Under the pieces are notes generated by a model. It searched no databases, had not been told where the DNA came from, and was given only the letters and a program-made list of their open reading frames with translations. The position numbers were made by a program, and so were the translations under genes. Source: Acidobacteriota bacterium (GTDB lineage: Bacteria; Acidobacteriota; UBA6911; RPQK01; JAJDTT01). Taken from it: a stretch of DNA of 64,000 nucleotides. The first letter of the stretch is position 1. The number at the start of each line of letters is the position of its first letter. Positions 1 to 64,000 of the stretch are shown here, piece after piece. The DNA lies in contig OZ253580.1 of NCBI GenBank assembly GCA_965263035.1, positions 1,888,001 to 1,952,000 on the forward strand. The letters are read 5' to 3'.

Positions 1-70
1 GGCTCGGCACTGAAATGTTGTGTGAACCTTCACAGTATATATGTTAATACATCTGCATGACGATCCATCA

Positions 71-89
71 AGTTAGATATATAAGCCCC
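71..89 (-). mobile_element. Terminal inverted repeat of an IS1595-like element extending left of the window
   Basis: Reverse complement GGGGCTTATATATCTAACT is 17/19 identical to the TIR at 58003-58021. It abuts a 5'-truncated sulP frame, and CTTCTTTT (90-97) is the candidate target duplication. Confidence 0.7.
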
Positions 90-90
90 C

Positions 91-468
91 TTCTTTTCCC
101 TTCCTAAGGGACCGTCCGGATCGGACCCCTATTTGGCTCGAGTCGGTCTGTTGGCGCTCAAGGGCAGCTTTACTGTCGCCTCCTCCAACCGATTGGCCCG
201 CGCGATCAGCGCCGACATCAAGGATCACGATGTCGTCATTTTCGACTTCTCTCAGGCCACGTACTTCGACGACAGCGCGGCCATGGTGATCAAGAAGCTG
301 ATGGACATCGCTCGGGAAGAACAGACTGGGCTAATCGTGATGGGCCTCTCCGGCTCGGTTGCGAAAACCCTTCAGGCCCTCGCCGTCTTACGGGAGGTGC
401 CGGAGAGTCGAGTCGTTTCGACGCTGGACGAGGCGCGGCAGGCGGCAAAAGATCTCCTCGGCGGTTGA
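91..468 (+). pseudogene. 3' remnant (STAS domain) of a SulP-family anion transporter
   Basis: Frame reads FFSLPKGPSGSDPYLARVGLLALKGSFTVASS...VIFDFSQATYFDDSA, a STAS motif. No transmembrane part is present; the frame starts at the TIR. Confidence 0.7.
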
Positions 469-506
469 CGCCAGCGAGTTCGTCTTGGACAGCCGGCGCG
501 TGCTAG

Positions 507-665
507 GAGCCTGCGCCGCAGAAATTGATCTACTGCGAAAGCGGTAGAATCGATCCATATTTCCTCGATTTCTCGGCGAATAGAACAACTATGCACCTCA
601 AAATCGAGAAAATCCGGCCTCGATTCCCCACTTTCTCGCTACGATCATTTCTACCGCGCAGACTC
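507..665 (+). mobile_element. MITE copy 1 (~159 bp)
   Basis: TIRs GAGCCTGCGC/GCGCAGACTC, flanked by CTAG at 503-506 and 666-669; five near-identical copies in the window. Confidence 0.9.
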
Positions 666-1091
666 CTAGAGGGGCCAATCCCGGAGCAGCCGCTCGGTTT
701 CTTCCGAGTGCGTCGTTTCGTCGCGCACGATGTCTTCGAGCTGGACCACCAATCCCTTGTCACCCAACTCTTCCGCCTGTCGGGCCCGCTCCGTATAGTC
801 CCGCGTCGCCTTCTGTTCGGCAACCAGGACCTGTTCGACCATCTCCTTGTTCGTGGCAGCCGCCGGAACCGGCCGGGGCACCGTGGCCGGCTCGCCGCCC
901 AGGGCCACGATCTTGTTCGCCAGGTACTGCGCATGCAGCTGCTCGTCGGCCACTTCACCGAGAAAGAACTGAGACAACTGCGGCCTGTAGGGACCCGTCG
1001 TCTTGGCGGCGTAGGTCAGATATTGGATGATCGCACCCAGTTCTCCGGCCAAGTCTTCATTCAGATTCTCGATCATCTCCTGCTTGGTCAT
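666..1091 (-). CDS. Ferritin-like / bacterioferritin-like protein
   Basis: 141 aa four-helix pattern with E-x-x-H motifs (DEQLH, DETTH), ELGAIIQY and IVALGGEP. Confidence 0.85.
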   Translation of the reverse strand: MTKQEMIENLNEDLAGELGAIIQYLTYAAKTTGPYRPQLSQFFLGEVADEQLHAQYLANKIVALGGEPATVPRPVPAAATNKEMVEQVLVAEQKATRDYTERARQAEELGDKGLVVQLEDIVRDETTHSEETERLLRDWPL

Positions 1092-1441
1092 GTTCCGCTC
1101 CCTTCCTGCCTCTTTGACTGGTCGTCGCTCTATTCATGATACATCCGTGGTCGCCGACCTTGAGGCGGTCCGGATTTTCCCACTTTTTTCGGGGCGTCAG
1201 TCGAAAGCCGCCGCAGTGCTCGCCCCGGTCTCGTGTTCCGCGACGTGATTGCAGGCGATGCCTGCTGCACCCTCAGGTGCCGATGGCGTGGCTGGTGTAT
1301 CTTTAACTCTCCCGCGGAAGCGGATCGAAGGTAGCGTTGGAGGCTGAATTCGCAGCTCGGTCGAATCGATGCTGTTCGATGGAACGGGTATTTCAGGCGG
1401 GAGCCAATGCCGCGTCCTGCCGCAGTTGGAAAGGTTTTGAC

Positions 1442-2224
1442 ATGCGTGACAAACCAGAATCGGTTCCTATGGTCGTCGATCTCGAAGGGAGGACGGCGGT
1501 CGTCACCGGCGGCGGCACGGGCATCGGGCGGGCAGTTTCTATCGGTCTCGCCCGCTGCGGTGCATCGGTGGTGGTCAATTTCAGCCGAAGCACGCGGGAG
1601 GCCGAAGAAACCGTAGAGGAGGTCCGGCGAGCGGGCGGCCAGGCGATCGCCGTGCGGGCGGACGTGACCGACGAGCAGCAGGTGGCGGATCTCATGACCG
1701 CCGCCGTGGAGAGATTCGGCGGCCTGGACATCCTGGTGGCCAACGCCGGAGCTCCCGGTCAAGGCCGTCTGACCAGCGAACTGACCGAGGAACAATGGGA
1801 GCATGATCTGGCCACCAACTGCCGGAGCGCCTTCTTCTGCGTCAAGCACGCCATGGCCCATCTGCCCGACGGGCGCGGCCGCATCATCCTCACCGGGTCC
1901 ATGAGCGCCCGCACCGGCGCCACGCCGGGCGCCCTGACCTACGTCGCCTCCAAGGCCGCCCTCGAAGGCATGACCCGCAACTGGGCCCAGGAATTCGGAC
2001 CTCGCGGCATTACCGTCAACACCATCGCACCCGGCATCGTCCGCACCCGCCTCCATGCCCGGGCCTCCGCGGAACGCTACCAGTACCTGATCGGGCGAAT
2101 TCCGCTGGGGCGCGACGGACAACCTGAGGATTGCGTCGGCGCTTTTCTGTTGCTGGCCGGAGACGACGGAGCCTTCATCACGGGGCAGGTCATCGAGGTG
2201 GGCGGCGGAATGCTGGCTTCGTGA
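1442..2224 (+). CDS. SDR family oxidoreductase
   Basis: TGGGTGIG, NAG and YVASK motifs; start trimmed to ATG 1442. Confidence 0.9.
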   Translation: MRDKPESVPMVVDLEGRTAVVTGGGTGIGRAVSIGLARCGASVVVNFSRSTREAEETVEEVRRAGGQAIAVRADVTDEQQVADLMTAAVERFGGLDILVANAGAPGQGRLTSELTEEQWEHDLATNCRSAFFCVKHAMAHLPDGRGRIILTGSMSARTGATPGALTYVASKAALEGMTRNWAQEFGPRGITVNTIAPGIVRTRLHARASAERYQYLIGRIPLGRDGQPEDCVGAFLLLAGDDGAFITGQVIEVGGGMLAS

Positions 2225-2365
2225 CCGGACCGGACCTCGTCCAGCCATTCCGACGAAGGTGGAAGGGGTGCGCATCGCGCGGGCGGTGAAACCCAGGTTG
2301 CGGCGGAACCTGAGAAAGGAGTCCTGCCCGGAGCCCCGGCCACCTTCGCCGGGCGCCGACGCACC

Positions 2366-3436
2366 TCACCGCTGGGAGCGGATCAGCAGGTAAAGAAAAG
2401 TGGGGCCTCCCAGCAGGGCGGTCAGGACGCCCACCGGAAGCTCCACACCCCCGATGAGCCTGGACCGCACCAGGCAGTCACAGACCAGCAGGAACCCGCC
2501 CCCCACCAGCAGCGAAGCCGCCATCACGATTCGCTGGTCCGTTCCCACCAGGCGGCGGACCATGTGCGGCACGATCAGCCCCACGAAACCGATGGGCCCC
2601 ACTGCCGAAACGATTCCGGCGATGGCCAGGGAGCCGAACGCGAAGACCAGGATCCGGACCCGCCGGACGGAGACGCCTCGTCCCGCCGCGTAGTCATCTC
2701 CCAGCGCCAGGGGGTTGAGCTGGTGCGACAGCCAGACGATCACCGCCACGCCCGGCAGAACAAACGGGAGAATGCTCCAGAGGTCGCTCCAGACGTAAAG
2801 GGAGTTCAGGCTTCCCATCAGCCAGTGATCCAACACATGCAGGTCATAGGGATTGGCGGCCTGATGACGCATCAACAGGATGAGGGCGCCACAGATCAGG
2901 TTCACCGTGACTCCGGCCAGCAACAGGGTCGCCATGCTGAGGCGTCCGGCCAGTCGGGCGATGCCGTAGATCAGGACGATGTCCAGGACCGCCGCCAGAT
3001 AGGCGGCCACCTGAATCGGGGAGAAGGGCCCCCAGGCGAGCCCCGACCCGAATCCGATGACGGCGCAGAAGGCGCCGACGGCGGCCGCCGTGGAGATTCC
3101 CAGAGTCGACGGCGCCACCAGGGGATTGCGCAGGATCGCCTGCAGCGCCGCCCCGATGACCGCCAGTCCGGCTCCCGCAACGACACCCATCCAGGAGCGG
3201 AGAATCCGATTGGAGACGATGCTGCGCAGGACCTGATTCTGATCCCGGTCGGGCAGATCATCCGGCAAGGGGGCCATGAAGCCGTGCCGGAAAATCAGTC
3301 CCAATCCCGACTGCGTATCGACCTCTTCGGCTCCGAAAAACGGGGAGACCACGAGAGCCGTGACCAGAAAAAGGGAGCACAACCCCACGGTTCTCCAGAC
3401 TTGGACCCTGCGGCCGATGGCCACACCACTATTCAT
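2366..3436 (-). CDS. FecCD/BtuC-family ABC permease
   Basis: LQAILRNPL, GPIGFVGLIVPH and ELPVGVLTALLGGP motifs; lies in a B12 riboswitch operon. Confidence 0.9.
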   Translation of the reverse strand: MNSGVAIGRRVQVWRTVGLCSLFLVTALVVSPFFGAEEVDTQSGLGLIFRHGFMAPLPDDLPDRDQNQVLRSIVSNRILRSWMGVVAGAGLAVIGAALQAILRNPLVAPSTLGISTAAAVGAFCAVIGFGSGLAWGPFSPIQVAAYLAAVLDIVLIYGIARLAGRLSMATLLLAGVTVNLICGALILLMRHQAANPYDLHVLDHWLMGSLNSLYVWSDLWSILPFVLPGVAVIVWLSHQLNPLALGDDYAAGRGVSVRRVRILVFAFGSLAIAGIVSAVGPIGFVGLIVPHMVRRLVGTDQRIVMAASLLVGGGFLLVCDCLVRSRLIGGVELPVGVLTALLGGPTFLYLLIRSQR

Positions 3437-4290
3437 CTCTGGCTCTCCGGGAGCTCTCGGAACTGGAAGCCCGGCAGCACCACGGGAAGTCCGCTTCGCG
3501 TATCCCGGGTGACGTCGACGTCGCTTCCGTAGGATTCCGCCACCAGGGCCTGGGTCAACACCTGTTCGGGTCTGCCCCGGGCCCGGATCCTTCGGTCCGA
3601 GAGCAGATAGATGACGTCGGCGAATCGTGAGGCCAGATTCAGGTCGTGGGTGATGCAGAGAATGCCTCTGCCGGCTCGGGCCAATCGCCGGAGCCGTTGC
3701 GAAAAGGTCGCCAGATGGTGGACGTCCAGCCCCTTCCCCGGTTCGTCCAGCAGCAAAAGCGAGCTTTGCTGGGCCAGGATCCCGGCCAGGAGAACCGCTT
3801 GCTGCTCGCCGCCGCTGAGCGATTCGAACACCCGATTCCTCAGGTCCGCCACTCCCATCCGTTCCAGCGCCTGGCCCACGATCTCCCGGTCCTGCTCACC
3901 GGGGAGAGTCCACCATCGCTGGTGGGGAAAGCGGCCCAGAAGAACCACCTCCTGCACGGTGTACCCGTCGGGAGGCAGAACCTCCTGAGGAAGATAGGCG
4001 ACGGTCCGGGCCCGGCCCACGGGGGACATGCCGGCCAGGTCCTGCAGCCGTCCTTCAGTCCCGGACCGAAGGTGCACGGTCCCCGTCGTCGGCTGCAACA
4101 GACCGGCCAGGATCTTCATCAGGGTGCTCTTGCCGGCCCCGTTGGGACCGATGAGCATGGTGAGCGATCCCGGCTCGACCGACAGCTGCACGTCCTCCAG
4201 CAACGATTGCTGCCCTGCGTAACGGAACGCCACTCCCTGAGCCGTCAGCGAAATTGAATCGTCCAGCGTTTCCCCCTCCTCTTTCCTCAC
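3433..4290 (-). CDS. ABC ATPase (BtuD/FecE-like)
   Basis: GPNGAGKS, LSGGE, LLLDEP and THD motifs. Confidence 0.9.
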   Translation of the reverse strand: MRKEEGETLDDSISLTAQGVAFRYAGQQSLLEDVQLSVEPGSLTMLIGPNGAGKSTLMKILAGLLQPTTGTVHLRSGTEGRLQDLAGMSPVGRARTVAYLPQEVLPPDGYTVQEVVLLGRFPHQRWWTLPGEQDREIVGQALERMGVADLRNRVFESLSGGEQQAVLLAGILAQQSSLLLLDEPGKGLDVHHLATFSQRLRRLARAGRGILCITHDLNLASRFADVIYLLSDRRIRARGRPEQVLTQALVAESYGSDVDVTRDTRSGLPVVLPGFQFRELPESQR

Positions 4291-5189
4291 TCTTCACCGC
4301 CATGGATGGCCCGGGCGATGAGCCGGGCGGCCTGGGGCAGGCGTGGCCCCGAACGCATGAGGAAGCTTCCATTCAACACCCGGACCCGTCCGTTTCGTAC
4401 CGCCGGCAACGTGGGGTGCATCCGCCACTCCTCCAGGAACCCGTTTCGCACGTCCGCCGGAAGTTGGTCCCGGGAATCCAGCACCAGGATGACCTGAGGC
4501 CGGCGCACCAGAATCGTCTCCAGGCTCACCATGGGCCATGGCTGTTCCACGTCGGCGGTAATGGAGCGGGCGCCCGCCAGCTCCACCAATTCGGTCAGGA
4601 AGGAACCCTTCCCCGCGGAGAACACCTGGTGGCTCTTGCTGCCCATCACCAGCAGGACGTCGAGACGAGGCCGTCCGGCATACCGTTCCCGGATCTCCTC
4701 CAACTCTCGCCTCAGCCGCGTGGCCACGAGCTCTCCGGCCCGGAAATCTCCCAACGCATCCGCCAACAGGACAGGAGCTTGGAGCACATCCCGGACCGAT
4801 GTCGATTCCAGGGCCAGAAAACGAATCTGCTGCCGGCGCGCGATGCGCTCCAGCTTGAACCCCTTCCCCAGCGCCACGATCAGATCCGGCCGGAGGGCAA
4901 GGATCTTCTCCACGTTCGGCTCGACGGCGGTCCCGGCCACGGGCAGCCGGACGGCCTCGGCGGGGTGATCGCAGTGGGGCGACACCCCCACGATCCGGTC
5001 CTGCAGATCCATGGCAAACAGGAATTCCACGATGCTGGGACCGTAGGCGATGACCCGCCGAACCTCAGCTTCCGGTTCCGAAGCGGGAGACGCCCCGCCC
5101 GGACGACCGGATCGTTGTTCCTGGCATCCCGCCAGCAGGAGAACCGGCAAGAGAATCCGCAGGGCCCGCTCGACTCGATTCGTCTGCAC
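4287..5189 (-). CDS. Cobalamin/metal-chelate binding lipoprotein (BtuF-like)
   Basis: Lipobox LLAGC; PNVEKILALRPDL and PAVRNGRV motifs. Confidence 0.88.
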   Translation of the reverse strand: MQTNRVERALRILLPVLLLAGCQEQRSGRPGGASPASEPEAEVRRVIAYGPSIVEFLFAMDLQDRIVGVSPHCDHPAEAVRLPVAGTAVEPNVEKILALRPDLIVALGKGFKLERIARRQQIRFLALESTSVRDVLQAPVLLADALGDFRAGELVATRLRRELEEIRERYAGRPRLDVLLVMGSKSHQVFSAGKGSFLTELVELAGARSITADVEQPWPMVSLETILVRRPQVILVLDSRDQLPADVRNGFLEEWRMHPTLPAVRNGRVRVLNGSFLMRSGPRLPQAARLIARAIHGGEE

Positions 5190-5250
5190 TTCTCAAGTCC
5201 ACCCGCCCTCGGCTCTCCGCAGAACTCTTCGCCTGGATTCTCACGAACTG

Positions 5251-7287
5251 CTAGAGGATCGGCAGCCGGATACCGACTCTGGCGTTGAATTTCGGAGAAG
5301 GATAGAAGGCCCGTTCCGCCGGAAAGCCGCCCAGAACACCGTACTCCGAATACTCGTGGCTCATGATGTTGTTGAAATCCGCGAACAGAGTAAAGCGGTC
5401 CCAGCGGTAGCTGATCCTCGAATTGAGCAGAAAGTATCCGTCGTGCTTCCCGAAGCGGTTGCTCCAGTCGCTGTGAAAGTACCTGGCGCCGACGTAGGTT
5501 CCGTTGATGCTGGCGGTCAACCTGGGGGAGAACTGCGCGAACAACTCGGCCGCCAGCTTGTGCGCGGCCACACCGGGAACCTGACGGCCCGCATACTGGC
5601 CGTCCTTGACCCGCGTCCGCACGACGCTGTAGTTGCCTCTCAGCGTTGCGATGCCGCGACTGATGCCGGTGGAGAACTCCAGTCCACGTCTTCGAGTCCG
5701 GTCCTCGAAGTTCTCGTTGGCGCCGAATCCGAACGCTCCTCCGGCAGGATTGTAGAAGATCTCCCGGTCGGCATCGATCTGGAAGAAGTTCAACTCCCCG
5801 AAGAAACTGCCGCCGAAATAGTGTCGCAAGCCCGTCTCCAGCCCGGCGGACGTCTGGGGAGTGATGCCGCTGTCGATGGTGTTGGTGAAGAAATTGAACA
5901 TCTCGTTCAGGACCGGGTACCGGAAGCTTCCGGAATAGCTGGCGTAGACGTACGTGTCGGGATTGAACCCGTAGTTGATTCCCGTCGTGAAGACGTTCCG
6001 ATCGTAGCTGGTCTGGTCGGACGTACTGGGCGCGAATCGAAAGTTGGCCCGGTCGTAGCGATAACCGGCCGACAGCGCCAGACTCTCCAACGGATAGAAC
6101 TCGTCATGGAGGTAGAATCCCTGATTCACTTTTTCGAGCTGAAACGAGTTGGTGGACTCGAAGCCTCCGAAATCGGACGTGTTCGCGATGTCCTCGGCCG
6201 CCTTGATCCAGTCGAATCCGATGCTCAGGTTGTTGGCGAGGCTGCCGATCCGCTCTCGTACCACCACTCGTGGGGACAGAGCCAGAGTGTCGGTCTGGGT
6301 CATCCCCTCGAAGGTCCCGCCGGAGAAGCGGCTGAAGAACGAGGACTCTCGTCTCCTGGCGGAGAAATCCAAGGTCAGGGAGCTCTGGCTCAAGAAGTTG
6401 ATTGTCGGCTGGAGCAGGACGTAGGTGTCATCGGTGTCGGCGAAGTCGGCCGGATTCAAGGTGTCCGTCCGGGCAGCTCCCGATTGGAACTGGCTCTCCC
6501 GGATCGCTCCGGGCAATCCAACGTCGTCGGTGTGGAAACCGCCGCTCACATCCAACCTTCCGAGATCGCCCAGGTTGAAGCCCAAACTGCCGCCCAGGTC
6601 TCCACCCTGAATATCGCTGTTGTCCCGATAGCCCTCGGACTGGAAATAGCTCCCGGAAGCGCCGTACGAAACACCATCCCAGGAGCCGCTGACTTGGCCA
6701 CTGGGACGTAGACTCTCGTAGCTGCCGCCCGACATCTCCAGCTCGAGGCGGATCGGGCCTTCTTCCCGGGTGATGATGTTGATCACTCCAGCACCGGCGT
6801 TGTCCCCGTAGAGAACGCTTCCCCGCCCCCCGCGCGTGACCTCGATCCGTTTGACCCTGTCCAATGGGATCTGGAGCCAGTCGACCGCGGTGGAAGCCGG
6901 CAGATTCACTCTACGCCCATCCACAAGGACCAGAGTATTGCTTCCGGCCGTTTCGCCGAATCCCCGGAGATCGACCGAGTAGTGGCGGCGGTTTCCCGTG
7001 ATGTCGGTAACCTGGACGTTGACCAGGGTTCGGAGCAGACCGGGAATATCGACGGCCGTGGATGCGGCAATGTCCTCTTGCGTGATCACCGTCACGTTCG
7101 CGGGAACCCGGACCGACTTCTCCCGATAGCGGCTCGCCGTCACGGTGACCTGCTCCGTCGTGGGCAGGCGCACCGGAGCAGTCTTGTCTTGGGCCGTCAC
7201 CAGTCCGATCAAAAAGCCGAACAGGCTGAGCCCGAATGCGAACCTGCGGGGCAGGTCCCGTGTTGTCAACAAGCAATCCTTATGCAT
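5251..7287 (-). CDS. TonB-dependent receptor, probably for cobalamin (BtuB-like)
   Basis: Signal peptide, TonB box EQVTVTASR, plug motifs LVLVDGRR and RIEVTRGG..LYG; downstream of a B12 riboswitch. Confidence 0.88.
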   Translation of the reverse strand: MHKDCLLTTRDLPRRFAFGLSLFGFLIGLVTAQDKTAPVRLPTTEQVTVTASRYREKSVRVPANVTVITQEDIAASTAVDIPGLLRTLVNVQVTDITGNRRHYSVDLRGFGETAGSNTLVLVDGRRVNLPASTAVDWLQIPLDRVKRIEVTRGGRGSVLYGDNAGAGVINIITREEGPIRLELEMSGGSYESLRPSGQVSGSWDGVSYGASGSYFQSEGYRDNSDIQGGDLGGSLGFNLGDLGRLDVSGGFHTDDVGLPGAIRESQFQSGAARTDTLNPADFADTDDTYVLLQPTINFLSQSSLTLDFSARRRESSFFSRFSGGTFEGMTQTDTLALSPRVVVRERIGSLANNLSIGFDWIKAAEDIANTSDFGGFESTNSFQLEKVNQGFYLHDEFYPLESLALSAGYRYDRANFRFAPSTSDQTSYDRNVFTTGINYGFNPDTYVYASYSGSFRYPVLNEMFNFFTNTIDSGITPQTSAGLETGLRHYFGGSFFGELNFFQIDADREIFYNPAGGAFGFGANENFEDRTRRRGLEFSTGISRGIATLRGNYSVVRTRVKDGQYAGRQVPGVAAHKLAAELFAQFSPRLTASINGTYVGARYFHSDWSNRFGKHDGYFLLNSRISYRWDRFTLFADFNNIMSHEYSEYGVLGGFPAERAFYPSPKFNARVGIRLPIL

Positions 7288-7559
7288 CGCGTTTCCCTCA
7301 CGTCCGCCAGGATCGCCGGGCAGGGCCAGTTGCCGTCCGGTAGAGGTTGGGGCTCGACGGCCGCAAGCCGGAGGCGGCCCAGGCTGGACTCGGAATCAAA
7401 CAACGTTGGGGCCGGCGATCCCGCGCACTTCGCGCCACTCTGGACCGATATGCGCACTGCGGGACAGCGGCCGGAAGAATGATCCCGAGGACGTCAGGAT
7501 GAATTGGGATTCATGAACACCTCCTGCCTCCCCGTCGGAAGCACCTAGAGGTCATGATC

Positions 7560-7720
7560 GGGCCGGTCTCCTGGCTTGCAGCGGTCACCTCACGCCTTCC
7601 CATCCCCTGCGGCGGGACAGTGGCCCAATGTGGGTTCCCTTGCTGCTCACAGTTGCGAGGGCAGCGCCGGATTCTCACCGGTCTTCCCGTGCACCCAACC
7701 ACGACAGGTTTGGTAACGAT
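7560..7720 (-). ncRNA. Cobalamin riboswitch 1
   Basis: Minus strand carries GGGAA-CCGGTGAGAATCCGG-CTGCCC-CGCAACTGT, GCCACTG...GGGAAGGC and the B12 box AGCCAGGAGACCGGCC. Boundaries are approximate. Confidence 0.92.
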
Positions 7721-7782
7721 GGACCAAGCACGATAGGGCGTCGTCGCATTGTCTGTCAAAAAACGATTCCACCTCTCAATTC

Positions 7783-8715
7783 TCATTTATCGCCCGCCCA
7801 GTACGTCCAACCGCTGCCCTGGTGGCCAAAATTGAAAAGCTCGGGATGCAGGATCTCCGCCAGGATCTCGGCGGATTCCACGACGCGGGGTCCAGGGCGA
7901 TTGAAGTACTGGTTCCCGTCGGTCACGAACACGCGTCCGTTCCGGACTGCGGCCAGTTGCGGCCATCCTGGATGGTTCACCAGCGGCGGCATCTCGCGAC
8001 AGGTGCGTTCGATATCGAAGCCACACGGCAATATGGCGATCACGTCGGGGTCGGCTGCTGCGAGCTGCTCGAACTCAAAATAGCCGGAGTGTTTCCCGGC
8101 CTCCCCGAAGAGGTTCGTCCCCCCGGCACAGTCGACGAGCTCAGGCATCCAGTTGGCCGCGCTCATCAGAGGGTCGATCCACTCAATACAGGCAATGGAC
8201 GGACGGGTTCGCACGGATCCGGTCCGGGCCCGAATCGCTCCGAGCCGATCCATGAGACGAGTCACGAGATCGTCACCGCGTCCCGGGTCGCCAAGGGCTG
8301 AGGCCACCTTTCGGATGTCCTCCCAGACGTCGCTCAGGGACATGGGTTCCAGGGAGACGATAGCGGGCTGCGAAGTGACGAGTTCGCAAACCGCCTTTTC
8401 CACGTCTTTCAGACTCACGGCGCAGACTTCGCATTGGGTCTGCGTGATGACCACAGTCGGCGCCAGACGATTCAGGAGGTCGGGATCGACACGGTATACG
8501 GACAGCCCTTCGGAGACGATGGTTCGGACCTGGTCGTCGATAGCCCGACTGACGGCACCCACTTCGACCTTGGAACTCGAACAAGTCGGAAGCCGACAGA
8601 CGGAGGAAGGATAGTCACACTCGTGGGATCGGCCTACCAGCTCGTCCTCGAAGCCGAGCCCACATACGATCTCCGTCGCACTGGCAATAAGCGAGACGAT
8701 CCGATTCGACATCAC
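7783..8715 (-). CDS. Cobalamin-binding / TroA-like protein without an obvious signal peptide
   Basis: RIVSLIASATEI, GRSHECDYP, TQTQCEVCAV and YFNRPGPR motifs. Confidence 0.85.
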   Translation of the reverse strand: MMSNRIVSLIASATEIVCGLGFEDELVGRSHECDYPSSVCRLPTCSSSKVEVGAVSRAIDDQVRTIVSEGLSVYRVDPDLLNRLAPTVVITQTQCEVCAVSLKDVEKAVCELVTSQPAIVSLEPMSLSDVWEDIRKVASALGDPGRGDDLVTRLMDRLGAIRARTGSVRTRPSIACIEWIDPLMSAANWMPELVDCAGGTNLFGEAGKHSGYFEFEQLAAADPDVIAILPCGFDIERTCREMPPLVNHPGWPQLAAVRNGRVFVTDGNQYFNRPGPRVVESAEILAEILHPELFNFGHQGSGWTYWAGDK

Positions 8716-8721
8716 ACTTCG

Positions 8722-9327
8722 TCAAGCGCCAGGGGAGGCGAACGGGTATGCCCGGGCCGCCACCGGCTGTTTCAAGGCCACCCGGCTGAACAGCAGGGGG
8801 AGGAAGACGGCCATGCTGATCAACGTGTTCCGAAAATAGGGGATTCCTCTTACATAGCAGTCGGTGAGTCCGGCGAGCGTCTGCGGATAGAGTGTTCCTC
8901 CGCTGAATGCCCAGAGACCAAAATTGGTCACAAGGTAGAACCCCACCGACGAGATCAGTCCTGCAGCCGCCACCCGGGCCCATGACTGCTGGCCCCTCAG
9001 TGCCAAGCCCGTTGCGGCCACCAGGGCGACCGACAGATAGACCACCGGTTGAAACGAGTAGAACGCCCAATCGAACCGCCCGGTCAGCGCCCAGATGCCC
9101 AGGTCGCCGATCAGGTAAGTCGCAAAGGGGATCGCATAGACCATGATCTGCCGACCGTAGAAAGCCCCGCCGAAGATGCAGACCGGAAGAATCGGAGAGA
9201 AATTCCACGGGTAGGCGGTATTTTCGGGATCGATCGAGATTCCGAAATGAGAGAGTACGTAGGGCGCCAGCCGAGCGGCAAGGCCCAGGGCTAGGAGCGC
9301 CAGAATCAGGGAGAACCGAGGTTTCAT
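8722..9327 (-). CDS. DUF6580-like putative transport membrane protein
   Basis: Hydrophobic, with WNFSPI, FYLVTNFGLW and CYVRGIPYFRNTL motifs; start taken at MKPRF. Confidence 0.75.
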   Translation of the reverse strand: MKPRFSLILALLALGLAARLAPYVLSHFGISIDPENTAYPWNFSPILPVCIFGGAFYGRQIMVYAIPFATYLIGDLGIWALTGRFDWAFYSFQPVVYLSVALVAATGLALRGQQSWARVAAAGLISSVGFYLVTNFGLWAFSGGTLYPQTLAGLTDCYVRGIPYFRNTLISMAVFLPLLFSRVALKQPVAARAYPFASPGA

Positions 9328-10073
9328 CCATCTCCTCCTTTGGTTTGGGAGCATTGTGGCGCGTCCCCAGCACGGCGATCTGGAACGAGGTCGCAGAACG
9401 CGAAGTCGTCACGCTCGACGACTTCTCCCGGAGACATGCAAACGGACCGGCGGAAGATCGGTCCATTGAAAACGAAAGTATGAAACTCACCGTTCTCGCC
9501 GCACGGATCGACGCCGGCCGGGAGATCAGCCAGGAAAGCCGCATCCAGGACCGCCAGGTTCACGCAGACGATCACGGCCTCGAATCCATCCCTGATGAAC
9601 CGGCGTGCGAGCTTGCCGGTGTCCTGCTTCCAGAGCGGGAAGAAACACTTGAGATTCCAGGCCGCCAGCTGATTTTCGCGGTAGGTTCGAAGGTCTTCAA
9701 GAAAGATGTCGCCGAAGGCCACACGCCGTATCCCGGAAGCCTGCAAGCGAGCGAACGCATGCCCCATCTCCCGTTCGTAGACCGCGTTGGTGCAGACTCG
9801 CGGAACCGCGACTTCCGTCATGGGAATCCCGATGGCGCGGGACTGTTCCCTGAGAAGTGAGCGGCGGACACCGTGCATGCTGACCCGGTCGAAGTCGGCG
9901 TTGACCGTGGTCAAAAAGGACCTGACCACGTACCTTCGCGCGCGGTGGGTTTCCCACAAGGCGAGCGAGCTGTCCTTTCCCCCACTGAAGCACATGGCGA
10001 TGGCCTCGCCGTTCGTGTTCAGATTCGGGGCGCCTCTCGCTTCCGCTGATTGTTGCGATTGCACTCCGCTCAT
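9324..10073 (-). CDS. DUF71 / diphthine-ammonia-ligase-like ATP-binding protein
   Basis: PP-loop FSGGKDS, RVSMHGVR, FGDIFLED and DPCGENGEFHTFV motifs. Confidence 0.85.
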   Translation of the reverse strand: MSGVQSQQSAEARGAPNLNTNGEAIAMCFSGGKDSSLALWETHRARRYVVRSFLTTVNADFDRVSMHGVRRSLLREQSRAIGIPMTEVAVPRVCTNAVYEREMGHAFARLQASGIRRVAFGDIFLEDLRTYRENQLAAWNLKCFFPLWKQDTGKLARRFIRDGFEAVIVCVNLAVLDAAFLADLPAGVDPCGENGEFHTFVFNGPIFRRSVCMSPGEVVERDDFAFCDLVPDRRAGDAPQCSQTKGGDG

Positions 10074-10177
10074 GGTCCCTCGACCACGAACCGGATGTCC
10101 GACGAGGAGGAGGAAAGGCAGGCCGGCCCGGGCGACCCTATTCCCTCCCTCGAAGGTCCAGGTCCATGGAAATGACG

Positions 10178-10355
10178 CCGGCAGGTCTTCGGACTCACGG
10201 GCAATTGGCTTTCGCCGATCCTACTGGCCGTCGCTTCCCAGTTCCTCGGAACCAGTGCTATGACGGCGGTCGTTCCCGTTTACCGCTGCGGGGCAGCCCC
10301 GGACTCTCACCGGGTTCCCTCTTTCCGCTCCGGCTGGCCGGAGCACCAACGCGAA
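10178..10355 (-). ncRNA. Cobalamin riboswitch 2
   Basis: Minus strand carries AGGGAACCCGGTGAGAGTCCGGGGCTGCCCCGCAGCGGT, GCACTG...GGGAAGC and GAGTCCGAAGACCTGCC. Boundaries are approximate. Confidence 0.92.
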
Positions 10356-10407
10356 GTCAACGTAATCGAAGCAGCAGGCCGGGTCAAGCCCGCGGGGGCC
10401 GTTCACC

Positions 10408-11820
10408 ATGGTTCCAACCGCAGCCCGATGGGCTTCTGCCCCCGATGGCGGCGGCTGGGATAGAATCCGCTTCGTGCTCGGCTTGCGAGTCCTCTGGTCG
10501 ACCTATCTGCTGATCGCCGTTCCGTTCGCCGTTGCCCGGGATGTGGAAGCCGGCGTTTCCGATCCCGAGAAAGAATTCCCAGTTTCAAAGTCCGCTTCCC
10601 CGCCGGACACCCGGGCCGGACGCTTGAGGCAGAAGCGAATCGAGAAGCGATCCCGCGTCACTCCGCCTCGTGCCAGCGGATTCGAGAAAGCTCTTCTCTG
10701 GGTGGAAAAGAGGGGACTGGGGGTGTCGCGCAACACCGGTTCCGCTGGTGTCCATCCGGTGGTGGGGGTATTGGGACCCCGGTCCGGTGTCGGCCTGGGC
10801 GCCCGCTACTGGCGGCCGGACTTGGGGCGCAGCCAGCTCGATGCAGCCCTGACGGCAGGCTATTCCATCCGCGGATACCAACTGTATGACCTGCAGTTCG
10901 GCCGGATCCAGGACTTCGGTCCCGGGTTCGAACTCGACCCGGAAGACAACGGGATCCGGCAACGAACCGAGCCGGGCAACTCCACGGAACGACTCAGCGT
11001 CTTCGGCCGGGTCCGGTACCGCAACTTCCCCAGGCAGAACTATTTTGGACCGGGCGCCGACTCGAAGGAGGGAAACCGCAGCGATTACCGCCTGGAGGAG
11101 GTCTACTACGGAGGTGCAGTCCGATACCAGGCAAGTTCGTGGTTGCGGGGGGAGTTGGATCTGGGACTGCTGCAAGTGAACACGGGGCCTGGCACCGATC
11201 CCGACGCCGTTCCCATTGCAAGCGGTTTCGACGACGTCACGACCCCCGGCCTAGTCCACCAGCCCGGTTTCTTCCGGACGAGAGCCGCTCTCACCGTGGA
11301 CTTTCGGGACCAGCCGGAAAACACCCACTCGGGCAGCGTGGTGGACCTGTCCTGGTCCCGCCACACCCAAGTGGACGGGGCCGACTACCATTTCTCCGGC
11401 TTCGCGGCGCAGGCCCGTCAATATCTGCCGTTGGGCTCCCGCCAGCGGGTCCTGGCGCTACGGTTCCTGACCTCGACGAACCATCCCGAAAACGGCAGCC
11501 GGGTACCGTTCTACTTTCAGCCCACGCTGGGGGGGCCGCATATTCTGAGAGCCTTCAAGGATCAGCGTTTCCGGGATCGGAATCTGATCTACCTCTCGGC
11601 CGAGTATCGTTGGGAGGCGGCGCCGGCGCTGGAGCTGGCCCTGTTCTACGACGCCGGCAAGGTGTTTCGGAACCGATCCGCCTTCAACTTGATGGGCTTC
11701 CGGAAGAATGTGGGTTTCGGGTTCCGACTCAAGAGCCGGGACCGTGTTCTCATCAGGGTGGATTTGGTGAGAGGCCGGGAGGATACGCGGGTCCGCGTTA
11801 CCGTCGGTCCGGCGTTCTAG
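10408..11820 (+). CDS. BamA/TamA (Omp85) family outer-membrane protein
   Basis: Barrel motifs LGG..LRAFKDQRFRD, SAEYRW, FYDAGKV and GFGFR; C-terminal Phe; start uncertain. Confidence 0.8.
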   Translation: MVPTAARWASAPDGGGWDRIRFVLGLRVLWSTYLLIAVPFAVARDVEAGVSDPEKEFPVSKSASPPDTRAGRLRQKRIEKRSRVTPPRASGFEKALLWVEKRGLGVSRNTGSAGVHPVVGVLGPRSGVGLGARYWRPDLGRSQLDAALTAGYSIRGYQLYDLQFGRIQDFGPGFELDPEDNGIRQRTEPGNSTERLSVFGRVRYRNFPRQNYFGPGADSKEGNRSDYRLEEVYYGGAVRYQASSWLRGELDLGLLQVNTGPGTDPDAVPIASGFDDVTTPGLVHQPGFFRTRAALTVDFRDQPENTHSGSVVDLSWSRHTQVDGADYHFSGFAAQARQYLPLGSRQRVLALRFLTSTNHPENGSRVPFYFQPTLGGPHILRAFKDQRFRDRNLIYLSAEYRWEAAPALELALFYDAGKVFRNRSAFNLMGFRKNVGFGFRLKSRDRVLIRVDLVRGREDTRVRVTVGPAF

Positions 11821-11979
11821 GAGCCTGCGCCGCAGAAATTAATCTACTGCGAAAGCGGTAGAATCGGTCCATATTTCCCCGATTTCTCGGCGAATAGAAC
11901 GACTATGCACCTCCAAATCGAGAAAATCTGGCCTCGATTCCCCGCTTTCTCGCTACGATCATTTCTACCGCGCAGACTC
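11821..11979 (+). mobile_element. MITE copy 2
   Basis: Near-identical to copy 1; left flank CTAG contains the upstream stop codon; right flank is CTGG. Confidence 0.9.
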
Positions 11980-11990
11980 CTGGGGGAAAC

Positions 11991-13649
11991 TTGGAGTTGA
12001 AACGCTCACGGATCACGCCTCTGGTCCTGCTGCTGGGCTGCTTGACGGCCGGCTTCCCCCCGATCCAGGGGCAGCGATTTCTACCGGACGATCCGATCCG
12101 GACCGATGCCGACGATCTGCCCATTCCCATGCCCGAGTCCCGATCCCTCAGCCAGATCGCGGATCTGCTGGAGAATTCGTTCTCCAACCGGCCCGTCAAG
12201 GGGGAGGTCATCCTTCCGGCGCAGAACGTGAACACGCTGGGCGAGGTCCCCGATTCCAGCTGGTTTCAGAATCGGCTGGGAAGGCGACCCATGAGTCCGG
12301 CCGAGTTGGCGCGAGGTCCCAACCGGCAGGCGCCCGACGTTTCCCGGGCCTGGGAGATCGTTTCCGGAAAGACTGAGGGGATCACTCCCGGGTTCACCAT
12401 TCGCGACAGCCGGGCAGAAATCTATTTCATCAAGTTCGACCCAATTGAATATCCTCAACTGGCCACGTCTGCGGAGACCATCAGCACTCGATTCTTCCAT
12501 GCCTTCGGCTACCACGTCCCAGAGAACCACCTGGTTCGGGTCTCACCCGCGAATCTACAGGTGACGCCCGAGTCCATGCTGCGAGAGGGCCGGGGAAAGA
12601 AACGCGTCATGGTCCAGGCGGATGTGGTCCGGATTCTCCGCCTGGTTCCCAGGTTGCCGGATGGAAAAATCCAGGTGCTGGCCAGCCGGCGGCTGCCGGG
12701 CCGTCCCCTGGGGCCGTTCGAATACTTCGGAACCCGGAGCGACGACTCCAACGACGTCTTCCGGCACGAGAACCGGAGAGAGCTGCGAGGTCTCCGGATC
12801 TTCGCGGCCTGGTTGAACCACGACGATTCCCGAAGCATCAACACGTTGGACATGTACCTTCCCCGGGGCGAACAGGGATATGTGAAACACCATCTGCTGG
12901 ATTTCGGCTCCTGCCTGGGAAGCGGCACCATCGGGATGCAGAGTCTCCGGGGCGGCAACGAGTACTTGCTGGAGCGGAGTCCCATTCTCAAGACAGCCTT
13001 GACTCTGGGCATCTGGGACCGGCCCTGGAGTCGTGTGCACTACCCCGAGCACCCCGGTGTCGGGCGTTTTGAAGCGGACTACTTCCAGCCCCCAGATTGG
13101 AAACCCGAGTACCCCAACGCCGCCTTCGAACGCATGCTCCCGGAAGACGCCTTCTGGGCCGTCCGGATCCTGATGCGGTTGAGCGAGGAGTCGATTCGGG
13201 CGGTTGTGCGGACGGGACAACTGGTGGAGGCCGAGTCGGAGGAGTATCTGGTCCGGACGCTGCTGGAGCGCCGCCGAAAGATCGTCCGCCACTATTTGGC
13301 CGAAATCAACTCCCTGGATGAGTTTCGGGTCCGGGATCGAAGCGGTTTCCTGGTCCTGGAGTTTTCGGATCTGTCCCTGAGGGAGGCTCCGAACAGGAAC
13401 CGAACCTACCGCTACGTATGGTCCAAATTCGACAACGGAACCCAACCGGGTGAAGCCCTGGGTCCTGCCATGTCCTCGGCCGTCAACTCCATCGCCCTCC
13501 CCCGGGAAAGACCGGAATTCTTGATGGTGCGCATTCGACCCGTCTCAGACCAAGCGACCGGCGGATCTCACCCGGTTGACGTCTATCTGCGGACCCAGCC
13601 TGGGATGGCGGTGGTGGGCATCGACCGCAAAAAGAGCGCCGGGCGGTAG
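11991..13649 (+). CDS. Exported protein with atypical kinase-like motifs
   Basis: Signal peptide; YFIKFD, WLNHDDSRSINTLD and LLDFGS resemble HipA/PI3-4K/CotH-type catalytic elements. Confidence 0.6.
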   Translation: MELKRSRITPLVLLLGCLTAGFPPIQGQRFLPDDPIRTDADDLPIPMPESRSLSQIADLLENSFSNRPVKGEVILPAQNVNTLGEVPDSSWFQNRLGRRPMSPAELARGPNRQAPDVSRAWEIVSGKTEGITPGFTIRDSRAEIYFIKFDPIEYPQLATSAETISTRFFHAFGYHVPENHLVRVSPANLQVTPESMLREGRGKKRVMVQADVVRILRLVPRLPDGKIQVLASRRLPGRPLGPFEYFGTRSDDSNDVFRHENRRELRGLRIFAAWLNHDDSRSINTLDMYLPRGEQGYVKHHLLDFGSCLGSGTIGMQSLRGGNEYLLERSPILKTALTLGIWDRPWSRVHYPEHPGVGRFEADYFQPPDWKPEYPNAAFERMLPEDAFWAVRILMRLSEESIRAVVRTGQLVEAESEEYLVRTLLERRRKIVRHYLAEINSLDEFRVRDRSGFLVLEFSDLSLREAPNRNRTYRYVWSKFDNGTQPGEALGPAMSSAVNSIALPRERPEFLMVRIRPVSDQATGGSHPVDVYLRTQPGMAVVGIDRKKSAGR

Positions 13650-13694
13650 ACCGGCGCTTGGCGCCCCATGGGTCTGATCGCAACGAGGACGCCC

Positions 13695-15107
13695 ATGGCG
13701 GAAGTCGCCGGAGAAACCTATACTGACTTCTCCGTGAACCGACGTGAACTACTGTCTCTGATGGGCGCCGGATTCGGCACGGTCGGATTGTCCGGGTCCC
13801 TGGGAGCCTCCTCCCGGGGCAATCCTCTGTCGGCGGGAACCCCGCATTTCCCGGCCCGGGCCAAACACGTGATCTTTCTCTTCCTCAACGGCGGCCTCTC
13901 CCAAGTGGACAGCTTCGACCCCAAACCGGAACTGGACCGGTACGACGGGAAACCCATGCCCGGTCCCAAAACCCGGACCGACAGCGCCACCGGAAACCTG
14001 ATGAAGTCCCCGTTCCGATTCCGGCCACGCGGTGAGAGCGGCATCCTGGTGTCCGAGATCTTTCCCCGGATCGGAGGTCTCATCGACGACTTCTGCGTGA
14101 TCCGGTCCATGTATTCGGACAACGGCAATCACGTCCCGTCCCTCTACCTCATGAACTGCGGTCACCAGTTGGCCGGCCACCCTTCAATGGGCTCGTGGAT
14201 CACCTACGGACTGGGCTCGGAGAATGAGAACCTGCCCGCCTTCGTGGTCCTTTGTCCCGGGTATCCGGTGGGCGGACCCCAGCTTTGGTCCTCGGCCTTC
14301 CTGCCCAACTCGTACCAGGGGACCTACATCCCGAATAACGAGACCGACCCGGAGAAACTGGTCCGCAACGTCCGCAACTCCTCCTTCAGCCCGCACCAGC
14401 AGCGACGCCAGCTGGAGCTCCTGGACCGGATCAATCGGCGCTACCTGGACCGGATTGGCCATCAACCGCAGTTGGAATCGGGAATTCAAGCCATGGAGGT
14501 GGCCTTCCGAATGCAGATGGAGGCGCCGCTGGCACTGGACGTCACTCGAGAGGAGAGCTCGACGCGCTCCAGGTATGGCGACACCGATTTCGCCCGCGGC
14601 TGCTTGATGGCGCGCCGCCTCGTCGAGCACGGCGTGCGCATGGTCCAGGTCTTCTACGGCAAGTCCCAACCCTGGGACAGCCACGACGACATCCTGGACC
14701 ATCGGATCCTGGCCGCAGACGCGGATCGGGCCATCGCCGCCTTGATTCAGGACCTGAAGGCCCGAGGCCTGTTCGAAGAGACCCTTCTCATCGTGGGGAG
14801 CGAGTTCGGCCGAACCCCTATGATTCAGAACAGCGGACTAGTGAAGTACGGGTATGGCCGGGACCACAACGTCCACGGCTACACGACACTTCTGGCGGGG
14901 GCAGGTGTCCGGGGAGGGATGACGTACGGTTCCACCGACGACTTCGGTTTCAAGGCGGTGGAGAATCGCGTCCACCCCCACGACCTGCACGCCACAGTCA
15001 TGCACCTGCTGGGACTGGACCACACGAGGCTCACCTATAGGTACGGCGGGCGGGACTTTCGCCTGACCGACGTGGGCGGTAGGGTGATCGGGGAAATTCT
15101 GAGCTAG
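13695..15107 (+). CDS. DUF1501 family protein (Tat signal)
   Basis: NRRELL, AKHVIFLFLNGGLSQVDSFDPKP, WDSHD, EFGRTP and GRDH motifs; start uncertain. Confidence 0.88.
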   Translation: MAEVAGETYTDFSVNRRELLSLMGAGFGTVGLSGSLGASSRGNPLSAGTPHFPARAKHVIFLFLNGGLSQVDSFDPKPELDRYDGKPMPGPKTRTDSATGNLMKSPFRFRPRGESGILVSEIFPRIGGLIDDFCVIRSMYSDNGNHVPSLYLMNCGHQLAGHPSMGSWITYGLGSENENLPAFVVLCPGYPVGGPQLWSSAFLPNSYQGTYIPNNETDPEKLVRNVRNSSFSPHQQRRQLELLDRINRRYLDRIGHQPQLESGIQAMEVAFRMQMEAPLALDVTREESSTRSRYGDTDFARGCLMARRLVEHGVRMVQVFYGKSQPWDSHDDILDHRILAADADRAIAALIQDLKARGLFEETLLIVGSEFGRTPMIQNSGLVKYGYGRDHNVHGYTTLLAGAGVRGGMTYGSTDDFGFKAVENRVHPHDLHATVMHLLGLDHTRLTYRYGGRDFRLTDVGGRVIGEILS

Positions 15108-15110
15108 AAA

Positions 15111-15188
15111 CGGGGAGCGCCATTGCAGGGATTCCCGCGACCGGCTCATCGGCCGGTGACCCGGGCAAATCCTGGAATGCGCCCCCCG
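15111..15188. terminator. Long imperfect hairpin between convergent genes
   Basis: GGGGAGCGCCATTGCAGG...CCTGGAATGCGCCCCCC; the arms pair imperfectly. Confidence 0.45.
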
Positions 15189-15210
15189 GTGCAAAATGCG
15201 GGCTGGAATC

Positions 15211-15549
15211 CTACCAGCGACTTCGACCGCGGCTGCCGTAGCCGCCGCCGCCGCCGGCGCCACCACCGCCGCCGCCGCCACCGCCGTAGCCGCCGGACCG
15301 TTTCTCACGAGGGCGAGCCTCGTTGACCGTCAAGGTCCTTCCACCCAGTTGAGTGCCGTTCAAGGCGCTGATGGCTTTCTGGGCGTCCGCCTCGTCCATC
15401 TCGACGAAACCGAAACCCCGTGACTGACCGGTCATTCGATCCGTGATCACTCGAGCCGATTCCACGGGACCGTACTCGGAGAAGGTCTCCTCCAACCGGT
15501 CATCCGTGATTGCGTAGGGCAGGCCCCCTACATAGATGTTCTTCTTCAT
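15211..15549 (-). CDS. RRM RNA-binding protein with Gly-rich tail
   Basis: RNP2 IYVGGL, RNP1 RGFGFVEM, LTVNEARP; AGGAGGAG ribosome-binding site. Confidence 0.95.
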   Translation of the reverse strand: MKKNIYVGGLPYAITDDRLEETFSEYGPVESARVITDRMTGQSRGFGFVEMDEADAQKAISALNGTQLGGRTLTVNEARPREKRSGGYGGGGGGGGGAGGGGGYGSRGRSRW

Positions 15550-15973
15550 TTTCTCCTCCTATTTGGATGAAATGGAGCCATCCACGCTGAGACACCGATT
15601 GCAAAAGGAGCAGAGCAGGGCGCGATTGTGTGTGGTTCCACGATCCGACCGGTGATTCCTCAGGGAGTCTTTCGCAGGGATGAAACTAGTTCGGGCTCTC
15701 TACACCTGTCTGTGACACTACCTCTGGAGCCCTCTGTTGAAACAAGACGGGCGCTAGTATAGTCCTTCTTTCCATCGGTGTCAAAAGCTGCGGCGGCCCC
15801 TACGGATCGCTTCATATTCCCGCTCTTTCCCTCTTCTCTCTCTTCCCCCTCGATTCGGCGTCTCCTTGTCTTCAGGACGGCGAAAGCCGAGAATGGGGAG
15901 ACCGATCCGAAACCCAACCACGCCGAGCCGGTCCGCTGGCGGCTCCCGGAAAGCAACCCGAATCCGGCACTAG

Positions 15974-16132
15974 GAGTCTGCGCGGTAGGAATGATCTTAG
16001 CGAGAAAGTGGGGAATCGAGGCCAGATTTTCTCGATTTGGAGGTGCATAGTTGTTCTATTCGCCGAGAAATCGGGGAAATATGGACCGATTCTACCGCTT
16101 TCGCAGTAGATCAATTTCTGCCGCGCAGGCTC
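15974..16132 (-). mobile_element. MITE copy 3 (inverted, intergenic)
   Basis: CTAG at 15970-15973 and 16133-16136. Confidence 0.9.
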
Positions 16133-16211
16133 CTAGACGTATGAATGGAATCGTCCATTGCGTCAAATCGGAAGCGTCCACCAGGCGCCGTCTTGAAGGA
16201 GTCCTGACAGG

Positions 16212-17276
16212 ATGAAGGGATCTCTGCTGACGCAACTGGTGGGGAGCTACAGCAAGCCCAGTTGGCTCATTCGGCACCACCGAGTCACGACTCCCTACGG
16301 CGACGACACCTTTTGGCGGCCGGAACCGGACGTCCTCCAAGACGCGCAGGACGACGCGACCCGGCTCGCCATCGCCGATCAGGAGAGAGCGGGACTGGAC
16401 GTGATCACGGACGGAGAAGAGAGGCGGCATCGTTTCGACTCCTATTTCCTCCGTTTCCACGGTCTCGATTCGACTCGGCTGGGCCAGTGGTCGATGGCGG
16501 ATCGGGACATGAGCTTCATCCGACTCGATCCAGCCCTGAAAGGGCGTCTGGGCCAGGCCTACGCACCCCGCGTCGTGGACAAGGTGGGCTGGCCGGGACC
16601 GACCGCCCTCAAAGATCTGCGTTTTCTGAAACGCCACACCTCACGTCCCGTGAAGATGACCGTGATCGGACCCCTGACGGCCGCCGCCCGCCTGGTCAAC
16701 GAGTACTACCCCGATGAGGAGGCGCTGGGAATGGACCTCGCTTCCGTCATCAACCGGGAACTGCGGGCTCTGGACGAGGAGGGCGCCGACGTCATCCAGC
16801 TGGATGAGCCCGATTTCCACTTCCGGGCCGACCAGGCCTGCCGTTGGGGGACCCGGGCCCTGGACGCGGCCCTGGAGGGGATCCGTTGCACCACCGCGGT
16901 CCACATCTGCTACGGCTACGCACTGATCGGACACAAGCAGGTCAACCCCCGCTACGCGCAGGCGCTGGAGGCGATTGCGGCTTCCCGAGCTCGACAGATC
17001 AGCCTGGAGTATGAACAGCCCGGTCACGAACCGGACCTCCTGTACCACTGCGGCGACAAGGAGGTCATCCTGGGACTGATCAATCTGGGTTCTCGGGAAG
17101 TGGAAACTCCGGACCACATCGCGCGGCGCCTCCGGGATGCGCTGGAAGTCGTCCCGGCGGAACGCTTGCGGGCAGCCCCGGACTGCGGCATGTGGTTCCT
17201 GCCGCGCGACGTGGCCTACGCCAAGCTGCAAGCCCTGGTGGCTGGGGTCGACAGGGTACGCGAGTCCGTGCTCTGA
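16212..17276 (+). CDS. Cobalamin-independent methionine synthase II family (single-barrel MetE-like)
   Basis: VGSYSKP, TDGE, QLDEP and candidate Zn ligands HICYG / E / PDCG. Confidence 0.85.
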   Translation: MKGSLLTQLVGSYSKPSWLIRHHRVTTPYGDDTFWRPEPDVLQDAQDDATRLAIADQERAGLDVITDGEERRHRFDSYFLRFHGLDSTRLGQWSMADRDMSFIRLDPALKGRLGQAYAPRVVDKVGWPGPTALKDLRFLKRHTSRPVKMTVIGPLTAAARLVNEYYPDEEALGMDLASVINRELRALDEEGADVIQLDEPDFHFRADQACRWGTRALDAALEGIRCTTAVHICYGYALIGHKQVNPRYAQALEAIAASRARQISLEYEQPGHEPDLLYHCGDKEVILGLINLGSREVETPDHIARRLRDALEVVPAERLRAAPDCGMWFLPRDVAYAKLQALVAGVDRVRESVL

Positions 17277-17306
17277 CTCGCGGTCCTGACCCGTACAGGA
17301 GTCGAC

Positions 17307-18509
17307 ATGGAGCGTGTCGCGTTCACTCTGCAGATCAAGGAAGGGTACGAAGAGGAGTACGACCGGAGACATCTTGCCGTCTGGCCCGAGCTGATGGAGG
17401 AGATGGACAGGAGTGGCATCCATCGGACCTACATTTACCGGGAGGGCGCGACGGCATTCGTCTTCATGGAGACCGAAGACTATCGGCGTTGCACCGAATT
17501 CCTTTCCCTGGCTCCCGCGTCAAGGCGCTGGGAGGAATTCATGGCTCCGATTCTGGAGCGAGGCGCCGGCGAGCCCTATGACCCGGACCAGGCTTGGCCG
17601 TCGGGGTTGCCGGAGGTGTTTCGTTGGGAATCGACCCGAACGAGGTCCCAGATGCGCGGACTGACCGTTGCGGGGACCATGCCGGTGAGCGGCTCCACCT
17701 GGTCCTTCGTCGGCGCCACTCTGCGTGAGGCGGTCGAGATCTATCGCGCGCTGGGGATCCAGACGGTGGATCTCATCGCCGTCCCGGGCAATCCCGATCT
17801 ACCGCAACTGGCGAGCGAGCAGATCCTCCTCCAGCCGCGAGAACAAGCGCATCAGATCCTTGACCTGAGCGTGCCCGTCTCCAACCTCAACTACAACTTC
17901 GCCGCCAATTTCCACGAACGGGCCATCAACCATATAGACGCAGGGATCAGGAGAAGAAATCGGGAAGACTACGGGTCCGTGATCGAGTTCTGCCGGGCCT
18001 GCCGGATTCCCTCCGTTACGGTGCTTCCGGGAATCGTGCAGGAAGGATGGACTCGGGAAAAGGCCCTGGCCGTCGCGGCGGAAGAACTGCACCACATGTC
18101 CACCATGTCCCGGAAAGCAGGTATCACCACCACTTTCGAAGCCCACGTCGGGTCGATTCTGGAGTCACCCCTGGACACTCTGACCTTCATGCAGTCAAAC
18201 CCCGAATTGAAACTGACCCTGGACTACGGCCACTTCATCTGTCTGGGCTACGCTCAGGAGCAGGTGGACCCCCTCGTCCCGTACGCGGCCCACGTCCATC
18301 TCAGGCAGGCGGCCCCGAAGAAACTGCAGGCTCGATGGGATGAGGGGACGTTGGACTTCACCGGAATCATCGGCAAGCTCGCCTCGGCGAACTACACGGG
18401 ATTCCTGTCGCTCGAGTACGAGCACATGGAGGAGTGGTTGGACCTGGACCAGGCAGACGTCTTCACCGAAACCGTGAAGATGCGGAATCTATTGCGGTCC
18501 CTCGCCTGA
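17307..18509 (+). CDS. L-rhamnose mutarotase-like domain fused to a sugar-phosphate isomerase/epimerase TIM barrel
   Basis: N-terminal EYDRRHLAVWPEL and RRWEEFM; C-terminal FEAH, LDYGH, HVHLRQ and SLEY. Confidence 0.75.
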   Translation: MERVAFTLQIKEGYEEEYDRRHLAVWPELMEEMDRSGIHRTYIYREGATAFVFMETEDYRRCTEFLSLAPASRRWEEFMAPILERGAGEPYDPDQAWPSGLPEVFRWESTRTRSQMRGLTVAGTMPVSGSTWSFVGATLREAVEIYRALGIQTVDLIAVPGNPDLPQLASEQILLQPREQAHQILDLSVPVSNLNYNFAANFHERAINHIDAGIRRRNREDYGSVIEFCRACRIPSVTVLPGIVQEGWTREKALAVAAEELHHMSTMSRKAGITTTFEAHVGSILESPLDTLTFMQSNPELKLTLDYGHFICLGYAQEQVDPLVPYAAHVHLRQAAPKKLQARWDEGTLDFTGIIGKLASANYTGFLSLEYEHMEEWLDLDQADVFTETVKMRNLLRSLA

Positions 18510-18549
18510 CTGCCGACGGACGACGCGCGTTCGAGGCCCAACCCGCCAG

Positions 18550-18708
18550 GAGCCTGCGCCGCAGAAATTGATCTACTGCGAAAGCGGTAGAATCGGTCCA
18601 TATTTCCCCGATTTCTCGGCGAATAGAACAACTATGCACCTCAAAATCGAGAAAATCTGGCCTCGATTCCCCACTTTCTCGCTACGATCATTTCTACCGC
18701 GCAGACTC
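18550..18708 (+). mobile_element. MITE copy 4
   Basis: Left flank is CCAG; right flank CTAG contains the DUF1501 stop codon. Confidence 0.9.
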
Positions 18709-20142
18709 CTAGACCAGAAGCTCGTTGAGGATCTCACCGTGCACGTCGGTGAGACTCATGTCCCGCCCGCCGAACCGGAAGGTCAGCTTGTCGTGATCCA
18801 GTCCGAGCTGATGGAGAATCGTGGCGTGGATGGAGTGGATGGAAGTGGACTTTTCGACCACTGAGTTTCCAAATTCGTCCGTCGTCCCGTAGGTGAAGCC
18901 TGGTTTGAAGCCCCCTCCGGCCAGGAAGATGGAGTAGCCGTTCACATGATGGTCGCGGCCCACACCCTCTTTGATCTTGGGAGTATGCGGGGTCCGGCCC
19001 ATCTCGCCGCCCCAAAGCACGATCGTGCTGTCGAGCAGCCCCCGCTGCTTCAAGTCCTGGATCAGCGCTCCGACGCCCTGATCGGTGATCATGGAGTTCT
19101 CCTCATGGTACTTCTTCAGATCGCTGTGCTGGTCCCAAGGAGAATTGTTGGCATGCGTCAGGGGACAGGCGACCTCCACGAAACGCACGCCCCTCTCCAC
19201 CAGACGCCGGGCACGGAGACACTGCAGACCGTAGAACTTCTTGTATTCGTTTGAGCTGTCGAGCCCGTACATCTTACGGGTAGCCTCGGCCTCGCCGCTC
19301 ACGTCGGCCAGTTCGGGCATCGCCGTCTGCAGATGAAACGCCGTCTCATAGTTCTTGATGACCGACTCGATGGCGCTGTCCCCGGTCGTGGCGGCGAACC
19401 TCATGCTCTGCTCCCGGAGCAGGTCGAGTTTGCGCCGCTGCACGGCCGGATGATCCGCCGGCATGATGTTTTCCATCACCGGGTTCCGCGCGCGCAGCAC
19501 GTTGGGCGCATGCGAAGCGGGCAGGAAGGAATTGCTGAAATTTTCCCAACCGCCGTTGGGCACCCTCAATCCATTGTCCAGCAGGACGTAGTTCGGCAGG
19601 TTGTCCCGCTCGCTGCCGAGGCCGTAGGAGACCCACGATCCGAAGCTGGGAGACCGCCCCGTGAGGCGCCCCGTGTGCATCAGTAGATTCTGCTGGCCGT
19701 GCAGCGGAACCTGACCCACCATGGAGCGGACCAGGCAGATGTCGTCCACTACCTTGGTGATGTGGGGGAACAGTTCACTGACCCAGATTCCGCTCTTGCC
19801 GCGCCGCTTGAACTCCCAGGGGGATCCCAACCAGACCCGGTCGGCCGTCGATTGCGACTTTTCCGAAACCGCCGACTTGCCGATCTCCTCTCCCTGGCGT
19901 TGATTCAACATGGGCTTGTAGTCGAACAGGTCGACGTGGCTCGGCCCCCCGTCCATGAAGCAGAAGATGACGTTCTTCGCTTTCGCGGGGAAATGGGTCT
20001 TGCCGTCGATCAACGAGGCTCCCAAGCCGTACTCTTCGGCCAGCAGCGCCGACAGAGCCAGGGCCCCGAAACCGGTGGAAGTCTTGCGCAACAATTCACG
20101 GCGGCTGATGGGTGGGTATTCGATCAGTCCTTTAGCGTACAT
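18709..20142 (-). CDS. DUF1501 family protein (Tat signal)
   Basis: SRRELL, FMDGGPSHVDLFDYKP, WDQH, EMGRTP and GRDH motifs; overlaps the upstream stop. Confidence 0.88.
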   Translation of the reverse strand: MYAKGLIEYPPISRRELLRKTSTGFGALALSALLAEEYGLGASLIDGKTHFPAKAKNVIFCFMDGGPSHVDLFDYKPMLNQRQGEEIGKSAVSEKSQSTADRVWLGSPWEFKRRGKSGIWVSELFPHITKVVDDICLVRSMVGQVPLHGQQNLLMHTGRLTGRSPSFGSWVSYGLGSERDNLPNYVLLDNGLRVPNGGWENFSNSFLPASHAPNVLRARNPVMENIMPADHPAVQRRKLDLLREQSMRFAATTGDSAIESVIKNYETAFHLQTAMPELADVSGEAEATRKMYGLDSSNEYKKFYGLQCLRARRLVERGVRFVEVACPLTHANNSPWDQHSDLKKYHEENSMITDQGVGALIQDLKQRGLLDSTIVLWGGEMGRTPHTPKIKEGVGRDHHVNGYSIFLAGGGFKPGFTYGTTDEFGNSVVEKSTSIHSIHATILHQLGLDHDKLTFRFGGRDMSLTDVHGEILNELLV

Positions 20143-23100
20143 AGATGAACTCCGTCGTATTGAAGAGGGCGTGGGCCGTGTCCTTCCAAACCGCCACTGA
20201 CTGCAGGAGGTCCTCCGAGGACTGGCTGCCATCAGAGCGGCTCTGATGAAGAGAGTTGAAATCATGAACCGCCTGGGTCCACCGGGTCAGTTCGCCCGCC
20301 TCCGGCTCCCGCCCCAGGGCATGCCGGAACATGACGGTCAGCCGCTGCTCAGGCGAGTCGTGGGAATTGGCGATCAACTGCCGGGCCCAGAATTCGGCCT
20401 GCCCCGCAACGAAGGGATCGTTGAGCATGGTCAGGGCCTGATTGGGCACATTGGTGACATCACGCCGGCCGGTGGGCATCTTCGGAATGGGCTTGTTGAA
20501 CGTCTCCAGGAACTTGTACGGCTCCATGATCGTGTTTCGGAGGTAGATGGAACGCCGTCCGTTCCCGTCCAAGGGCCCCGAGAAATAGGTCTGGTCCGCC
20601 TTGACCACCTTGCTCTTGGGCCGGTAGGGATCCACGAAACCGCCCAGGAGCTGACGATCGAGACGTCCGGAGACGACGAGCATGGCGTCCCGGATGGACT
20701 CGGCGTCCAGGCGGCGGAGCGGAAAATGGTGCAGCATCCGATTGGTGGGATCCACCTCACGGGCCCGGACACTGGCCTGATTCGACTGCTGAAACACCTG
20801 CGTCATCACCAGCATCCTGACCAACTTCTTCACCGACCAGCCCTCTTGGACGAAGCGGTCGGCGAGATAATCCAGCAACTCCGGGTGAGAGGGCCGGTCG
20901 CCGAGATGACCGAAGTCATCGGGGGTTCGGACAATTCCGGATCCGAAGACCCAGTGCCAGACCCGATTCACGAAGACGCGGGCCGTGAGAGGGTTCTCGG
21001 AACTGGCGATCAGCTGGGCCAGGTCCAGGCGCCCGCTACCCTTGGGGTCTGAGCCGTTGGACGGGCCCGACAGCACCCGGATATGCCCGCGCGGCACCCG
21101 CTCACCATAATCCGTGTACACGCCACGGACGTTGAGGCGGTAGTCGCGGCCCGGATCCAGGTCGGCCATGCTCAGGACCGTCACCGGGTCGACCAGCTTC
21201 TCCTCGGTCTCGCGGTAGGAAGCGACCAACTCCCAGATCTCTTTGCGGGCAAGCATGTTGCCGGGCAGCAGATGGTTCGGCAACAATCCAGCTTCCAGCA
21301 TCCAGTTGATCAAGAGGACATCCTCTTCGTCCGCGCGACCCTCGGCCCAGTCTTCCACCGACGCCGCAATCCACTCCCCGTAGCGGGCGGAGAGCTGTGG
21401 CGGATCGACGGGCGCCTCACCACCGAACAAGGGGGTGAACCGGCCCAGCTCATCGGCGGGCGATTCTTCGTTGTCGTGCAGGAACACCCGGGTCACGCCG
21501 AACCAACTCCGGGCATCCCGGGCTTCGGCCGCCGAGACGTCGGGCCCGAGTCCCACTCTCGGGGGAAAGTTGGGGTTCGAGGCCTTGGTCGCCAACTCGA
21601 TGTAGATTCGAGTCTCTGCGGACTCGTCTTGACCGGGCGAACGATTGGTTTTGGCGTCTGCCGTATTCGAATGGCGGATCCAGTGGGGACGGTGGTCCTT
21701 CAGATAAGTCTGCCGCTCCGTCCGGAACGAATTGTCCACGATCAGCCGTTGAGCGCTGTAGTCGCCGCCGATCACCTCCATGCTGAGGTAGGACCGGCCG
21801 GAATGATTCAGAAACGGGGTCCGGACCGCCCCGTTGAGCCGGGGCGAGAGCGCGTGTGTGAACAGTCCGGCGGGCAGGAGCATTTCCACCGCCCCGGAAC
21901 CCTCGAGCGCCACCGTGAAATCGCCGTTTTCGACCCAACCGTGGCGCACTCCGACCCCATCCACCGACCATCCCTCGGGAAGGTCTCTGCGGCCGAAGTC
22001 GGCAGCGAGGGAAAAGTCCCTGGCGTTGTTCTCAATTCGTTCCCGGCGAGCCTGCGAATATTCCCCGGCGAGCTTCCGCCAGGCCATTTCCAGTTGCTCA
22101 CCCTCGATCAGGGATTCCTGTATTTCCAACCAGGGAAAGAGGGGGCTGGACATGGTGTCCCGTGCAGCCGATTCGGCCGCTTCCTCCTCATCCTCTTTCG
22201 TGGTCTGTCCCTCGAAGGGCCTGGGACTGATCGCCTCCTCCCAGACGGCGAGACGAGCCCGGTCCAGATCCTGCGCCGCCTCTGCCGCATCCATCCGGCC
22301 TTCGACGACGGCTTGCGCCGCCATCAGGTACCGGGGGATCTGCCGCGCCTCCTCCAACCACCAGTCCGCCAGCGGCTTGCGGAGTGTCGTCTTCAAAGCC
22401 GCCAGCTCTTCCAGAACCTTCCGGTTGCGTTCCGGGAGGTCCAGCGTATGGGTCACCCAGCGTGAGCTCATGAACACGCCGCCCAGAGCGTAGTAGTCCT
22501 GCTGGGCGATGGCGTCATATTTGTGATTGTGGCAGCGGGCGCAGGCGACCGTGGTCGCCTGGAACGCCTTGGAGAAGGTGTCGACCTTGTTGTCGAGCAT
22601 CTCCTGGTGGATGCCGTTGAACATCAGGCTGTCCCCGTGACGGTTCTCACCCATCTGGAACCAGGTGGGGCCGATCATCGACTCGTTGATCTGCCTGGCG
22701 GCGTCGACTCGCGGCTGCGAGAGGAGATCGCCCGCAATGTGCTCGCGGACGAGCTGGTCGAAGGGGATGTCCGAATTGAAGGCGCGGATCAGATAGTTCC
22801 GATAACGCCACGAACCCTTGATCTCGGCATCCGTTTCATAGCCGTAGGTGTCGCTGTAACGAACCACGTCCATCCAGTGCCGCGCCCACTCCTCTCCAAA
22901 ATGGGACGAGTCCAACAGGCGGTCCACCTCCTGGGCGTAAGCGGCGTCAGGGTCGGGATTCCGGAGGAAGGCGGCGACTTCTTCGGGCTTCGGGGGAAGT
23001 CCTGTCAGCAGATAGCTCACCCGCCTCAACAGGGTGTGCCGATCGGCGCGCGGAGCCGGAGTCAGGCCATTCGCCTCCAGCTTGGCCAAGAGAAAGCGAT

Positions 23101-23671
23101 CGACGGGCTGGTCCGACCACTCCTCCCGTCGGACCTCCGGTACCGCCGGTTTCGAGACGGGCTGCAGGGACCACCAGCCGCTGCGGTCCCGGTAGACCTG
23201 CTCCCAATCGGTATGAGTCTCGTCCGCCGCGGCAGCTTCCGGCCCCGTGGAGTCCCCCGGAGCGGCCGCCCCCAGGCGCACCCATCTTTCGAAGACGTCG
23301 ATCAGCTCAGCGGACAGTTGTTCGCCGCCCAAGGGCATGGCCAACCCGGGCCCCTGGTGACGGATGGCTCGAATCAGAAGGCTCGCCTCGGGATCCCCCG
23401 GGATGATGGCCGGCCCCGACTTGCCGCCCTTCTCCCAACCATCCGGAGAGTCAAGCCGCAATTCTCCCTGCGCAAGATCGGCACGGTGGCAGACGAAACA
23501 GTTTTCGGCCAAAGCCGGACGGATGTTCCGCTCGAAGAATTCCCGGGCTTCGGGAGAGATATCGACCTTACCTGCCGCTGCAGCCTGAACCAGGCCGAAG
23601 ATGCAGAAGAGAATTCCTGCCAGGATCGGCGGCAGCAACCCATTGCCGGAACTGGAACTCGACCTCGACAT
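20132..23671 (-). CDS. PSD1 / planctomycete cytochrome c (DUF1549/DUF1553) protein
   Basis: CFVCH and CARCH heme motifs; RHWMDVVRY, NPLTARVFVNRVW and PSHPELLD. Confidence 0.9.
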   Translation of the reverse strand: MSRSSSSSGNGLLPPILAGILFCIFGLVQAAAAGKVDISPEAREFFERNIRPALAENCFVCHRADLAQGELRLDSPDGWEKGGKSGPAIIPGDPEASLLIRAIRHQGPGLAMPLGGEQLSAELIDVFERWVRLGAAAPGDSTGPEAAAADETHTDWEQVYRDRSGWWSLQPVSKPAVPEVRREEWSDQPVDRFLLAKLEANGLTPAPRADRHTLLRRVSYLLTGLPPKPEEVAAFLRNPDPDAAYAQEVDRLLDSSHFGEEWARHWMDVVRYSDTYGYETDAEIKGSWRYRNYLIRAFNSDIPFDQLVREHIAGDLLSQPRVDAARQINESMIGPTWFQMGENRHGDSLMFNGIHQEMLDNKVDTFSKAFQATTVACARCHNHKYDAIAQQDYYALGGVFMSSRWVTHTLDLPERNRKVLEELAALKTTLRKPLADWWLEEARQIPRYLMAAQAVVEGRMDAAEAAQDLDRARLAVWEEAISPRPFEGQTTKEDEEEAAESAARDTMSSPLFPWLEIQESLIEGEQLEMAWRKLAGEYSQARRERIENNARDFSLAADFGRRDLPEGWSVDGVGVRHGWVENGDFTVALEGSGAVEMLLPAGLFTHALSPRLNGAVRTPFLNHSGRSYLSMEVIGGDYSAQRLIVDNSFRTERQTYLKDHRPHWIRHSNTADAKTNRSPGQDESAETRIYIELATKASNPNFPPRVGLGPDVSAAEARDARSWFGVTRVFLHDNEESPADELGRFTPLFGGEAPVDPPQLSARYGEWIAASVEDWAEGRADEEDVLLINWMLEAGLLPNHLLPGNMLARKEIWELVASYRETEEKLVDPVTVLSMADLDPGRDYRLNVRGVYTDYGERVPRGHIRVLSGPSNGSDPKGSGRLDLAQLIASSENPLTARVFVNRVWHWVFGSGIVRTPDDFGHLGDRPSHPELLDYLADRFVQEGWSVKKLVRMLVMTQVFQQSNQASVRAREVDPTNRMLHHFPLRRLDAESIRDAMLVVSGRLDRQLLGGFVDPYRPKSKVVKADQTYFSGPLDGNGRRSIYLRNTIMEPYKFLETFNKPIPKMPTGRRDVTNVPNQALTMLNDPFVAGQAEFWARQLIANSHDSPEQRLTVMFRHALGREPEAGELTRWTQAVHDFNSLHQSRSDGSQSSEDLLQSVAVWKDTAHALFNTTEFIYVR

Positions 23672-23937
23672 GTGTGAACGACTCGTCTGTAAGAAGGTGG
23701 GGCTAGCCCAGCTGTCGGAGAGACACCGAAGAATTACCCGAGCACGGTACACGGTATTTTGACACCCGAACACCCGGCCATTTGGTTTGTACGTATGGCC
23801 CGTAGATTACGTTATCCTCTCCATCTCTGTCAATCGCCGGTGCGGGTCACAGACAGGCTCGCGCGTAAGCCTTTACTCCACGCTTCGGTCCAACCTATCA
23901 TGCCTTTGGCTCGCCGGCTGACTCCGGAGTCGATGAC

Positions 23938-24738
23938 ATGTTGGACAACCAGTCGAACCCGCGCCGCACCCTGGTCACCGGGGGCGCCAGTGGCTTCGGA
24001 CTCGCGACCGCTCAGGCCCTGCTGGAACTCGGCCACCAAGTGGCCATCGGGGACGTCGACTCCCAACAGCTGAAGTGTGCATTCCAGACCCTGAAACATC
24101 CCAATCTGCTGCCGATCGAACTCGACGTCACATGCGGAACGTCTGCGAGAGACGCAGTGGAGACCTGCCGGACACGGTTCGGAGGTCTGGATACGCTCAT
24201 CAACTCCGCAGGGGTGATCCACATGACCGCTCTGGAGGAGATCACGGAGGAAGAGTGGGATCACGTCATCGACGTGGACCTGAAGGGCACGTTTCTCTGC
24301 AGCCAGGCAGCTGCGCCCCTGTTGCGCCGGAGCGGACGGGGCCGCATCGTCAACCTCGGTTCGGATGCCGGCAGAATCGGTTGCCCACAGATCGTGCCCT
24401 ACTGTGCGGCGAAATTCGGCGTCGTGGGATTGACCAAATCCCTGGCGGCCGAGCTCGCCGCCGATGGCGTGACCGTCAACTGTGTGAGCCCGGTCGGGGT
24501 CTCCGCCACCGGAATGGGTCAATTCGTTCTCCAGAAGAAAATTGAACTCAGCGGGTTGGTTCCGGAAGACATCCTGGCTGCGACCGCGGCGGAGATCCCG
24601 CTGCAGCGCAATCCGACCACCGCGGACATCGTCAATGCGATCCTGTTCTTTCTGGCCGAGGAGTCGGCCTTTCTGACCGGAGTCGTCCTGGACGTGGATG
24701 GCGGAATGCTGAGCATTCTCCCGGTGCGGGGGACCTGA
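23938..24738 (+). CDS. SDR family oxidoreductase
   Basis: TGGASGFG and YCAAK motifs. Confidence 0.9.
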   Translation: MLDNQSNPRRTLVTGGASGFGLATAQALLELGHQVAIGDVDSQQLKCAFQTLKHPNLLPIELDVTCGTSARDAVETCRTRFGGLDTLINSAGVIHMTALEEITEEEWDHVIDVDLKGTFLCSQAAAPLLRRSGRGRIVNLGSDAGRIGCPQIVPYCAAKFGVVGLTKSLAAELAADGVTVNCVSPVGVSATGMGQFVLQKKIELSGLVPEDILAATAAEIPLQRNPTTADIVNAILFFLAEESAFLTGVVLDVDGGMLSILPVRGT

Positions 24739-24807
24739 ACGGGCTCCGGTCCGGTATTGATCCGTCGCATCGGAGACTGAAGTCCGAGCAACGAGGAGGG
24801 AAACAAC

Positions 24808-26253
24808 ATGAGTGACCTGCAGCTGACGGCGGGGGTTGGGCGCATCGACATCACGCCGCCCGTGGGCTTCCGTTTGGAAGGAGCCATGCGCCGGGTGGAT
24901 CCTTCCGTGGGGGTCGAGTCGCCGCTCCTGGCCACGGCGCTGGTCCTGGCGGACGAGCGAACCAAGATCGTCCTCCTCGACTGCGACCTGGTCGGTTTCG
25001 ACATGCCGTTGGCGGCGAAGATCCGCCAGGTCATTGCCGACCGGGTCGGGACATCTCCCGGCTGCGTGGCAGTGGGCTGCACCCATACCCACAACGGCCC
25101 CTGTACCGCACGCGGCATCCTGGGTGGCGTGCATCACGTCGCCGGCGACCCGGCCGAGATTCAGGCCCTCGACGCCTATATCGAGGACCTGGTGAACCGC
25201 CTCGCCGGATTGGCGGTGCTTGCGGACGGCGACCGCAGGCCCGCGCGCGCGGCGGCTGGAAGCGGGCACGCCGCGGTGGCCGTGAACCGGGAGGAACGGG
25301 CGCCCGAGGACGGCCTCGTCGTGGTCGGGCGAAATCCCGACGGGACCACCGACCATAGTGTCGACGTTCTGCGGGTGGACGATCTCGACGGAAACCCCAT
25401 CGCCGTGGTAGCCAGCTATGCAGCCCATCCGGTGGTCATGGGCTACGAGACGTACCTCCTGAGCCAGGACTTTCCCGGCGTCGTCCGCCGAGTCGTGGAA
25501 CAGGCGACCGGAGCCACCTGCCTCTACCTCACCGGGGCCGCCGGGAACCAGGCGTGCTATTCATTTCTGCAGAGTGATTGGGGCGAAAAGGAACGTACCG
25601 GCGGAATCGTCGGCGCCGCCGCGCTGCAAGCATTCTACGGCATCGAGACGCGCCCCCACGAGGAAATCCGGGAACGCGGCCTCTCGCTCTCCCGGATCGC
25701 CCTCTACCACAAGGAATTCAAGGACGGCCCCACCCACAAGGTCCTGAGTGCGGCCAGCCGCCAGGTTGCGCTGCCCTTGCAGCCGCTGCCCTCCCTGGAT
25801 CAGGCGGAGGCCCAGTACGCCGAGGCCGCCGCCAATGTGAGGAAGCTGGTGGGAAAAGGCGCCGACACGACCGAGGTCTGTCCCGCCCAGTTGGTGGAGG
25901 TCTGGGCCAAGGGCGTCCTGGACAAGGTCAGGGCCGGCGTTCGGGAATACTCTTTGTCGTTCGATATCGTGGCCTTCCGGCTGGATGATTTCGTGCTGGT
26001 GGCGCAGCCGGGAGAGCCCTTCGTGGAGATCGGGTTGGGGGTCAAGAAACGATCCAAGGCCAAGCACACCATGTTCGGAGGGTACTGCAACGGGGTTCTG
26101 GCCTACCTGCCCACGGCCGCGACGGTGGCTCAGGGAGGCATGTCGGTGGAAGCGGCCGTCCGGACCTACGACATCCCGGCGCCTCCCGTGGCCGAAACGG
26201 TGGATCTCCTCGTCGAAGAGTATGGGGAACTCCTGAATGAGGTCGGCCTCTGA
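24808..26253 (+). CDS. Neutral/alkaline ceramidase N-terminal-domain-like hydrolase
   Basis: GRIDITPP, CTHTHNGP, YAAHP, GAAGNQ and PGEPF motifs. Confidence 0.78.
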   Translation: MSDLQLTAGVGRIDITPPVGFRLEGAMRRVDPSVGVESPLLATALVLADERTKIVLLDCDLVGFDMPLAAKIRQVIADRVGTSPGCVAVGCTHTHNGPCTARGILGGVHHVAGDPAEIQALDAYIEDLVNRLAGLAVLADGDRRPARAAAGSGHAAVAVNREERAPEDGLVVVGRNPDGTTDHSVDVLRVDDLDGNPIAVVASYAAHPVVMGYETYLLSQDFPGVVRRVVEQATGATCLYLTGAAGNQACYSFLQSDWGEKERTGGIVGAAALQAFYGIETRPHEEIRERGLSLSRIALYHKEFKDGPTHKVLSAASRQVALPLQPLPSLDQAEAQYAEAAANVRKLVGKGADTTEVCPAQLVEVWAKGVLDKVRAGVREYSLSFDIVAFRLDDFVLVAQPGEPFVEIGLGVKKRSKAKHTMFGGYCNGVLAYLPTAATVAQGGMSVEAAVRTYDIPAPPVAETVDLLVEEYGELLNEVGL

Positions 26254-27322
26254 TCTGAATCCCGAGGATGGCTTGGTCTCCAGGCTCGGATATCCCGATT
26301 CTCGACCCGTTCGAGGCGGAGCAAATCGTTGGCGTCCTCCGTTCGCCGGCCTCGGGTCGATTCTGGCCGTCTTCATCGCCGCCGGCCTCGTCTTCTCCCA
26401 GCCCCGGCTCGACCTCCAGATTCTGGAGAAGTTCCAACAAGGCCGCTTTCAGGAAGCCTCGGTGCTGGCCCGCCGGGCCGTCGAGCGGGACGGCTCGAAT
26501 GCCGTCTACCAGGAACTCTACGGCATGGTGCTGGCCGCCCTGGAAAAGAACGAGGAGGCGGAGAAACATCTTCGCAGGGCGGTCGAACTGCGGCCCCGGC
26601 AGGCCGAGTTTCACTACAATCTGGCCCAATTCCTGCTCGACCGCCAAGAGGCGTCGGGACTGCACCCCTTCGATCCCAGGGCCAGGCGGCTCATGGAGGA
26701 CGCGATCACCCCGTTGAAGCGGGTGCTGGAACTGAGCCCCGGCAACGTCGAAGCGAGGATGTCCCTGGCGCGCAACTACAACAACCTGAACTTCAGCAAG
26801 ATGGCGCTCAAGGAGTATTCCACCGTCGCCTCCGGCGAACCGAACCGGTCCTGGCTCAATTTTCAGATGGGCATGCTTCATTCCAACCTGTCCAGCCCGG
26901 TGAAAGCGGTGGCCGCCTTCAGGAGAGAGATTGACCTCTATCCCGACCACGCCAGGGCCCGGCTGGAGCTCGCCGAGATCCTGCTGCAACAGGGGAAGGT
27001 GGAGGAGGCGAAGCGCCATCTGTTGCGGGCGGAACCCGGGCTCGAAGACTCCCTGAAACACCGCGCCTACTTCCTTCTGGCCAAAGTTCACAGGAATCTC
27101 GGTCAGGCCCACGATGCCTTGGCGGCCGTGCGCAGAAGCATCGACCTGTGTCCGTCGTTCATCGCTCCCAACTATCTTCTGGCCCAGCTCTACCGGGAGG
27201 CGGGAGAGCTCGACCTCGCACGGCGGACCTTGGAGCGGGTGGAACGGCTGAGATCGGAGGATTCGTCAGCGGCAGACCCCTTCGCCTTCCGGGAAGGCCA
27301 CTGTCCGGGGCGGACCCGATGA
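26237..27322 (+). CDS. Tetratricopeptide repeat protein
   Basis: Repeated TPR-like helices after a hydrophobic N-terminal segment. Confidence 0.8.
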   Translation: MRSASDLNPEDGLVSRLGYPDSRPVRGGANRWRPPFAGLGSILAVFIAAGLVFSQPRLDLQILEKFQQGRFQEASVLARRAVERDGSNAVYQELYGMVLAALEKNEEAEKHLRRAVELRPRQAEFHYNLAQFLLDRQEASGLHPFDPRARRLMEDAITPLKRVLELSPGNVEARMSLARNYNNLNFSKMALKEYSTVASGEPNRSWLNFQMGMLHSNLSSPVKAVAAFRREIDLYPDHARARLELAEILLQQGKVEEAKRHLLRAEPGLEDSLKHRAYFLLAKVHRNLGQAHDALAAVRRSIDLCPSFIAPNYLLAQLYREAGELDLARRTLERVERLRSEDSSAADPFAFREGHCPGRTR

Positions 27323-27389
27323 GAGACGGCCGCAGGTCCAGTCGGCTCGGTCCGGCCACCGCGGCACCGTCCGGAGTTCGATACCGAAT

Positions 27390-29042
27390 ATGCTGAGCCT
27401 GTGGCTGGTCCTCTCCTTATCCACGATCCGGTTCACCGACGTCGCCGAGACGGCGGGATTGGAGTTCCGCCACTTCAGCGGAAACCCGGAAAAGAAATTC
27501 CTGCTGGAAGTCGACGGCGGTGGAATCGCCTGGATCGACTACGACCGGGACGGTTGGCCCGATCTCTACCTGGTCAACGGCGGGCGCTGGGAGGAACTGC
27601 TGGCGGGAAAGCGGACCGTTTCCAATTCGCTCTTTCGCAACAACCGGGACGGCACTTTTTCCGACGTCACGGCTAAGGCCCGAGTCGGCGGCGGCGCCTG
27701 GGGAATGGGCGCGGCCGTGGCCGACTATGACAACGATGGCTGGCCCGACCTGTACGTGTGCAACTACGGCCCCAATGCGCTCTTTCGCAACAACGGCGAC
27801 GGCACCTTCACCGACGTGGCCTCGGAAGCGGGCACGGGCGATCCCCGTTGGGGCTCCAGCGCCGCCTTCGCCGACTACGACGGGGACGGCTGGCTGGACC
27901 TGTACCTCACCAATTACGTCAAGTTCGACCATCGCCGGCCCCCGGCGCCGACCTGCGGATACCGCGGCATCCAGGTCGCCTGCGGGCCCCAGGGACTGAC
28001 TCCGGACGGCGATGTCCTCTACCGCAACAACGGCGACGGCACCTTCACCGACGTGACCTCAGGCGCGGGGGTGGCGGTCCGGCCCGCTTTCGGACTGGGT
28101 GTCCTCTGGTTCGACTCGGACAACGACGGAGACCCGGACCTCTACGTCGCCAACGACTCCATGGCAAACTTCCTCTTCCTGAACCATGGGGACGGGACCT
28201 TCCAGGAGGCCGGGCTTCTTTCCTCCGTCGCCTATGACGAGGACGGCAAGGAGCAGGCCGGAATGGGGGTCGCCGCCGGCGACTACGATCGGGACGGACA
28301 CTTCGACCTCTACGTGACCAACTTCTCCGACGACTACAACACCCTCTACCGCAACCTGGGAAACGGTTTTTTTCGCGATGTCACCTACGCCGCGGGCCTG
28401 GGCACGGCCACTTGGCCGTTCCTGGCCTGGGGAACCGGTTTTGCGGACTTCGACAACGACGAGTGGGAAGACCTGTTCGTCTCCAACGGCCACATCTATC
28501 CCCAAGTCGATGACTACGAAATCGGATCGACCTACCTGGAGCGCAACCAGTTCTTCCTGAATCTCGGAAACGGCAAGTTCCAGGAGATCAAGGGCGCCTT
28601 CAAGGGAGGAGGAGAACGACCCCGTTCCAGCCGGGGCTCGGCCTTCGCCGACTATGACAACGACGGGGACCTGGACATCGGGATCAACAACCTGGACGGG
28701 GCCCCTTCACTGCTGAGGAACGACGGGCCTCAGAGCGCCCGGCACTGGCTGATCCTGGCCTTGGAAGGCGTGCGCTCGAACCGGAGCGCCATCGGGACCC
28801 GCGTGACTATGGAAACCGAGACCGGGAGACAGATGCGGGAGGTGTCCGGGGGCTCCAGCTACCAGGCCAGTAACGACCTGCGGGTCCATTTCGGGCTGGC
28901 CTCCGCTGGCCGTGTGCGGCTGCTGATGGTCCGGTGGCCCAGCGGAGAGGTCCAGAGGTTTCAGGACGTCGGCGCCGACCGGCACTACCGCCTCCGGGAA
29001 GGGGGGGAGCTCCAGCCGTTTGTAGCCGACCGGCGCGACTGA
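27390..29042 (+). CDS. CRTAC1-family (FG-GAP + ASPIC/UnbV) protein
   Basis: Many DYDNDG repeats; C-terminal NRSAIG...HFGL...VRWPSG. Confidence 0.9.
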   Translation: MLSLWLVLSLSTIRFTDVAETAGLEFRHFSGNPEKKFLLEVDGGGIAWIDYDRDGWPDLYLVNGGRWEELLAGKRTVSNSLFRNNRDGTFSDVTAKARVGGGAWGMGAAVADYDNDGWPDLYVCNYGPNALFRNNGDGTFTDVASEAGTGDPRWGSSAAFADYDGDGWLDLYLTNYVKFDHRRPPAPTCGYRGIQVACGPQGLTPDGDVLYRNNGDGTFTDVTSGAGVAVRPAFGLGVLWFDSDNDGDPDLYVANDSMANFLFLNHGDGTFQEAGLLSSVAYDEDGKEQAGMGVAAGDYDRDGHFDLYVTNFSDDYNTLYRNLGNGFFRDVTYAAGLGTATWPFLAWGTGFADFDNDEWEDLFVSNGHIYPQVDDYEIGSTYLERNQFFLNLGNGKFQEIKGAFKGGGERPRSSRGSAFADYDNDGDLDIGINNLDGAPSLLRNDGPQSARHWLILALEGVRSNRSAIGTRVTMETETGRQMREVSGGSSYQASNDLRVHFGLASAGRVRLLMVRWPSGEVQRFQDVGADRHYRLREGGELQPFVADRRD

Positions 29043-29097
29043 CGGCCGGTAAGGAAAATCGTCTTGGAGATCGTGCCGGCCCGGTGAAAAGTTCCGG

Positions 29098-29943
29098 CTA
29101 TCCCAGGATGTCTTCCGTGGCCGTCGTGATGACCTCATAGGCATCCGGCCGGCGATCCCGAAACATGAAGTAGCGGTTGCGGACCTCGTTCACCCGGTCC
29201 AACCCGATATCCCCGTAGATGACCGTCTCGCCGGACGCCGGGGCCTCGGCCACGATCCCGCCTTCGGGATCCACGATGATGCTCTTCCCGCCCAGAATGA
29301 AGGTTTCGCCGCCGGGAAGGTGAAGTTCTCCGACGGCATTGCAGGCGGCCACGTAGGCGCCGTTTTCGAAGGCCCGGGTGATGATCATGTGTTCCCAGAT
29401 CCCTCCCTCGGTGGTGGAGGCTCCGAAGGGCGCCAGGATCAGTTCCGCCCCGTTCAGGGCCAGGCAGCGGGCCGGTTCGGGCAACAGAGTGTCGTAGCAG
29501 AGCATGGTGCCGACCCGCCACTCGCCGACCGGCGCCACGGGAAACTTGGATCCGCCCCGGTAGAAGAGTTTTTCCAGGCCTCTCCGGGCCGGGACGTGGA
29601 CCTTCCGGTACTTGCTGACGATCTCGCCCTTCGGGTTCACCATCATGGAGGTGTTGTAGAAGAGGCCGGGACCCTGGCGCTCATAGATGGTGGACGCGAT
29701 GTGGACCCGGTGCTGCCGCGCCTTTTCCCGGACCGCCGCGGTGGCCTCCCCGTCCTCGCTGTCGGCCAGGTCGTAGAAGCTGTAGTCCACCGACAAGGGG
29801 AAATACCCGGTGCTCCAGAATTCGGGAAGGACCAGAAGTTCGGCCCCCTCGCCCGCCGCCTCGTCGATGAAGCGGGACGCTCGGGCAATGTTCTTGTCGA
29901 GTCCGCCGATGGCGCTCTCCATCTGTATCAGCGCTAGTCTCAT
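29098..29943 (-). CDS. Carbon-nitrogen hydrolase (nitrilase superfamily)
   Basis: E-K-C triad in LPEF, YRKVH and LCYD; DRRP near the C-terminus. Confidence 0.9.
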   Translation of the reverse strand: MRLALIQMESAIGGLDKNIARASRFIDEAAGEGAELLVLPEFWSTGYFPLSVDYSFYDLADSEDGEATAAVREKARQHRVHIASTIYERQGPGLFYNTSMMVNPKGEIVSKYRKVHVPARRGLEKLFYRGGSKFPVAPVGEWRVGTMLCYDTLLPEPARCLALNGAELILAPFGASTTEGGIWEHMIITRAFENGAYVAACNAVGELHLPGGETFILGGKSIIVDPEGGIVAEAPASGETVIYGDIGLDRVNEVRNRYFMFRDRRPDAYEVITTATEDILG

Positions 29944-30008
29944 GGTTCATGCCTCCCTTCCCCGCAGCCCGCCCGGACCAGGCTGCCATTGCCGCAGGTC
30001 TGCGGTGT

Positions 30009-31217
30009 CTAACCCAACTGAGTATTTCCGCCAGTCAGCCACTCCAGATTGAAACGGGCGAAGCTGATCCGTTCGTAGGGACTGTCGGCGCCATTTTCGT
30101 AAAGCAGGCCGACTGTGCCGTCCTCCAGCACCGCGAGGCAGGAATAGGCCGACGGGCCCGAATGAACGACTCTGGAGACGGACCAGGACTTCCCCGAGTC
30201 GAGACTCAACCGAACCGTCATGTTGACCCTGTCCTGGCGGTGGGCGGGGTTCGAGAACAGGAGCCGATCCTGGTCAGTGCCGCCGCCACCGGCATCATAC
30301 CGGATGAACGACGCCTGACATCTGGGTTCGATCAAAGCAGTGTCATGTCTCAGCTCCGACCAGGTCTCACCACCGTCGCTGGACGTGGCGACGGCGCGGC
30401 ATCCCCTTCCATGGTAGCTCCGCATGTTGAGCATCAGGTCTCCGTTGTCCAGCTCGACGACCTGGCATTCATTGGTGGCGGGTCCGGCGCCCGACCCCAT
30501 TGTCCAGGTGTAGCCCCCGTCGCCGCTGTAGGCAACGGATGAGAAATCCCCTGTGTGACCGGACTCATCCGTGCGGCGCGAATAACACGGTGCGACGAGA
30601 CGTCCATCTCTCGTCTGTACCCCCCGGCCCGGAGCGGCCATGACGGCCAGCCAACCCTCTCGGGTGAGTTGGTGTGTGATGTCCGCGGGTCCGGACCAGG
30701 TTTGTCCATCGTCTTCGCTGACGATGGCGTGCAGCGTGATGATCCGGCCGGTCCGGTCCGGTTTCACGCCTACGGGCAGGGTCTCGTTCGCCCGCTCCAG
30801 AGACTCGGAATCGGGCCAGACATGATCGTAGATCACCCAGACGTTTCCCGTCTGCCCATCCACCAGCAGGCAAGGATCGCAGGCCGCCCGGCGCCCGGGG
30901 AAGTCCGCGATGACGGTCATTTCCGACCAGGTCTCGCCTTGGTCCAAGCTGCGTTTCAGGACCAGATCGATGTTGTTGGGGGCATCTCCCGGTTCCTCCA
31001 CCCGAGCGTCACAGAGGGCCAGCAGCGTCCCCTTCACCGTCGTCACCAGGGCTGGAATCCGGTATTCCCGAACCCCGTTTGCGCCGGCGACGAAGAGGTC
31101 CTCTCGCCGGAAAAAGGGACCCGTCCGCAGGGGCGGCGACGGTCTGCAGAAAGACATCCCTCCCGTCGCCATGAGGGCCGACTTGAGAAAATCCCGGCGT
31201 TTCCATGCGTTACTCAT
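30009..31217 (-). CDS. Sialidase-family (GH33-like) protein with Tat signal
   Basis: KRRDFLK, YRIP, Asp boxes SxDxGxTW and SAYSCL. Confidence 0.88.
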   Translation of the reverse strand: MSNAWKRRDFLKSALMATGGMSFCRPSPPLRTGPFFRREDLFVAGANGVREYRIPALVTTVKGTLLALCDARVEEPGDAPNNIDLVLKRSLDQGETWSEMTVIADFPGRRAACDPCLLVDGQTGNVWVIYDHVWPDSESLERANETLPVGVKPDRTGRIITLHAIVSEDDGQTWSGPADITHQLTREGWLAVMAAPGRGVQTRDGRLVAPCYSRRTDESGHTGDFSSVAYSGDGGYTWTMGSGAGPATNECQVVELDNGDLMLNMRSYHGRGCRAVATSSDGGETWSELRHDTALIEPRCQASFIRYDAGGGGTDQDRLLFSNPAHRQDRVNMTVRLSLDSGKSWSVSRVVHSGPSAYSCLAVLEDGTVGLLYENGADSPYERISFARFNLEWLTGGNTQLG

Positions 31218-31241
31218 GCTGAATGCTCCCTTCGCTTGTAA

Positions 31242-33011
31242 TCAGGGTTCGTCCGCAACCGTTTCCTCGCGGGTCCCGATCCGATTGGCCGGCAAGTCAA
31301 AGAGTCGGCGGCTGGAAGCCGCCGCTCCCGCCTCCTCGATGGTCAGGATCCGGTTGGCGGGCAGCGCCTGCAGCGCCTGCGTCCGGCCGCTCGGCCAGTC
31401 GACCCGGAGGCGATCCACCGCGGAGGACCGACCCAACCCAAGATGCACCCGAGGATCCTGGCTTGACAGATAGCTGGCCGACCGCTGGACCTGAGTCACG
31501 ACGACCCGATCGCCGATATGGGCGGTGAGGCGAGTCCCGATACCGTCCCGATTGCTCTTGGTGCCGACCAGCTTCAGTAGCAGCCAGTTGTTTCGATTGC
31601 CGCCGTCGTTCCGAAGCAACTGCACACCCCCGGCGTTGTTGGTCACCAGCACGTCGACGTCGCCGTCGTTGTCGATGTCGGCAAAGGCCGCGCCCCGCCC
31701 CACGCCCTGGACCGAAAAGCAGTCCCCCGATTCCCGCGACCGTTCCCGGAACTTTCCCTCCTGATTGTCATAGAGGAGCTTCTCCTGGGGGAAGCTGGTG
31801 TCGTCCCGGTACTCGGCAATGCGGGGGATCACGTGCCCGTTCACGGCCATCACGTCCAGGTCGGCGTCGTTGTCATAGTCGAAGAAGCGGACCCCGAACC
31901 CCACCTTCAGAAAACTGTTCTTGCGGATGCCGGTGTGGCGCGTGACTTCCGCGAACGAACCATCCCCCGCGTTGCGGAACAGCGCGTTTCCCTCGGAGGT
32001 GAAGTTGGTGACGATCAGGTCCAGGCGTCCGTCCCCGTCGTAATCGCCGAAGTCCACTCCCATTCCGGCTCGGGCATGACCATCCTCGTTGTAGGCGACG
32101 CCGGCCAGGAAACCGACTTCCTGGAAGGTGCCATCCCCCTGGTTGTGAAAGAGGAAATCGGCCACGGTGTCGTTGGCCACGAACAGGTCCATCCAGCCGT
32201 CGTGATCATAGTCGGCGAAAGCGACCCCCAGAGACTTGCCGCGCGCTCCTGCAATTCCGCTGACTTCGCTCACGTCGGAGAAGGTCCCGTCGCCGTTGTT
32301 GCGGTAGAGGACATTGGGATCACCCTGGAAGGCGCTGGGATGGCAATAGGACCGAAAGCCCCCACCCGAGCAAGGAGGATTCACTGCGGTGTCGAACAGG
32401 ACGTAGTTGCAGACGAAGAGATCCAGGAGGCCGTCCCGGTCAAAATCGAAAAATCCGGCGCTGGTGGCCCAGTGCCCCGGGTTCCGGACTCCTGCCGAAT
32501 CGGTCCCGTCGACAAAGGTCCCGTCCCCGTTGTTGACCAGCAGGACGCTTCTCAGGTAGCCGGTGACGTACAGGTCCGGGTCGCCGTCGTTGTCGTAGTC
32601 TCCCGCCGCCGCCCCCATGCCGAAGAGTCCCCTGAGATCGATCCTGGACCGGGCCGTGACCTCGGTGAAGGTTCCACCGCCGTCGTTTCGATACATCTGG
32701 CTGTTGGGATCGGTAGCCGGTTTCGGCTCCGGCAGACTCGATCCGTTGACCAGGAAGATGTCCTGGTCGCCGTCCCGGTCATAGTCGAGAAAGGCGGCTC
32801 CCGGTCCCGCGATCTCAGGAAAATAGAATTCACCGGCGGCCCCGTTGAAGTGCCGGAAACGAATCCCCGCCTCCGTCGTAATATCCGTGAATTGGACCGG
32901 CGCCGCCGGCAGCCAGATCCAATGCAGCATCGCCGGCAGGGCGATCCGGGTCAAGAGCCGGATCGTCCTACTTCGATCCAAAGACGGAGAAGTCGTCGCC
33001 GACCCCTGCAT
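31242..33011 (-). CDS. CRTAC1-family protein
   Basis: FG-GAP-like repeats and an ASPIC/UnbV C-terminus. Confidence 0.9.
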   Translation of the reverse strand: MQGSATTSPSLDRSRTIRLLTRIALPAMLHWIWLPAAPVQFTDITTEAGIRFRHFNGAAGEFYFPEIAGPGAAFLDYDRDGDQDIFLVNGSSLPEPKPATDPNSQMYRNDGGGTFTEVTARSRIDLRGLFGMGAAAGDYDNDGDPDLYVTGYLRSVLLVNNGDGTFVDGTDSAGVRNPGHWATSAGFFDFDRDGLLDLFVCNYVLFDTAVNPPCSGGGFRSYCHPSAFQGDPNVLYRNNGDGTFSDVSEVSGIAGARGKSLGVAFADYDHDGWMDLFVANDTVADFLFHNQGDGTFQEVGFLAGVAYNEDGHARAGMGVDFGDYDGDGRLDLIVTNFTSEGNALFRNAGDGSFAEVTRHTGIRKNSFLKVGFGVRFFDYDNDADLDVMAVNGHVIPRIAEYRDDTSFPQEKLLYDNQEGKFRERSRESGDCFSVQGVGRGAAFADIDNDGDVDVLVTNNAGGVQLLRNDGGNRNNWLLLKLVGTKSNRDGIGTRLTAHIGDRVVVTQVQRSASYLSSQDPRVHLGLGRSSAVDRLRVDWPSGRTQALQALPANRILTIEEAGAAASSRRLFDLPANRIGTREETVADEP

Positions 33012-34359
33012 AGATGTGGAATCTTTCCTTGCGCGAACGTTCCTGCTGCAGCTCCAGCCGCTTGAATTCCCGGAGCAGCCGTTGGGCCTCCGTCCGGCGT
33101 CCCAGTTTGGCGTTGACCTGCGCCGCCTTGTAGTGTGCGGAAATGTGATCTTCCTGCAAGATCAGGACCCGGCTCAGGAGACTCAGGCTACTCGCGTAGT
33201 CGCCCTCTTGAAAGCGGATGAGGGCCTGATAGTAGAGGGTCTCCACCCGGTCCGGCTCCCGCCGGCGAACCTGCTCGAAGTAGGGCTTGGCCTCGGTCTC
33301 GAGTCCCTGCTTGTAGAGGCTGACGCCCAGGTGGTGAGCCGCGTCGTTGGAATCCGGGTCCAAGCTCAACACCTTGCGGAGCTCGGCGGCGGCTTCGTCG
33401 AAGCGCCCCTGCATGCCGTAGGCAAGGGCCAGGTGAAGGTACCCCTGGGGATCCTGGGGACGCATCCGAATGGACTCCTGGAACGAGTCGATAGCCTGGT
33501 TGACCTTCCGCGCCAGACCGTAGCCGATCCCCATGGAGCTGACGATTTCGGGATCTCTCCCCTGGCGTTCCGCGGCTTCGCGGAGAATCGTGACGGCGCC
33601 CGAATAGCGGCCGCTGTCCAGCAGCATCAGCCCCAGGGCATGGAGTCCTTCCCCGTCAAGGGCAAACAGACGGCGCAACCGGCGGGTCGTTACCGCAGCC
33701 TCCGCCTCCCTACCCAACTTGAACTGGGTCTTGGCCAGATGCAGAAGCAGCTCCGGATCCTCAGGCGCCTGACCCAGCGCCCGGACGGTGTTCTCCAGGG
33801 CCGCTTCAATGTCTCCCACGTCGTAGAGCAAGCTGGCCAATCCCTTCAATGACGGGAGATGGACCGGGTTCCAATGGAGCACCCGCTCGAATTGGCGCCG
33901 GGCTTCCGGGAGATGATCGGTCTTGGCGTAGAGGCGGGCCAGGTTGCTTCGGGCGTCGATGAAATCATCGCGGAGGCTCACGGCCCGCTCGAAGTAGGCG
34001 ATGGACCGCTCCGCCTGTCCGCGCAGGTCGGCGATGATCCCGGCCACGTTCAATGCCTGGGGGATTTCCGGAAAATCGGCAAGAAGCCTTCGGATCTTCT
34101 CGTCGGCTCCGGCGTAGTCCCCCGACTCCAGCAAGGCGATGGCGCTCCCATAGAGTGCCTGCGCCTGAGCCCGATCCTGTCCCAGAAGCATGGACCCGGC
34201 ACCGGGCACGATAAAGAGAAGCGCCAGGAGCATTGGCGCAAAGCCACACCTGCCCGCAACGTGGGCATGGAAGCGATCGGTCTGGGACCTGGGATTCGGA
34301 ATCGGCCTGAAGCCTGAGTTTCGGAAACAGACGGCTGGGGAAGGAATAAAGTCTTTCAA
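32968..34359 (-). CDS. Tetratricopeptide repeat protein
   Basis: TPR repeats with a signal-like segment; true start probably downstream. Confidence 0.8.
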   Translation of the reverse strand: MKDFIPSPAVCFRNSGFRPIPNPRSQTDRFHAHVAGRCGFAPMLLALLFIVPGAGSMLLGQDRAQAQALYGSAIALLESGDYAGADEKIRRLLADFPEIPQALNVAGIIADLRGQAERSIAYFERAVSLRDDFIDARSNLARLYAKTDHLPEARRQFERVLHWNPVHLPSLKGLASLLYDVGDIEAALENTVRALGQAPEDPELLLHLAKTQFKLGREAEAAVTTRRLRRLFALDGEGLHALGLMLLDSGRYSGAVTILREAAERQGRDPEIVSSMGIGYGLARKVNQAIDSFQESIRMRPQDPQGYLHLALAYGMQGRFDEAAAELRKVLSLDPDSNDAAHHLGVSLYKQGLETEAKPYFEQVRRREPDRVETLYYQALIRFQEGDYASSLSLLSRVLILQEDHISAHYKAAQVNAKLGRRTEAQRLLREFKRLELQQERSRKERFHIYAGVGDDFSVFGSK

Positions 34360-34448
34360 AAGGCTCTATCCCTTTTCACAGGCGGTCTTGTCGATCCGGA
34401 TCTATCGGATACGCGGGTGAGGGGACCGAGGCCCCTCACCCGCACCAT

Positions 34449-37400
34449 TCAGAATGAAAATCTCAGTCCAAACTGGAAGATCCGTCCGGGCAGGGCGCTC
34501 GAAACCACGCCGAAACTGGCTCGCTCCAGTCGACTTCCCGGTTTGCCGAAGTTCACGTTGTTGAAGAAATTGAAGGAGTCGAACCGAAGCTGGAACTTGG
34601 CCCGCTCGTTGAATTGAGGAACGTAGAAGTTCTTGGCCACGGAGAAATCGAAGTTGATGTAGCCGTCGGTATCCAGAAAATGGACGCCGCTGTTGCCGAA
34701 GGTGCCCAGCGCCGGCATCTGGAAACACTTGGCGCCGAACCATTGGTTGATGGCCCGCCCCCCGTTTCCGTCACAGGTGCGATCGGGCCGCTTGTTGGTG
34801 GCGATCTGCTCGGTGTTGGAAGGATCGAACGAGGTCGTGGGATGGAAGCCGAAACCGCTCTGCAGGCTGCCGATCCCCGAGAGCTGCCAGCCCCCGAACA
34901 GGTTCCGGGTGAAGGTGCTCATATCCTGCATCCTGGGCGTCTCGTAGATGAAACTGGTGACGAATCGTTGGCGCACGTCGAAGGTGCTGCGGCCCTTGTC
35001 CGGCTTGCCCGGCACATAGGCCCGGGACCCCTTGTTGTCGAAGGAATCCCAGTCCAGCGACTTGGAGTAGGTATAGGCCGCGGTGAAGCTCAAGCCGCCG
35101 CTCAACCGCTTGCGCAGGCTCGTCTCCAACCCGTGATAGTAGGCTTGGCCTTCGCCCTGGTCGGTCAGAATCCAGGCGTAGTTCTTGAAGGGCCGCTTGG
35201 TGATCCGGCACGCGCTCCCGCATTCCGGCTGCTGCGGATTGCGAAGGACGTTGATGTTGCGGCGCTTCGACATGTGAATGCCGTGGGAGCCGACGTAGGC
35301 GATCTCGGTGAACAGGTCGGAGCCCCAGGTCTTCTGCATGCTCAGCGTCCAGACCTGCTGGTAGGGATCCCGCCGCTGGGTCTCACTGTTCATGATGAAG
35401 AAGACGTTGGGACCCATGATGGAGGTCGGCTCGATAGCCGGCGGGTCCGGGAGTTGCCCCGTGGTGCTCAGGGTGGGCGACAGGAGGTCACTGATGTAAT
35501 TCTGCCCGACCCCGACACTGGGTCCGATGGAGTCCCAGCCTCGATCGTTGCCCGGCACGTCATCGTAGAAGACGCCGAAGCTGCTGCGGATGGCGAGATC
35601 GTCGCGCCCGCCCGGCGTCCAGGCAAAACCGATCCGCGGCGCGAAGTCATTGCCGTCGATGTCCACCAGTCTCGGCTTGTCCGGCGTGGCCTGGATCGTG
35701 CTTCCGTCACCCTCTTGAATGAAAAGCATGATGAGGTGGTCCTCGTCGGTTTCCCAGGGGTAGACCTGATACCTCATGCCCAGGGACAGAGTGAAGTTCT
35801 GAGCCAGCTTGATGTCATCCTGAATGAATCCGTTGTACCAGATGGCATGCTTCTTGACCGGGCTCTGGTAATTGACCCCGTCGATGCTGCTGGGATGCCC
35901 CAACAGAAAGTCGGCGAAATTGTGCCCGCTGAAATTGTTGTTGAAGGTGAACCTCCCGGCGTGGCCGCTCACGATGGCCAGATCCTGGCGCTTTCTCCGC
36001 ACCTCGGCGCCCAGCATGACCTGATGTTTGCCTTCGATCCAGTTCACGTTGACCAGGTAGTGCTGATCCTTCTGAACCGGTTCTTCGCAGTTGTTGCTCC
36101 AGGTTCCGAAGCCACCCACTCCGCCGATGCCCAGGGACAGGACGCGGTTGCACACGGGAACCGTGTTGATGTTCTTGACGCCGAAGACCTGACCCCAATC
36201 GGTCTCCGTGTCCTGGGACCGGCCGGCGGCGGAGAAATCCACCCGGTTGAGGCCTCCCTTGAGGTTGAGGGTCAGTGCGGGACCGAAGACGTGAACCCAA
36301 TCGATCACCATGTTGTCCGCGTGCAACGGGCGCGTCGAGTCCTCCCGAATGATTCGGTCCTCCAGCCGGTCCGACCGGCTGTAGGAATAGCGGCCGAAGA
36401 ACTTGTCGTTTTCGGAGGCCGCGTAGTCGAAGCGCACCAGCACCTTGTTTTCGTCCACGACAGTCAGCGTGGGGCCGATGTAGTTCAACGCTGCACCGGG
36501 ATGGGTGGGACCCGGAATGAATCCCCTTTCCATCCAGGTCTGAGCGAAACCGTCGATTCGAGAACTCGGGACCTGGTTGTTGTTGAAGGGGTTTCCGGTC
36601 ATGGGGTCGACCAGTTGGGTGTCGGGGAGGAGGTCGGAGAAGTCTCCGTTCAGCCATCCGGCATGGGGAACGCTCCCTCTCCCGGTTCCGGACTCCCGGC
36701 CGCGGATCCCCTCGTAGCTTCCGTACCAGAACAACTTGTCGGAGAGAATCGGGCCACCCACCTCGAAACCGTACTGGTTGCGCAGAATCTCCGGGCTGCC
36801 GACGTCGAAGAAATTGCGGGCGTTGGTGTTGTCGTTCTGGTGCGCCTCCCAGAGCGTGCCGTGAACTTCGTTGGTGCCCGATTTGGTCACCACGTTGATG
36901 ACGGCGGCGTTGTCGTAGTTGCCGGCAAAATAGCCCTTCTGGACCTTGAACTCCCGTAACGTCTCCACCGCCGGGATCGTGGCCACCAGACCGATGTAGA
37001 ACTCCTTGCTGGGAATGCCGTCGAAGAGGACGTTGGTCGACACGTGCCTCTGCCCAGAAATGGCCACCTGCAGGTTGCTCCGGTTGGCGTAGGACGAACC
37101 GAACTCGCCGGTGGGCAGCTCGGGCGTCACTCCGGCGGTGATGCTGGCCAGGGTCATGAAGTTCTTCTCACCCGAGGGGAGCTCGAGAATCTCGGTCTCT
37201 CCGACCACTTCACCCAGTGAGGGCTCCTCCGACTCGACGACGTTGCGGGACGCCTGCACCGTCACCTGCTCTGCGATCGCGCCCACGTCGAGGGCCACAT
37301 CCCGTCTCACGACGCTGTCGACCCGGACCTCGATCCCACTGATCACCGTGGTCTTGAAACCGGGCAAGGAGGCCGTGAGATCGTAGATGCCGGGGGGAAG

Positions 37401-37619
37401 GTTGGGGACTCGATAGAGTCCCTGGTCGTTGACCACCGCCACCGAATCCACGCCCGTGGCCGTATTCGTGGCCGTGACCTCCGCTCCGGGAAGCACCGCG
37501 CCCGAAGTGTCGGCCACGTTGCCGGTGATGGTGCCTGAGATCTGCTGGCCCAGGACACCGGCAGAAGCCATCAGCACGAGAGCCACCACCAGTCCGAGCT
37601 GCGAGTTTTTGCTTGCCAT
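34449..37619 (-). CDS. TonB-dependent receptor with N-terminal carboxypeptidase-regulatory-like domain (Oar-like)
   Basis: GTITGNVADTSGAVLPGA, VTKSGTN, NDFAPRIGFAW; ends QFGLRFSF. Confidence 0.9.
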   Translation of the reverse strand: MASKNSQLGLVVALVLMASAGVLGQQISGTITGNVADTSGAVLPGAEVTATNTATGVDSVAVVNDQGLYRVPNLPPGIYDLTASLPGFKTTVISGIEVRVDSVVRRDVALDVGAIAEQVTVQASRNVVESEEPSLGEVVGETEILELPSGEKNFMTLASITAGVTPELPTGEFGSSYANRSNLQVAISGQRHVSTNVLFDGIPSKEFYIGLVATIPAVETLREFKVQKGYFAGNYDNAAVINVVTKSGTNEVHGTLWEAHQNDNTNARNFFDVGSPEILRNQYGFEVGGPILSDKLFWYGSYEGIRGRESGTGRGSVPHAGWLNGDFSDLLPDTQLVDPMTGNPFNNNQVPSSRIDGFAQTWMERGFIPGPTHPGAALNYIGPTLTVVDENKVLVRFDYAASENDKFFGRYSYSRSDRLEDRIIREDSTRPLHADNMVIDWVHVFGPALTLNLKGGLNRVDFSAAGRSQDTETDWGQVFGVKNINTVPVCNRVLSLGIGGVGGFGTWSNNCEEPVQKDQHYLVNVNWIEGKHQVMLGAEVRRKRQDLAIVSGHAGRFTFNNNFSGHNFADFLLGHPSSIDGVNYQSPVKKHAIWYNGFIQDDIKLAQNFTLSLGMRYQVYPWETDEDHLIMLFIQEGDGSTIQATPDKPRLVDIDGNDFAPRIGFAWTPGGRDDLAIRSSFGVFYDDVPGNDRGWDSIGPSVGVGQNYISDLLSPTLSTTGQLPDPPAIEPTSIMGPNVFFIMNSETQRRDPYQQVWTLSMQKTWGSDLFTEIAYVGSHGIHMSKRRNINVLRNPQQPECGSACRITKRPFKNYAWILTDQGEGQAYYHGLETSLRKRLSGGLSFTAAYTYSKSLDWDSFDNKGSRAYVPGKPDKGRSTFDVRQRFVTSFIYETPRMQDMSTFTRNLFGGWQLSGIGSLQSGFGFHPTTSFDPSNTEQIATNKRPDRTCDGNGGRAINQWFGAKCFQMPALGTFGNSGVHFLDTDGYINFDFSVAKNFYVPQFNERAKFQLRFDSFNFFNNVNFGKPGSRLERASFGVVSSALPGRIFQFGLRFSF

Positions 37620-37937
37620 TGATCCGAATCTCCAGAAAGGCGAGTCATACGGGGGACGCATAGAGGGCGTTTTCCCCGAGAAGATCAGGCAGCCAGAGAA
37701 ATCTGGAAAACCAGAGAAAACTGGAAACCTACAAAAGAACCGAGGGAATTTTGAGTGTGCCCAGGGACCATTGTCAAGACCAAGGGAAATTTTCGTTCAG
37801 CACCGGTCCCGGTACGCTATGGCCATCCTGCCGGACAGGTCCGTGAACCCAAACTCATGGAGTTATTCGGTGACTGATGGACAACCCCCGACCGAACCCA
37901 CAGAATCCGGGAAACCCCGGAAGGTGAAGCCATTCCG

Positions 37938-38447
37938 ATGTTGAAACTCTTCGTCTACGGCACCCTCAAACGAGGCTACGGGAACCACAATCGTTACTGC
38001 CCGGGAGCCTTGGATATCCGGGACGCGCAAGTTCTCGGCCGACTTTACGACGGACCGGGCTTCCCGGTTCTCGAGGTGCCCGGCGAGGATGTCCTGGCCT
38101 GCGGAACCGCGGATCCCCTCGCCGACGTCGGAACGCAAACGCGCCTCTCCGGCCGGGTCGGAAAGTACCCCCGGCCGGTTCCGGAAGGCACCATAACGGG
38201 GCGCTGGGGAACCGTGTACGGGGAACTCCTCAGCTTCGACGACCCGGAATCCCGGTTGCCGGCCATCGACCGGCTGGAGGGCTTCCGTCCGAACGGCTCC
38301 AGCCTCTACCGGCGGGTACTGGTGCCGGTCACGGTGGGCGGCGTCCGCGAGCTCGCCTGGGTCTACACTCTCGAAGCGATGGACATCAAACACCGCCGGA
38401 TCCGGTCCGGCCGCTGGCCCGAGCGGCGGTCTACCGGCCCCGAATGA
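37938..38447 (+). CDS. Gamma-glutamylcyclotransferase family protein
   Basis: LFVYGTLKRG, IDRLEG, YRR and AWVY motifs. Confidence 0.88.
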   Translation: MLKLFVYGTLKRGYGNHNRYCPGALDIRDAQVLGRLYDGPGFPVLEVPGEDVLACGTADPLADVGTQTRLSGRVGKYPRPVPEGTITGRWGTVYGELLSFDDPESRLPAIDRLEGFRPNGSSLYRRVLVPVTVGGVRELAWVYTLEAMDIKHRRIRSGRWPERRSTGPE

Positions 38448-38500
38448 GTTGCTTTCGATTCGCCGCTATCCCGTGGATGCCGAACTGCCCCCCGGGCCGT

Positions 38501-39340
38501 TTATCTCACCCAGAACCGATACAGCGGTTTGACGTCTTCCGGCAGGGATTCGTAGACGCTCCTTCTCACCGGCGGCAATTCGTAGTTCTTTCCGCCGGTC
38601 TCCACGACCATGGCGGTGTGCTCGGGAGTGCCGATCATGGTGGGATTCAGATTGAGCCACCAGGGAGCGTAACGAATCAGGATGGCGACCCTGGGCTCCC
38701 GGCTCCGGTTGGGTGCGACCGCGTGCCAGAGCCGGCTGTCACTCACGAACACGCTCCCGGCGGGACCGCAGACGTTCATCTCCGTCGGGTAGGGGTCGTC
38801 TTCGGGGACCGAATTCCCCCTGCCGGCCGGGTTGCTGGACATCCGGTGACTCCCGGGAACGACCAGGGTGCCGCCTGTCTCGGCGCTGAAAGGAGACAGC
38901 ATCCAGATGGTCGAGATGTGCATCATGGCGTCCGGGTAGGGCGCGCGAACGTGGGAGGCGTTGGTTCGATTGTAGGGCCAGTCCGCGTGCAGATAGCCGC
39001 GCCCGTTTCCCGGATTGTTGATCACGCAGTCGGTGCAGGAAATCCGGACCCACGGGCCGAAGAAGGCTTCGGCCAGATCCAGGATCCGCCGGTCGGCCAG
39101 GTAGGGCGCGAAGGCCTGGGTCTCGTTGATCACCTGCCGGAGATTGGCGACCCCCATGACTCCGATCCGGTGTCCCCGGGCCCGGGTCGCGGCCAGTTCG
39201 GCTTCGGCTTCCTCGTGCCGCCGGGCCTGGGCCTCGAAGACGCTCTTCCGGACCTCGTCGACCTGCTCACTCGGGATGATTCCTTCGATGACACAGAACC
39301 CGTCCACCTGCAATCGGCGGATCCTCTCCTCCGTGGTCAT
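38501..39340 (-). CDS. Phytanoyl-CoA dioxygenase family protein
   Basis: LHAD, GGTLVVPGSH and LWHA motifs; start at MTTEE. Confidence 0.88.
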   Translation of the reverse strand: MTTEERIRRLQVDGFCVIEGIIPSEQVDEVRKSVFEAQARRHEEAEAELAATRARGHRIGVMGVANLRQVINETQAFAPYLADRRILDLAEAFFGPWVRISCTDCVINNPGNGRGYLHADWPYNRTNASHVRAPYPDAMMHISTIWMLSPFSAETGGTLVVPGSHRMSSNPAGRGNSVPEDDPYPTEMNVCGPAGSVFVSDSRLWHAVAPNRSREPRVAILIRYAPWWLNLNPTMIGTPEHTAMVVETGGKNYELPPVRRSVYESLPEDVKPLYRFWVR

Positions 39341-39555
39341 TCGAACCTCCGTGGCCGACCGGCCGAGGCTTCCTTGCAGTCCGTGGTGAAAGTCCCGCGA
39401 GCACCGAGACCGTTCCTGCGCCCGCCGGACAAGGCGCGATTCGGGAGCATACCGCGAGTATGTGACCGAATCGCAACGCAGTCCGCCGGGATGCAGGGAC
39501 GGTCGAATGCCGTGACGACTTTTGCCACGGGCTGCCTGGCCTGCCGAACGAAGAG

Positions 39556-41205
39556 TCAGGAATCGGCGGGAACGATTCTGAACCTGACCCTCTCTCCGAC
39601 GTCTCGCCGCTGGATCTTGTCCTCGACTCTGACGACAAGGCTGTAATCCCCGGCTTCCATGCCGTCCAACTTGAACACCAACGCTGCCGCCACCCGGTCG
39701 CTGAAGCGGGAGAAGAGATGCGTGGCGGGACCGTCGATGAGCTCCTCTCCTCTGGAATTCACGATGGACGCCGAAATGTCCAGGTCGACCAGGTCGCGGC
39801 TCTGGTCGACGTCGAAGCTGTAAACCTCGAAGTAGACCCCGAGCCGGTCCCCGGGACTGAACCGCCGCGCCTGGACCGGATACACCTTCCAACCCAGCGC
39901 CGTCAGGAAGGGGCTGGGCAGGGTTTCGCCTTCAGCTTTGACGATCGTGTCCGAGAGCACCAGGGACGAAAGGGCGAGCCCGTCGGGAACCGTTACCGGT
40001 AGTTGCAGCCGCTGCTGCAGGTGTCCGATCTTCTGGCTCCCCAAGTCCTTGGCGATCAGATCGAGTTTGTAGATGCCGGGCGGCAGGGGGAGGATCTTCT
40101 GGAAGGATTTCTGTCCCTTCGCCTCCGTGGCGGCGCCCCGCCGGTCGTCGTAGATCGTCTCCTCGAACTCACTGACGATCCGGCCTCCCATGCTCTTCAC
40201 CGAGCCGTACAGATTCACGGTCGCCCGAGGCACGGCTCCGGCCGAGGGATTCTCATAGGTCAGTTCCGTGAGCGGCAGAAATACGGTGATGGGAACCAGG
40301 AACGATTTTCCCGTCAGCCTGGTGTAGGAATTGACGGCGTTAAACGGCAGTTCGTCGTAACTGATGTTGGTCGCGACCGCGGCCTTGAGATCCTTGAACT
40401 GGATCCGAGGCGCCTGTTGCAGGCGGAAGAACCGATCCAGTCTGAGGAACGGATTCTGCGAATGCTTGTGAACCGCATCGAACTCGCCGCCGACCGACCG
40501 CATCGGGTCCATGGCGCGGATCCGCCCCGCCCGGGTGTCGAGGCCCATCCGCTCGAACAGCGTCAGGCCCGCCCCGTCCATGTAGAGGAGAGCGTCCTTC
40601 TCCTCCGGCCTCAGGGCCATCCGGTACTCCCCGGTCATGGTCTTGTCGACGAACTCGATTTCGATTCCGCTCCCGATGTGCTCCACATGGCCGTAGTACC
40701 ACTTTTCCATGGGATAGACGGCAGTGGTCCCGCCTCCCTCCTCGATATCCCGGTAGTAGGTCTGGCCGGCGCCGTAGCGATCCACCGAGGTGGGAGCCCC
40801 CAGGGCGATGTAGATCCGTCCCCGGTCCGACTTCCATCCCGGAATCCCGCCGCTGTGAAACCGTTCGTTGGAGTAGGCGATCCGGCGGTAGTGCTCGGTC
40901 TTGAACTCGTTGAACGAGTTGGAGGGATCGGGATCGCGGCGGCGCCAGAACTGCTCGATGAAGCTCTCCTTCTCCTCGGTGCTGGTCAACTTGGAAAAGA
41001 CGGCCTTCTCTTCCGGCGAGATGATGTAGACCACGTCCTGATTCAGCCACTTGGCGAAGGGATCCGCCTTTTCCTCGGCCTGACGGTCCTGAGCGGCGGA
41101 GGGTAGAGCAGAAAACACCGTACCGAAAAAGACCAGACAGATGGGCAGGAGGCGGGTCCGGCGAACCCGAGAGTGATGAGTGCGCCGCAGTGGGGACCAA
41201 TTCAT
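39556..41205 (-). CDS. GWxTD domain protein
   Basis: KWLNQDVVYII, FIEQFWRRRDP, EHYRRIAY and GWKSDRGRIYI. Confidence 0.9.
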   Translation of the reverse strand: MNWSPLRRTHHSRVRRTRLLPICLVFFGTVFSALPSAAQDRQAEEKADPFAKWLNQDVVYIISPEEKAVFSKLTSTEEKESFIEQFWRRRDPDPSNSFNEFKTEHYRRIAYSNERFHSGGIPGWKSDRGRIYIALGAPTSVDRYGAGQTYYRDIEEGGGTTAVYPMEKWYYGHVEHIGSGIEIEFVDKTMTGEYRMALRPEEKDALLYMDGAGLTLFERMGLDTRAGRIRAMDPMRSVGGEFDAVHKHSQNPFLRLDRFFRLQQAPRIQFKDLKAAVATNISYDELPFNAVNSYTRLTGKSFLVPITVFLPLTELTYENPSAGAVPRATVNLYGSVKSMGGRIVSEFEETIYDDRRGAATEAKGQKSFQKILPLPPGIYKLDLIAKDLGSQKIGHLQQRLQLPVTVPDGLALSSLVLSDTIVKAEGETLPSPFLTALGWKVYPVQARRFSPGDRLGVYFEVYSFDVDQSRDLVDLDISASIVNSRGEELIDGPATHLFSRFSDRVAAALVFKLDGMEAGDYSLVVRVEDKIQRRDVGERVRFRIVPADS

Positions 41206-42062
41206 TCGACCTTGGCCTCCTCCTGCAGTTGGTAGAGCGATTTCCACATGCCGTCATAGGTGGGAATCAGAGGCGGCGGCCCCCCGAAACGGGCGAAACG
41301 GGACGGCCTGCCGCGCAGCATCTGGCCGGTCATGCCGTACGACGTCATTTCTCCGAAGTAGATCGGGTAGCAGTCGGTGGCCTGGTACCCATAGATCAGA
41401 GTGCGGCGCGGGTGCTCGGACCGGTTGGGAAGCGACGAGTGGGGCGTGATGCAGTGCAGGAGGATGACGCTTCCGGAAGGGCCGGCCAAGGACACCGGCT
41501 GACCGAAGCGGCCGCTGCTGAGATCCTCGGTGACCATGCCCGCGAACTGGCCATCGGCCCCCGTGTGGTCGAAGAAGTGGGTGTGGTGCCGTGGCAGGAC
41601 CTGCAGGCAGCCGTTCTCCTCGGTGGCATCGTCCACGTAAATCAACACCGCCACCTGGTCGTCGTTGGTGGAGGGGAAGTAGGCCATGTCCTGGTGCCAC
41701 TTGACGACCGATCCCACCCGGGCCGGCTTCATGTTGAGCTTGCTGTATTGCGCCGCGAAGTTGGGGCCGATCAACGGTTCCAGGCAATCCAGCAGGCGCG
41801 GCTCGGACCCGATCCGGCGAAAGGTCTCGTGCCGGTCGAAGGGTTCGTAGATCCTTCGCGGAACCGGACGTCCATCCTGCAGCTCGGGCTCCAGTTCCAG
41901 GACGTCGCTCCAGTCACCGCTCGCCAGCGCCGTTTCCGAGACTTCCCGGATGGCCCGATCGACAGCCGCCATATCGTCCGCGCCGAAGAACCCCGGCAGG
42001 AGCAGGTAACCCTCTCGCCGATAACTGTCCACCTGGTCGTCCGAGAGACGCGCGATCGTCAT
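41202..42062 (-). CDS. Phytanoyl-CoA dioxygenase family protein
   Basis: WHQD, ENGCLQVLP and TPHSSLPNRS motifs. Confidence 0.88.
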   Translation of the reverse strand: MTIARLSDDQVDSYRREGYLLLPGFFGADDMAAVDRAIREVSETALASGDWSDVLELEPELQDGRPVPRRIYEPFDRHETFRRIGSEPRLLDCLEPLIGPNFAAQYSKLNMKPARVGSVVKWHQDMAYFPSTNDDQVAVLIYVDDATEENGCLQVLPRHHTHFFDHTGADGQFAGMVTEDLSSGRFGQPVSLAGPSGSVILLHCITPHSSLPNRSEHPRRTLIYGYQATDCYPIYFGEMTSYGMTGQMLRGRPSRFARFGGPPPLIPTYDGMWKSLYQLQEEAKVE

Positions 42063-42170
42063 GTTTCACCTTTCGTACCGGAAGAGCGCATTCTGGAAGC
42101 CACGCACCGGCCTTGATGTTGATTTGGTTACCTTCCATTATCGTGGCAACCGAGTGATGCCCGCAAGAGG

Positions 42171-43571
42171 ATGTCCCGCATGATTTCCCGGCGCCGGTTT
42201 CTTCAGCTGGCTGCCCAGGGGACGGTCAGTTGCTCCGCGATCCGCGGTACCGTCTCGGCCCTCACCGCAGAATCGGCCGTGGAGCACCTGCTCTGCATGC
42301 CGCCCCACCAATTGGCCAAACTGGAAGAAGCCCGCAAGCGGGGGTTGATGGAACTCGCTCCCGTCAGTCTTCCTCCCGATCCAGGCGCTCTCAACAACCA
42401 CTTCGGATGGCCCGTCGCCGCCCGAACAGGCGACACGCTCATCGTGGTGCACCGCCGGATTCCGGGACATTGGAAGGGACTGGAGCGCACCGACGACCGG
42501 CACAGCTACACCATGGTGGTGCGATCGACGGACGGCGGGAAGACCTGGACCGAGCCTTTCGACCTGCGCCAGGTGATGAGGAGGGAAGACCGCTACCGCG
42601 GCGGTCACATCCCGCTGGCCCACCGCTACAAGTTCGCCCGCGACCAGGATCCGACGCTCGGCTACAAGATCCACCTGAACGCCATTGGGACCACGGCGGA
42701 CGGCGGAGTGGTCCTGGTGAGCGACCACGGCGTCTTTCGCAGCGACGACCGGGGCAGGAACTGGGTCCATTTCTCCCGGGCCATGAGGGAGGACACCACT
42801 CCGGGTCCGGTGCTCTACATCGGTCCGCGCCTGTTCGAGCACCCGGCCTACGGACTCGTGGTGGCGGGACACTCCAACCTGGTGACCGATCAGTACAAGG
42901 AGGGATTGCATCCGCCGGACACGACGGGCGGAAGTGTCCGCATCGCCGACAAGATCCACTTCCGCTACTCACGAGACGGAGGACGGACCTGGGCCGAGGA
43001 GGAGCAGTCTCTGCCCTCCTTCGTGCGTCCCGCCGAGCCGGTCGCCCTGCTGCACGGGAACCGGCTGGCCATCGTGACCCGCAGCTACGATCCCGCCTCC
43101 TACGACGAGGGGACGGACACCTCGGTCTACGCGCAACTCTGGTCCGAGCGAGGCTGGCTTCCCCTCAAATCCAGGCATTCCGGTATCCGCGTCGCCGGCA
43201 GGCGTGGACGGCAGGATACGGCCGACATCGATTTCAATCCGGTCACCGGAAGGATCGAGGCGGTGGTGTCGGCGCGGGCGGGCAGCGGGCCGGGACGTCC
43301 CCACCCGGGGAAGATGTCCCTGAACCTCTGGAGCATCGACCCGGGGGACTTCTTCTCGGGAAGCTCTCGCTGGCGCTTCGACTGCGCGCTCTTCGCGCGC
43401 CGGGAGGCACTGGGCAGGATCGACGGCCTCCACCCGGGAGCTTCCGTCATCGATTCCGAGCGCGGCGTCCAGCACATCTTCGTCTACCTGGGCTATCCGG
43501 CCGGTCCGGCCGGCGTCTTCCGGCTGACGCGCACGCTCGATACCGTCGCCCTGAAGGCCTTCCTGGGCTGA
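42171..43571 (+). CDS. BNR/Asp-box (sialidase-like) exported protein
   Basis: Tat signal SRRRFL; STDGGKTW, SDDRGRNW and SRDGGRTW. Confidence 0.75.
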   Translation: MSRMISRRRFLQLAAQGTVSCSAIRGTVSALTAESAVEHLLCMPPHQLAKLEEARKRGLMELAPVSLPPDPGALNNHFGWPVAARTGDTLIVVHRRIPGHWKGLERTDDRHSYTMVVRSTDGGKTWTEPFDLRQVMRREDRYRGGHIPLAHRYKFARDQDPTLGYKIHLNAIGTTADGGVVLVSDHGVFRSDDRGRNWVHFSRAMREDTTPGPVLYIGPRLFEHPAYGLVVAGHSNLVTDQYKEGLHPPDTTGGSVRIADKIHFRYSRDGGRTWAEEEQSLPSFVRPAEPVALLHGNRLAIVTRSYDPASYDEGTDTSVYAQLWSERGWLPLKSRHSGIRVAGRRGRQDTADIDFNPVTGRIEAVVSARAGSGPGRPHPGKMSLNLWSIDPGDFFSGSSRWRFDCALFARREALGRIDGLHPGASVIDSERGVQHIFVYLGYPAGPAGVFRLTRTLDTVALKAFLG

Positions 43572-43610
43572 CGGATTGGTTCCGGCGGCGAACGGATCTC
43601 GGCGCGGGAG

Positions 43611-44339
43611 TCACTTCTTCCTGGGCTTCGACGGGCGCATCTCGACCCGGCTGACCAGGCACCGCGGATGTTGGGTCAGGATGCCGATGACCACCTCCGC
43701 CACGTCCTCGGGAGCCAGCTTCCACGAATCTCCGCTCCCGTCCTGCGACGACCGCGACTTGGTGTTGACGCTCCCCGGCATGATGTAGGCGACGCGGATG
43801 TCGTCGTGCCGGACCTCCTCCATCAGAGCTTCGCTCAATCCCGTCAACCCGAACTTGGAGGCGTTGTAGGCCGATCCTCCGGCGAAGGCGTTCTTGCCGG
43901 CGAGGCTGCTGATGTTGATGATGAACCCGCCGCCGGTCTTCTTCATCTCCGGGACCGCGAAGTGACAGCCGTAGAAGACACCGTCCAGATTGGTGCCGAT
44001 GGTGGTCCGCCACTCCTCCACCGTCATCTCCTCAACGCTCTTGAAGGCGCGCAAAGCGGCGGCATTGTTGATCAGAATGTCGATCCGCCCGAGCCGGGCG
44101 ACACTGGAACGGATGAGCGCCCGGACCTGCTCCGGTTCCCTGACGTCACAGGTTTGTCCCAGGACCGATCCCGTGCCGCTGCCGCGGAGCGAATCGACCG
44201 CCGCTTCGACGTCTTTTCCGTTGCGGGCGCAGATCATCACTCCCGCACCCGCGCGAACCAGGGCTCGGGCCACGGCGTACCCGATCCCTCGCGAACCGCC
44301 CGTCACCACAGCCCGTTTGCTCGAAAGTGTCATCGTCAT
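43611..44339 (-). CDS. SDR family oxidoreductase
   Basis: TGGSRGIG and YNASK motifs. Confidence 0.9.
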   Translation of the reverse strand: MTMTLSSKRAVVTGGSRGIGYAVARALVRAGAGVMICARNGKDVEAAVDSLRGSGTGSVLGQTCDVREPEQVRALIRSSVARLGRIDILINNAAALRAFKSVEEMTVEEWRTTIGTNLDGVFYGCHFAVPEMKKTGGGFIINISSLAGKNAFAGGSAYNASKFGLTGLSEALMEEVRHDDIRVAYIMPGSVNTKSRSSQDGSGDSWKLAPEDVAEVVIGILTQHPRCLVSRVEMRPSKPRKK

Positions 44340-44535
44340 AAGGAACTCCAGAAACCGCGAAACCGTCCCGGCTGACCTGACCGCCGGCCGCCACCGTCTT
44401 CCATAGTAGTATAGACCGCACTTTTTGAGAGCCGCAGACCCGGCGCCATGGTCGATTGGACGGGACAAGCGTCGGCGGCTGGACAGCCGCCATTCCCGAC
44501 TCGCCCTCCGCGGTCTATTGGAAAGGACGGCTCAC

Positions 44536-45657
44536 ATGGATCGGCGACACTTCCTGACCACCTCCAGCAGCTTGGCGGCGATTTCGGCGCTCGCGGCTTG
44601 CGGCCCTCCCGGGGCTTCACCCACCGGCGCCAAGGCGATCCGGAAGCCTTTGAAGATGCACGTCGGGACCCAACGCTCCAGCACCACTCCCGAGATGCTC
44701 CAGTTCTTCAAACGCCATGGCGTCGATCACTGCTGCGGCTGGCCTCCGGTCAAGGAGGGGGAACCCCGGCGAGACTGGGAGTTCGACGAGATCGCCCAAC
44801 AGAAGGAACTCTGCGCCCGGCACGGTCTCAGCATGGACATGATCGGGGTGCCCTTCATGACGCCCCTTCACATCGACCGGAACCCGCGGGCCGGCATACT
44901 CCTCGGCGAGAACCCGGACCGCGACCGGGAGATCGAGTACGTCCGGAATCTCATCGTCGCCTGCGACCGGGCCGAAGTTCCCTGCTTCAAGTACAACCTG
45001 CGCATTCTGGGGACCATGCGCACCGGACGCACACCCGGAGGCCGGGGCGGGTCCTCCTACAGCACCTGGAAGCTGAATGAGGCCCGGCAGGAACCGCCGC
45101 TGACCCGGGCGGGACCGGTGCCTGCCGAGGTGTTCTGGGAACGGATCGACTACTTCCTGGAGCGGGTGATCCCGGTGTGCAACGAATACCGGGTCCGTGC
45201 CGCCTGTCATCCGCACGATCCGGGCGTCCCGCCCGAGGGCTTTCAGGGCGTGGACCGGGTGTTGGGAACCCCCGAAGGGCTAAAGAAATTCGTGTCGCTG
45301 CACGAGAGTCCCTTCCACGGCCTGAATCTCTGCCTGGGGACCACCGCCGAGATGCTCCGCGATCCGAACCGGGAGATCCATGACATCGTCCGCTACTTCG
45401 GAGAACTCGGGAAGATCTTCAACATCCACTTCCGCAACATCCGCGGCGGACGGGACGACTTCATGGAGGTGTGGCCGGACGAAGGGGACATGAACATGGT
45501 GGAGCTGGCCCTGACGCTGGCCCGGGTGGACTATCCCTACATGGTGATGCCCGACCACGTGCCGCTCCACCCGGACGATCCCGGCGCCAAGCAAGGGTTC
45601 GCCTTCGGATACGGCTATATCAAGGCCATTCTGCAGACGATCGAACTCCTCGCCTGA
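44536..45657 (+). CDS. Mannonate dehydratase (UxuA) family protein with Tat-like N-terminus
   Basis: FLERVIPV, CHPHDP, IHFRNI, PDHVP and FGYGYIKA. Confidence 0.85.
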   Translation: MDRRHFLTTSSSLAAISALAACGPPGASPTGAKAIRKPLKMHVGTQRSSTTPEMLQFFKRHGVDHCCGWPPVKEGEPRRDWEFDEIAQQKELCARHGLSMDMIGVPFMTPLHIDRNPRAGILLGENPDRDREIEYVRNLIVACDRAEVPCFKYNLRILGTMRTGRTPGGRGGSSYSTWKLNEARQEPPLTRAGPVPAEVFWERIDYFLERVIPVCNEYRVRAACHPHDPGVPPEGFQGVDRVLGTPEGLKKFVSLHESPFHGLNLCLGTTAEMLRDPNREIHDIVRYFGELGKIFNIHFRNIRGGRDDFMEVWPDEGDMNMVELALTLARVDYPYMVMPDHVPLHPDDPGAKQGFAFGYGYIKAILQTIELLA

Positions 45658-45709
45658 GGGGAAAGGAGGCAACGGAGTCCGGCGGCAAGAAAGCCGCCGC
45701 TCCCAGCGG

Positions 45710-47965
45710 CTAGGAAGGCGTCGCTCCCGGCGGCTGGCGGGAGGAGAACCGGCGCAAGACGTTGTCGGTGATGCGCGACACCACGTTGTCGTAACCGTTG
45801 TAGGAAAGGCTGCCGCACCAGGCGATCGATCCCACCGAGAAGACGGCTCCGCCGCGGGGCCCTTCGAAGTAGACCATGTCCGATCGGATCAGCGGGCTCT
45901 TGTCGCCGAACAGAGGACCGCTCAGATCGTGGAGATCTTCCAGCACGCACTGGTAACCGGCGGAGTGGCCGAAAGAGGTCGCCAGCACCAGGGCGTGGGC
46001 CGGACTGCCCAGATCCAGATCGAATCGATCGAGCTCAAAACCGGCGGCGCCATATCGGAAGGCCAGTGATTCGAAGTCGCCGATCAGCTCGTCCGCGCCG
46101 ATCCCCTCGAAGATGAAGGCGGCCCTGGGGTCGAAGCTGTCCGGCCGGCGGCGATAGGGACGGCCCGTTCCCGTCCCCTGGGACGCCATTCCCACGCCGA
46201 CCAGCTTCTGCGGCGCCCGGTTCCGGAAGCGCCAGAGGCCGCCGAGTTCACCCGTCGTACTGTGATAGTACTGCCCCGGTTCGGCCTCGCAGCTTCTGGT
46301 GCCGGCCCAGCGTCGCACTTCGATGACGTGGGACCGCTCGGGATCGACGGTGGTCACCCAGTAGAAGCCGTTTCCCCCCAGGTACATGAAGCGTCCTCCC
46401 CGAGCCTGGTACGCCTGTAGGGCGTCGCTCATCCGCCGGGTCCAATATTCGGGGTGGGTGCCGCTGACGATGACCCTGTAGGGCGAGAGCAGTTCGACAC
46501 CTTCGTGATGCAGGTCCTCGTCGGTGATCACGTCGTAGCGGTGCGACTTGGCCTCCAGCCAGTCCACCAGGTGGAGGTCGGCGCTGAACTGATGGGGTGA
46601 ACCTGCACCCAGGGAGAGCGGGGGCAGACGGTGTCCCGGCCTCATGTTGACGATGGGCCTGAGGCGGGAAGAGTAATGGACGCTGCTCCCGTCGGTATGC
46701 AGATCGTACAGGCTGTGGAGCCGTTCATTGACGATGAACTGGTCCGCGGGCCGTGAAGAGCCGGGCTTCAGGCCCTTGACCTCCATCCGGTCCGGGTTGT
46801 TGAACTTCTGGTTGGCGTAGGCGAGATAGCTGAAGGTGGGCGCCAGGAAGGCAATGTCGGCAGTCCTGGTGCCTTGCCGGGGCCGGACGAAGAAGGGGAT
46901 ATGGTCCTCGGCGTCCGAGGCGGTCAACCTGGCGGCGTAGACACCGCTGGGGAGGTCTCTCGGGACCGCAAACTCGAAGTCGACGTCCCACCCGGCATCC
47001 TCCAGGTCGTCGTCATGGAAGTGGATCGCCCCGTATTCGTCGGGAGCCGCCTTGAAATCGACTTCGTCGCCGGTCCAGTCGTGGCCGGTCACGGCTCTCG
47101 CCGGCAGGTTCACGGTGTGTCCGTGCAGGCCGTGCGGACCCGTGTCCGTGACCGCTCGTCCCGAAGGGCCGAGGGAGAAATCCCAGGCCGCAAGCAAACC
47201 CTCACGGGCGGCGCCAGGCGCCCAGCCCCGCTTGAGCCCCTCGATCCCACCGGGCTCCAGGGCCCGTCCGTAAAGGCAGGGACCGTCGATCTTGCCGTTG
47301 AAATGCCCCGTCACCTGCGCCCGGGATCCGTCCGGCCGCTTCCAGCAGGCTCCCATCAGGAGGGGGAAGGAACGGGCAACGATGCCGCCCCCCGCGGCCG
47401 GGTCGCTCACCACCGCTCCCGACCGATCTCCCGGCCATCGGGTGAGGGGCTCCTGCCAGAGCCGCACGCTGCCTTTGGCGGCGTCCCAGGTGGCCGCCAC
47501 GAAGTACCATTGCGACGGCGTCAGCGCCGCATCGGTCCGGAATTTCTCCACCCGGCCGTGTCCGTCGCCAATCCACAAACTCAGCCCCCGGTCCCCGTCG
47601 ATGAACAGGCCGTAACCAGCCTGATCCGATTCGGACCATTGGGTCAGAATCCCCTGCCCCGCCTTGTCCGGTGTCGTGGGACGGATCCAGGCCTGAACCG
47701 TGAACCCGTTCGCGAAGTCGAGGGCCGACGGATCGGGGACCATGAGATACGAGCCGCGATGGAGCTCCTGGACCCGGCCCGGGTACTCCCCGTTCGCGGG
47801 AGCCGCCACCGGCTCGGACTTGACGCCGGGCCCCTTGGGGTTGTCGTCGCCGTGAATCAGACGCACGATCTCGGCCCGATAGGCGGACGCTTGGCAACTG
47901 ACCATGAACCGGACCGTCTCGCCCTGCTGGACGCTGAGCCGGTCGCCGTAGCCGACAATCTTCAT
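45710..47965 (-). CDS. N,N-dimethylformamidase beta-subunit family protein with LamG-like insert
   Basis: IHFHDDD, PTFSYLAYAN, SLYDLHTDG, HPEYW, YLGGNGFYW and VSRITDNVLRRF. Confidence 0.85.
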   Translation of the reverse strand: MKIVGYGDRLSVQQGETVRFMVSCQASAYRAEIVRLIHGDDNPKGPGVKSEPVAAPANGEYPGRVQELHRGSYLMVPDPSALDFANGFTVQAWIRPTTPDKAGQGILTQWSESDQAGYGLFIDGDRGLSLWIGDGHGRVEKFRTDAALTPSQWYFVAATWDAAKGSVRLWQEPLTRWPGDRSGAVVSDPAAGGGIVARSFPLLMGACWKRPDGSRAQVTGHFNGKIDGPCLYGRALEPGGIEGLKRGWAPGAAREGLLAAWDFSLGPSGRAVTDTGPHGLHGHTVNLPARAVTGHDWTGDEVDFKAAPDEYGAIHFHDDDLEDAGWDVDFEFAVPRDLPSGVYAARLTASDAEDHIPFFVRPRQGTRTADIAFLAPTFSYLAYANQKFNNPDRMEVKGLKPGSSRPADQFIVNERLHSLYDLHTDGSSVHYSSRLRPIVNMRPGHRLPPLSLGAGSPHQFSADLHLVDWLEAKSHRYDVITDEDLHHEGVELLSPYRVIVSGTHPEYWTRRMSDALQAYQARGGRFMYLGGNGFYWVTTVDPERSHVIEVRRWAGTRSCEAEPGQYYHSTTGELGGLWRFRNRAPQKLVGVGMASQGTGTGRPYRRRPDSFDPRAAFIFEGIGADELIGDFESLAFRYGAAGFELDRFDLDLGSPAHALVLATSFGHSAGYQCVLEDLHDLSGPLFGDKSPLIRSDMVYFEGPRGGAVFSVGSIAWCGSLSYNGYDNVVSRITDNVLRRFSSRQPPGATPS

Positions 47966-48097
47966 TCGGACCTCTCCGCTCTCACGTTGACATCCCCCAG
48001 CGCGGGGCGTCTAATGTGGATCAGTTTCATAAAAGGGGTCGTGAATAACCACGACTCGTCCGACCCCAATTCCATTTGGTTCAGGAAGGTTAGCACA

Positions 48098-49114
48098 ATG
48101 GCAGAAGCGAAAGGCAAGCTGAAACGGGATCGTTTCTACACCGAAGACGACGCCGACCTCGGGCTGATCAAGGACCGTCCGATCGCGGTTCTTGGCTACG
48201 GCAGCCAGGGGCACGCCCAGGCCCAGAACATGAGGGACCAGGGTCTCGACGTGATCATCGGCAACGTCGAAGACCGCTTCGCGGAACAGGCCCGGGGCGA
48301 CGGGTTCGAAGTCGTTCCCATCGCCGAAGCCGTCCAGCGCGGCCGGGTGATCCTGATGCTGATTCCCGACGAGGTGCAGCCCGCCGTCTACAGGACCGAC
48401 ATCGGACCGCACCTGACCCCGGACCACACGCTGGTGTTCGCCAGCGGATACGCCGTGCATTTCGGACTCATCACCCCGCCCGACTTCCTGGACGTGATTC
48501 TGGCCGTTCCCACCTGCGTGGGAGCCATCGTCCGTGAACGCTATGCCCGGGGCCAAGGAGTCTTCGGTCACTTCGGCGTCCACCAGGACGTTACGGGACA
48601 GGCCCACGATCTCGCCCTGGCGGTCGCCATGGGGATCGGCATCCTGCGCTTCGGCGCCACCGAAACCACGTTCGGCGACGAGGTCGCGGTCAATCTGTTC
48701 GCCGAGACCGCGGGCCTGAGCGGCATGATCAAATACCTCCTGACCGCCTTCGAGGTCCTGGTGGAAGCCGGCTTTTCGGCCGAGAAGGCCTACGGCGAGA
48801 CCTTCTACGAGATTCAGTTCCTCACCGAGTCCATATGCCGAATGCCCTTCGGCCAGGCGGTCGCCTTCGGATCGCCCACCGCCACCTACCTGGCGCTGAC
48901 CAAGACCGGCGACGTGGTCACCGAGGACGTTCGGGAGCGGATGCACCAGATGCTGACCCGCATCCAGGCCGGTGAGCTGGTGCGCGACTGGAACCTGGAG
49001 CAGCTGGCCGGCTGCCCGGTCCTGAACCAGTGCCGGCGGCAGATCCTGGAACACCCCATCAGCGAGGTGGAGCAACTCTTTCTGGAGAGGAAGATGGCGT
49101 CGGGCGGCGTCTAG
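48098..49114 (+). CDS. Ketol-acid reductoisomerase-like protein (divergent IlvC paralog)
   Basis: GYGSQGHAQAQN, LIPDE and FEVLVEAG; several active-site motifs are altered. Confidence 0.75.
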   Translation: MAEAKGKLKRDRFYTEDDADLGLIKDRPIAVLGYGSQGHAQAQNMRDQGLDVIIGNVEDRFAEQARGDGFEVVPIAEAVQRGRVILMLIPDEVQPAVYRTDIGPHLTPDHTLVFASGYAVHFGLITPPDFLDVILAVPTCVGAIVRERYARGQGVFGHFGVHQDVTGQAHDLALAVAMGIGILRFGATETTFGDEVAVNLFAETAGLSGMIKYLLTAFEVLVEAGFSAEKAYGETFYEIQFLTESICRMPFGQAVAFGSPTATYLALTKTGDVVTEDVRERMHQMLTRIQAGELVRDWNLEQLAGCPVLNQCRRQILEHPISEVEQLFLERKMASGGV

Positions 49115-49189
49115 ACGTGGGTCTTGGTCCCCCATCGCATCCACTCTACCGGCGTCCTGATCGACCTGTAACCCGGTCCTGGTTTCGGA

Positions 49190-50275
49190 TCAGGGCGTGC
49201 TTCCCCAAACCTCGGCCAAATGGCCGCTCCACCCCAGGATGAACATCGCAGAAATCAGGATCATGACGGCGATGCCCATGACTTCGAGCGGTTTCCTGCC
49301 GCTCCCGGCCCATTCGCCGCTGAGCGCGCCCCAGAGATTGGCGCTCAGGATTCCCATCGAGGAGAGCATGGGGAAGCCGATCACCTCACCCAGGTTGCCG
49401 ATCTTCCAGGTGCCGACCCCGTAAAGCAGCAGCCCCATGGGGCCCAGGAGTCCCATGCCCAGGCCGATGACGTAGTCCCGGGAGGGTGGCAAGAACAGCC
49501 CCCAGGTCTTTTTCTTGGTGATGACGTAGGCGCAGTAGGCCGCATTGACCAGGGAGCCGGCCGTCATCCCGATGGCCCAGATCACGTTCAGGGCCAGAAA
49601 GGGAAGGGTGCCGCGTTGCTCGGCCAGTTCCGCCAAGGGAGCCCCGTAGGCGAAACTCAGATTGATCATGGGGTTGAGGAGGCCTGAAAGAACGGCCGCG
49701 ATCACGCCGTACTTGACGTGAATGTCGAGCCGCCACTGCTTGACCTCGCCGCCCGCCGAGCCGGCGTCCGCCGGGGCCATGTGTTTGTCCTTGAGGTGCC
49801 CGGCCCAGGAACAGAACACGACTCCCACCACCGCCAGCAGGACGCCGCCCATGATGATCCGTCCCTGCATGGTGAAGACATCGTCGGGGTGGAGCAGCAC
49901 CAGGGGAGACAGGGACCCGACCGCCGCCCCCAACCCGGTGGCGATGGCGTAACTCAGGCCCATGCCCGCCATCTTCAGGGCGAGTCCGAAGAAGACTGCC
50001 CCGAATCCGAATCCGAAACCGAAGATGAAGACCCGGAAGATATCGAGGCCGGACGCTTCCGCCAGCACGCCCATGAAGTCGTTGACCGTGAAAAAACTCA
50101 GGATCCAGGGAATGAAGCAGAAGGAGATGACCGAATACACCATCCAGAGGTGCTCCCACCTCCAGACCCGGATCCACTTCAGGGCCAGCCCGAGCCCGCC
50201 GTCAATGAAGGCGCCCAGGGAGATCAGGGCAATGCCGGCAACGATATGGGCGGAGTCACCGAACATTTCAATCAC
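49190..50275 (-). CDS. RhaT-like sugar/proton symporter
   Basis: WRWEHLW, about 10 TM segments, NLWGALSGEW. Confidence 0.8.
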   Translation of the reverse strand: MIEMFGDSAHIVAGIALISLGAFIDGGLGLALKWIRVWRWEHLWMVYSVISFCFIPWILSFFTVNDFMGVLAEASGLDIFRVFIFGFGFGFGAVFFGLALKMAGMGLSYAIATGLGAAVGSLSPLVLLHPDDVFTMQGRIIMGGVLLAVVGVVFCSWAGHLKDKHMAPADAGSAGGEVKQWRLDIHVKYGVIAAVLSGLLNPMINLSFAYGAPLAELAEQRGTLPFLALNVIWAIGMTAGSLVNAAYCAYVITKKKTWGLFLPPSRDYVIGLGMGLLGPMGLLLYGVGTWKIGNLGEVIGFPMLSSMGILSANLWGALSGEWAGSGRKPLEVMGIAVMILISAMFILGWSGHLAEVWGSTP

Positions 50276-50780
50276 CTGCTTTCAGACTCGCCCGGGTGGG
50301 AAGGGCTTGGGATCACGAACGCCGCCGCACGATGCGGCCGGTCACGATGGTCAGAAGTCTACATGGAGGATCGAGGAAAGAGAAAAAAGAAAAGAGGAAA
50401 GAGAGAAGAGTATTAGGACAAAGACCGGTACGTGCCCCTGGGGGCGCCCCATGTGGGTGCCATCGTTCACTCACCGCGCATCTAAATTCGATTCCTGGTT
50501 CCTCGGAACAGGTGTTTTTTACTATAAATAGCGAAAACACAGCCAGTTTTTACTATTGACAGACAATTTGGCTGAAGAAGAGAGGAACGACCGCGTTACG
50601 GTCGGCGTGGGACCTCCCTGCTGATTCGATGATGCGTTGGGAGGCCGGCGGGTCGAAAGGCGCCGCTCCCAAGGTTGGAAAGCGTTTTCACGCGATGATT
50701 CGCAATTCCCCGGCTCGGGGGTTTCCGATCTGCAATACTGGGGAAACCGACAACCGGCCCGCCGCACTGGAGGACGAGGA

Positions 50781-52085
50781 TTGGGTTCCAGCTACCGACT
50801 GACCCGGCGCGAACTGCTCAGACGCGGGGTCATGACCGCGGGAACGGCGGCGGCGGTGCCCTTCGTGGACGGTTGCGGGCCGGACGGCGACCCCAACCGG
50901 CTCACCCTCCGAACCTGGAGTCCGGACACCCGGGACGCGGCGCTGGCTTCGGAGAGGTGGTGGCATGACGCCTTCATGGCCGCCCATCCTCAGTTACGCG
51001 TGGAGCAGCTGACGGTCCCCTACGACGAGGACACGATCAAGCTCAAGGCCGCGCACCGGGCCGGGACCAGCGTCCCGGACATCCTCTGGACCTACAATCA
51101 GAACCTCTACGCCTACGGCCTCGAAGGGCTGGTCCGCCCCATCAACGACCTCATGTCCCGAATCGGCCTGGACCGGTTCCCACAGCAGGTTCTGGACGGG
51201 ATCCGGGTGGACGGGACCTACTATTCCGTTCCCTTCGTCGGCTTCCCCTTTTTCATCTACTGCCGGAAGGACCTCTACGCCGCCAAGGGACTGCGTCCCC
51301 CCGAAACGCATGAGGAGTTGCTGGAGAACGTGGCCGCCCTCCACGATCCACCCGACCGCTACGGCTACCTGCTGACGAACCAGTACATCGCCGACACCTT
51401 CAACCTCAAGACGGCCATGTGGACCCACGGAGCCTATTTCTTCGACGCCGGGGACAACCTGGCGCTGGACCGGCCCGAGACGCTCCGCGCCTGGGCCTTC
51501 TACAAGGAGCTGGGGAAATACTCCCCGCCCGGTTCGATGGCCCAGGGCGACCTGGAGAGCCGGGAGCTGATGCTGGACGGCCGGGTGGCCCACATGTTCA
51601 CCACCACCAGCTTCGCCGCCGACTTCGCCCCCGAGGACATGATCCGTCAGGGGGCATTCGTGTACCCCATCCAGCCCGGGGCCAAGGGAGCGTCCCTGGA
51701 CTTCAATGCGCTCTCCCTGCCGACCCGGTCGAGGCAACCCGAATTGGCCAAGGACATGATCGGATTCCTCCTGGAGCCGGAGAACTTCCAGGAGTTCCTG
51801 ACCCGAACCGTGGTGGGATGGGTTCCCATGCTGGAAGACGCCTGGACCGGCCGGTATCTGAATCACCCCCGGATCGCGGCGGTGAGGGAGTACCTGGAAG
51901 TGGGCCGGATTTCGCAGAAGACCGGGATCGTCTCCACCGGGTATTTCGGTCCTTCCCGGCACTCCGGAGTCCTGATCGCCACCGACGTCGAAAAACAGAT
52001 CGGGGACCGCCTGGTGGTCTTCGACCAGAGTCCCGAGGAGGTCCTGGAATGGGCCGACTCGGTGCTGCGGAAAGCACTTGCCTAG
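50781..52085 (+). CDS. Sugar ABC transporter substrate-binding protein (Tat)
   Basis: TRRELLRRG, PDIL, YYSVPF and RKDLY; start uncertain. Confidence 0.85.
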   Translation: MGSSYRLTRRELLRRGVMTAGTAAAVPFVDGCGPDGDPNRLTLRTWSPDTRDAALASERWWHDAFMAAHPQLRVEQLTVPYDEDTIKLKAAHRAGTSVPDILWTYNQNLYAYGLEGLVRPINDLMSRIGLDRFPQQVLDGIRVDGTYYSVPFVGFPFFIYCRKDLYAAKGLRPPETHEELLENVAALHDPPDRYGYLLTNQYIADTFNLKTAMWTHGAYFFDAGDNLALDRPETLRAWAFYKELGKYSPPGSMAQGDLESRELMLDGRVAHMFTTTSFAADFAPEDMIRQGAFVYPIQPGAKGASLDFNALSLPTRSRQPELAKDMIGFLLEPENFQEFLTRTVVGWVPMLEDAWTGRYLNHPRIAAVREYLEVGRISQKTGIVSTGYFGPSRHSGVLIATDVEKQIGDRLVVFDQSPEEVLEWADSVLRKALA

Positions 52086-52243
52086 GAGTCTGCGCCGTAG
52101 GAATGATCGTAGCGAGAAAGTGGGGAATCGAGGCCAGATTTTCTCGATTTGGAGGTGCATAGTCGTTCTATTCGCCGAGAAATCGAGGAAATATGGACCG
52201 ATTCACCGCTTTCGCAGTAGATCAATTTCTGCGGCGCAGGCTC
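52086..52243 (-). mobile_element. MITE copy 5 (inverted, inside the ABC operon)
   Basis: CTAG at 52082-52085 (contains the stop codon) and at 52244-52247. Confidence 0.9.
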
Positions 52244-52262
52244 CTAGAGTTTCGGATCCTGG

Positions 52263-53147
52263 ATGCGCGCCGCAGGCTTGAAGCACAGCGTCTACGTGCA
52301 GATCGCCGGAGTGGTCCTGACCGCTCCCGCCATTCTGCTGCTGTCGCTGGTGGTCGTGCTCCCGTTCATCACCGCGGCTTGGTGGAGCCTCTCGCCCGAA
52401 CCGGGTTCGGATCCGACCCTGGCCGGCTATCGCTGGCTCCTGAACCCCGCGTTTTTCGCAGCCTTCAAGAACAGCCTCACCATCGGCGTGTTCTCGGTTC
52501 TCCTGGAGCTCTTGATCGCCATTCCGGCGGCGATCCTGCTCAACCAGGCCATCCCGGCCCGCGGCTTCTGCCGGGCGGCCCTGATGCTGCCCTGGGCGGT
52601 TCCCACCATTGCCGTGGCCGCCGCGTTCCTGTGGCTTGCCAACACCAACTACGGGCTGTTCAACCAGTTGGGACTCGGCCTGGGGCTGCTGGAGGCTCCC
52701 ATCGCGTTTCTGGGATCTCCGGCGCTGGCCCTGCCCAGCGTAACCGTCGCCCACGCCTGGAAGGGCCTGCCGCTGGTCTTCGTCATCATTCTGTCGGCTC
52801 TCCAATCGCTGCCTCCCGAACTGATGGAAGCGGCCCGGGTGGACGGCGCCGGCCGGATGGCTCAGTTCACCCATGTGATTCTGCCCCATCTCAAGCCCTC
52901 CATCGCCCTGGCGGCGGTGCTCTCGGGAATCTACAACTTCTCCCTCTTCGACATCACCTTCCTGCTGACCGGGGGCGGACCGGCGGGTGAGACCACGACC
53001 CTTCCCCTGCTGCTCTACACCCAGGAGTTCAAGGCTCTGGACACGGGGCGGGCGGCGGTGGTGGGAGTCTCGATCTTTGCCGCCGGCCTGATGGCGCTGG
53101 CGGCTCTCGGGTGGAGTTCTTTCGCCCCGAAGTCCCGGAGAACCTGA
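52263..53147 (+). CDS. Carbohydrate ABC permease
   Basis: EAARVDGA loop and LTGGGP. Confidence 0.9.
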   Translation: MRAAGLKHSVYVQIAGVVLTAPAILLLSLVVVLPFITAAWWSLSPEPGSDPTLAGYRWLLNPAFFAAFKNSLTIGVFSVLLELLIAIPAAILLNQAIPARGFCRAALMLPWAVPTIAVAAAFLWLANTNYGLFNQLGLGLGLLEAPIAFLGSPALALPSVTVAHAWKGLPLVFVIILSALQSLPPELMEAARVDGAGRMAQFTHVILPHLKPSIALAAVLSGIYNFSLFDITFLLTGGGPAGETTTLPLLLYTQEFKALDTGRAAVVGVSIFAAGLMALAALGWSSFAPKSRRT

Positions 53148-54049
53148 TGGGCACAGGTATCCGAGGAGTCCTCGGCTCAGGCGCCGCACGGACGATCCCT
53201 GCTGCCTCCGCCGCCCGGCGCCGGCGCTCCCGCATGCTGGCGTTTCTGGCGCTGGTCATGACCCTGGCGATTCTCTTCCCGTTTCTCTGGATCGTGCTCT
53301 CCTCCTTCCGGGACCCCCAGAACTTCCTGACACTGGATCTGCGAGACGCCCTGCCCCGGAGCCTGGACCTCTCCAGCTACCGGCTGGCTCTGGGCCGGAC
53401 CGATCTCTTCAGGTGGGTGGCGAACAGCCTGCTGGTGGCGGCTTCGACGACGATGCTGTCGCTGCTGGTCTCGGCCCCGGCGGCCTTCGCCCTGAGCCGG
53501 CTCGAATTCCGAGGCCAGGCTGCCGTGCAGTGGTTCAGCATGATCAGCTACGCCGTGCCCTCCATCATCATCGTGGTTCCGCTGTTCCTGATCCTGGTGA
53601 AGCTGGGCCTGAACAACTCCTATGCCGGCCTGATCCTGGTCCACGCCACCTTCACCATCCCCTTCTCCACCTGGGTCCTGCGCGACTTCTACCGGTCGAT
53701 TCCGCCCGACCTGGAGGAGGCGGCCTACGTCGACGGAGCCGGTCTGTTCCAGGTGCTCCGATACATCGTCCTCCCCTTGTCGGTCCCGGGCCTGCTGGCT
53801 GCGGGCGCCTACGCCTTCATCCTGTCCTGGAACGACTTCCTGTTCGCCCTCGTGATCATGGACGAAGCGGCCGCGTATACTGCCCCGGTGGGCGTGCACG
53901 CCTATTTCACCGGCCGGTTCCTGGGGGAGTCGACCTGGGCCCAGCTGATGGCCGCGTCCTCCATCGTCAGTCTCCCCAGTGTCCTCCTCTTCGGGTTCTT
54001 CCAGCGTTACCTGGTGTCCGGATACCTGAGGTCGGGTGTGAAGGGATGA
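53147..54049 (+). CDS. Carbohydrate ABC permease
   Basis: EEAAYVDGA and SWNDFLFA. Confidence 0.9.
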   Translation: MGTGIRGVLGSGAARTIPAASAARRRRSRMLAFLALVMTLAILFPFLWIVLSSFRDPQNFLTLDLRDALPRSLDLSSYRLALGRTDLFRWVANSLLVAASTTMLSLLVSAPAAFALSRLEFRGQAAVQWFSMISYAVPSIIIVVPLFLILVKLGLNNSYAGLILVHATFTIPFSTWVLRDFYRSIPPDLEEAAYVDGAGLFQVLRYIVLPLSVPGLLAAGAYAFILSWNDFLFALVIMDEAAAYTAPVGVHAYFTGRFLGESTWAQLMAASSIVSLPSVLLFGFFQRYLVSGYLRSGVKG

Positions 54050-54064
54050 AGGAGGAGCCGACCG

Positions 54065-55159
54065 TTGGCTGAAGTCGGACTGAAGGGGGTCACCAAGACC
54101 TATTCGGGAGACGTCCTGGCGGTGTCGGACCTGACGCTGCAGGTGGAGCACGGCCAGTTCGCGGTTCTCCTGGGGCCTTCCGGATGCGGCAAGTCCACGA
54201 CGCTGCGCCTGATCGCCGGGCTGGAAGAACCGGACCGGGGCGAGATCCTCATCGGCGGCGAGGTGGTCAATCACCTGCCTCCCCAGAAACGGGACCTGGC
54301 CATGGTGTTCCAGTCCTACGCCCTCTATCCCCACATGAGCGTCGCTCGGAACATGGGATTCGGCTTGAAGATGCGGGGGGTACCCGCCGCCGAGAGCCGG
54401 GACCGGGTCCGGGCCGCCGCCCGGCTCCTGGGCCTGGACGAGCTGCTGGAACGCTACCCGAGCCAGCTTTCCGGGGGACAGAAGCAACGGGTGGCGCTGG
54501 GCCGCGCCATCGTGCGCAAGCCGGCGGTGTTCCTGCTGGACGAACCGCTCTCCAACCTGGATGCCCAACTTCGGACCGAGACCCGGATCGAGCTGCTGAA
54601 ACTGCAACGTCAATTGAACGGCACCTTCATCCTGGTGACCCACGACCAGGTGGAGGCGATGATGCTGGCGGACGTCATCGCCGTGATGAAGGACGGGACG
54701 CTGCAGCAGACGGGGACGCCGGAGGAGATCTACGCCAAACCGGCCAACCTGTTCGTGGCCGGGTTCGTCGGCTCCCCGCCCATGAACCTCGTTCCCGGGG
54801 ATCTGGTCAGGGAGGACGGCGCCTGCTCCTTCCGGGGGGAGTTCTCCCTCGGCCTGCCTCAGCTGAATCAGAGGCAGCGGAGCCCCGAGCCGGCCTTACC
54901 CATCGTCCTGGGCTTCCGTCCCGAGGCGGCGCATGTCTCCTCCAGCGGCGACATGCGTTTGCGGGTCGAGCTGGTGGAGAACCGCGGAAGCCAGAAATTC
55001 CTCTACGGCTCCGCGGAAGGGGGGCAGAGGCTGAGTGTCGCGGCGGACCCCGGCTCTTCGGTCCGATCCGGGGAGACCATTTCCATTACGATCACTCTGG
55101 AACACCTCCTCTTCTTCGACGCCGCGACCGGAAACCGGATCGGCCCGGAAACGATTTGA
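54065..55159 (+). CDS. Carbohydrate ABC ATPase (MalK/UgpC-like)
   Basis: GPSGCGKST, LSGGQ, LLDEPLSNLD and GSPPMN. Confidence 0.92.
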   Translation: MAEVGLKGVTKTYSGDVLAVSDLTLQVEHGQFAVLLGPSGCGKSTTLRLIAGLEEPDRGEILIGGEVVNHLPPQKRDLAMVFQSYALYPHMSVARNMGFGLKMRGVPAAESRDRVRAAARLLGLDELLERYPSQLSGGQKQRVALGRAIVRKPAVFLLDEPLSNLDAQLRTETRIELLKLQRQLNGTFILVTHDQVEAMMLADVIAVMKDGTLQQTGTPEEIYAKPANLFVAGFVGSPPMNLVPGDLVREDGACSFRGEFSLGLPQLNQRQRSPEPALPIVLGFRPEAAHVSSSGDMRLRVELVENRGSQKFLYGSAEGGQRLSVAADPGSSVRSGETISITITLEHLLFFDAATGNRIGPETI

Positions 55160-55251
55160 AGCGAGCGGCATCCCTCGTCCTTCCATCCTCATTGTTCAGG
55201 ACGCTCCGATTCGTCTCGATCCCCAACGGCGGGAAAAGGGGACCCGGCGGA

Positions 55252-55276
55252 AGAAGGGGACTGTGACCTTCTCTAC
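55252..55276 (-). repeat. GTAG-hairpin (REP-like) repeat, copy 1
   Basis: Plus strand AGAAGGGGACTGTGACCTTCTCTAC. Confidence 0.8.
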
Positions 55277-55333
55277 TGTCGCAGCGTACGGCTATGAGCG
55301 TAGCCAACCGTCCTGTGTACTATCCTCGTGACT

Positions 55334-55795
55334 ATGGAGATCCGTCCCGCAGCACTATCCGATCTCGATACCGTCGTTGAATTCAACGCGCGTCTGGCGC
55401 AGGAATCGGAAGGAGTACATTTGGACAAGGACCGACTGAGAGCGGGGGTCGCTACGCTGTTGCGTGACGAGTCACTGGGCCTTTACTTCATAGCGGAGTC
55501 AGAGTCCGGCCCGGCCGGGCAGCTGGCGCTGACATACGAATGGAGCGACTGGAGGAACGGCATGTTCTGGTGGCTTCAAAGTGTCTACGTGCGCCCGGAA
55601 TTCCGCCGCAAAGGGGTTCTGCGCGCTCTCTACGGCCACGTTCTGGAGATGGCGAAGGACCGCAGCGTGTGCGGGATCCGACTGTACGTCGAGAAGGAAA
55701 ACCTCACTGCTCAAGAGGCGTACCGACAGCTGGGAATGGCCCGGGCAGTGTTTCACATGTACGAAGTTGATTTCGTGATCGCCCGAGAGCACTAA
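55334..55795 (+). CDS. GNAT family N-acetyltransferase
   Basis: TYEWSDWRNG, VYVRPEFRRKG and RLYVEKEN. Confidence 0.9.
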   Translation: MEIRPAALSDLDTVVEFNARLAQESEGVHLDKDRLRAGVATLLRDESLGLYFIAESESGPAGQLALTYEWSDWRNGMFWWLQSVYVRPEFRRKGVLRALYGHVLEMAKDRSVCGIRLYVEKENLTAQEAYRQLGMARAVFHMYEVDFVIAREH

Positions 55796-55911
55796 GTCGT
55801 GACTCGATGGACGAAGTGAAGTAGGCGGACGCCGCAAGAGCGCCTCCCACAGTTTCACTGCGGCATTTCCATACGCACCTTCACGACACATAAGGAATCA
55901 GCTGTGACAAA

Positions 55912-55945
55912 GGAGAAGGGGAGGGTTACCTTCTCTACGAGTTTG
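55912..55945 (-). repeat. GTAG-hairpin repeat, copy 2
   Basis: Plus strand GGAGAAGGGGAGGGTTACCTTCTCTACGAGTTTG. Confidence 0.8.
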
Positions 55946-55967
55946 ACCACCACAGCGGCCCCACGGG

Positions 55968-57273
55968 TCATTCCCCCCTTCGTATCACCGGCACGCCGCC
56001 AGACGGTGCAAATGTAATGCCCCGTCGCACCACCCGAACCGGATGGCGCGGGTCCGGCCGCAGGGTCACGCGAGTCAACACGCGGGCCAGTACGATCTTC
56101 ATCTCATAGCTGGCGAGCGCCGCGCCGAGGCAGTGCCGCACTCCACCACCAAACGGAAAAAATCTATAGGGATCGACTCGCCGCCCCACAAATCGGGCCG
56201 GATTGAACAACTCCGGCTCGGACCACAGTTCGGGGCGCCGGTGAGTGAGGTAGATGCATGGAGTGGCGACACTGCCCGCCGGCAGCTCGTAGTCTCCAAT
56301 ACACATGTCCGTTTCAAGATGACGGACGACAATGGGCACGACTGGGTTGAGGCGCGCCGTCTCTTTGATGACGGCGTCCAGATATCTGAGTTCGCCGATT
56401 TGCTCTGCTGTCAGCTTGGATGTATGAGGCCCGTTTCCGCTCACCGATGCCACCTCGGCTTGCGCGGTTGCCAGCACGTTCGGGTTTTGCAACAGATGGT
56501 GAATCACCCAGGCCATCGAGGTGGCGGCGGTTTCATGACCGGCTACGAGTACCGTCATCAATTCATCCCGAATCTCCTCATTGCTCATGGGCCGACCGTC
56601 GTCGTAGCGCGCGGCGACGAGCATGGCCACAATGTCGTTCCGCTCTTCCTGCTTTGACTCTTTGCGACGGGCTATCTCGTGGTACAACAATCGATCGATA
56701 CGGCGAAGTTGAGTCACGCGTTTCCAGAACGTGAGCGGTCCCCAGTTGAAGTTCATCCAGCGGATCAACAGCGTTCGCAGACGCGACAGCAGCGCAGCAT
56801 CATGGACGCCGAAAACGATGCGCAGGATAGCGTCCAGGGTGATGTTCTGCAGGCGCGGGTGAAGTCGGAAAAGACATTCCGACCGGCCAGGCATCGATCG
56901 ATCGATCGGCCATTTCACACATGATGTCGCCGTAGAGCCGGAGGCGCTCGCCGTGAAACGGCGGCAGGAGCAGCTTTCGCTCGCGCTGGTGTCGAGCACC
57001 GTCGAGCAGCAGTATCGAGTTGGGGCCCACGAGCGGTTTGAAAATCCTCTTTTGGGCCTGCCCGGCCCGCAGGTGTTCGGGGTCGCCGGTGAAAACTTGC
57101 TTGATGGCTGCCGGGTCGGTGAAAAATACCATCGGCGGAAGGCCGATCAGGCGAATGGTGAAGGCGTCGCCATAAGCCTCGGCACATGCCCGCATGAATG
57201 GGATGGGACGGAAGATCCAGTTGTACGTCTGCAAGAGGCGCGGGACTTTCGGTCCAGGCGGCAACTCGGCCAT
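55968..57273 (-). pseudogene. Cytochrome P450, frameshifted near 56870
   Basis: N-terminal LPPGP and HQRERKLLLPPFHG lie in one frame; AGHET, KETAR and FGGGVRHCLG lie in another. Removing one base from the A-run at 56869-56872 joins them. Confidence 0.85.
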
Positions 57274-57356
57274 ATAACCAGTCTATCCCGCTTTTCCTAC
57301 CACTGGAGCAATCCGGTGAGCTTTTCGATGCTCGCAGGGACGACACCATGGGCGGC

Positions 57357-57379
57357 AGAAGGGGACAGTTACCTTCTCC
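57357..57379 (-). repeat. Hairpin repeat, copy 3 (GTAG tag lost)
   Basis: Plus strand AGAAGGGGACAGTTACCTTCTCC followed by a T-run. Confidence 0.8.
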
Positions 57380-57639
57380 TTTTTTTGACGCCCTGGTTGC
57401 CCGGCACGCCGCCGTGCTCGATCCCTTCCAGTCGGTGCGGGGAGTGCGGCATCCGTTCGGGCAAGGGTGGATCCCCGAGGTGAGGATCCGCCAGGCCCGG
57501 AAGGTTTTCGCCTACATCGAGGGGGCCGGGCTCATCGATGCGTCCATGGTCTCGCCCCCGTTCCGGGCTGGAGAGCGCCGCTTCATCTCACTGACCCATC
57601 GGCGGCTGTCGCCTCACGCCAGACCACAGAGGGACATAA

Positions 57640-57673
57640 GGAGAAGGGGACAGTTACTTTCTCTACGAGTTTG
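57640..57673 (-). repeat. GTAG-hairpin repeat, copy 4
   Basis: Plus strand GGAGAAGGGGACAGTTACTTTCTCTACGAGTTTG. Confidence 0.8.
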
Positions 57674-58002
57674 TGGGGACTCCACCCAGGGAGCGGACTC
57701 GGAGCCGGCGCCCGAGCGAGTACAATTTCAACAGCGGATGAGATTCAAAGCGATCCTCAAACGCAGATGTCCACGATGTTTGCGTGGGCAGGTTTTCGCC
57801 TCGGCATTTCGTATGAGGCGGAACTGCGGTGTCTGCGACCTGAGATTCGAACGTCACGAACCAGGGTACTTTGTGGGTGCACTCTACTTCGCCTACGGAT
57901 TGGCGGTGCTGTTGGGCACTCCTCCTGCTGCCTATCTCTGGTGGCAGGGATTTTCGATAGAGGTTAACGCGCTTGTGATCACGGGAGAACTGATTATTTT
58001 AT

Positions 58003-58120
58003 GGGGCTTATATACCTAAGTGCCATTGGCATACAGTTCTGGCACCACGCTTTCCCCAACGAGATACGTTCCGGTGCCCAGGGCAAGAACCCCAGCCCTG
58101 AGAATGTTCAGGGCGGCATT
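58003..58120 (-). ncRNA. Putative omegaRNA/reRNA scaffold overlapping the tnpB 3' end
   Basis: Minus-strand stems CAGGGC/GCCCTG, GGCACC/GGTGCC and TGCC/GGCA follow NAALNI, where TnpB scaffolds normally lie. The 5' boundary is unknown. Confidence 0.55.
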
Positions 58121-59191
58121 GTGGTCCCTGTCCATTCCAAGTCCGCAGGCCCTGCACCGGAAGGTTTCGCTCCGTCCTGGATCGTGGCGGGCGCCGCACC
58201 GGTGGCAGTCCTGCGATGTATATGCGGGATTCACTTCTACGAACTTCCGACCGGCCCATTCTGCCTTGTACTGGAGTTGATTCCGCAGAAGCCCCCATGA
58301 TTGCGTCATTATTTCTCGATTCAGCCCCTTCTTCTTCGAGCCCTTCGTCACCATCCCTTGGATGTTCAGTTTCTCCACAGCGATCAGACCGTGCTCACGA
58401 ATGATCCTGGTGGAGAGACGATGGCAGGCATTACGGTTTCGGACCGATTCCCGGTGACGGAGCCGAGATAGCTGTACGATCCGTTTCCGTCTGGTCTTGG
58501 AAATCTTCTTGCACCTGGAGACCTTTCTCTGCTGCTTTCGGATCTCCCCCCAGTCCCGTCGATTCCGTTCGATCCTCTCACCCGTGGACAGCACCGCTCG
58601 CTTGCGGACTCCCAGGTCGATCCCCACCGAAGACTCGCATTTCGGTAGCGGCGGCTTCTCCACCTCGTAGGTCAGGTCCACATACACCCGGTTCGGCTTG
58701 CGGACAATCCGCAACGCTTTCAACGGGCATCCGTCCGGCAACGGCCGGGAGGGAAATATCCGGATCGTCGGAAAGCCCTTGGGCCGGATGGCGTAGCCCC
58801 GAGCGCGCTTCTTCACCAGGGTCGCTTTGGGGTCGACGACGTCGATGGTCTCCATCCTCGCAATGGGCCGGAATCGAGGATACCCCGGCTTCTCCCCCGC
58901 CTTGCAGCGACGGAAGAACGCCTTGAAGGCCCGGTCCAACCGAACCAGCATCCCCCGCTCCGCCTTGACCGCCACTGACCCGAGCCCCTCCGGATCCTCC
59001 TTCCTTTTGGAGGTCAACCCCTTCATCTGATCGTACAGGGTCACGCCGCGTTGCTCGGATTCCCAGGCCGTCCTGTGTTCCTCCAGTGCAGCGTTGTACA
59101 GCCGATTCAGGATGGACCTCACCCCGTCCAACCGCCGGATTCCACCCTTGGACAGCTTGGCTCTGCACTGGATAGTTGCGTGGCCTTTCAT
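58016..59191 (-). CDS. tnpB: RNA-guided endonuclease TnpB family protein
   Basis: LYNAALE, GYPRFR, RuvC-I GIDLG, RuvC-II IAVEKL, zinc finger CHRC/CRAC, RuvC-III DRDHNAALNI. Confidence 0.93.
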   Translation of the reverse strand: MKGHATIQCRAKLSKGGIRRLDGVRSILNRLYNAALEEHRTAWESEQRGVTLYDQMKGLTSKRKEDPEGLGSVAVKAERGMLVRLDRAFKAFFRRCKAGEKPGYPRFRPIARMETIDVVDPKATLVKKRARGYAIRPKGFPTIRIFPSRPLPDGCPLKALRIVRKPNRVYVDLTYEVEKPPLPKCESSVGIDLGVRKRAVLSTGERIERNRRDWGEIRKQQRKVSRCKKISKTRRKRIVQLSRLRHRESVRNRNACHRLSTRIIREHGLIAVEKLNIQGMVTKGSKKKGLNREIMTQSWGLLRNQLQYKAEWAGRKFVEVNPAYTSQDCHRCGARHDPGRSETFRCRACGLGMDRDHNAALNILRAGVLALGTGTYLVGESVVPELYANGT

Positions 59192-59394
59192 GGTAGGAAT
59201 TGTAAACCATCAGCCTGAATTCTCGGCACTTAGGCATATAATCCCCTATTTTATCTCCCTGGATCTTTCAGTACTCTCGAATCCTGTTCCTGCACTTGGA
59301 CCAGCTATTCGATCCCACCTAACTCGGGTGCGCTACTCAAGCTGCCCTACCAAGCTAGCCACGTCGCGGTAGCCCACAGACTCCCATCCACACG

Positions 59395-59421
59395 GGAGAA
59401 GGGGACAGTTACCTTCTCTAC
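59395..59421 (-). repeat. GTAG-hairpin repeat, copy 5
   Basis: Plus strand GGAGAAGGGGACAGTTACCTTCTCTAC, followed by a 10-bp tandem duplication TTGGTGCAGA. Confidence 0.8.
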
Positions 59422-59484
59422 TTGGTGCAGATTGGTGCAGATTTGGTTTTAAAGGCAGCTTGGAGTCATGGCACGTTGTTTCAA

Positions 59485-60354
59485 TCATCGCCCCAGCGCC
59501 AACAGTCGGCGCACGAGTTGTTGACCTTCCAGAGATAGTCCTGGGGATACGGCTAGGTGTTGGGTTCTCGCGACTTGGTCACGGATGGAGCGCACGCGCG
59601 CCTCTGCGAATCCCCGGTCCAGCCCACATGGTGTCCGCTGCACCGCACGCTGCCACAGTTTCTGCACAACCACGAACACGTGCAGCGCGTGGAGCACACC
59701 CTGCACTTTCCGTTCGCAACTCCGCCATGGTGAGAAGGCGACCGTTTTCGCGCGGCCTGATTCGATAAGTTGAATCCGACGTTCAACCAACGACAGTTGC
59801 AAGTGCATCGTTTCGTGGACCAGCGCTTCCGCCGCCCGCTCGATCCTTACGCGAGTCTCGTGGTCTGGCAGGGAGAGGAACACAGAAAAAGGCAGGTTCG
59901 GCCGGCTGTAGCTGCAATCCACCTCGGGGGACGGTGCCTTGAGCAGGTGGACGCAACGCACCAACTGTCCGATGGAGGAGGACAACTCCGGCCAAACAGC
60001 ATGAACAAGGTGCCAAGCTTGTCGTAGGACGCCAATATCCGCCGAAACCGCATAGTCGTCGACTTCGCGCAACGAGAGACCCACAGCGTTAAACTCGGCG
60101 ACAGCTCGGGAGGGAAGGCACTCAAGCAGAACGAGGCCGCCCTTCGCTCCCACTGGCGAGTCGACCTTTCCAACGATCCGCCTCGCTTCGTTGGCGGATC
60201 GCGTCATCATGCGCACCGTGCCGTAGGACTCGAAGTCGAGACCAAGCGGACCCAGGAAGTCGGTGACACCGATCTGGCGCAGTGTCGCAGGCAGGGCCGC
60301 CGTCCAGTAAACGGGATGCAGCAGAATGTCTTCTACAGGATGAACAGCACCCAC
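59485..60354 (-). CDS. aKG-HExxH-type peptide-modifying protein (putative beta-hydroxylase)
   Basis: SYSRP, EALVHETMHLQL, SPWR and LHALHVF; last gene of an rSAM RiPP operon. Confidence 0.78.
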   Translation of the reverse strand: MGAVHPVEDILLHPVYWTAALPATLRQIGVTDFLGPLGLDFESYGTVRMMTRSANEARRIVGKVDSPVGAKGGLVLLECLPSRAVAEFNAVGLSLREVDDYAVSADIGVLRQAWHLVHAVWPELSSSIGQLVRCVHLLKAPSPEVDCSYSRPNLPFSVFLSLPDHETRVRIERAAEALVHETMHLQLSLVERRIQLIESGRAKTVAFSPWRSCERKVQGVLHALHVFVVVQKLWQRAVQRTPCGLDRGFAEARVRSIRDQVARTQHLAVSPGLSLEGQQLVRRLLALGR

Positions 60355-60363
60355 GGTAGGCTA

Positions 60364-60951
60364 CTATCTATCGACTGCATGAAACGAATACACGATGGAG
60401 TATCGCTCACCACGGACTACCTCGCTAACTGCATGATGCGAGCGGTGAGATATCTCGAAGATCAAGGCTTGTTTCGACGCCGGTGCGAGAACCACCCGCA
60501 CATCTTCAGGTTCACGGCCACCGAAGAGCAGCAAGTGACCACCGTCGCCAGCAGCCCAGCCACGATTCAACTGCAATATCAGGCGATGGGTCTCGCCCCC
60601 CTCGAGATAGTCGTCGTGGATCCGAATACGCTGCCCTGCCGTGAGTCGATGGGCTATCATGTCGACGGTCGTCCGGAGTCTCCTCTGGAACAGTTCCGAA
60701 ATCAGCTCACGCATCGCGGCAAAGGTCATGTCGGTGGCCAATTGCGCGATGTCGGAGGGCAACTCTATGTTGCGCATGTCGAATTCGTGTTGAGAATAGA
60801 ATGATTCCTCCGTGAGATTCCACGGAGCTGCACGCTCGAACCACGACAAGGTGGCCTGCTCGACGTCGCTGCGCAAAACTTTCGGCACGACGGAAAACGG
60901 AAAGGGATCCGTTTCGAGGCGGGCACTCGACAAGTCAACAACGGGTCGCAT
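60364..60951 (-). CDS. yhhC: 2OG-Fe(II) oxygenase, YhhC-like
   Basis: IHDD, SHHAVSEV and RYSIVYSF; overlaps the rSAM stop codon. Confidence 0.75.
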   Translation of the reverse strand: MRPVVDLSSARLETDPFPFSVVPKVLRSDVEQATLSWFERAAPWNLTEESFYSQHEFDMRNIELPSDIAQLATDMTFAAMRELISELFQRRLRTTVDMIAHRLTAGQRIRIHDDYLEGGETHRLILQLNRGWAAGDGGHLLLFGGREPEDVRVVLAPASKQALIFEISHRSHHAVSEVVRGERYSIVYSFHAVDR

Positions 60952-62087
60952 CAGCCTGGAAGGTGAGCGTCCAGGTATCGCCGAACGTGTGAAATCAGAA
61001 ACAGGTGATCAGTGCAGTACACCGAAGGGTTGTCGAAACCCCGTTCGTCGCTCCAACGGTATAGCGGCATCCCTCCGCCACAAACCGAAAGTTCTGGGCA
61101 ATGTAGGCACTGCCTGGCGGTAGGCTGCTGCATCTCGGCATGCTCTCGAAAGGCGGCTGTCCGCGCGATTTCCTGCAATGAATGAGAATGGACTGACCAC
61201 GGTTCATTGTACCGATCTGCGCCGTCGGATGTACTCTTGAGCGTGTCGTTCTTCGTGACAGTCCCATCGGTATCGATTATAAGGATCGCGTGCAAATCTT
61301 GTCCCATCCCCTCCTTCGTTGCCGATCCTCCGAGCAAAAGTTTCACCAAATCATCCAGCACGCGGATCGGTACCGGATCGGGGTCACTCATGTAGACATC
61401 GAAAAGGCCCGCGAGCCATGCCCCTGCCTTGTGCGAATCGAATCCAGTCTTTCCCGGCGGCAGCCGCGAGTGGTTCCCGTCGGGCAAAAGAAAGCTCATC
61501 CCGGGTACACCGAGCCCTCGCAGGAACCAGTAGACTTCGCTGGGATCGCTCGACGGTTCGACGACGCTCAGCGTGCCCGAAAACAACTGTTCGACGGCCG
61601 GGTGCCGTTGCAAGCGACGAATGCCGTCGAGCGTGACCTCGAAGGTCCCTCGCTGATCGAATCGCACGCGGCGAGAATCGTTGATCTTCGCCGGTCCGTC
61701 GAGGCTCACCGAAACCGTGGCGCCGCTGTCCGCAAGAATGTCCAGCCGCCGGTCACTGAGGAGTGTCCCGTTCGTCTGCACCGACAGGGTGCACCCCACG
61801 GGAAGGCAGGTTCGGAGCCCCGTCAGCAACCGTGTCAGCAGTGCTTCTCCTAGCAGCAGTGGCTCGCCGCCGTGAAGTACGACGGCAAAGTCGCGATCTT
61901 GCGCCTGCCGCAATTCGTCGAGACGACGGACTATCGCATCGATCGTCGACTTTGACATGGCGGGCGGCTGACGTCGCCACCCTTGGTCACCCAGCTGGTA
62001 AACGTAACAATAACTGCACGCGATGTTGCAGCGGCTGGCCGTCTTCAGCAGGACGGTGTCGATGGAGACAGTTTTGCCGCCCGACAT
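60951..62087 (-). CDS. yhhB: Cyclophane-forming radical SAM/SPASM maturase, YhhB-like
   Basis: CNIACSYC, HGGEPLL, QTNG, SLDGP; C-terminal CxxC-x5-CGGG...PSVYC. Confidence 0.82.
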   Translation of the reverse strand: MSGGKTVSIDTVLLKTASRCNIACSYCYVYQLGDQGWRRQPPAMSKSTIDAIVRRLDELRQAQDRDFAVVLHGGEPLLLGEALLTRLLTGLRTCLPVGCTLSVQTNGTLLSDRRLDILADSGATVSVSLDGPAKINDSRRVRFDQRGTFEVTLDGIRRLQRHPAVEQLFSGTLSVVEPSSDPSEVYWFLRGLGVPGMSFLLPDGNHSRLPPGKTGFDSHKAGAWLAGLFDVYMSDPDPVPIRVLDDLVKLLLGGSATKEGMGQDLHAILIIDTDGTVTKNDTLKSTSDGADRYNEPWSVHSHSLQEIARTAAFREHAEMQQPTARQCLHCPELSVCGGGMPLYRWSDERGFDNPSVYCTDHLFLISHVRRYLDAHLPG

Positions 62088-62097
62088 GGCGTCCCGT

Positions 62098-62322
62098 TCA
62101 TCGATTGTGCCGGTTGTGCACGCGGTCGTATAGGGTTGTGAATGAGGACTCTGCCGTCGCTTCCATGCGCACCTCCTCCACGAGTCGACGAAGCGCTGGG
62201 CTCAACTCGGCGCCGGCGGGAATATCAAGTCGGCCCTCAACGAGGGCATTCTCCAAAGATCTCGAGGTAGTCAACGACTCTTGCATCTTCATGGCTGCGC
62301 TCCATGCATTTTTTGATGTCAT
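62098..62322 (-). CDS. yhhA: Triceptide RiPP precursor, YhhA-like (core ...YDRVHNRHNR)
   Basis: Leader SPALRRLVEEVR; C-terminal Y-x-R, H-x-R, H-x-R; 10 bp upstream of the rSAM gene; true start may be a later Met. Confidence 0.82.
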   Translation of the reverse strand: MTSKNAWSAAMKMQESLTTSRSLENALVEGRLDIPAGAELSPALRRLVEEVRMEATAESSFTTLYDRVHNRHNR

Positions 62323-62461
62323 ATGTTGGACAAGCTTCTACTCTACCACCAAATCAACCGATGATCCATCATGACCGCCCGTAAATCATTGAAAAAAAAG
62401 ATCGATTATCTATAAAGTGTGTCCTAAGTTACTTACAATAAACGATTGCTATTTTCCATTA

Positions 62462-63214
62462 TCACTTTTCTACGTCGATGGCACTCAGATAGACGCGGGC
62501 CATGGCACTGTAAGGGGCTTCGCATCGTGCGAACGAGTCCACCGTGCAGCGCACGTTGTGACTGAGAGTTTCACACGTGTTTGGGTCTCGCACGACGGCG
62601 CACAGACACTCCAAGATACTAAGTGTGCGCTGCCGCTGCTCCTGCAATATTGGCCGATTCAACTTGAGCAAGGTAACGGTCACGCGACCCCTTTCCGTTC
62701 TCGGCTGGCAGGCGGACCCGAAGAAAGTGATATGTTCGCCCGAATCCGTATCGACATAGGGATTCAAGAGCAATGGCGACTCCCTGTTGAGAGGCGCAAG
62801 GTGATTTCGGGCTCGTTGTTCCGGATCCTTGAGCGGAAAGTAATCGGATTTCATCCGGTTGCAATCTTCGCACGCAAAAACGAGGTTGTCCCACCGGTAA
62901 GCCAGCCAATAGTAGCCTGGATAGATCTTATCGCCCGCCTTGTGCTGGCGAACCCTGCCCTTCGGGCGGAAATGATCGATCCGGCCTGGAGAAGTCTTCG
63001 ACTCGCAGTAGCAGCACTTATTGTGCTGGAGTCTATTGAGAACTTCTCTGACTTGGGGGGATCCGTAGATGTGATTGGAAAACGTAAATTTCAGTTCGCC
63101 AGAATCATACGCAGCCGGATCCTCAACGTACGCCTCGCAGTTTTGTTGGGTCTTGGCATTTCCGCGATTCAGAAGTACCCGAGGAGTTTCGTTCGGCTTG
63201 TCCCGACGAATCAC
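62462..63214 (-). CDS. HNH endonuclease (PtuB / retron-effector-like)
   Basis: KCCYCE, IDHFRPK, YYWLAYRWDNL..ACEDCN..K, LLNPY and LKLNR. Confidence 0.82.
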   Translation of the reverse strand: MIRRDKPNETPRVLLNRGNAKTQQNCEAYVEDPAAYDSGELKFTFSNHIYGSPQVREVLNRLQHNKCCYCESKTSPGRIDHFRPKGRVRQHKAGDKIYPGYYWLAYRWDNLVFACEDCNRMKSDYFPLKDPEQRARNHLAPLNRESPLLLNPYVDTDSGEHITFFGSACQPRTERGRVTVTLLKLNRPILQEQRQRTLSILECLCAVVRDPNTCETLSHNVRCTVDSFARCEAPYSAMARVYLSAIDVEK

Positions 63215-64000
63215 TTCCGGTCCACTTGCCTCGCCCGAATGCCCGCCGCCGCCTGCCGAATGATTTTCATTGCTTCTAGGTCCTCGGGACGCTCCATCAT
63301 AGGCAGTGAAGACACCTCGGCGGCAATATCCCGCAGGCGTGCGCTTTCTTGCGGGGTAATGGAATTCTCCTCAAGCAGCTTCTCCCTTTCCTTCATGAGA
63401 GCCTCGACTCGTAGCGATCGCGCGGTCTCCAGGCCGAAGAGACTGACCAGAATCTGGTCAAAGCGCCACCCCTCGACGACCTCTGGTTCGTTTTCGATGA
63501 CAACGTGAGCGCCAGCCTCCGTCTGTCTGAGCACAGCTACATTTACATCGCTCATGGAGGTGATCATCAGCGGACTATGAGTAGTCGCTACGAACTGAAC
63601 GTTCGTGAAGTGATCAGAGAGCTGCTTCATGATTGTGCGCTGCCAGCGTGGATGAACGTGCAGGTCGATCTCATCAATCAACACCACGGCCGGCTCCTCA
63701 AGCGGCTTCGCGCTTTCTGGGTACCGCTTGACGAGTCTCCAGGCCAAATCAACGATCCACGCGGTGACCGTGCGGTGGCCGAGACTCAGGCCACCCAGCG
63801 GGACATCCCCGTACCGGGTTCGAAATCTGAGCCTACCGCCATGTTCCTGCGGGTCCCGGATATCGATGTCGCTGGCTGCATCGATGAAAGGAAGAATATC
63901 GACCAACGCGCATTTCATACTATCCAGACGGGCTTTCGACTTCGCGTTGCCCTTATGAGCCGAGTAGTCGAGCTGTGACAACACATCGGCGGCATCGATA
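63211..64000 (-). CDS. ABC/AAA-type ATPase (PtuA-like), 5' part outside the window
   Basis: LSLG signature, VLIDEIDLHVHPRWQ and QFVATTHSPL; 4-bp overlap with the HNH gene. Confidence 0.82.
   Translation of the reverse strand, partial: IDAADVLSQLDYSAHKGNAKSKARLDSMKCALVDILPFIDAASDIDIRDPQEHGGRLRFRTRYGDVPLGGLSLGHRTVTAWIVDLAWRLVKRYPESAKPLEEPAVVLIDEIDLHVHPRWQRTIMKQLSDHFTNVQFVATTHSPLMITSMSDVNVAVLRQTEAGAHVVIENEPEVVEGWRFDQILVSLFGLETARSLRVEALMKEREKLLEENSITPQESARLRDIAAEVSSLPMMERPEDLEAMKIIRQAAAGIRARQVDRK

Follow-up and report, generated by a model that had tools for sequence, protein, structure and literature searches.

The compact genome-editing nuclease TnpB is ancestral to Cas12, and its natural role is understood mainly for IS605 and IS607 elements, which excise scarlessly. 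IS200/IS605 elements are described as having neither inverted ends nor a target duplication and as inserting beside a fixed 4-5-nt motif (PMC13565253). The tnpB gene studied here lies in a 64,000-nucleotide stretch of DNA from an Acidobacteriota bacterium (the window), and it differs in sitting between 22-nt inverted ends flanked by 8-bp duplications that vary from copy to copy. This arrangement raises the question of what moves the gene and what part the nuclease plays. We conclude that the element is very probably a non-autonomous member of the IS1595 family with TnpB as its only gene, moved by a DDE transposase encoded elsewhere. A sequence-only reading of the window had proposed such a non-autonomous IS1595-type element, and the proposal is supported by the ends, the duplication, resident IS1595 elements, further copies and empty sites.

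An intact tnpB gene between inverted ends

An inverted-repeat search returned one pair of 22-nt arms, 91% complementary (20/22) and by a wide margin the longest inverted pair in the region (Table 1). Both arms are bordered by the same perfect 8-mer, TATTTTAT. The inverted ends and the perfect duplication had been claimed before and both hold. The span given with them, 57995-59254, does run from duplication to duplication; as the limits of the element it is corrected to 58003-59246 (1244 bp). The claim that a 391-aa TnpB is the only cargo also stands, since its ORF is the sole family-matching long ORF in the element. Within the element there is no second gene and no serine recombinase beside tnpB. 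The tnpB stop codon (58016-58018) falls within one inverted end, 13 nt from the element limit, and the start codon lies 55 nt from the other limit.

Table 1. Features of the tnpB element and its insertion site (window positions).
Feature	Position	Strand	Evidence
DUF983-like gene, 5' part	57741..58002	+	ORF and profile; intact relative
Target duplication, copy 1, TATTTTAT	57995..58002	.	Read from the sequence; single copy in relatives' empty sites
Right end (RE), inverted repeat at tnpB 3' side, overlapping the tnpB stop	58003..58024	-	20/22; 19/22 against the ends of the resident 1762-bp IS1595 elements
Terminal hairpin of putative omega RNA	58003..58040	-	Clade-wide stem comparison
tnpB, 391 aa, intact, RuvC D/E/D and CCCC zinc finger	58016..59191	-	ORF, profiles, alignments, ISDra2 alignment
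Left end (LE), inverted repeat at tnpB 5' side	59225..59246	-	Inverted-repeat pair
Target duplication, copy 2, TATTTTAT	59247..59254	.	Read from the sequence
DUF983-like gene, 3' part; frame runs from the duplication to TAA 59320-59322	59254..59322	+	Agrees with the translated C-terminus of an uninterrupted relative
G directly 5' of the duplication on the tnpB strand, candidate TAM base	59255..59255	-	G in 36/37 independent clade insertions

The 391-aa protein matched the Pfam families Cas12f1-like_TNB (4.4e-26) and OrfB_IS605 (3.3e-18), with matches to PF07282 and PF01385, and over residues 9-365 it scored 217.5 bits on NCBIfam guided_TnpB (NF040570, cut-off 100). The ISDra2 TnpB chains of solved structures also align to it (E 2e-32). 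The RuvC residues D192, E273 and D356 and the zinc-finger cysteines C329, C332, C346 and C349 do not vary in either of two alignments, one of 8 and one of 16 relatives (A1 and A3), which upholds the earlier statement that both motifs are intact. The majority of tnpB copies are intact ORFs. By these sequence features TnpB is an active-looking RNA-guided nuclease.

Excision of the element together with one copy of the duplication restores an ORF ending at the TAA at 59320-59322. The uninterrupted gene, with a single copy of the 8-mer, was found at five loci in four genomes of the genus, and the empty-site joint (57994 to 59247) was found in contigs from two RNA-library runs. These loci and contigs bear out the predicted restoration of the ORF, and the empty DUF983-like alleles expected in relatives are present with one TATTTTAT each. 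The element itself is present in four RNA-library runs, as contigs only. Such contigs are uninformative on transcription, strand and RNA ends, and their use was therefore confined to the empty-site joint and to other flanks. The flanking gene can be called no more than DUF983-like, as the interrupted gene (20.6 bits) and an intact relative (20.9 bits) both score under the 22.6-bit cut-off. One copy in the congener G007 (L025/L044) was considered as an orthologous insertion because its 8-bp duplication is the same as that of the window copy. Its flanks differ, so it occupies a different site and was rejected.

IS1595 elements and relatives of the tnpB element

The genome contains 17 matches to PF12762 (IS1595 DDE transposase), all above the cut-off. 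The 334-aa transposase ORF of a family of 1762-bp elements scored 178.7 bits on NCBIfam transpos_IS1595 (NF033547, cut-off 75) and 131 bits on PF12762; it matched Pfam DDE_Tnp_IS1595 and Zn_ribbon_IS1595, the latter at 25.2 bits and thus just under its cut-off of 25.4. Seven compared copies of this family are 99.1-99.9% identical. Thirteen transposase-type end pairs open with the terminal 11 nt of the tnpB element or a near variant, and perfect 8-bp duplications flank 12 of these 13. The ends of tnpB and transposase elements have the terminal 11 nt and a second block in common, and those of the 1762-bp family are identical to the tnpB-element ends at 19 of 22 positions. An IS1595 transposase gene with matching ends and 8-bp duplications, as the earlier proposal implied, is present in the same genome, and the transposase is most likely borrowed from these elements. 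The two sets of ends are alike and not identical, with 3 of the 22 positions different.

A second copy of the tnpB element lies at genome positions 1310799-1312042 between copies of ATATTCAT, and over its 1244 nt it departs from the window copy at 2 positions. Related ends also bound three older tnpB families of this genome (71-78% nucleotide identity), and four of their copies retain 8-bp duplications of their own. The expectation of further tnpB copies with the same ends and other duplications was borne out by the ATATTCAT copy and by dozens of copies in relatives. Perfect 8-bp duplications border 14 of the 15 end pairs of this type in the genome, so the end type and the duplication are not due to chance; the same follows for the end type from a Caldilineaceae genome (G041), where that genome's own end variant was matched 68 times and the reversed control pattern 0 times. 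Y1_Tnp gave two weak partial matches in the window's genome (39 and 36 bits), both distant from every tnpB copy.

We searched 100 tnpB loci by tblastn with the resident transposase, and at none of them was an IS1595 transposase found inside the tnpB element's own ends. As such the element counts as a dependent derivative rather than an autonomous IS. The lone match, at L093, comes from an unrelated IS1595 element that has 45-nt ends and has inserted into tnpB. In the 15 intact copies that we measured, leaving aside two with a premature stop, the distance from the tnpB stop to the right end is 5-60 nt. This tight layout is kept among relatives from 42% to 100% amino-acid identity in four phyla.

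Relatives at 42% identity or more occur in Acidobacteriota, Binatota, Alphaproteobacteria and Chloroflexota. All of those sampled lie in such ends, except at one SAR202 locus with different inverted ends. A strict scan found IS1595-type ends with a duplication at 31 of 57 genome loci in this identity range, across phyla. The scan overlooked many true ends whose duplications no longer match, and at the remaining loci the ends are mostly present with duplications swapped or lost. One pair that it accepted, at L061 (14/20, with ends of another type), is probably a chance match. Such ends were present at none of 15 genome loci of 28-33% identity, and among 78 metagenome loci of 33-40% identity convincing inverted ends with a duplication were found at one, where they are of another type. 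No Y1 or serine-recombinase domain was detected in 10 upstream ORFs of these metagenome loci, so a placement of the 33-40% relatives in ordinary IS605 or IS607 ends is unsupported. In a tree calculated without 14 short or broken ORFs, the TnpBs within such ends form one group, which favours the earlier proposal. A representative search, with 150 representatives, returned a continuum of relatives at 33-54% identity, given without genomic context, and the picture of a single clade is accordingly valid for the sampled loci only.

In the congener G007 there are 17 tnpB matches, of which about 11 are full-length (94-98% amino-acid identity), and four intact copies of the same transposase (98% amino-acid identity). 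Transposase elements with ends of the same type (the same opening bases) were found in 4 of 5 other host genomes searched. G005 has only broken or partial matches to the resident transposase. G041, where the 68 ends occur along with over 20 copies of tnpB, gave no PF12762 match that passed the cut-off and retains only a 62-aa transposase remnant. Its elements may be stranded, their partner may lie outside the assembly, or something else may move them. G041 also contains MITE-like derivatives of 222-1135 bp with the same ends, which align to the full element as internal deletions. Some of its loci (L079/L086) have exchanged flanks, as expected from recombination between copies.

The right end and the flanking G

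The inner part of the right-end repeat pairs with an upstream complement located in the last codons of tnpB. When the resulting 7-bp stem was anchored in 15 clade members, 100 of 105 positions were paired, many of them as G-U pairs. Shifted registers gave 18-69 paired positions, and none of 2000 partner shuffles reached 100. On the tnpB sense strand the hairpin shows both covariation and G-U pairing, and a further hairpin has CG/GC swaps. Single-sequence folding gave a weak signal for the 278-nt 3' region (z = -2.1) and a non-significant one for the last 73 nt of the element's own family (z = 0.14), so the hairpin claim rests on the comparison across the clade. No Rfam family matched the element; the only match was a chance-level microRNA (E 0.85). 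On this comparative evidence the right end appears to be recoded into the last hairpin of a putative guide-RNA scaffold. A conserved RNA-type hairpin that incorporates the right end is new here. The first copy of the duplication adjoins the right end in tnpB orientation, and its 8 nt would be the first of any guide transcribed past that end.

Of 37 tnpB insertions, 36 have G as the base 5' of the duplication when the site is read in tnpB orientation; 4 of 12 transposase elements have it there, whichever orientation is taken (Fisher p = 9e-6). No bias is seen in the right flank of the tnpB insertions. This signature is new here, and the G at -1 may be the TAM. If so, the targeting requirement is unusually relaxed, which would be of practical interest. 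One base is unusually short for a TAM.

It is possible, although we consider it rather doubtful, that the G is not a TAM and instead arises because the transposition complex prefers its targets asymmetrically, for instance owing to an extra inverted copy of the end sequence at the right end. The right end does hold an upstream inverted complement of the repeat, which makes the two ends non-equivalent at the DNA level. In addition, all three G041 short derivatives with intact duplications have G at -1 in the same orientation; these may be in-situ deletions and therefore cannot separate a TAM from transposase asymmetry. In G041, however, the two 26-nt ends hardly differ, and still all 11 insertions that keep the duplication have G at -1. 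The lack of bias in the transposase elements also speaks against such a preference, and the abundance of G-U pairs is an argument for the extra arm being an RNA feature rather than a site of protein binding.

Movement of the element and known systems

The sequence-only reading had named, among the observations that would undo it, an arrangement in which a canonical IS200/IS605-type (IS1341-like) tnpB element has inserted in a pre-existing IS1595-type MITE, to which the ends and the duplication would belong. MITE-like derivatives with the same ends do exist in G041, and the TnpB relatives at 33-40% identity are mostly without inverted ends and duplication. The anatomy does not fit, and we regard this origin as extremely unlikely. 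The ORF enters one inverted end and starts 55 nt from the other, and with gaps of 13 nt and 55 nt there is no room for IS605 ends. The same tight arrangement recurs in the relatives across the four phyla. Moreover, the end covaries with its complement inside the gene as part of the conserved hairpin, and the short derivatives of G041 are internal deletions of the full element.

The ends could also be served by another agent, either a transposase of a different family that recognizes them or a process involving TnpB itself. This would account for G041, where the 68 ends and many near-identical tnpB copies occur without an IS1595 transposase, and the G at -1 sets the tnpB elements apart from the transposase elements of the same genome. 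We nevertheless consider it very unlikely. The tnpB elements share the terminal 11 nt, the second end block and the 8-bp duplication length with IS1595 elements of the same genome; both genomes with family-A tnpB (G000 and G007) have intact copies of the same transposase; and the 62-aa remnant in G041 fits loss of a partner transposase. A further reading makes TnpB a passive or exapted cargo, for example a regulator, without a role in the spread of the element, and exapted and inactivated TnpBs are reported to be common (Altae-Tran 2023, PMC10691335). We hold this to be unlikely as well. The catalytic D/E/D residues and zinc finger are invariant, and the ORF is intact in most copies. The gene also goes with mobile, recently transposed copies, and a flank signal that depends on orientation is difficult to account for unless some function is strand-specific.

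Our preferred reading is that of an IS1595-type element moved in trans. An IS1595-encoded DDE transposase would bind both ends and insert the element by an 8-bp staggered cut, as the anatomy suggests, and movement in the manner of IS200/IS605 or IS607 would play no part. The TnpB lineage would have been resident in such ends for long, with the gene filling the element end to end, as in the sampled relatives at 42% identity or more (bar the SAR202 locus). A transcript leaving the right end would carry the duplicated 8 nt and flanking DNA as its guide. Such a guide would match the empty site, where G precedes the match; in the occupied site the C-rich tip of the element precedes it. TnpB could then cut empty sites, and recombination with an occupied copy would restore or fix the insertion, a restorative homing like that proposed for IS605 elements, for which this step and the TAM logic are reviewed in PMC13565253. 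We give the homing step about an even chance. It would explain the G at -1 in nearly all surviving insertions. The same review points out that cut-and-paste excision by a DDE transposase already leaves a break, which makes the benefit of a homing nuclease less obvious (PMC13565253).

The sequence-only reading overstated the novelty of a TnpB in such ends. Altae-Tran et al. (2023, PNAS, PMC10691335) described prokaryotic TnpBs associated with DDE transposases and inverted terminal repeats (DDE-1 to DDE-6), as well as solo TnpBs in the same ends that they proposed to be 'mobilized by transposases in trans'. Capture of TnpB by DDE-type ends is thus known in outline, and the IS1595 partner is not named in the main text of that paper. 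Like DDE-1 to DDE-6, the element described here is a prokaryotic inverted-repeat transposon that contains a TnpB, with the 3' end of the gene near the transposon end, and like the solo TnpBs it has ends that resemble those of transposase-bearing elements (PMC10691335). It differs from DDE-1 to DDE-6 in that the sampled tnpB elements have no internal transposase, and the duplication length, flank signature and end hairpin are worked out here. The partners named also differ: the main text of PMC10691335 names only IS630, and the 2026 review (PMC13565253) lists ISL2, IS630 and IS1031. Neither 'IS1595' nor 'ISXO2' occurs in the main text of the former, and 'IS1595' does not occur in the latter.

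The Fanzors offer a close parallel. Fanzor1 and Fanzor2* are likewise the sole cargo of non-autonomous elements that have inverted ends and duplicate their target (Bao & Jurka 2013; PMC10711439). Yoon et al. (2023, PMC10711439) report that these ends and duplications contribute to the scaffold of the guide RNA, much as the inverted end appears to be folded into the putative scaffold here. They belong to eukaryotic or viral transposons, whereas the hosts here are bacteria and the protein is a TnpB of ordinary size (391 aa), close to ISDra2-type enzymes. The duplication, which in Fanzors is part of the scaffold (PMC10711439), may here be part of the guide, as the conserved G suggests; were it part of the scaffold as in Fanzors, the G would sit too far from the target.

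With the IS1341 group of IS200/IS605 the element shares the guided_TnpB protein family, the non-autonomous, tnpB-only layout and, putatively, a guide-RNA region overlapping the 3' end of the gene. It differs from IS607 by its inverted ends, its duplication and the single gene inside. Its end sequences, its AT-rich 8-bp duplication and the transposase-bearing members in the same genome are those of the IS1595 family, from which it differs in lacking a transposase gene and in carrying as passenger an RNA-guided nuclease whose putative RNA uses the end.

A fuller picture, which we offer tentatively and with somewhat less than even confidence, is that a TnpB lineage in at least four bacterial phyla has abandoned HUH and serine transposases and hitch-hikes solely in MITE-like shells of IS1595 type, with the end as the last stem of the guide RNA, the duplication as the start of the guide and a minimal TAM, the G, that selects which insertions survive or even where they are kept, which would account for the G in 36 of 37 insertions. 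If true, this would be direct genomic evidence that in bacteria an RNA-guided nuclease influences where a DDE transposon is found inserted. The right end of the element also suggests how the scaffold of a guide RNA can take up a site for transposase binding, a situation reported in eukaryotic Fanzors (PMC10711439). The pairing of OMEGA nucleases with DDE transposases is described as rare in prokaryotes, and the question is raised what benefit it might have (2026 review, PMC13565253). For that question the locus and its relatives provide a clean bacterial system with many copies, with a nuclease-only element of known ends, a candidate partner transposase in the same genome, natural empty sites and a sharp flank signature. 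One of the IS1595 subgroup end consensuses listed in ISfinder presumably resembles the ends of this element. The IS1595 family includes members with passenger genes, as Siguier et al. (2009) reportedly described. The resident 1762-bp IS1595 elements carry a passenger remnant of their own, a fragment of an Mrr-like nuclease.

Structure and insertion site of the tnpB element

As the sequence-only reading had described, the tnpB element is bounded by inverted ends, which matched at 20 of 22 positions in an inverted-repeat search, and TATTTTAT is present on both sides. Its claim that the only cargo is a TnpB with the RuvC D/E/D residues and zinc finger was also borne out. The 391-aa protein belongs to the TnpB family: profile searches gave matches to Pfam Cas12f1-like_TNB and OrfB_IS605 and 217.5 bits with the NCBIfam model 'RNA-guided endonuclease TnpB family' (cut-off 100), and the protein could be aligned to ISDra2 TnpB chains of solved structure (E 2e-32). 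Two alignments, one with 8 close relatives and the other with 16 more distant ones, showed no variation at RuvC residues D192, E273 and D356 or at the four zinc-finger cysteines. The coding sequence occupies the element: 55 nt separate the start codon from one end, and the stop codon falls within the other.

Features of the tnpB element and of the neighbouring family B element (window positions)
Feature	Position	Strand	Remark
Target duplication, copy 1, TATTTTAT	57995-58002	plus-strand reading	read directly
22-nt inverted end (tnpB 3' side)	58003-58024		directly after TATTTTAT copy 1
tnpB, 391 aa	58016-59191	minus	sole family-matching ORF between the ends
22-nt inverted end (tnpB 5' side)	59225-59246		inverted copy of end 58003-58024
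Target duplication, copy 2, TATTTTAT	59247-59254		directly after end 59225-59246
Family B tnpB element (older, about 73% nucleotide identity), 5' end	1-97	tnpB minus	
Family B inverted end	68-89		
Family B 8-bp duplication, CTTCTTTT	90-97		

The insertion is real and recent. Empty alleles, which had been proposed as a check, were found in four genomes of the same genus, where five loci carry an uninterrupted host gene with one copy of TATTTTAT at the exact insertion point. They were also found in RNA-library contigs of two public runs that join 57994 to 59247, the element and one copy of the duplication being absent. The host gene can be called no more than 'DUF983-like', as in the earlier reading: its interrupted version and an intact one both fall just below the Pfam cut-off. 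A further tnpB copy with the same ends and a different 8-bp duplication had likewise been proposed as support; such a copy, with 2 differences in 1244 positions and ATATTCAT on either side, is found in the same genome at a distance of 634 kb.

Contigs of four RNA-library runs (X15-X18) leave the right end of the element (window 58000-58002) into three other flanks, one of them belonging to the second genomic copy; in related strains the element is thus present at additional sites. A 26-nt hairpin-forming repeat that is not part of the element occurs on either side of the DUF983-like gene and of adjacent genes (window 55252, 55914, 57357, 57642 and 59397). It has 21 genome copies (at most 3 mismatches), many of them clustered in ~16 kb around the locus, and could be a terminator or REP-like element.

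Resident IS1595 elements and comparison with known systems

In the host genome (6.2 Mb, one contig), the IS1595 DDE-transposase domain matched 17 times, each time above the Pfam cut-off and in 16 cases without a stop. One of the ORFs scored 178.7 bits with the NCBIfam IS1595 transposase model (cut-off 75) and 25.2 bits with the IS1595 zinc-ribbon profile, slightly under the 25.4-bit cut-off. The transposase gene with matching ends that the sequence-only reading had looked to is present: a genome search for the tnpB-element ends, with mismatches allowed, found 13 end pairs of this type around IS1595 transposase genes, 12 of them with a perfect 8-bp duplication. The main transposase-element family is 1762 bp long (99.1-99.9% identity among 7 compared copies), and its ends are identical to those of the tnpB element at 19 of 22 positions, the first 11 nt included. 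This identity and the 8-bp duplications support the assignment to the IS1595 type. Because they share an end type and a duplication length and were both recently active in one genome, the tnpB element and the IS1595 elements look like a dependent element and its helper. The 1762-bp elements (L017:976-2737, genome 1740263-1742024, and further copies) have a ~700-bp passenger remnant downstream of the transposase gene, with an ORF matching Mrr-type restriction-endonuclease domains (PF22722, 1.8e-07; PF04471, 1.1e-04); the helper elements are therefore also cargo carriers.

IS200/IS605 and IS607 elements have no inverted ends and no target duplication. The tnpB element has both and thus differs from these groups in their defining features, and it shows those of the IS1595 family except for a transposase of its own. 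We consider the reading of this element as a TnpB captured by a DDE transposon of the IS1595 family, always non-autonomous, to be supported. Altae-Tran et al. [quoted passage not shown] As to novelty, the general idea of TnpB in DDE transposons is thus already in print, but IS1595 is named neither in the main text of PMC10691335 nor in PMC13565253, and the PNAS supplements may already include the clade. Full-text literature searches for TnpB with IS1595 (judged by titles and abstracts), with IS1595 subgroups, with Merlin/IS1016 and with inverted repeats, duplications, DDE transposases and non-autonomous elements found no description of the association.

Distribution of related tnpB copies

Three older tnpB families in the same genome (71-78% nucleotide identity) have related ends, and four of their copies retain 8-bp duplications of their own. 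The remainder of the family B element lies just upstream of the window (genome 1886862-1888089). Among 40 relatives searched, the TnpB was confined to the genus, occurring in 5 of the 8 other genus genomes. The congener G007 has 17 tnpB matches (about 11 full-length, 94-98% amino-acid identity) and four intact copies of the same transposase (98% identity).

A scan of one genome per species recovered relatives at 42-56% identity from Bryobacterales, Binatia, Alphaproteobacteria, Caldilineaceae, Dehalococcoidia and SAR202. A strict criterion called for ends of at least 14/20 and a duplication of at least 7/8; of the 57 loci with 42% identity or more, 31 had IS1595-type ends with such a duplication, as against none of 15 loci at 28-33%. 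Most of the remaining loci at 42% or more had the ends with mismatched duplications, and one SAR202 locus (L072) had inverted ends of another kind. A metagenome scan covered 80 loci at 33-44% identity. Both loci at 43-44% had IS1595-type ends, a single 38% locus had another end type with an 8-bp duplication, and the remaining loci gave no inverted-end signal over background. A weak pair at L189 (ends 13/20, duplication 6/8) is probably due to chance.

In a tree of 70 proteins, 56 clade members separated with full support from 14 relatives without such ends; among the sampled loci, the phylogeny by end type suggested earlier thus places the end-bearing TnpBs in one group. Locus sampling was pattern-based and the protein library is a continuum of relatives without context, and the clade boundary is therefore approximate. 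Of five further host genomes that were searched, four contained IS1595 transposase elements whose ends are of this type and open with the same bases.

TnpBs at 37-45% identity lie in other kinds of inverted ends (metagenome contigs L235, L237 and L245, and L072); those of L235 match at 19/20, differ in sequence from the IS1595-type ends and are accompanied by a perfect 8-bp duplication. From these sequences TnpB may have been captured by inverted-end transposons more than once in this region of the tree. In a Bryobacterales genome an unrelated IS1595-family element (1065 bp, 45-nt inverted ends) is inserted into tnpB (L093:3424-4488). Clade hosts (records L044-L103) belong to Acidobacteriota, Binatia, Caldilineaceae, SAR202 and Dehalococcoidia and include one alphaproteobacterium, and two element-holding RNA runs (X17, X18) are labelled 'sponge metagenome'; exchange within a single habitat type may explain why several phyla are represented.

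The chief fact against a simple helper story is the Caldilineaceae genome G041 (loci such as L071, L076 and L151-L156), in which a genome search for the IS1595 transposase found just a remnant of 62 aa. IS1595-type ends occur there 68 times (0 times for a control pattern), along with more than 20 tnpB copies and several derivatives, 222-1135 bp long, with internal deletions. On the simplest reading, the helper was lost after a burst or resides on a replicon that the assembly does not include. Flanks have been swapped between several copies (e.g. L079/L086), a sign that copies have recombined with one another.

Putative right-end RNA hairpin and the base beside the duplication

Two features merit bench work: the apparent RNA hairpin embedded in the end and the near-universal G beside the duplication. 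Measurements on 15 intact copies from across the clade place the tnpB stop codon 5-60 nt from the right end (tnpB 3' side), and the guide-RNA scaffold would therefore lie within the 3' coding region and the end. With the sequences anchored on a conserved upstream motif and on the element tip, the inner right end and a complement upstream of it form a 7-bp stem that is paired at 100 of 105 positions (15 sequences). Shifted registers gave 18-69 paired positions, and none of 2000 partner shuffles among sequences reached 100. Many of the pairs are G-U when read on the sense strand of tnpB, a sign of RNA rather than of DNA or the other strand. This pairing points to a putative omega-RNA hairpin built into the right end, much as an inverted end is recoded into the scaffold in Fanzor elements (Yoon et al. 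2023, PMC10711439). RNAalifold predicted a further-upstream hairpin with CG/GC swaps and a candidate pairing of the invariant element tip with an invariant triplet ~160 nt upstream, in catalytic-site codons.

In tnpB orientation, 36 of 37 independent insertions have G directly 5' of the duplication, and 32 of the 37 have A as its first base; the base following the right-hand copy was unbiased. The inclusion of further left ends brings G to 45 of 47, with a doubtful end call behind one of the two non-G cases. Of the 12 transposase elements of this genome, 4 had G at that position, whichever way they were oriented (Fisher p = 9e-6). The bias also holds in G041 despite ends that are nearly identical over 26 nt, and the asymmetry therefore stems from a directional feature inside the element.

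An asymmetric transposition complex, rather than a TAM, is a fair rival explanation of the G bias. A one-base TAM would be short, and Fanzor work puts the duplication in the scaffold (PMC10711439), whereas here it would be part of the guide. The reading that we prefer, and to which we give roughly an even chance, is that G at -1 is a TAM and that insertions are subject to homing. A transcript leaving the right end would carry the duplication and flank as guide, and this guide would match the empty site, where the match is preceded by G. At the occupied site the match would be preceded by the C-rich tip, which would give self/non-self discrimination. Insertions with a cuttable empty allele would be restored or fixed via recombination, as in the homing model that the 2026 review sums up (PMC13565253).

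Follow-up and report, generated by a model that had tools for sequence, protein, structure and literature searches.

Results

A 1244-bp insertion in the 64,000-nt window (the whole stretch of DNA analysed, whose positions serve as coordinates throughout) carries tnpB as its sole gene between terminal inverted repeats (TIRs). In our favoured reading, which we hold to be probable, this is an IS1595-type element mobilized in trans, with an intact TnpB and an omegaRNA that ends at the tip of the TIR. The guide would consist of the target-site duplication and the flank beyond it, a G directly before the target (position -1) would act as the target-adjacent motif (TAM) signal, and the filled allele would be spared. 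What the initial annotation had observed at the 3′ end of tnpB was confirmed as a whole, and its interpretation is supported in part.

A tnpB-only element with IS1595-type ends

The TIRs are 22 nt long, their arms are complementary at 91% over 22 nt, and an AT-rich 8-bp direct repeat, TATTTTAT, stands on both flanks of the element (Table 1). Elsewhere in the same genome stands a second copy (G000:C1:1310799-1312042), identical except for 2 of 1244 bases and flanked by a duplication of its own, ATGAATAT. The empty allele that the initial annotation had inferred was found at 7 loci in 6 related genomes, each consisting of flank, one duplication copy and flank. The insertion interrupts a host gene whose uninterrupted orthologue (L110:1409-1930) encodes 173 aa. 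A Pfam scan of the interrupted ORF gave no match, and the orthologue scored 19 bits against DUF983 (E 0.0019), under the 22.6-bit cut-off. In one RNA-library contig each from runs X15 and X16, position 57994 is joined to 59247, with 1252 bases skipped and 8 letters shared, and further contigs span junctions of the element-end/flank type at other copies; these RNA runs are represented as contigs, which cannot show RNA ends and may include DNA carry-over.

The genome also holds eight 1762-bp elements with the TIR GGGGATTATATACGAAAGTGCC and 8-bp duplications, whose ORF, encoding a 316-aa transposase, matches DDE_Tnp_IS1595 (4e-38) and transpos_IS1595 (1e-52). Since the ends of the tnpB element are like those of resident IS1595 (19/22 TIR bases, 8-bp duplications), we assign it to the non-autonomous IS1595-type elements, not to IS605; the initial annotation had noted no long IS605 subterminal hairpin, IS605-type ends are indeed missing, and TIRs with 8-bp duplications are present instead. 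In a related MAG, the 5′ TIR of a tnpB element equals the resident IS1595 TIR at 23/24 bases, and AT-rich 8-bp duplications are common to tnpB elements and autonomous IS1595 copies. Mobilization would proceed by cut and paste, with the IS1595 transposase supplied in trans, and genomes G000 (8 copies) and G007 hold such a transposase. In G005, which has at least four copies of the tnpB element, one query found only a broken IS1595 gene. A Caldilineaceae chromosome (G041) contains 66 matching TIRs and no IS1595 DDE match above the cut-off (best 24.7 bits versus 27); such elements and 222-706-bp derivatives of them would have multiplied there without a cognate DDE gene.

TIRs and 8-bp duplications accompany 38 insertions. 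A generic TIR/duplication scan was positive at 1 of 122 loci (L091 only). A metagenome scan yielded 535 relatives, the best 80 of which were at most 42% identical, none of them with TIR and duplication.

Table 1 Features of the tnpB element and its insertion site (positions in the window)
Feature	Position	Strand	Basis or remark
Whole element, non-autonomous IS1595-type, tnpB only	58003-59246	-	TIRs, duplication, second copy, empty alleles
TIR, tnpB 3′ end	58003-58024	.	Holds stop codon, 3′ arm of terminal hairpin and 3′ strand of pseudoknot
TIR, tnpB 5′ end	59225-59246	.	19/22 bases as in TIR of resident 1762-bp IS1595 elements
Target-site duplication, omegaRNA side	57995-58002	.	ATAAAATA on the minus strand; predicted guide nt 1-8; single copy in empty alleles
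Target-site duplication, tnpB 5′ side	59247-59254	.	Direct repeat
Interrupted host gene, 5′ part	57560-58002 (start approximate)	+	3′ part 59247-59322
tnpB, 391 aa, apparently intact RNA-guided nuclease	58016-59191	-	Profiles and ISDra2 alignment
TACAAT, -10-like hexamer	59199-59204	-	7 nt before ATG; recurs in T-type copies
Position -1, G on tnpB strand; proposed key TAM base	59255	-	Directly 5′ of upstream duplication copy
Predicted guide, duplication and flank (20 nt shown)	57983-58002	-	Inferred from scaffold end at TIR tip
Putative omegaRNA scaffold core, about 98 nt	58003-58100	-	Covariation and synonymous constraint
Hairpin S2	58079-58100	-	CAGGGC (58100-58095) x GCCCUG (58084-58079); loop UGGGGUUCUU
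Pseudoknot 5′ strand GGGGUU, in S2 loop	58088-58093	-	Pairs with AGCCCC (58008-58003), the last six TIR bases
Stem S3	58041-58078	-	GGCACC (58078-58073) x GGUGCC (58046-58041)
ACG/CGU, inside S3	58069-58067 x 58049-58047	-	Covariation model
Hairpin S4 (UCUC/GGGA), inside S3	58064-58061 x 58056-58053	-	Covariation model
Terminal hairpin	58009-58035	-	UGUAUGCC (58035-58028) x GGUAUAUA (58016-58009); 3′ arm is TIR

An apparently intact TnpB

The protein matches OrfB_IS605 (3e-18) and Cas12f1-like_TNB (4e-26) in Pfam, with 91.3 bits for PF07282 (cut-off 26.3) and 66.5 for PF01385 (cut-off 30.5), and it reaches 217.5 bits (3.4e-64; cut-off 100) with the NCBIfam model for guided TnpB, NF040570. Residues 31-376 align to the ISDra2 TnpB chain 8bf8_A (E 2e-32). 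In this alignment D192, E273 and D356, which we take to be the RuvC catalytic triad, correspond to D191, E278 and D361, and two CxxC pairs (CHRCG/CRACG) correspond to CHDCG/CPNCG. None of the acidic residues or zinc-finger positions varies among 10 sequences that reach down to 41% identity.

The stop codon (58016-58018) lies within the TIR, as the ORF and the repeat arm in Table 1 bear out. The TACAAT hexamer was also present as annotated, with no Shine-Dalgarno-like run between it and the ATG, and T-type copies have a -10-like motif 6-7 nt ahead of the ATG (GACAAT in L037, TACAAT in L091). A promoter scan did not call the TACAAT site. Leaderless expression of tnpB from this hexamer is plausible, judging by the sequence.

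A probable guide-RNA scaffold that runs into the terminal repeat

Comparison of relatives indicates a conserved, covarying RNA structure over the final ~100 nt of the tnpB strand, with a long-range stem, two hairpins, a further hairpin at its end and a pseudoknot. The structure takes in the 3′ end of tnpB and extends into the TIR, which supports the earlier proposal of an omegaRNA-type scaffold fused to the repeat. Covariation across homologues, named there as a check, agrees with it. In 28 sequences of one genus, many of them near-identical, 96.4% of 840 cells pair, against 31.5-49.4% in six slid controls; 11 pairs are changed on both sides (1-2 in slid controls), and the covariation score is 0.253 (slid controls at most 0.083). 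None of 500 shuffles matched the observed pairing or score, although this control overstates the support because the sequences come from a single genus and many are near-identical. Synonymous-codon identity is 0.85-0.89 over the last ~25 codons versus 0.45-0.79 elsewhere. Taken by itself, the sequence of the present copy does not fold with significantly greater stability than its shuffles (z -1.65; terminal hairpin alone, z -0.27). A search of Rfam with E up to 10 gave chance matches only, mir-146 (0.97) and SMCR2_1 (4.7), and Rfam 15 may hold no TnpB omegaRNA family.

Both stems of the initial annotation, CAGGGC/GCCCTG and GGCACC/GGTGCC, are present and covary among relatives. S2 (helix 2 of the model) is paired in 99.4% of cells, with both-sided change in 3/6 pairs, and reads GGCGGC/GCCGCC in the L212 lineage. 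Helices 4, 5 and 6, which make up S3 with the ACG/CGU pairing and S4 inside it, are paired at 99.4%, 98.8% and 100%, helix 6 with both-sided change in 3/4 pairs. The pseudoknot between the S2 loop and the end of the TIR (helix 3) is paired in 96.4% of cells and has two pairs changed on both sides, a covariation that comes from few lineages (two sequences with a double change, one with a one-sided change); one of its pairs is mismatched in the four L212-type sequences. Loop and end read GGGAAUU and AAUUCCC in L040 and L042, and GGGAAU and AUUCCC in the Caldilineaceae copies, whose RNA structure was described by eye from 12 distinct sequences, all of one genome. At the position of the terminal hairpin, 8 of 9 lineages fold into a hairpin with its 3′ arm in the TIR, and the arm sequences differ. 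The smaller hairpin annotated here, TGCCAATGGCA (58021-58031), can be found in the sequence but is not a conserved pairing, and it sits in the loop of the minimum-energy fold.

Two further candidates were set aside. An upstream helix (58130-58126 x 58113-58109) was paired in 85% of cells, with 3-7 unpaired sequences in 4/5 of its pairs; it looked compensatory in the L037 lineage but failed in the L212 lineage and was dropped from the model. A 7-nt complementarity between flank (57985-57992) and element (58034-58040), to which the mir-146 match had drawn attention, is not shared by the second copy and so was taken as chance. In some runs the depth of RNA-library contigs over 58002-58137 is above that of the gene body, a measure that cannot rank parts of a gene.

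A guanine directly before the target site

We place the guide directly after the last TIR base, since this is where the pseudoknot's 3′ strand stops. The start that had been inferred for the guide, ATAAAATAATCAGTTCTCCC, is correct as the probable start, and the prediction that the guide is read from the flank is supported. The host sequence before the target (CAGGGAG) had been called arbitrary, which did not hold: no position of the target site is more strongly conserved than that of its final G (1.81 bits). Of 35 sites, 34 carry G at -1 and none carries C; G is found again in 3/3 further sites with matching duplications (37/38 in total), as well as at one additional site rebuilt from loose ends in the RNA libraries. 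Among copies whose duplications no longer match, 13/15 keep a G nine bases before the 5′ TIR. The +1 base is unbiased (C in 9/35).

Autonomous IS1595 copies, a small control of 21 sites, have G at -1 in 8/21 and C at +1 in 4/21; for G at -1, tnpB elements (35/36) differ from them with a Fisher p of 1e-6. The bias is complete in the Caldilineaceae copies (14/14), in which both ends have the same sequence for at least the first 15 bases. In the filled allele, the equivalent of position -1 is the terminal C of the TIR. The initial annotation had offered three ways in which the enzyme might deal with its own site, namely a relaxed TAM, part of the duplication as TAM, or avoidance of self through the TIR; the last of these fits, as the TIR ends in C where 37 of 38 targets have G. 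On that same count, guide- and TAM-dependent DNA cleavage by this TnpB is predicted. A one-base TAM signal is unusual, since known TnpB TAMs reach 4-5 nt, such as TTAC and TTGAT in the text of a 2026 review (PMC13565253).

Discussion

Proposed mechanism and alternative readings

In the mechanism that we favour, the tnpB transcript would be processed into an omegaRNA. Its scaffold would stop precisely at the tip of the TIR, and the 8-nt duplication and then the downstream flank would be its guide. TnpB with this RNA would recognize the empty allele, where the guide match follows a G, and cut there, and repair from a filled copy would reinstall or spread the insertion. The filled allele would be spared by the terminal C of the TIR at the same position. 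The TAM signal would lie in the G at -1 and, less strongly, in the A at the first duplication base, and the near-fixed G could reflect the survivorship of insertions that TnpB can defend. Tentatively, and with rather more doubt than belief, we extend this to a joint reading. A TnpB lineage would have passed from IS605/IS607 elements into an IS1595-type host and re-used the TIR tip as a pseudoknot strand, its TAM would be essentially one base (G), and the invariant terminal C of the TIR would be a built-in self-protection. Homing drive on empty alleles would decide which insertions persist, which would explain the G in 97% of surviving copies. The system would then be a prokaryotic counterpart of Fanzor1 and its enzyme a compact, nearly TAM-free nuclease.

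The register of the guide may be drawn differently. In a Fanzor- or IS607-like arrangement, which we regard as unlikely, bases 1-3 of the duplication or all of it would belong to the scaffold, the TAM would be about G-A-W-A, and the guide would start inside or after the duplication. The first three duplication bases in tnpB orientation are indeed biased (A 30/35, W 35/35, A 25/35) beyond their mirror positions T8, T7 and T6, and the first is A in 31/36 sites against 10/21 in autonomous copies (p = 0.005); moreover, Fanzor1 scaffolds include the duplication and IS607 scaffolds a flanking base, according to the text of PMC10711439. Against this stand the pseudoknot, which ends at the last TIR base with the guide directly after it, and the variability of the 8-nt duplication, which could not pair with a conserved part of the scaffold. 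Were the whole duplication the TAM, the enzyme could not tell filled from empty alleles, and nothing would be left for the G at -1 to do. It is quite improbable, in our judgement, that this G instead reflects a target asymmetry of the transposase or transpososome, with a real omegaRNA and another or a relaxed TAM. IS1595 sites are AT-rich 8-mers mostly bounded by G or C, and part of the signal therefore certainly comes from the transposase. Yet autonomous elements with near-identical TIRs show neither the G at -1 nor a C at +1 at such frequency, and the bias persists in the Caldilineaceae copies, whose ends are alike. In the filled allele, about 1.25 kb also separate the G from the omegaRNA, and only in the empty one does the G adjoin the guide match.

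Two readings would remove the guide or the IS1595 host altogether. If the conserved structure were a 3′ stabilizer of the mRNA, a translation control element or a transposase-binding fold, with tnpB as a passenger, the missing Rfam match would come as no surprise. We consider this very improbable: position, size and end-adjoining pseudoknot are as in TnpB reRNAs (PMC10711439, text), copies of only 41-48% identity retain the catalytic residues and the zinc finger, and the G asymmetry would be left without an explanation. It is hardly conceivable that this is an ordinary IS200/IS605 (IS1341-type) element that a Y1 TnpA moves and whose inverted repeat is coincidental. The protein does match the IS200/IS605 TnpB model, at 166.8 bits, which is below its cut-off of 425, and the genome has two weak Y1_Tnp matches (39 and 36 bits); these are partial and away from every tnpB copy. 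The 38 insertions have TIRs and 8-bp duplications, and the text of PMC13565253 gives IS200/IS605 neither. Duplications and empty alleles refute the IS200/IS605 identity.

Relation to known systems

The presence of TnpB in DDE/TIR elements is already published, and prokaryotic OMEGA-DDE pairings are described in a 2026 review as rare, a rarity ascribed to rigid target recognition (PMC13565253, text). Our literature search, which left subscription journals and supplements outside its scope, did not find the IS1595 host, the TIR pseudoknot or the G signature in print. The element offers a bacterial parallel to eukaryotic Fanzor elements, with a putative guide scaffold to which its terminal repeat contributes, and bears on the adaptation of RNA-guided nucleases to transposons whose insertion leaves duplications and whose excision is not scarless. 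Many recent insertions, natural empty alleles and a simple TAM prediction make it a tractable bacterial case. A one-base TAM, if true, would give a 391-aa enzyme an unusually wide target range. The last six scaffold bases are common to the probable transposase site, and the TIR, apparently under the three-way constraint of transposase binding, protein coding and RNA pairing, would be a clear example of overlapping codes.

In ISDra2, the 3′ end of tnpB and the reRNA scaffold share sequence, the scaffold stops at the boundary of the element, and the guide comes from the flank. The present element is similar in its nearly full-length protein alignment with acidic triad and zinc finger kept, in a scaffold that covers the tnpB 3′ end up to the element boundary, and in a predicted flank-read guide. 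Unlike ISDra2, it is without a Y1 TnpA, subterminal DNA hairpins and a fixed penta- or tetranucleotide target, and has TIRs and an 8-bp duplication instead; the last scaffold bases are TIR that the transposase would recognize, and the TAM-like signal is a single G rather than a TTGAT-type motif. A pseudoknot beside the guide is known from TnpB reRNAs such as that of ISXfa1 (PMC10711439, text), and the pseudoknot here likewise adjoins the predicted guide.

TnpBs linked to DDE transposases, and solo TnpBs between the same inverted ends, have been described, with mobilization in trans proposed (Altae-Tran et al. 2023, PMC10691335, text). As in those elements, tnpB lies here between inverted repeats with its 3′ end less than 250 bp from the end of the element. 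The main text of that study names only IS630 and mentions IS1595 0 times, although its six branches, defined in the supplement, may include IS1595; for DDE-linked TnpBs it describes neither a scaffold structure nor a TIR pseudoknot nor a TAM signature. The partners given in the text of the 2026 review are ISL2, IS630 and IS1031 (PMC13565253).

Fanzor1 reRNA scaffolds include TIR and duplication (Yoon et al. 2023, PMC10711439, text). With Fanzor1/Fanzor2* elements, which are cut-and-paste TIR transposons of eukaryotes, the present one shares its state as a non-autonomous TIR element with a duplication, a nuclease as its only gene and TIR sequence in the reRNA scaffold. It differs from Fanzor1 in its bacterial, TnpB-sized protein, in its pseudoknot, which that text reports as absent from Fanzor1 reRNAs, and in the duplication, which is part of the scaffold there and most simply the start of the guide here. 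To the IS1595 family it is tied by the TIR start GGGG/GGGA-TTATATAC, the AT-rich 8-bp duplications and the autonomous copies in the same genome, and it departs from autonomous IS1595 in that the transposase gene is replaced by tnpB with its putative omegaRNA and in its orientation-specific G.

A tnpB gene within an IS1595-type element

The product of the 391-aa ORF matched OrfB_IS605 and Cas12f1-like_TNB in Pfam and the NCBIfam model guided_TnpB (217 bits; cut-off 100) and, as judged from sequence, is a TnpB. ISDra2 TnpB (chain 8bf8_A) aligned with residues 31-376 (E 2e-32), placing D192, E273 and D356 opposite D191, E278 and D361, the catalytic residues, and two CxxC pairs opposite the zinc finger. 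Terminal inverted repeats (TIRs) and a direct repeat frame the ORF (see table). This puts the stop codon (58016-58018) within the TIR, in agreement with the initial annotation.

Features of the tnpB elements in the window
Feature	Position	Strand	Details
tnpB ORF	58016-59191	minus	391 aa
TIR around tnpB	58003-58024 and 59225-59246		22 nt, 91% complementary
Direct repeat	both sides of the element		8 bp, TATTTTAT
S2	58100-58095 with 58084-58079	minus	GGCGGC/GCCGCC in the lineage of copy L212
S3	58078-58073 with 58046-58041	minus	one position C-G, U-G or U-A, the following one G-C or A-U
S4	58064-58061 with 58056-58053	minus	UCUC/GGGA, GGCC/GGCC, GGGC/GCCC, GGUC/GACC
Terminal hairpin, window copy	58035-58028 with 58016-58009	minus	UGUAUGCC/GGUAUAUA
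Pseudoknot	58093-58088 with 58008-58003	minus	S2 loop GGGGUU with AGCCCC, the final six bases of the element
TIR of the U-type tnpB element	68-89		TCAAGTTAGATATATAAGCCCC

The same genome has a second copy (G000:C1:1310799-1312042) with 2 differences from the window copy over 1244 bases; an 8-bp repeat of its own, ATGAATAT, stands on either side. Sequence identity is 71-78% for about nine other copies or fragments. Seven loci in six related genomes lack the insertion: there the two flanks of the window copy adjoin each other, and only one set of the 8 bases is seen between them. The same joint, 57994 to 59247, occurs in one contig from each of the RNA libraries X15 and X16, skipping 1252 bases with 8 letters common to both sides. 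The insertion splits a small host gene, whose intact orthologue of 173 aa is DUF983-like below the Pfam cut-off. According to part of a 2026 review (PMC13565253), IS200/IS605 and IS607 elements have neither TIRs nor duplications. Y1_Tnp has only two matches in the genome, both partial and unlinked. The window element is thus a mobile element of other than the IS605 kind, and the repeats and duplications bear out the earlier reading that IS605-type ends are lacking.

A search of the genome for the TIR, allowing up to 6 substitutions, recovered eight 1762-bp elements whose TIR, GGGGATTATATACGAAAGTGCC, shares 19 of 22 bases with that of the window, together with three 1.5-kb and two further related elements; AT-rich 8-bp duplications flank 12 of these 13. 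The ORF of the 1762-bp type matched DDE_Tnp_IS1595 (4e-38) and transpos_IS1595 (1e-52), and its predicted product is a DDE transposase of the IS1595 family. In copies from a related metagenome-assembled genome (MAG), the 5′ TIR of the tnpB element agrees with that of the 1762-bp elements at 23 of 24 bases. Because its TIRs and duplications match those of resident IS1595 elements with a DDE transposase, the window element is, by the likeness of its ends, a non-autonomous IS1595-type insertion sequence with tnpB in the place of the transposase.

IS1595 transposase genes occur in 25 of 41 genomes of the order, a count that takes in the unpublished genome G016. The partnership is shown only by co-residence in the window's genome and in G007, since a Caldilineaceae chromosome (G041) has no IS1595 DDE match above the Pfam cut-off despite 66 matching TIRs, 222-706-bp derivatives among them, and genome G005 yielded only a broken IS1595 gene with the query used, though it holds at least four recent copies of the tnpB element. 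Separately, each of the eight 1762-bp copies carries about 700 bp of passenger sequence behind the transposase gene (for example L228:1150-1862, G000:C1:1741312-1742024), in which a DNA-methylase-like N-terminal fragment, a 146-aa frame resembling a restriction-endonuclease-type domain and a 65-aa frame are seen by eye.

A one-base signature at the target site

Insertions were oriented by tnpB, and 35 of 45 rows were used, the other 10 being dropped for 8-mers that differ at more than one base; 21 autonomous IS1595 copies, oriented by transposase, served as control. The base just 5′ of the upstream duplication copy (-1) is G in 34/35 tnpB insertions (C in 0/35; 1.81 bits) against 8/21 autonomous copies (Fisher's test, 35/36 versus 8/21, p = 1e-6). 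The first duplication base is A in 30/35 against 10/21 by hand count, the second is W in 35/35 and the third A in 25/35. Past the downstream copy, +1 is unbiased (C in 9/35, against 4/21). Eight additional Caldilineaceae copies gave three sites with matching duplications, all with G at -1; G is likewise the base at one site that was reconstructed from the loose ends in RNA-library contigs. End 8-mers do not match in 15 of 53 examined copies (including G041; L029, L052, L060, L069, L070, L252-L256), as expected if copies recombine with one another, and G stands nine bases before the 5′ TIR in 13 of these 15. A further tnpB element lies at the window start (1-89, extending upstream to G000:C1:1886862); this U-type member of the same superfamily shares about 75% identity, has AAAAGAAG as its duplication and likewise shows G at -1.

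The initial annotation had regarded CAGGGAG, the host sequence that precedes the target in this copy, as arbitrary. With G at -1 in 34/35 sites against 8/21 autonomous copies, this does not hold: its final G is conserved more strongly than any other base of the site. In the filled allele about 1.25 kb separates this G from the guide RNA (omegaRNA), and the equivalent position is taken by the TIR's last base, an invariant C; the G directly adjoins the guide match in the empty allele alone. Such an arrangement is the pattern expected of a target-adjacent motif (TAM) that would also tell self from non-self.

Under the mechanism we propose, an IS1595 transposase acting in trans would cut and paste the element, and the tnpB transcript would yield an omegaRNA with a scaffold that extends as far as the TIR tip and a guide made of the duplication plus flank. 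TnpB would then cut empty alleles with G at -1, and the insertion would be restored or spread through recombination with a filled copy; insertions without G would be undefended, hence rarely seen. The first three bases of the duplication are biased as well (A 30/35, W 35/35, A 25/35), which allows a register in which these bases belong to the scaffold, the TAM is approximately G-A-W-A and the guide start is shifted.

Conserved RNA structure at the element end

An author-specified structure was counted on an alignment of the final 160 nt from 28 distinct copies in the window's genus. Of 840 cells, 96.4% are paired, compared with 31.5-49.4% in six slid controls; 11 pairs have changes on both sides (1-2 in controls), and the covariation score is 0.253 (controls ≤0.083). 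Pairing and score both stayed below the observed values in all 500 shuffles; this control overstates the support because the 28 sequences are kin. S2, S3, S4 and the pseudoknot (see table) are the well-supported parts.

The pseudoknot covaries with the TIR tip: copies L040 and L042 pair a loop GGGAAUU with an end AAUUCCC, and Caldilineaceae copies combine the hairpin loop GGGAAU with the end AUUCCC. The number of lineages behind this covariation is small, and L212-type copies mismatch at one position. In the segment from S3 to the pseudoknot strand, 8 of 9 lineages are predicted to form a hairpin with its 3′ arm inside the TIR and with differing arm sequences. The UGCC/GGCA hairpin of the initial annotation falls within the loop of this terminal hairpin in the window copy and does not correspond to the conserved pairing. 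An extra upstream helix tried in the model was weak (85% paired). For the window copy, single-sequence folding gave no significant stability, and its scaffold region had no Rfam match.

Codon identity at identical residues is 0.85-0.89 in the last ~25 tnpB codons versus 0.45-0.79 elsewhere, and amino-acid identity there falls to ~0.65; this codon use gives independent support for a putative conserved RNA at the tnpB 3′ end. A second, milder rise (0.68-0.79) covers residues ~298-332 (window ~58200-58300), well upstream of the scaffold, and high-depth RNA-library contigs pile up at 58203-58336. Contigs also cross TIR-flank junctions, reaching 45 nt (X15) and 16 nt (X16) into the flank of the second copy, and 53 nt (X17) and 67 nt (X18) at another site; they show neither ends nor strand, and DNA carry-over is possible in all of them.

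Distribution and derivatives

A protein scan of one genome per species returned 286 TnpB relatives. Of the best 80, which were kept, 37 have the end motif (TATAAGCCCC or TATAATTCCC type): copies in Acidobacteriota MAGs (76-98% protein identity), about 25 copies in one Caldilineaceae chromosome (45-48%) and one Gammaproteobacteria MAG (39%). In SAR202/Dehalococcoidia MAGs (L044, L046, L047), a 45% identical tnpB lies between other TIRs (GAGACGATTTCA...), has duplications of 6-7 bp and lacks G at -1, which suggests that a different family of TIR transposons captured tnpB a second time, independently. Around more distant relatives and the best 80 metagenome matches (≤42% identical), a generic scan found TIR plus duplication at 1 of 122 loci (L091). 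OmegaRNA DNA occurs in 6 of 41 genomes of the order, all six in the window's genus.

Shortened and nested forms were also observed. On the Caldilineaceae chromosome (G041:C1), deletion derivatives of 222-706 bp (L251, L253, L255, L257; e.g. 3260110-3260331) retain the TIRs at both ends together with a portion of the omegaRNA region. In the window's genus, a 298-bp derivative (L209, G008:C344, oriented 1345-1643) has the 5′ TIR and the full omegaRNA region without tnpB, and the 8-mers at its two flanks differ. A Caldilineaceae copy (L050) has a nested extra omegaRNA/TIR end in its 5′ untranslated part, ~100-190 nt inside the 5′ end.

Comparison with known systems

The initial observation is confirmed and its interpretation partly supported. 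The kind of system is already known, since DDE-linked and solo TnpBs and Fanzor1 TIR scaffolds have been published. The main text of Altae-Tran et al. 2023 (PMC10691335) describes six branches of DDE-associated TnpBs that have inverted terminal repeats, and solo TnpBs with the same ends, implying mobilisation in trans; IS630 is the only family it names, and 'IS1595' appears 0 times. Part of the 2026 review (PMC13565253) gives ISL2, IS630 and IS1031 as pairings, rare in prokaryotes. Passages of Yoon et al. 2023 (PMC10711439) report Fanzor1 guide RNA (reRNA) scaffolds that contain the TIR and duplication, and, for an IS607 TnpB, a pseudoknot next to the guide. Our literature search returned no paper on TnpB in IS1595-type elements. 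Supplements of PMC10691335 aside, three features appear to be new: the IS1595 host, the asymmetric target signature of one base, and the pseudoknot that uses the TIR tip.
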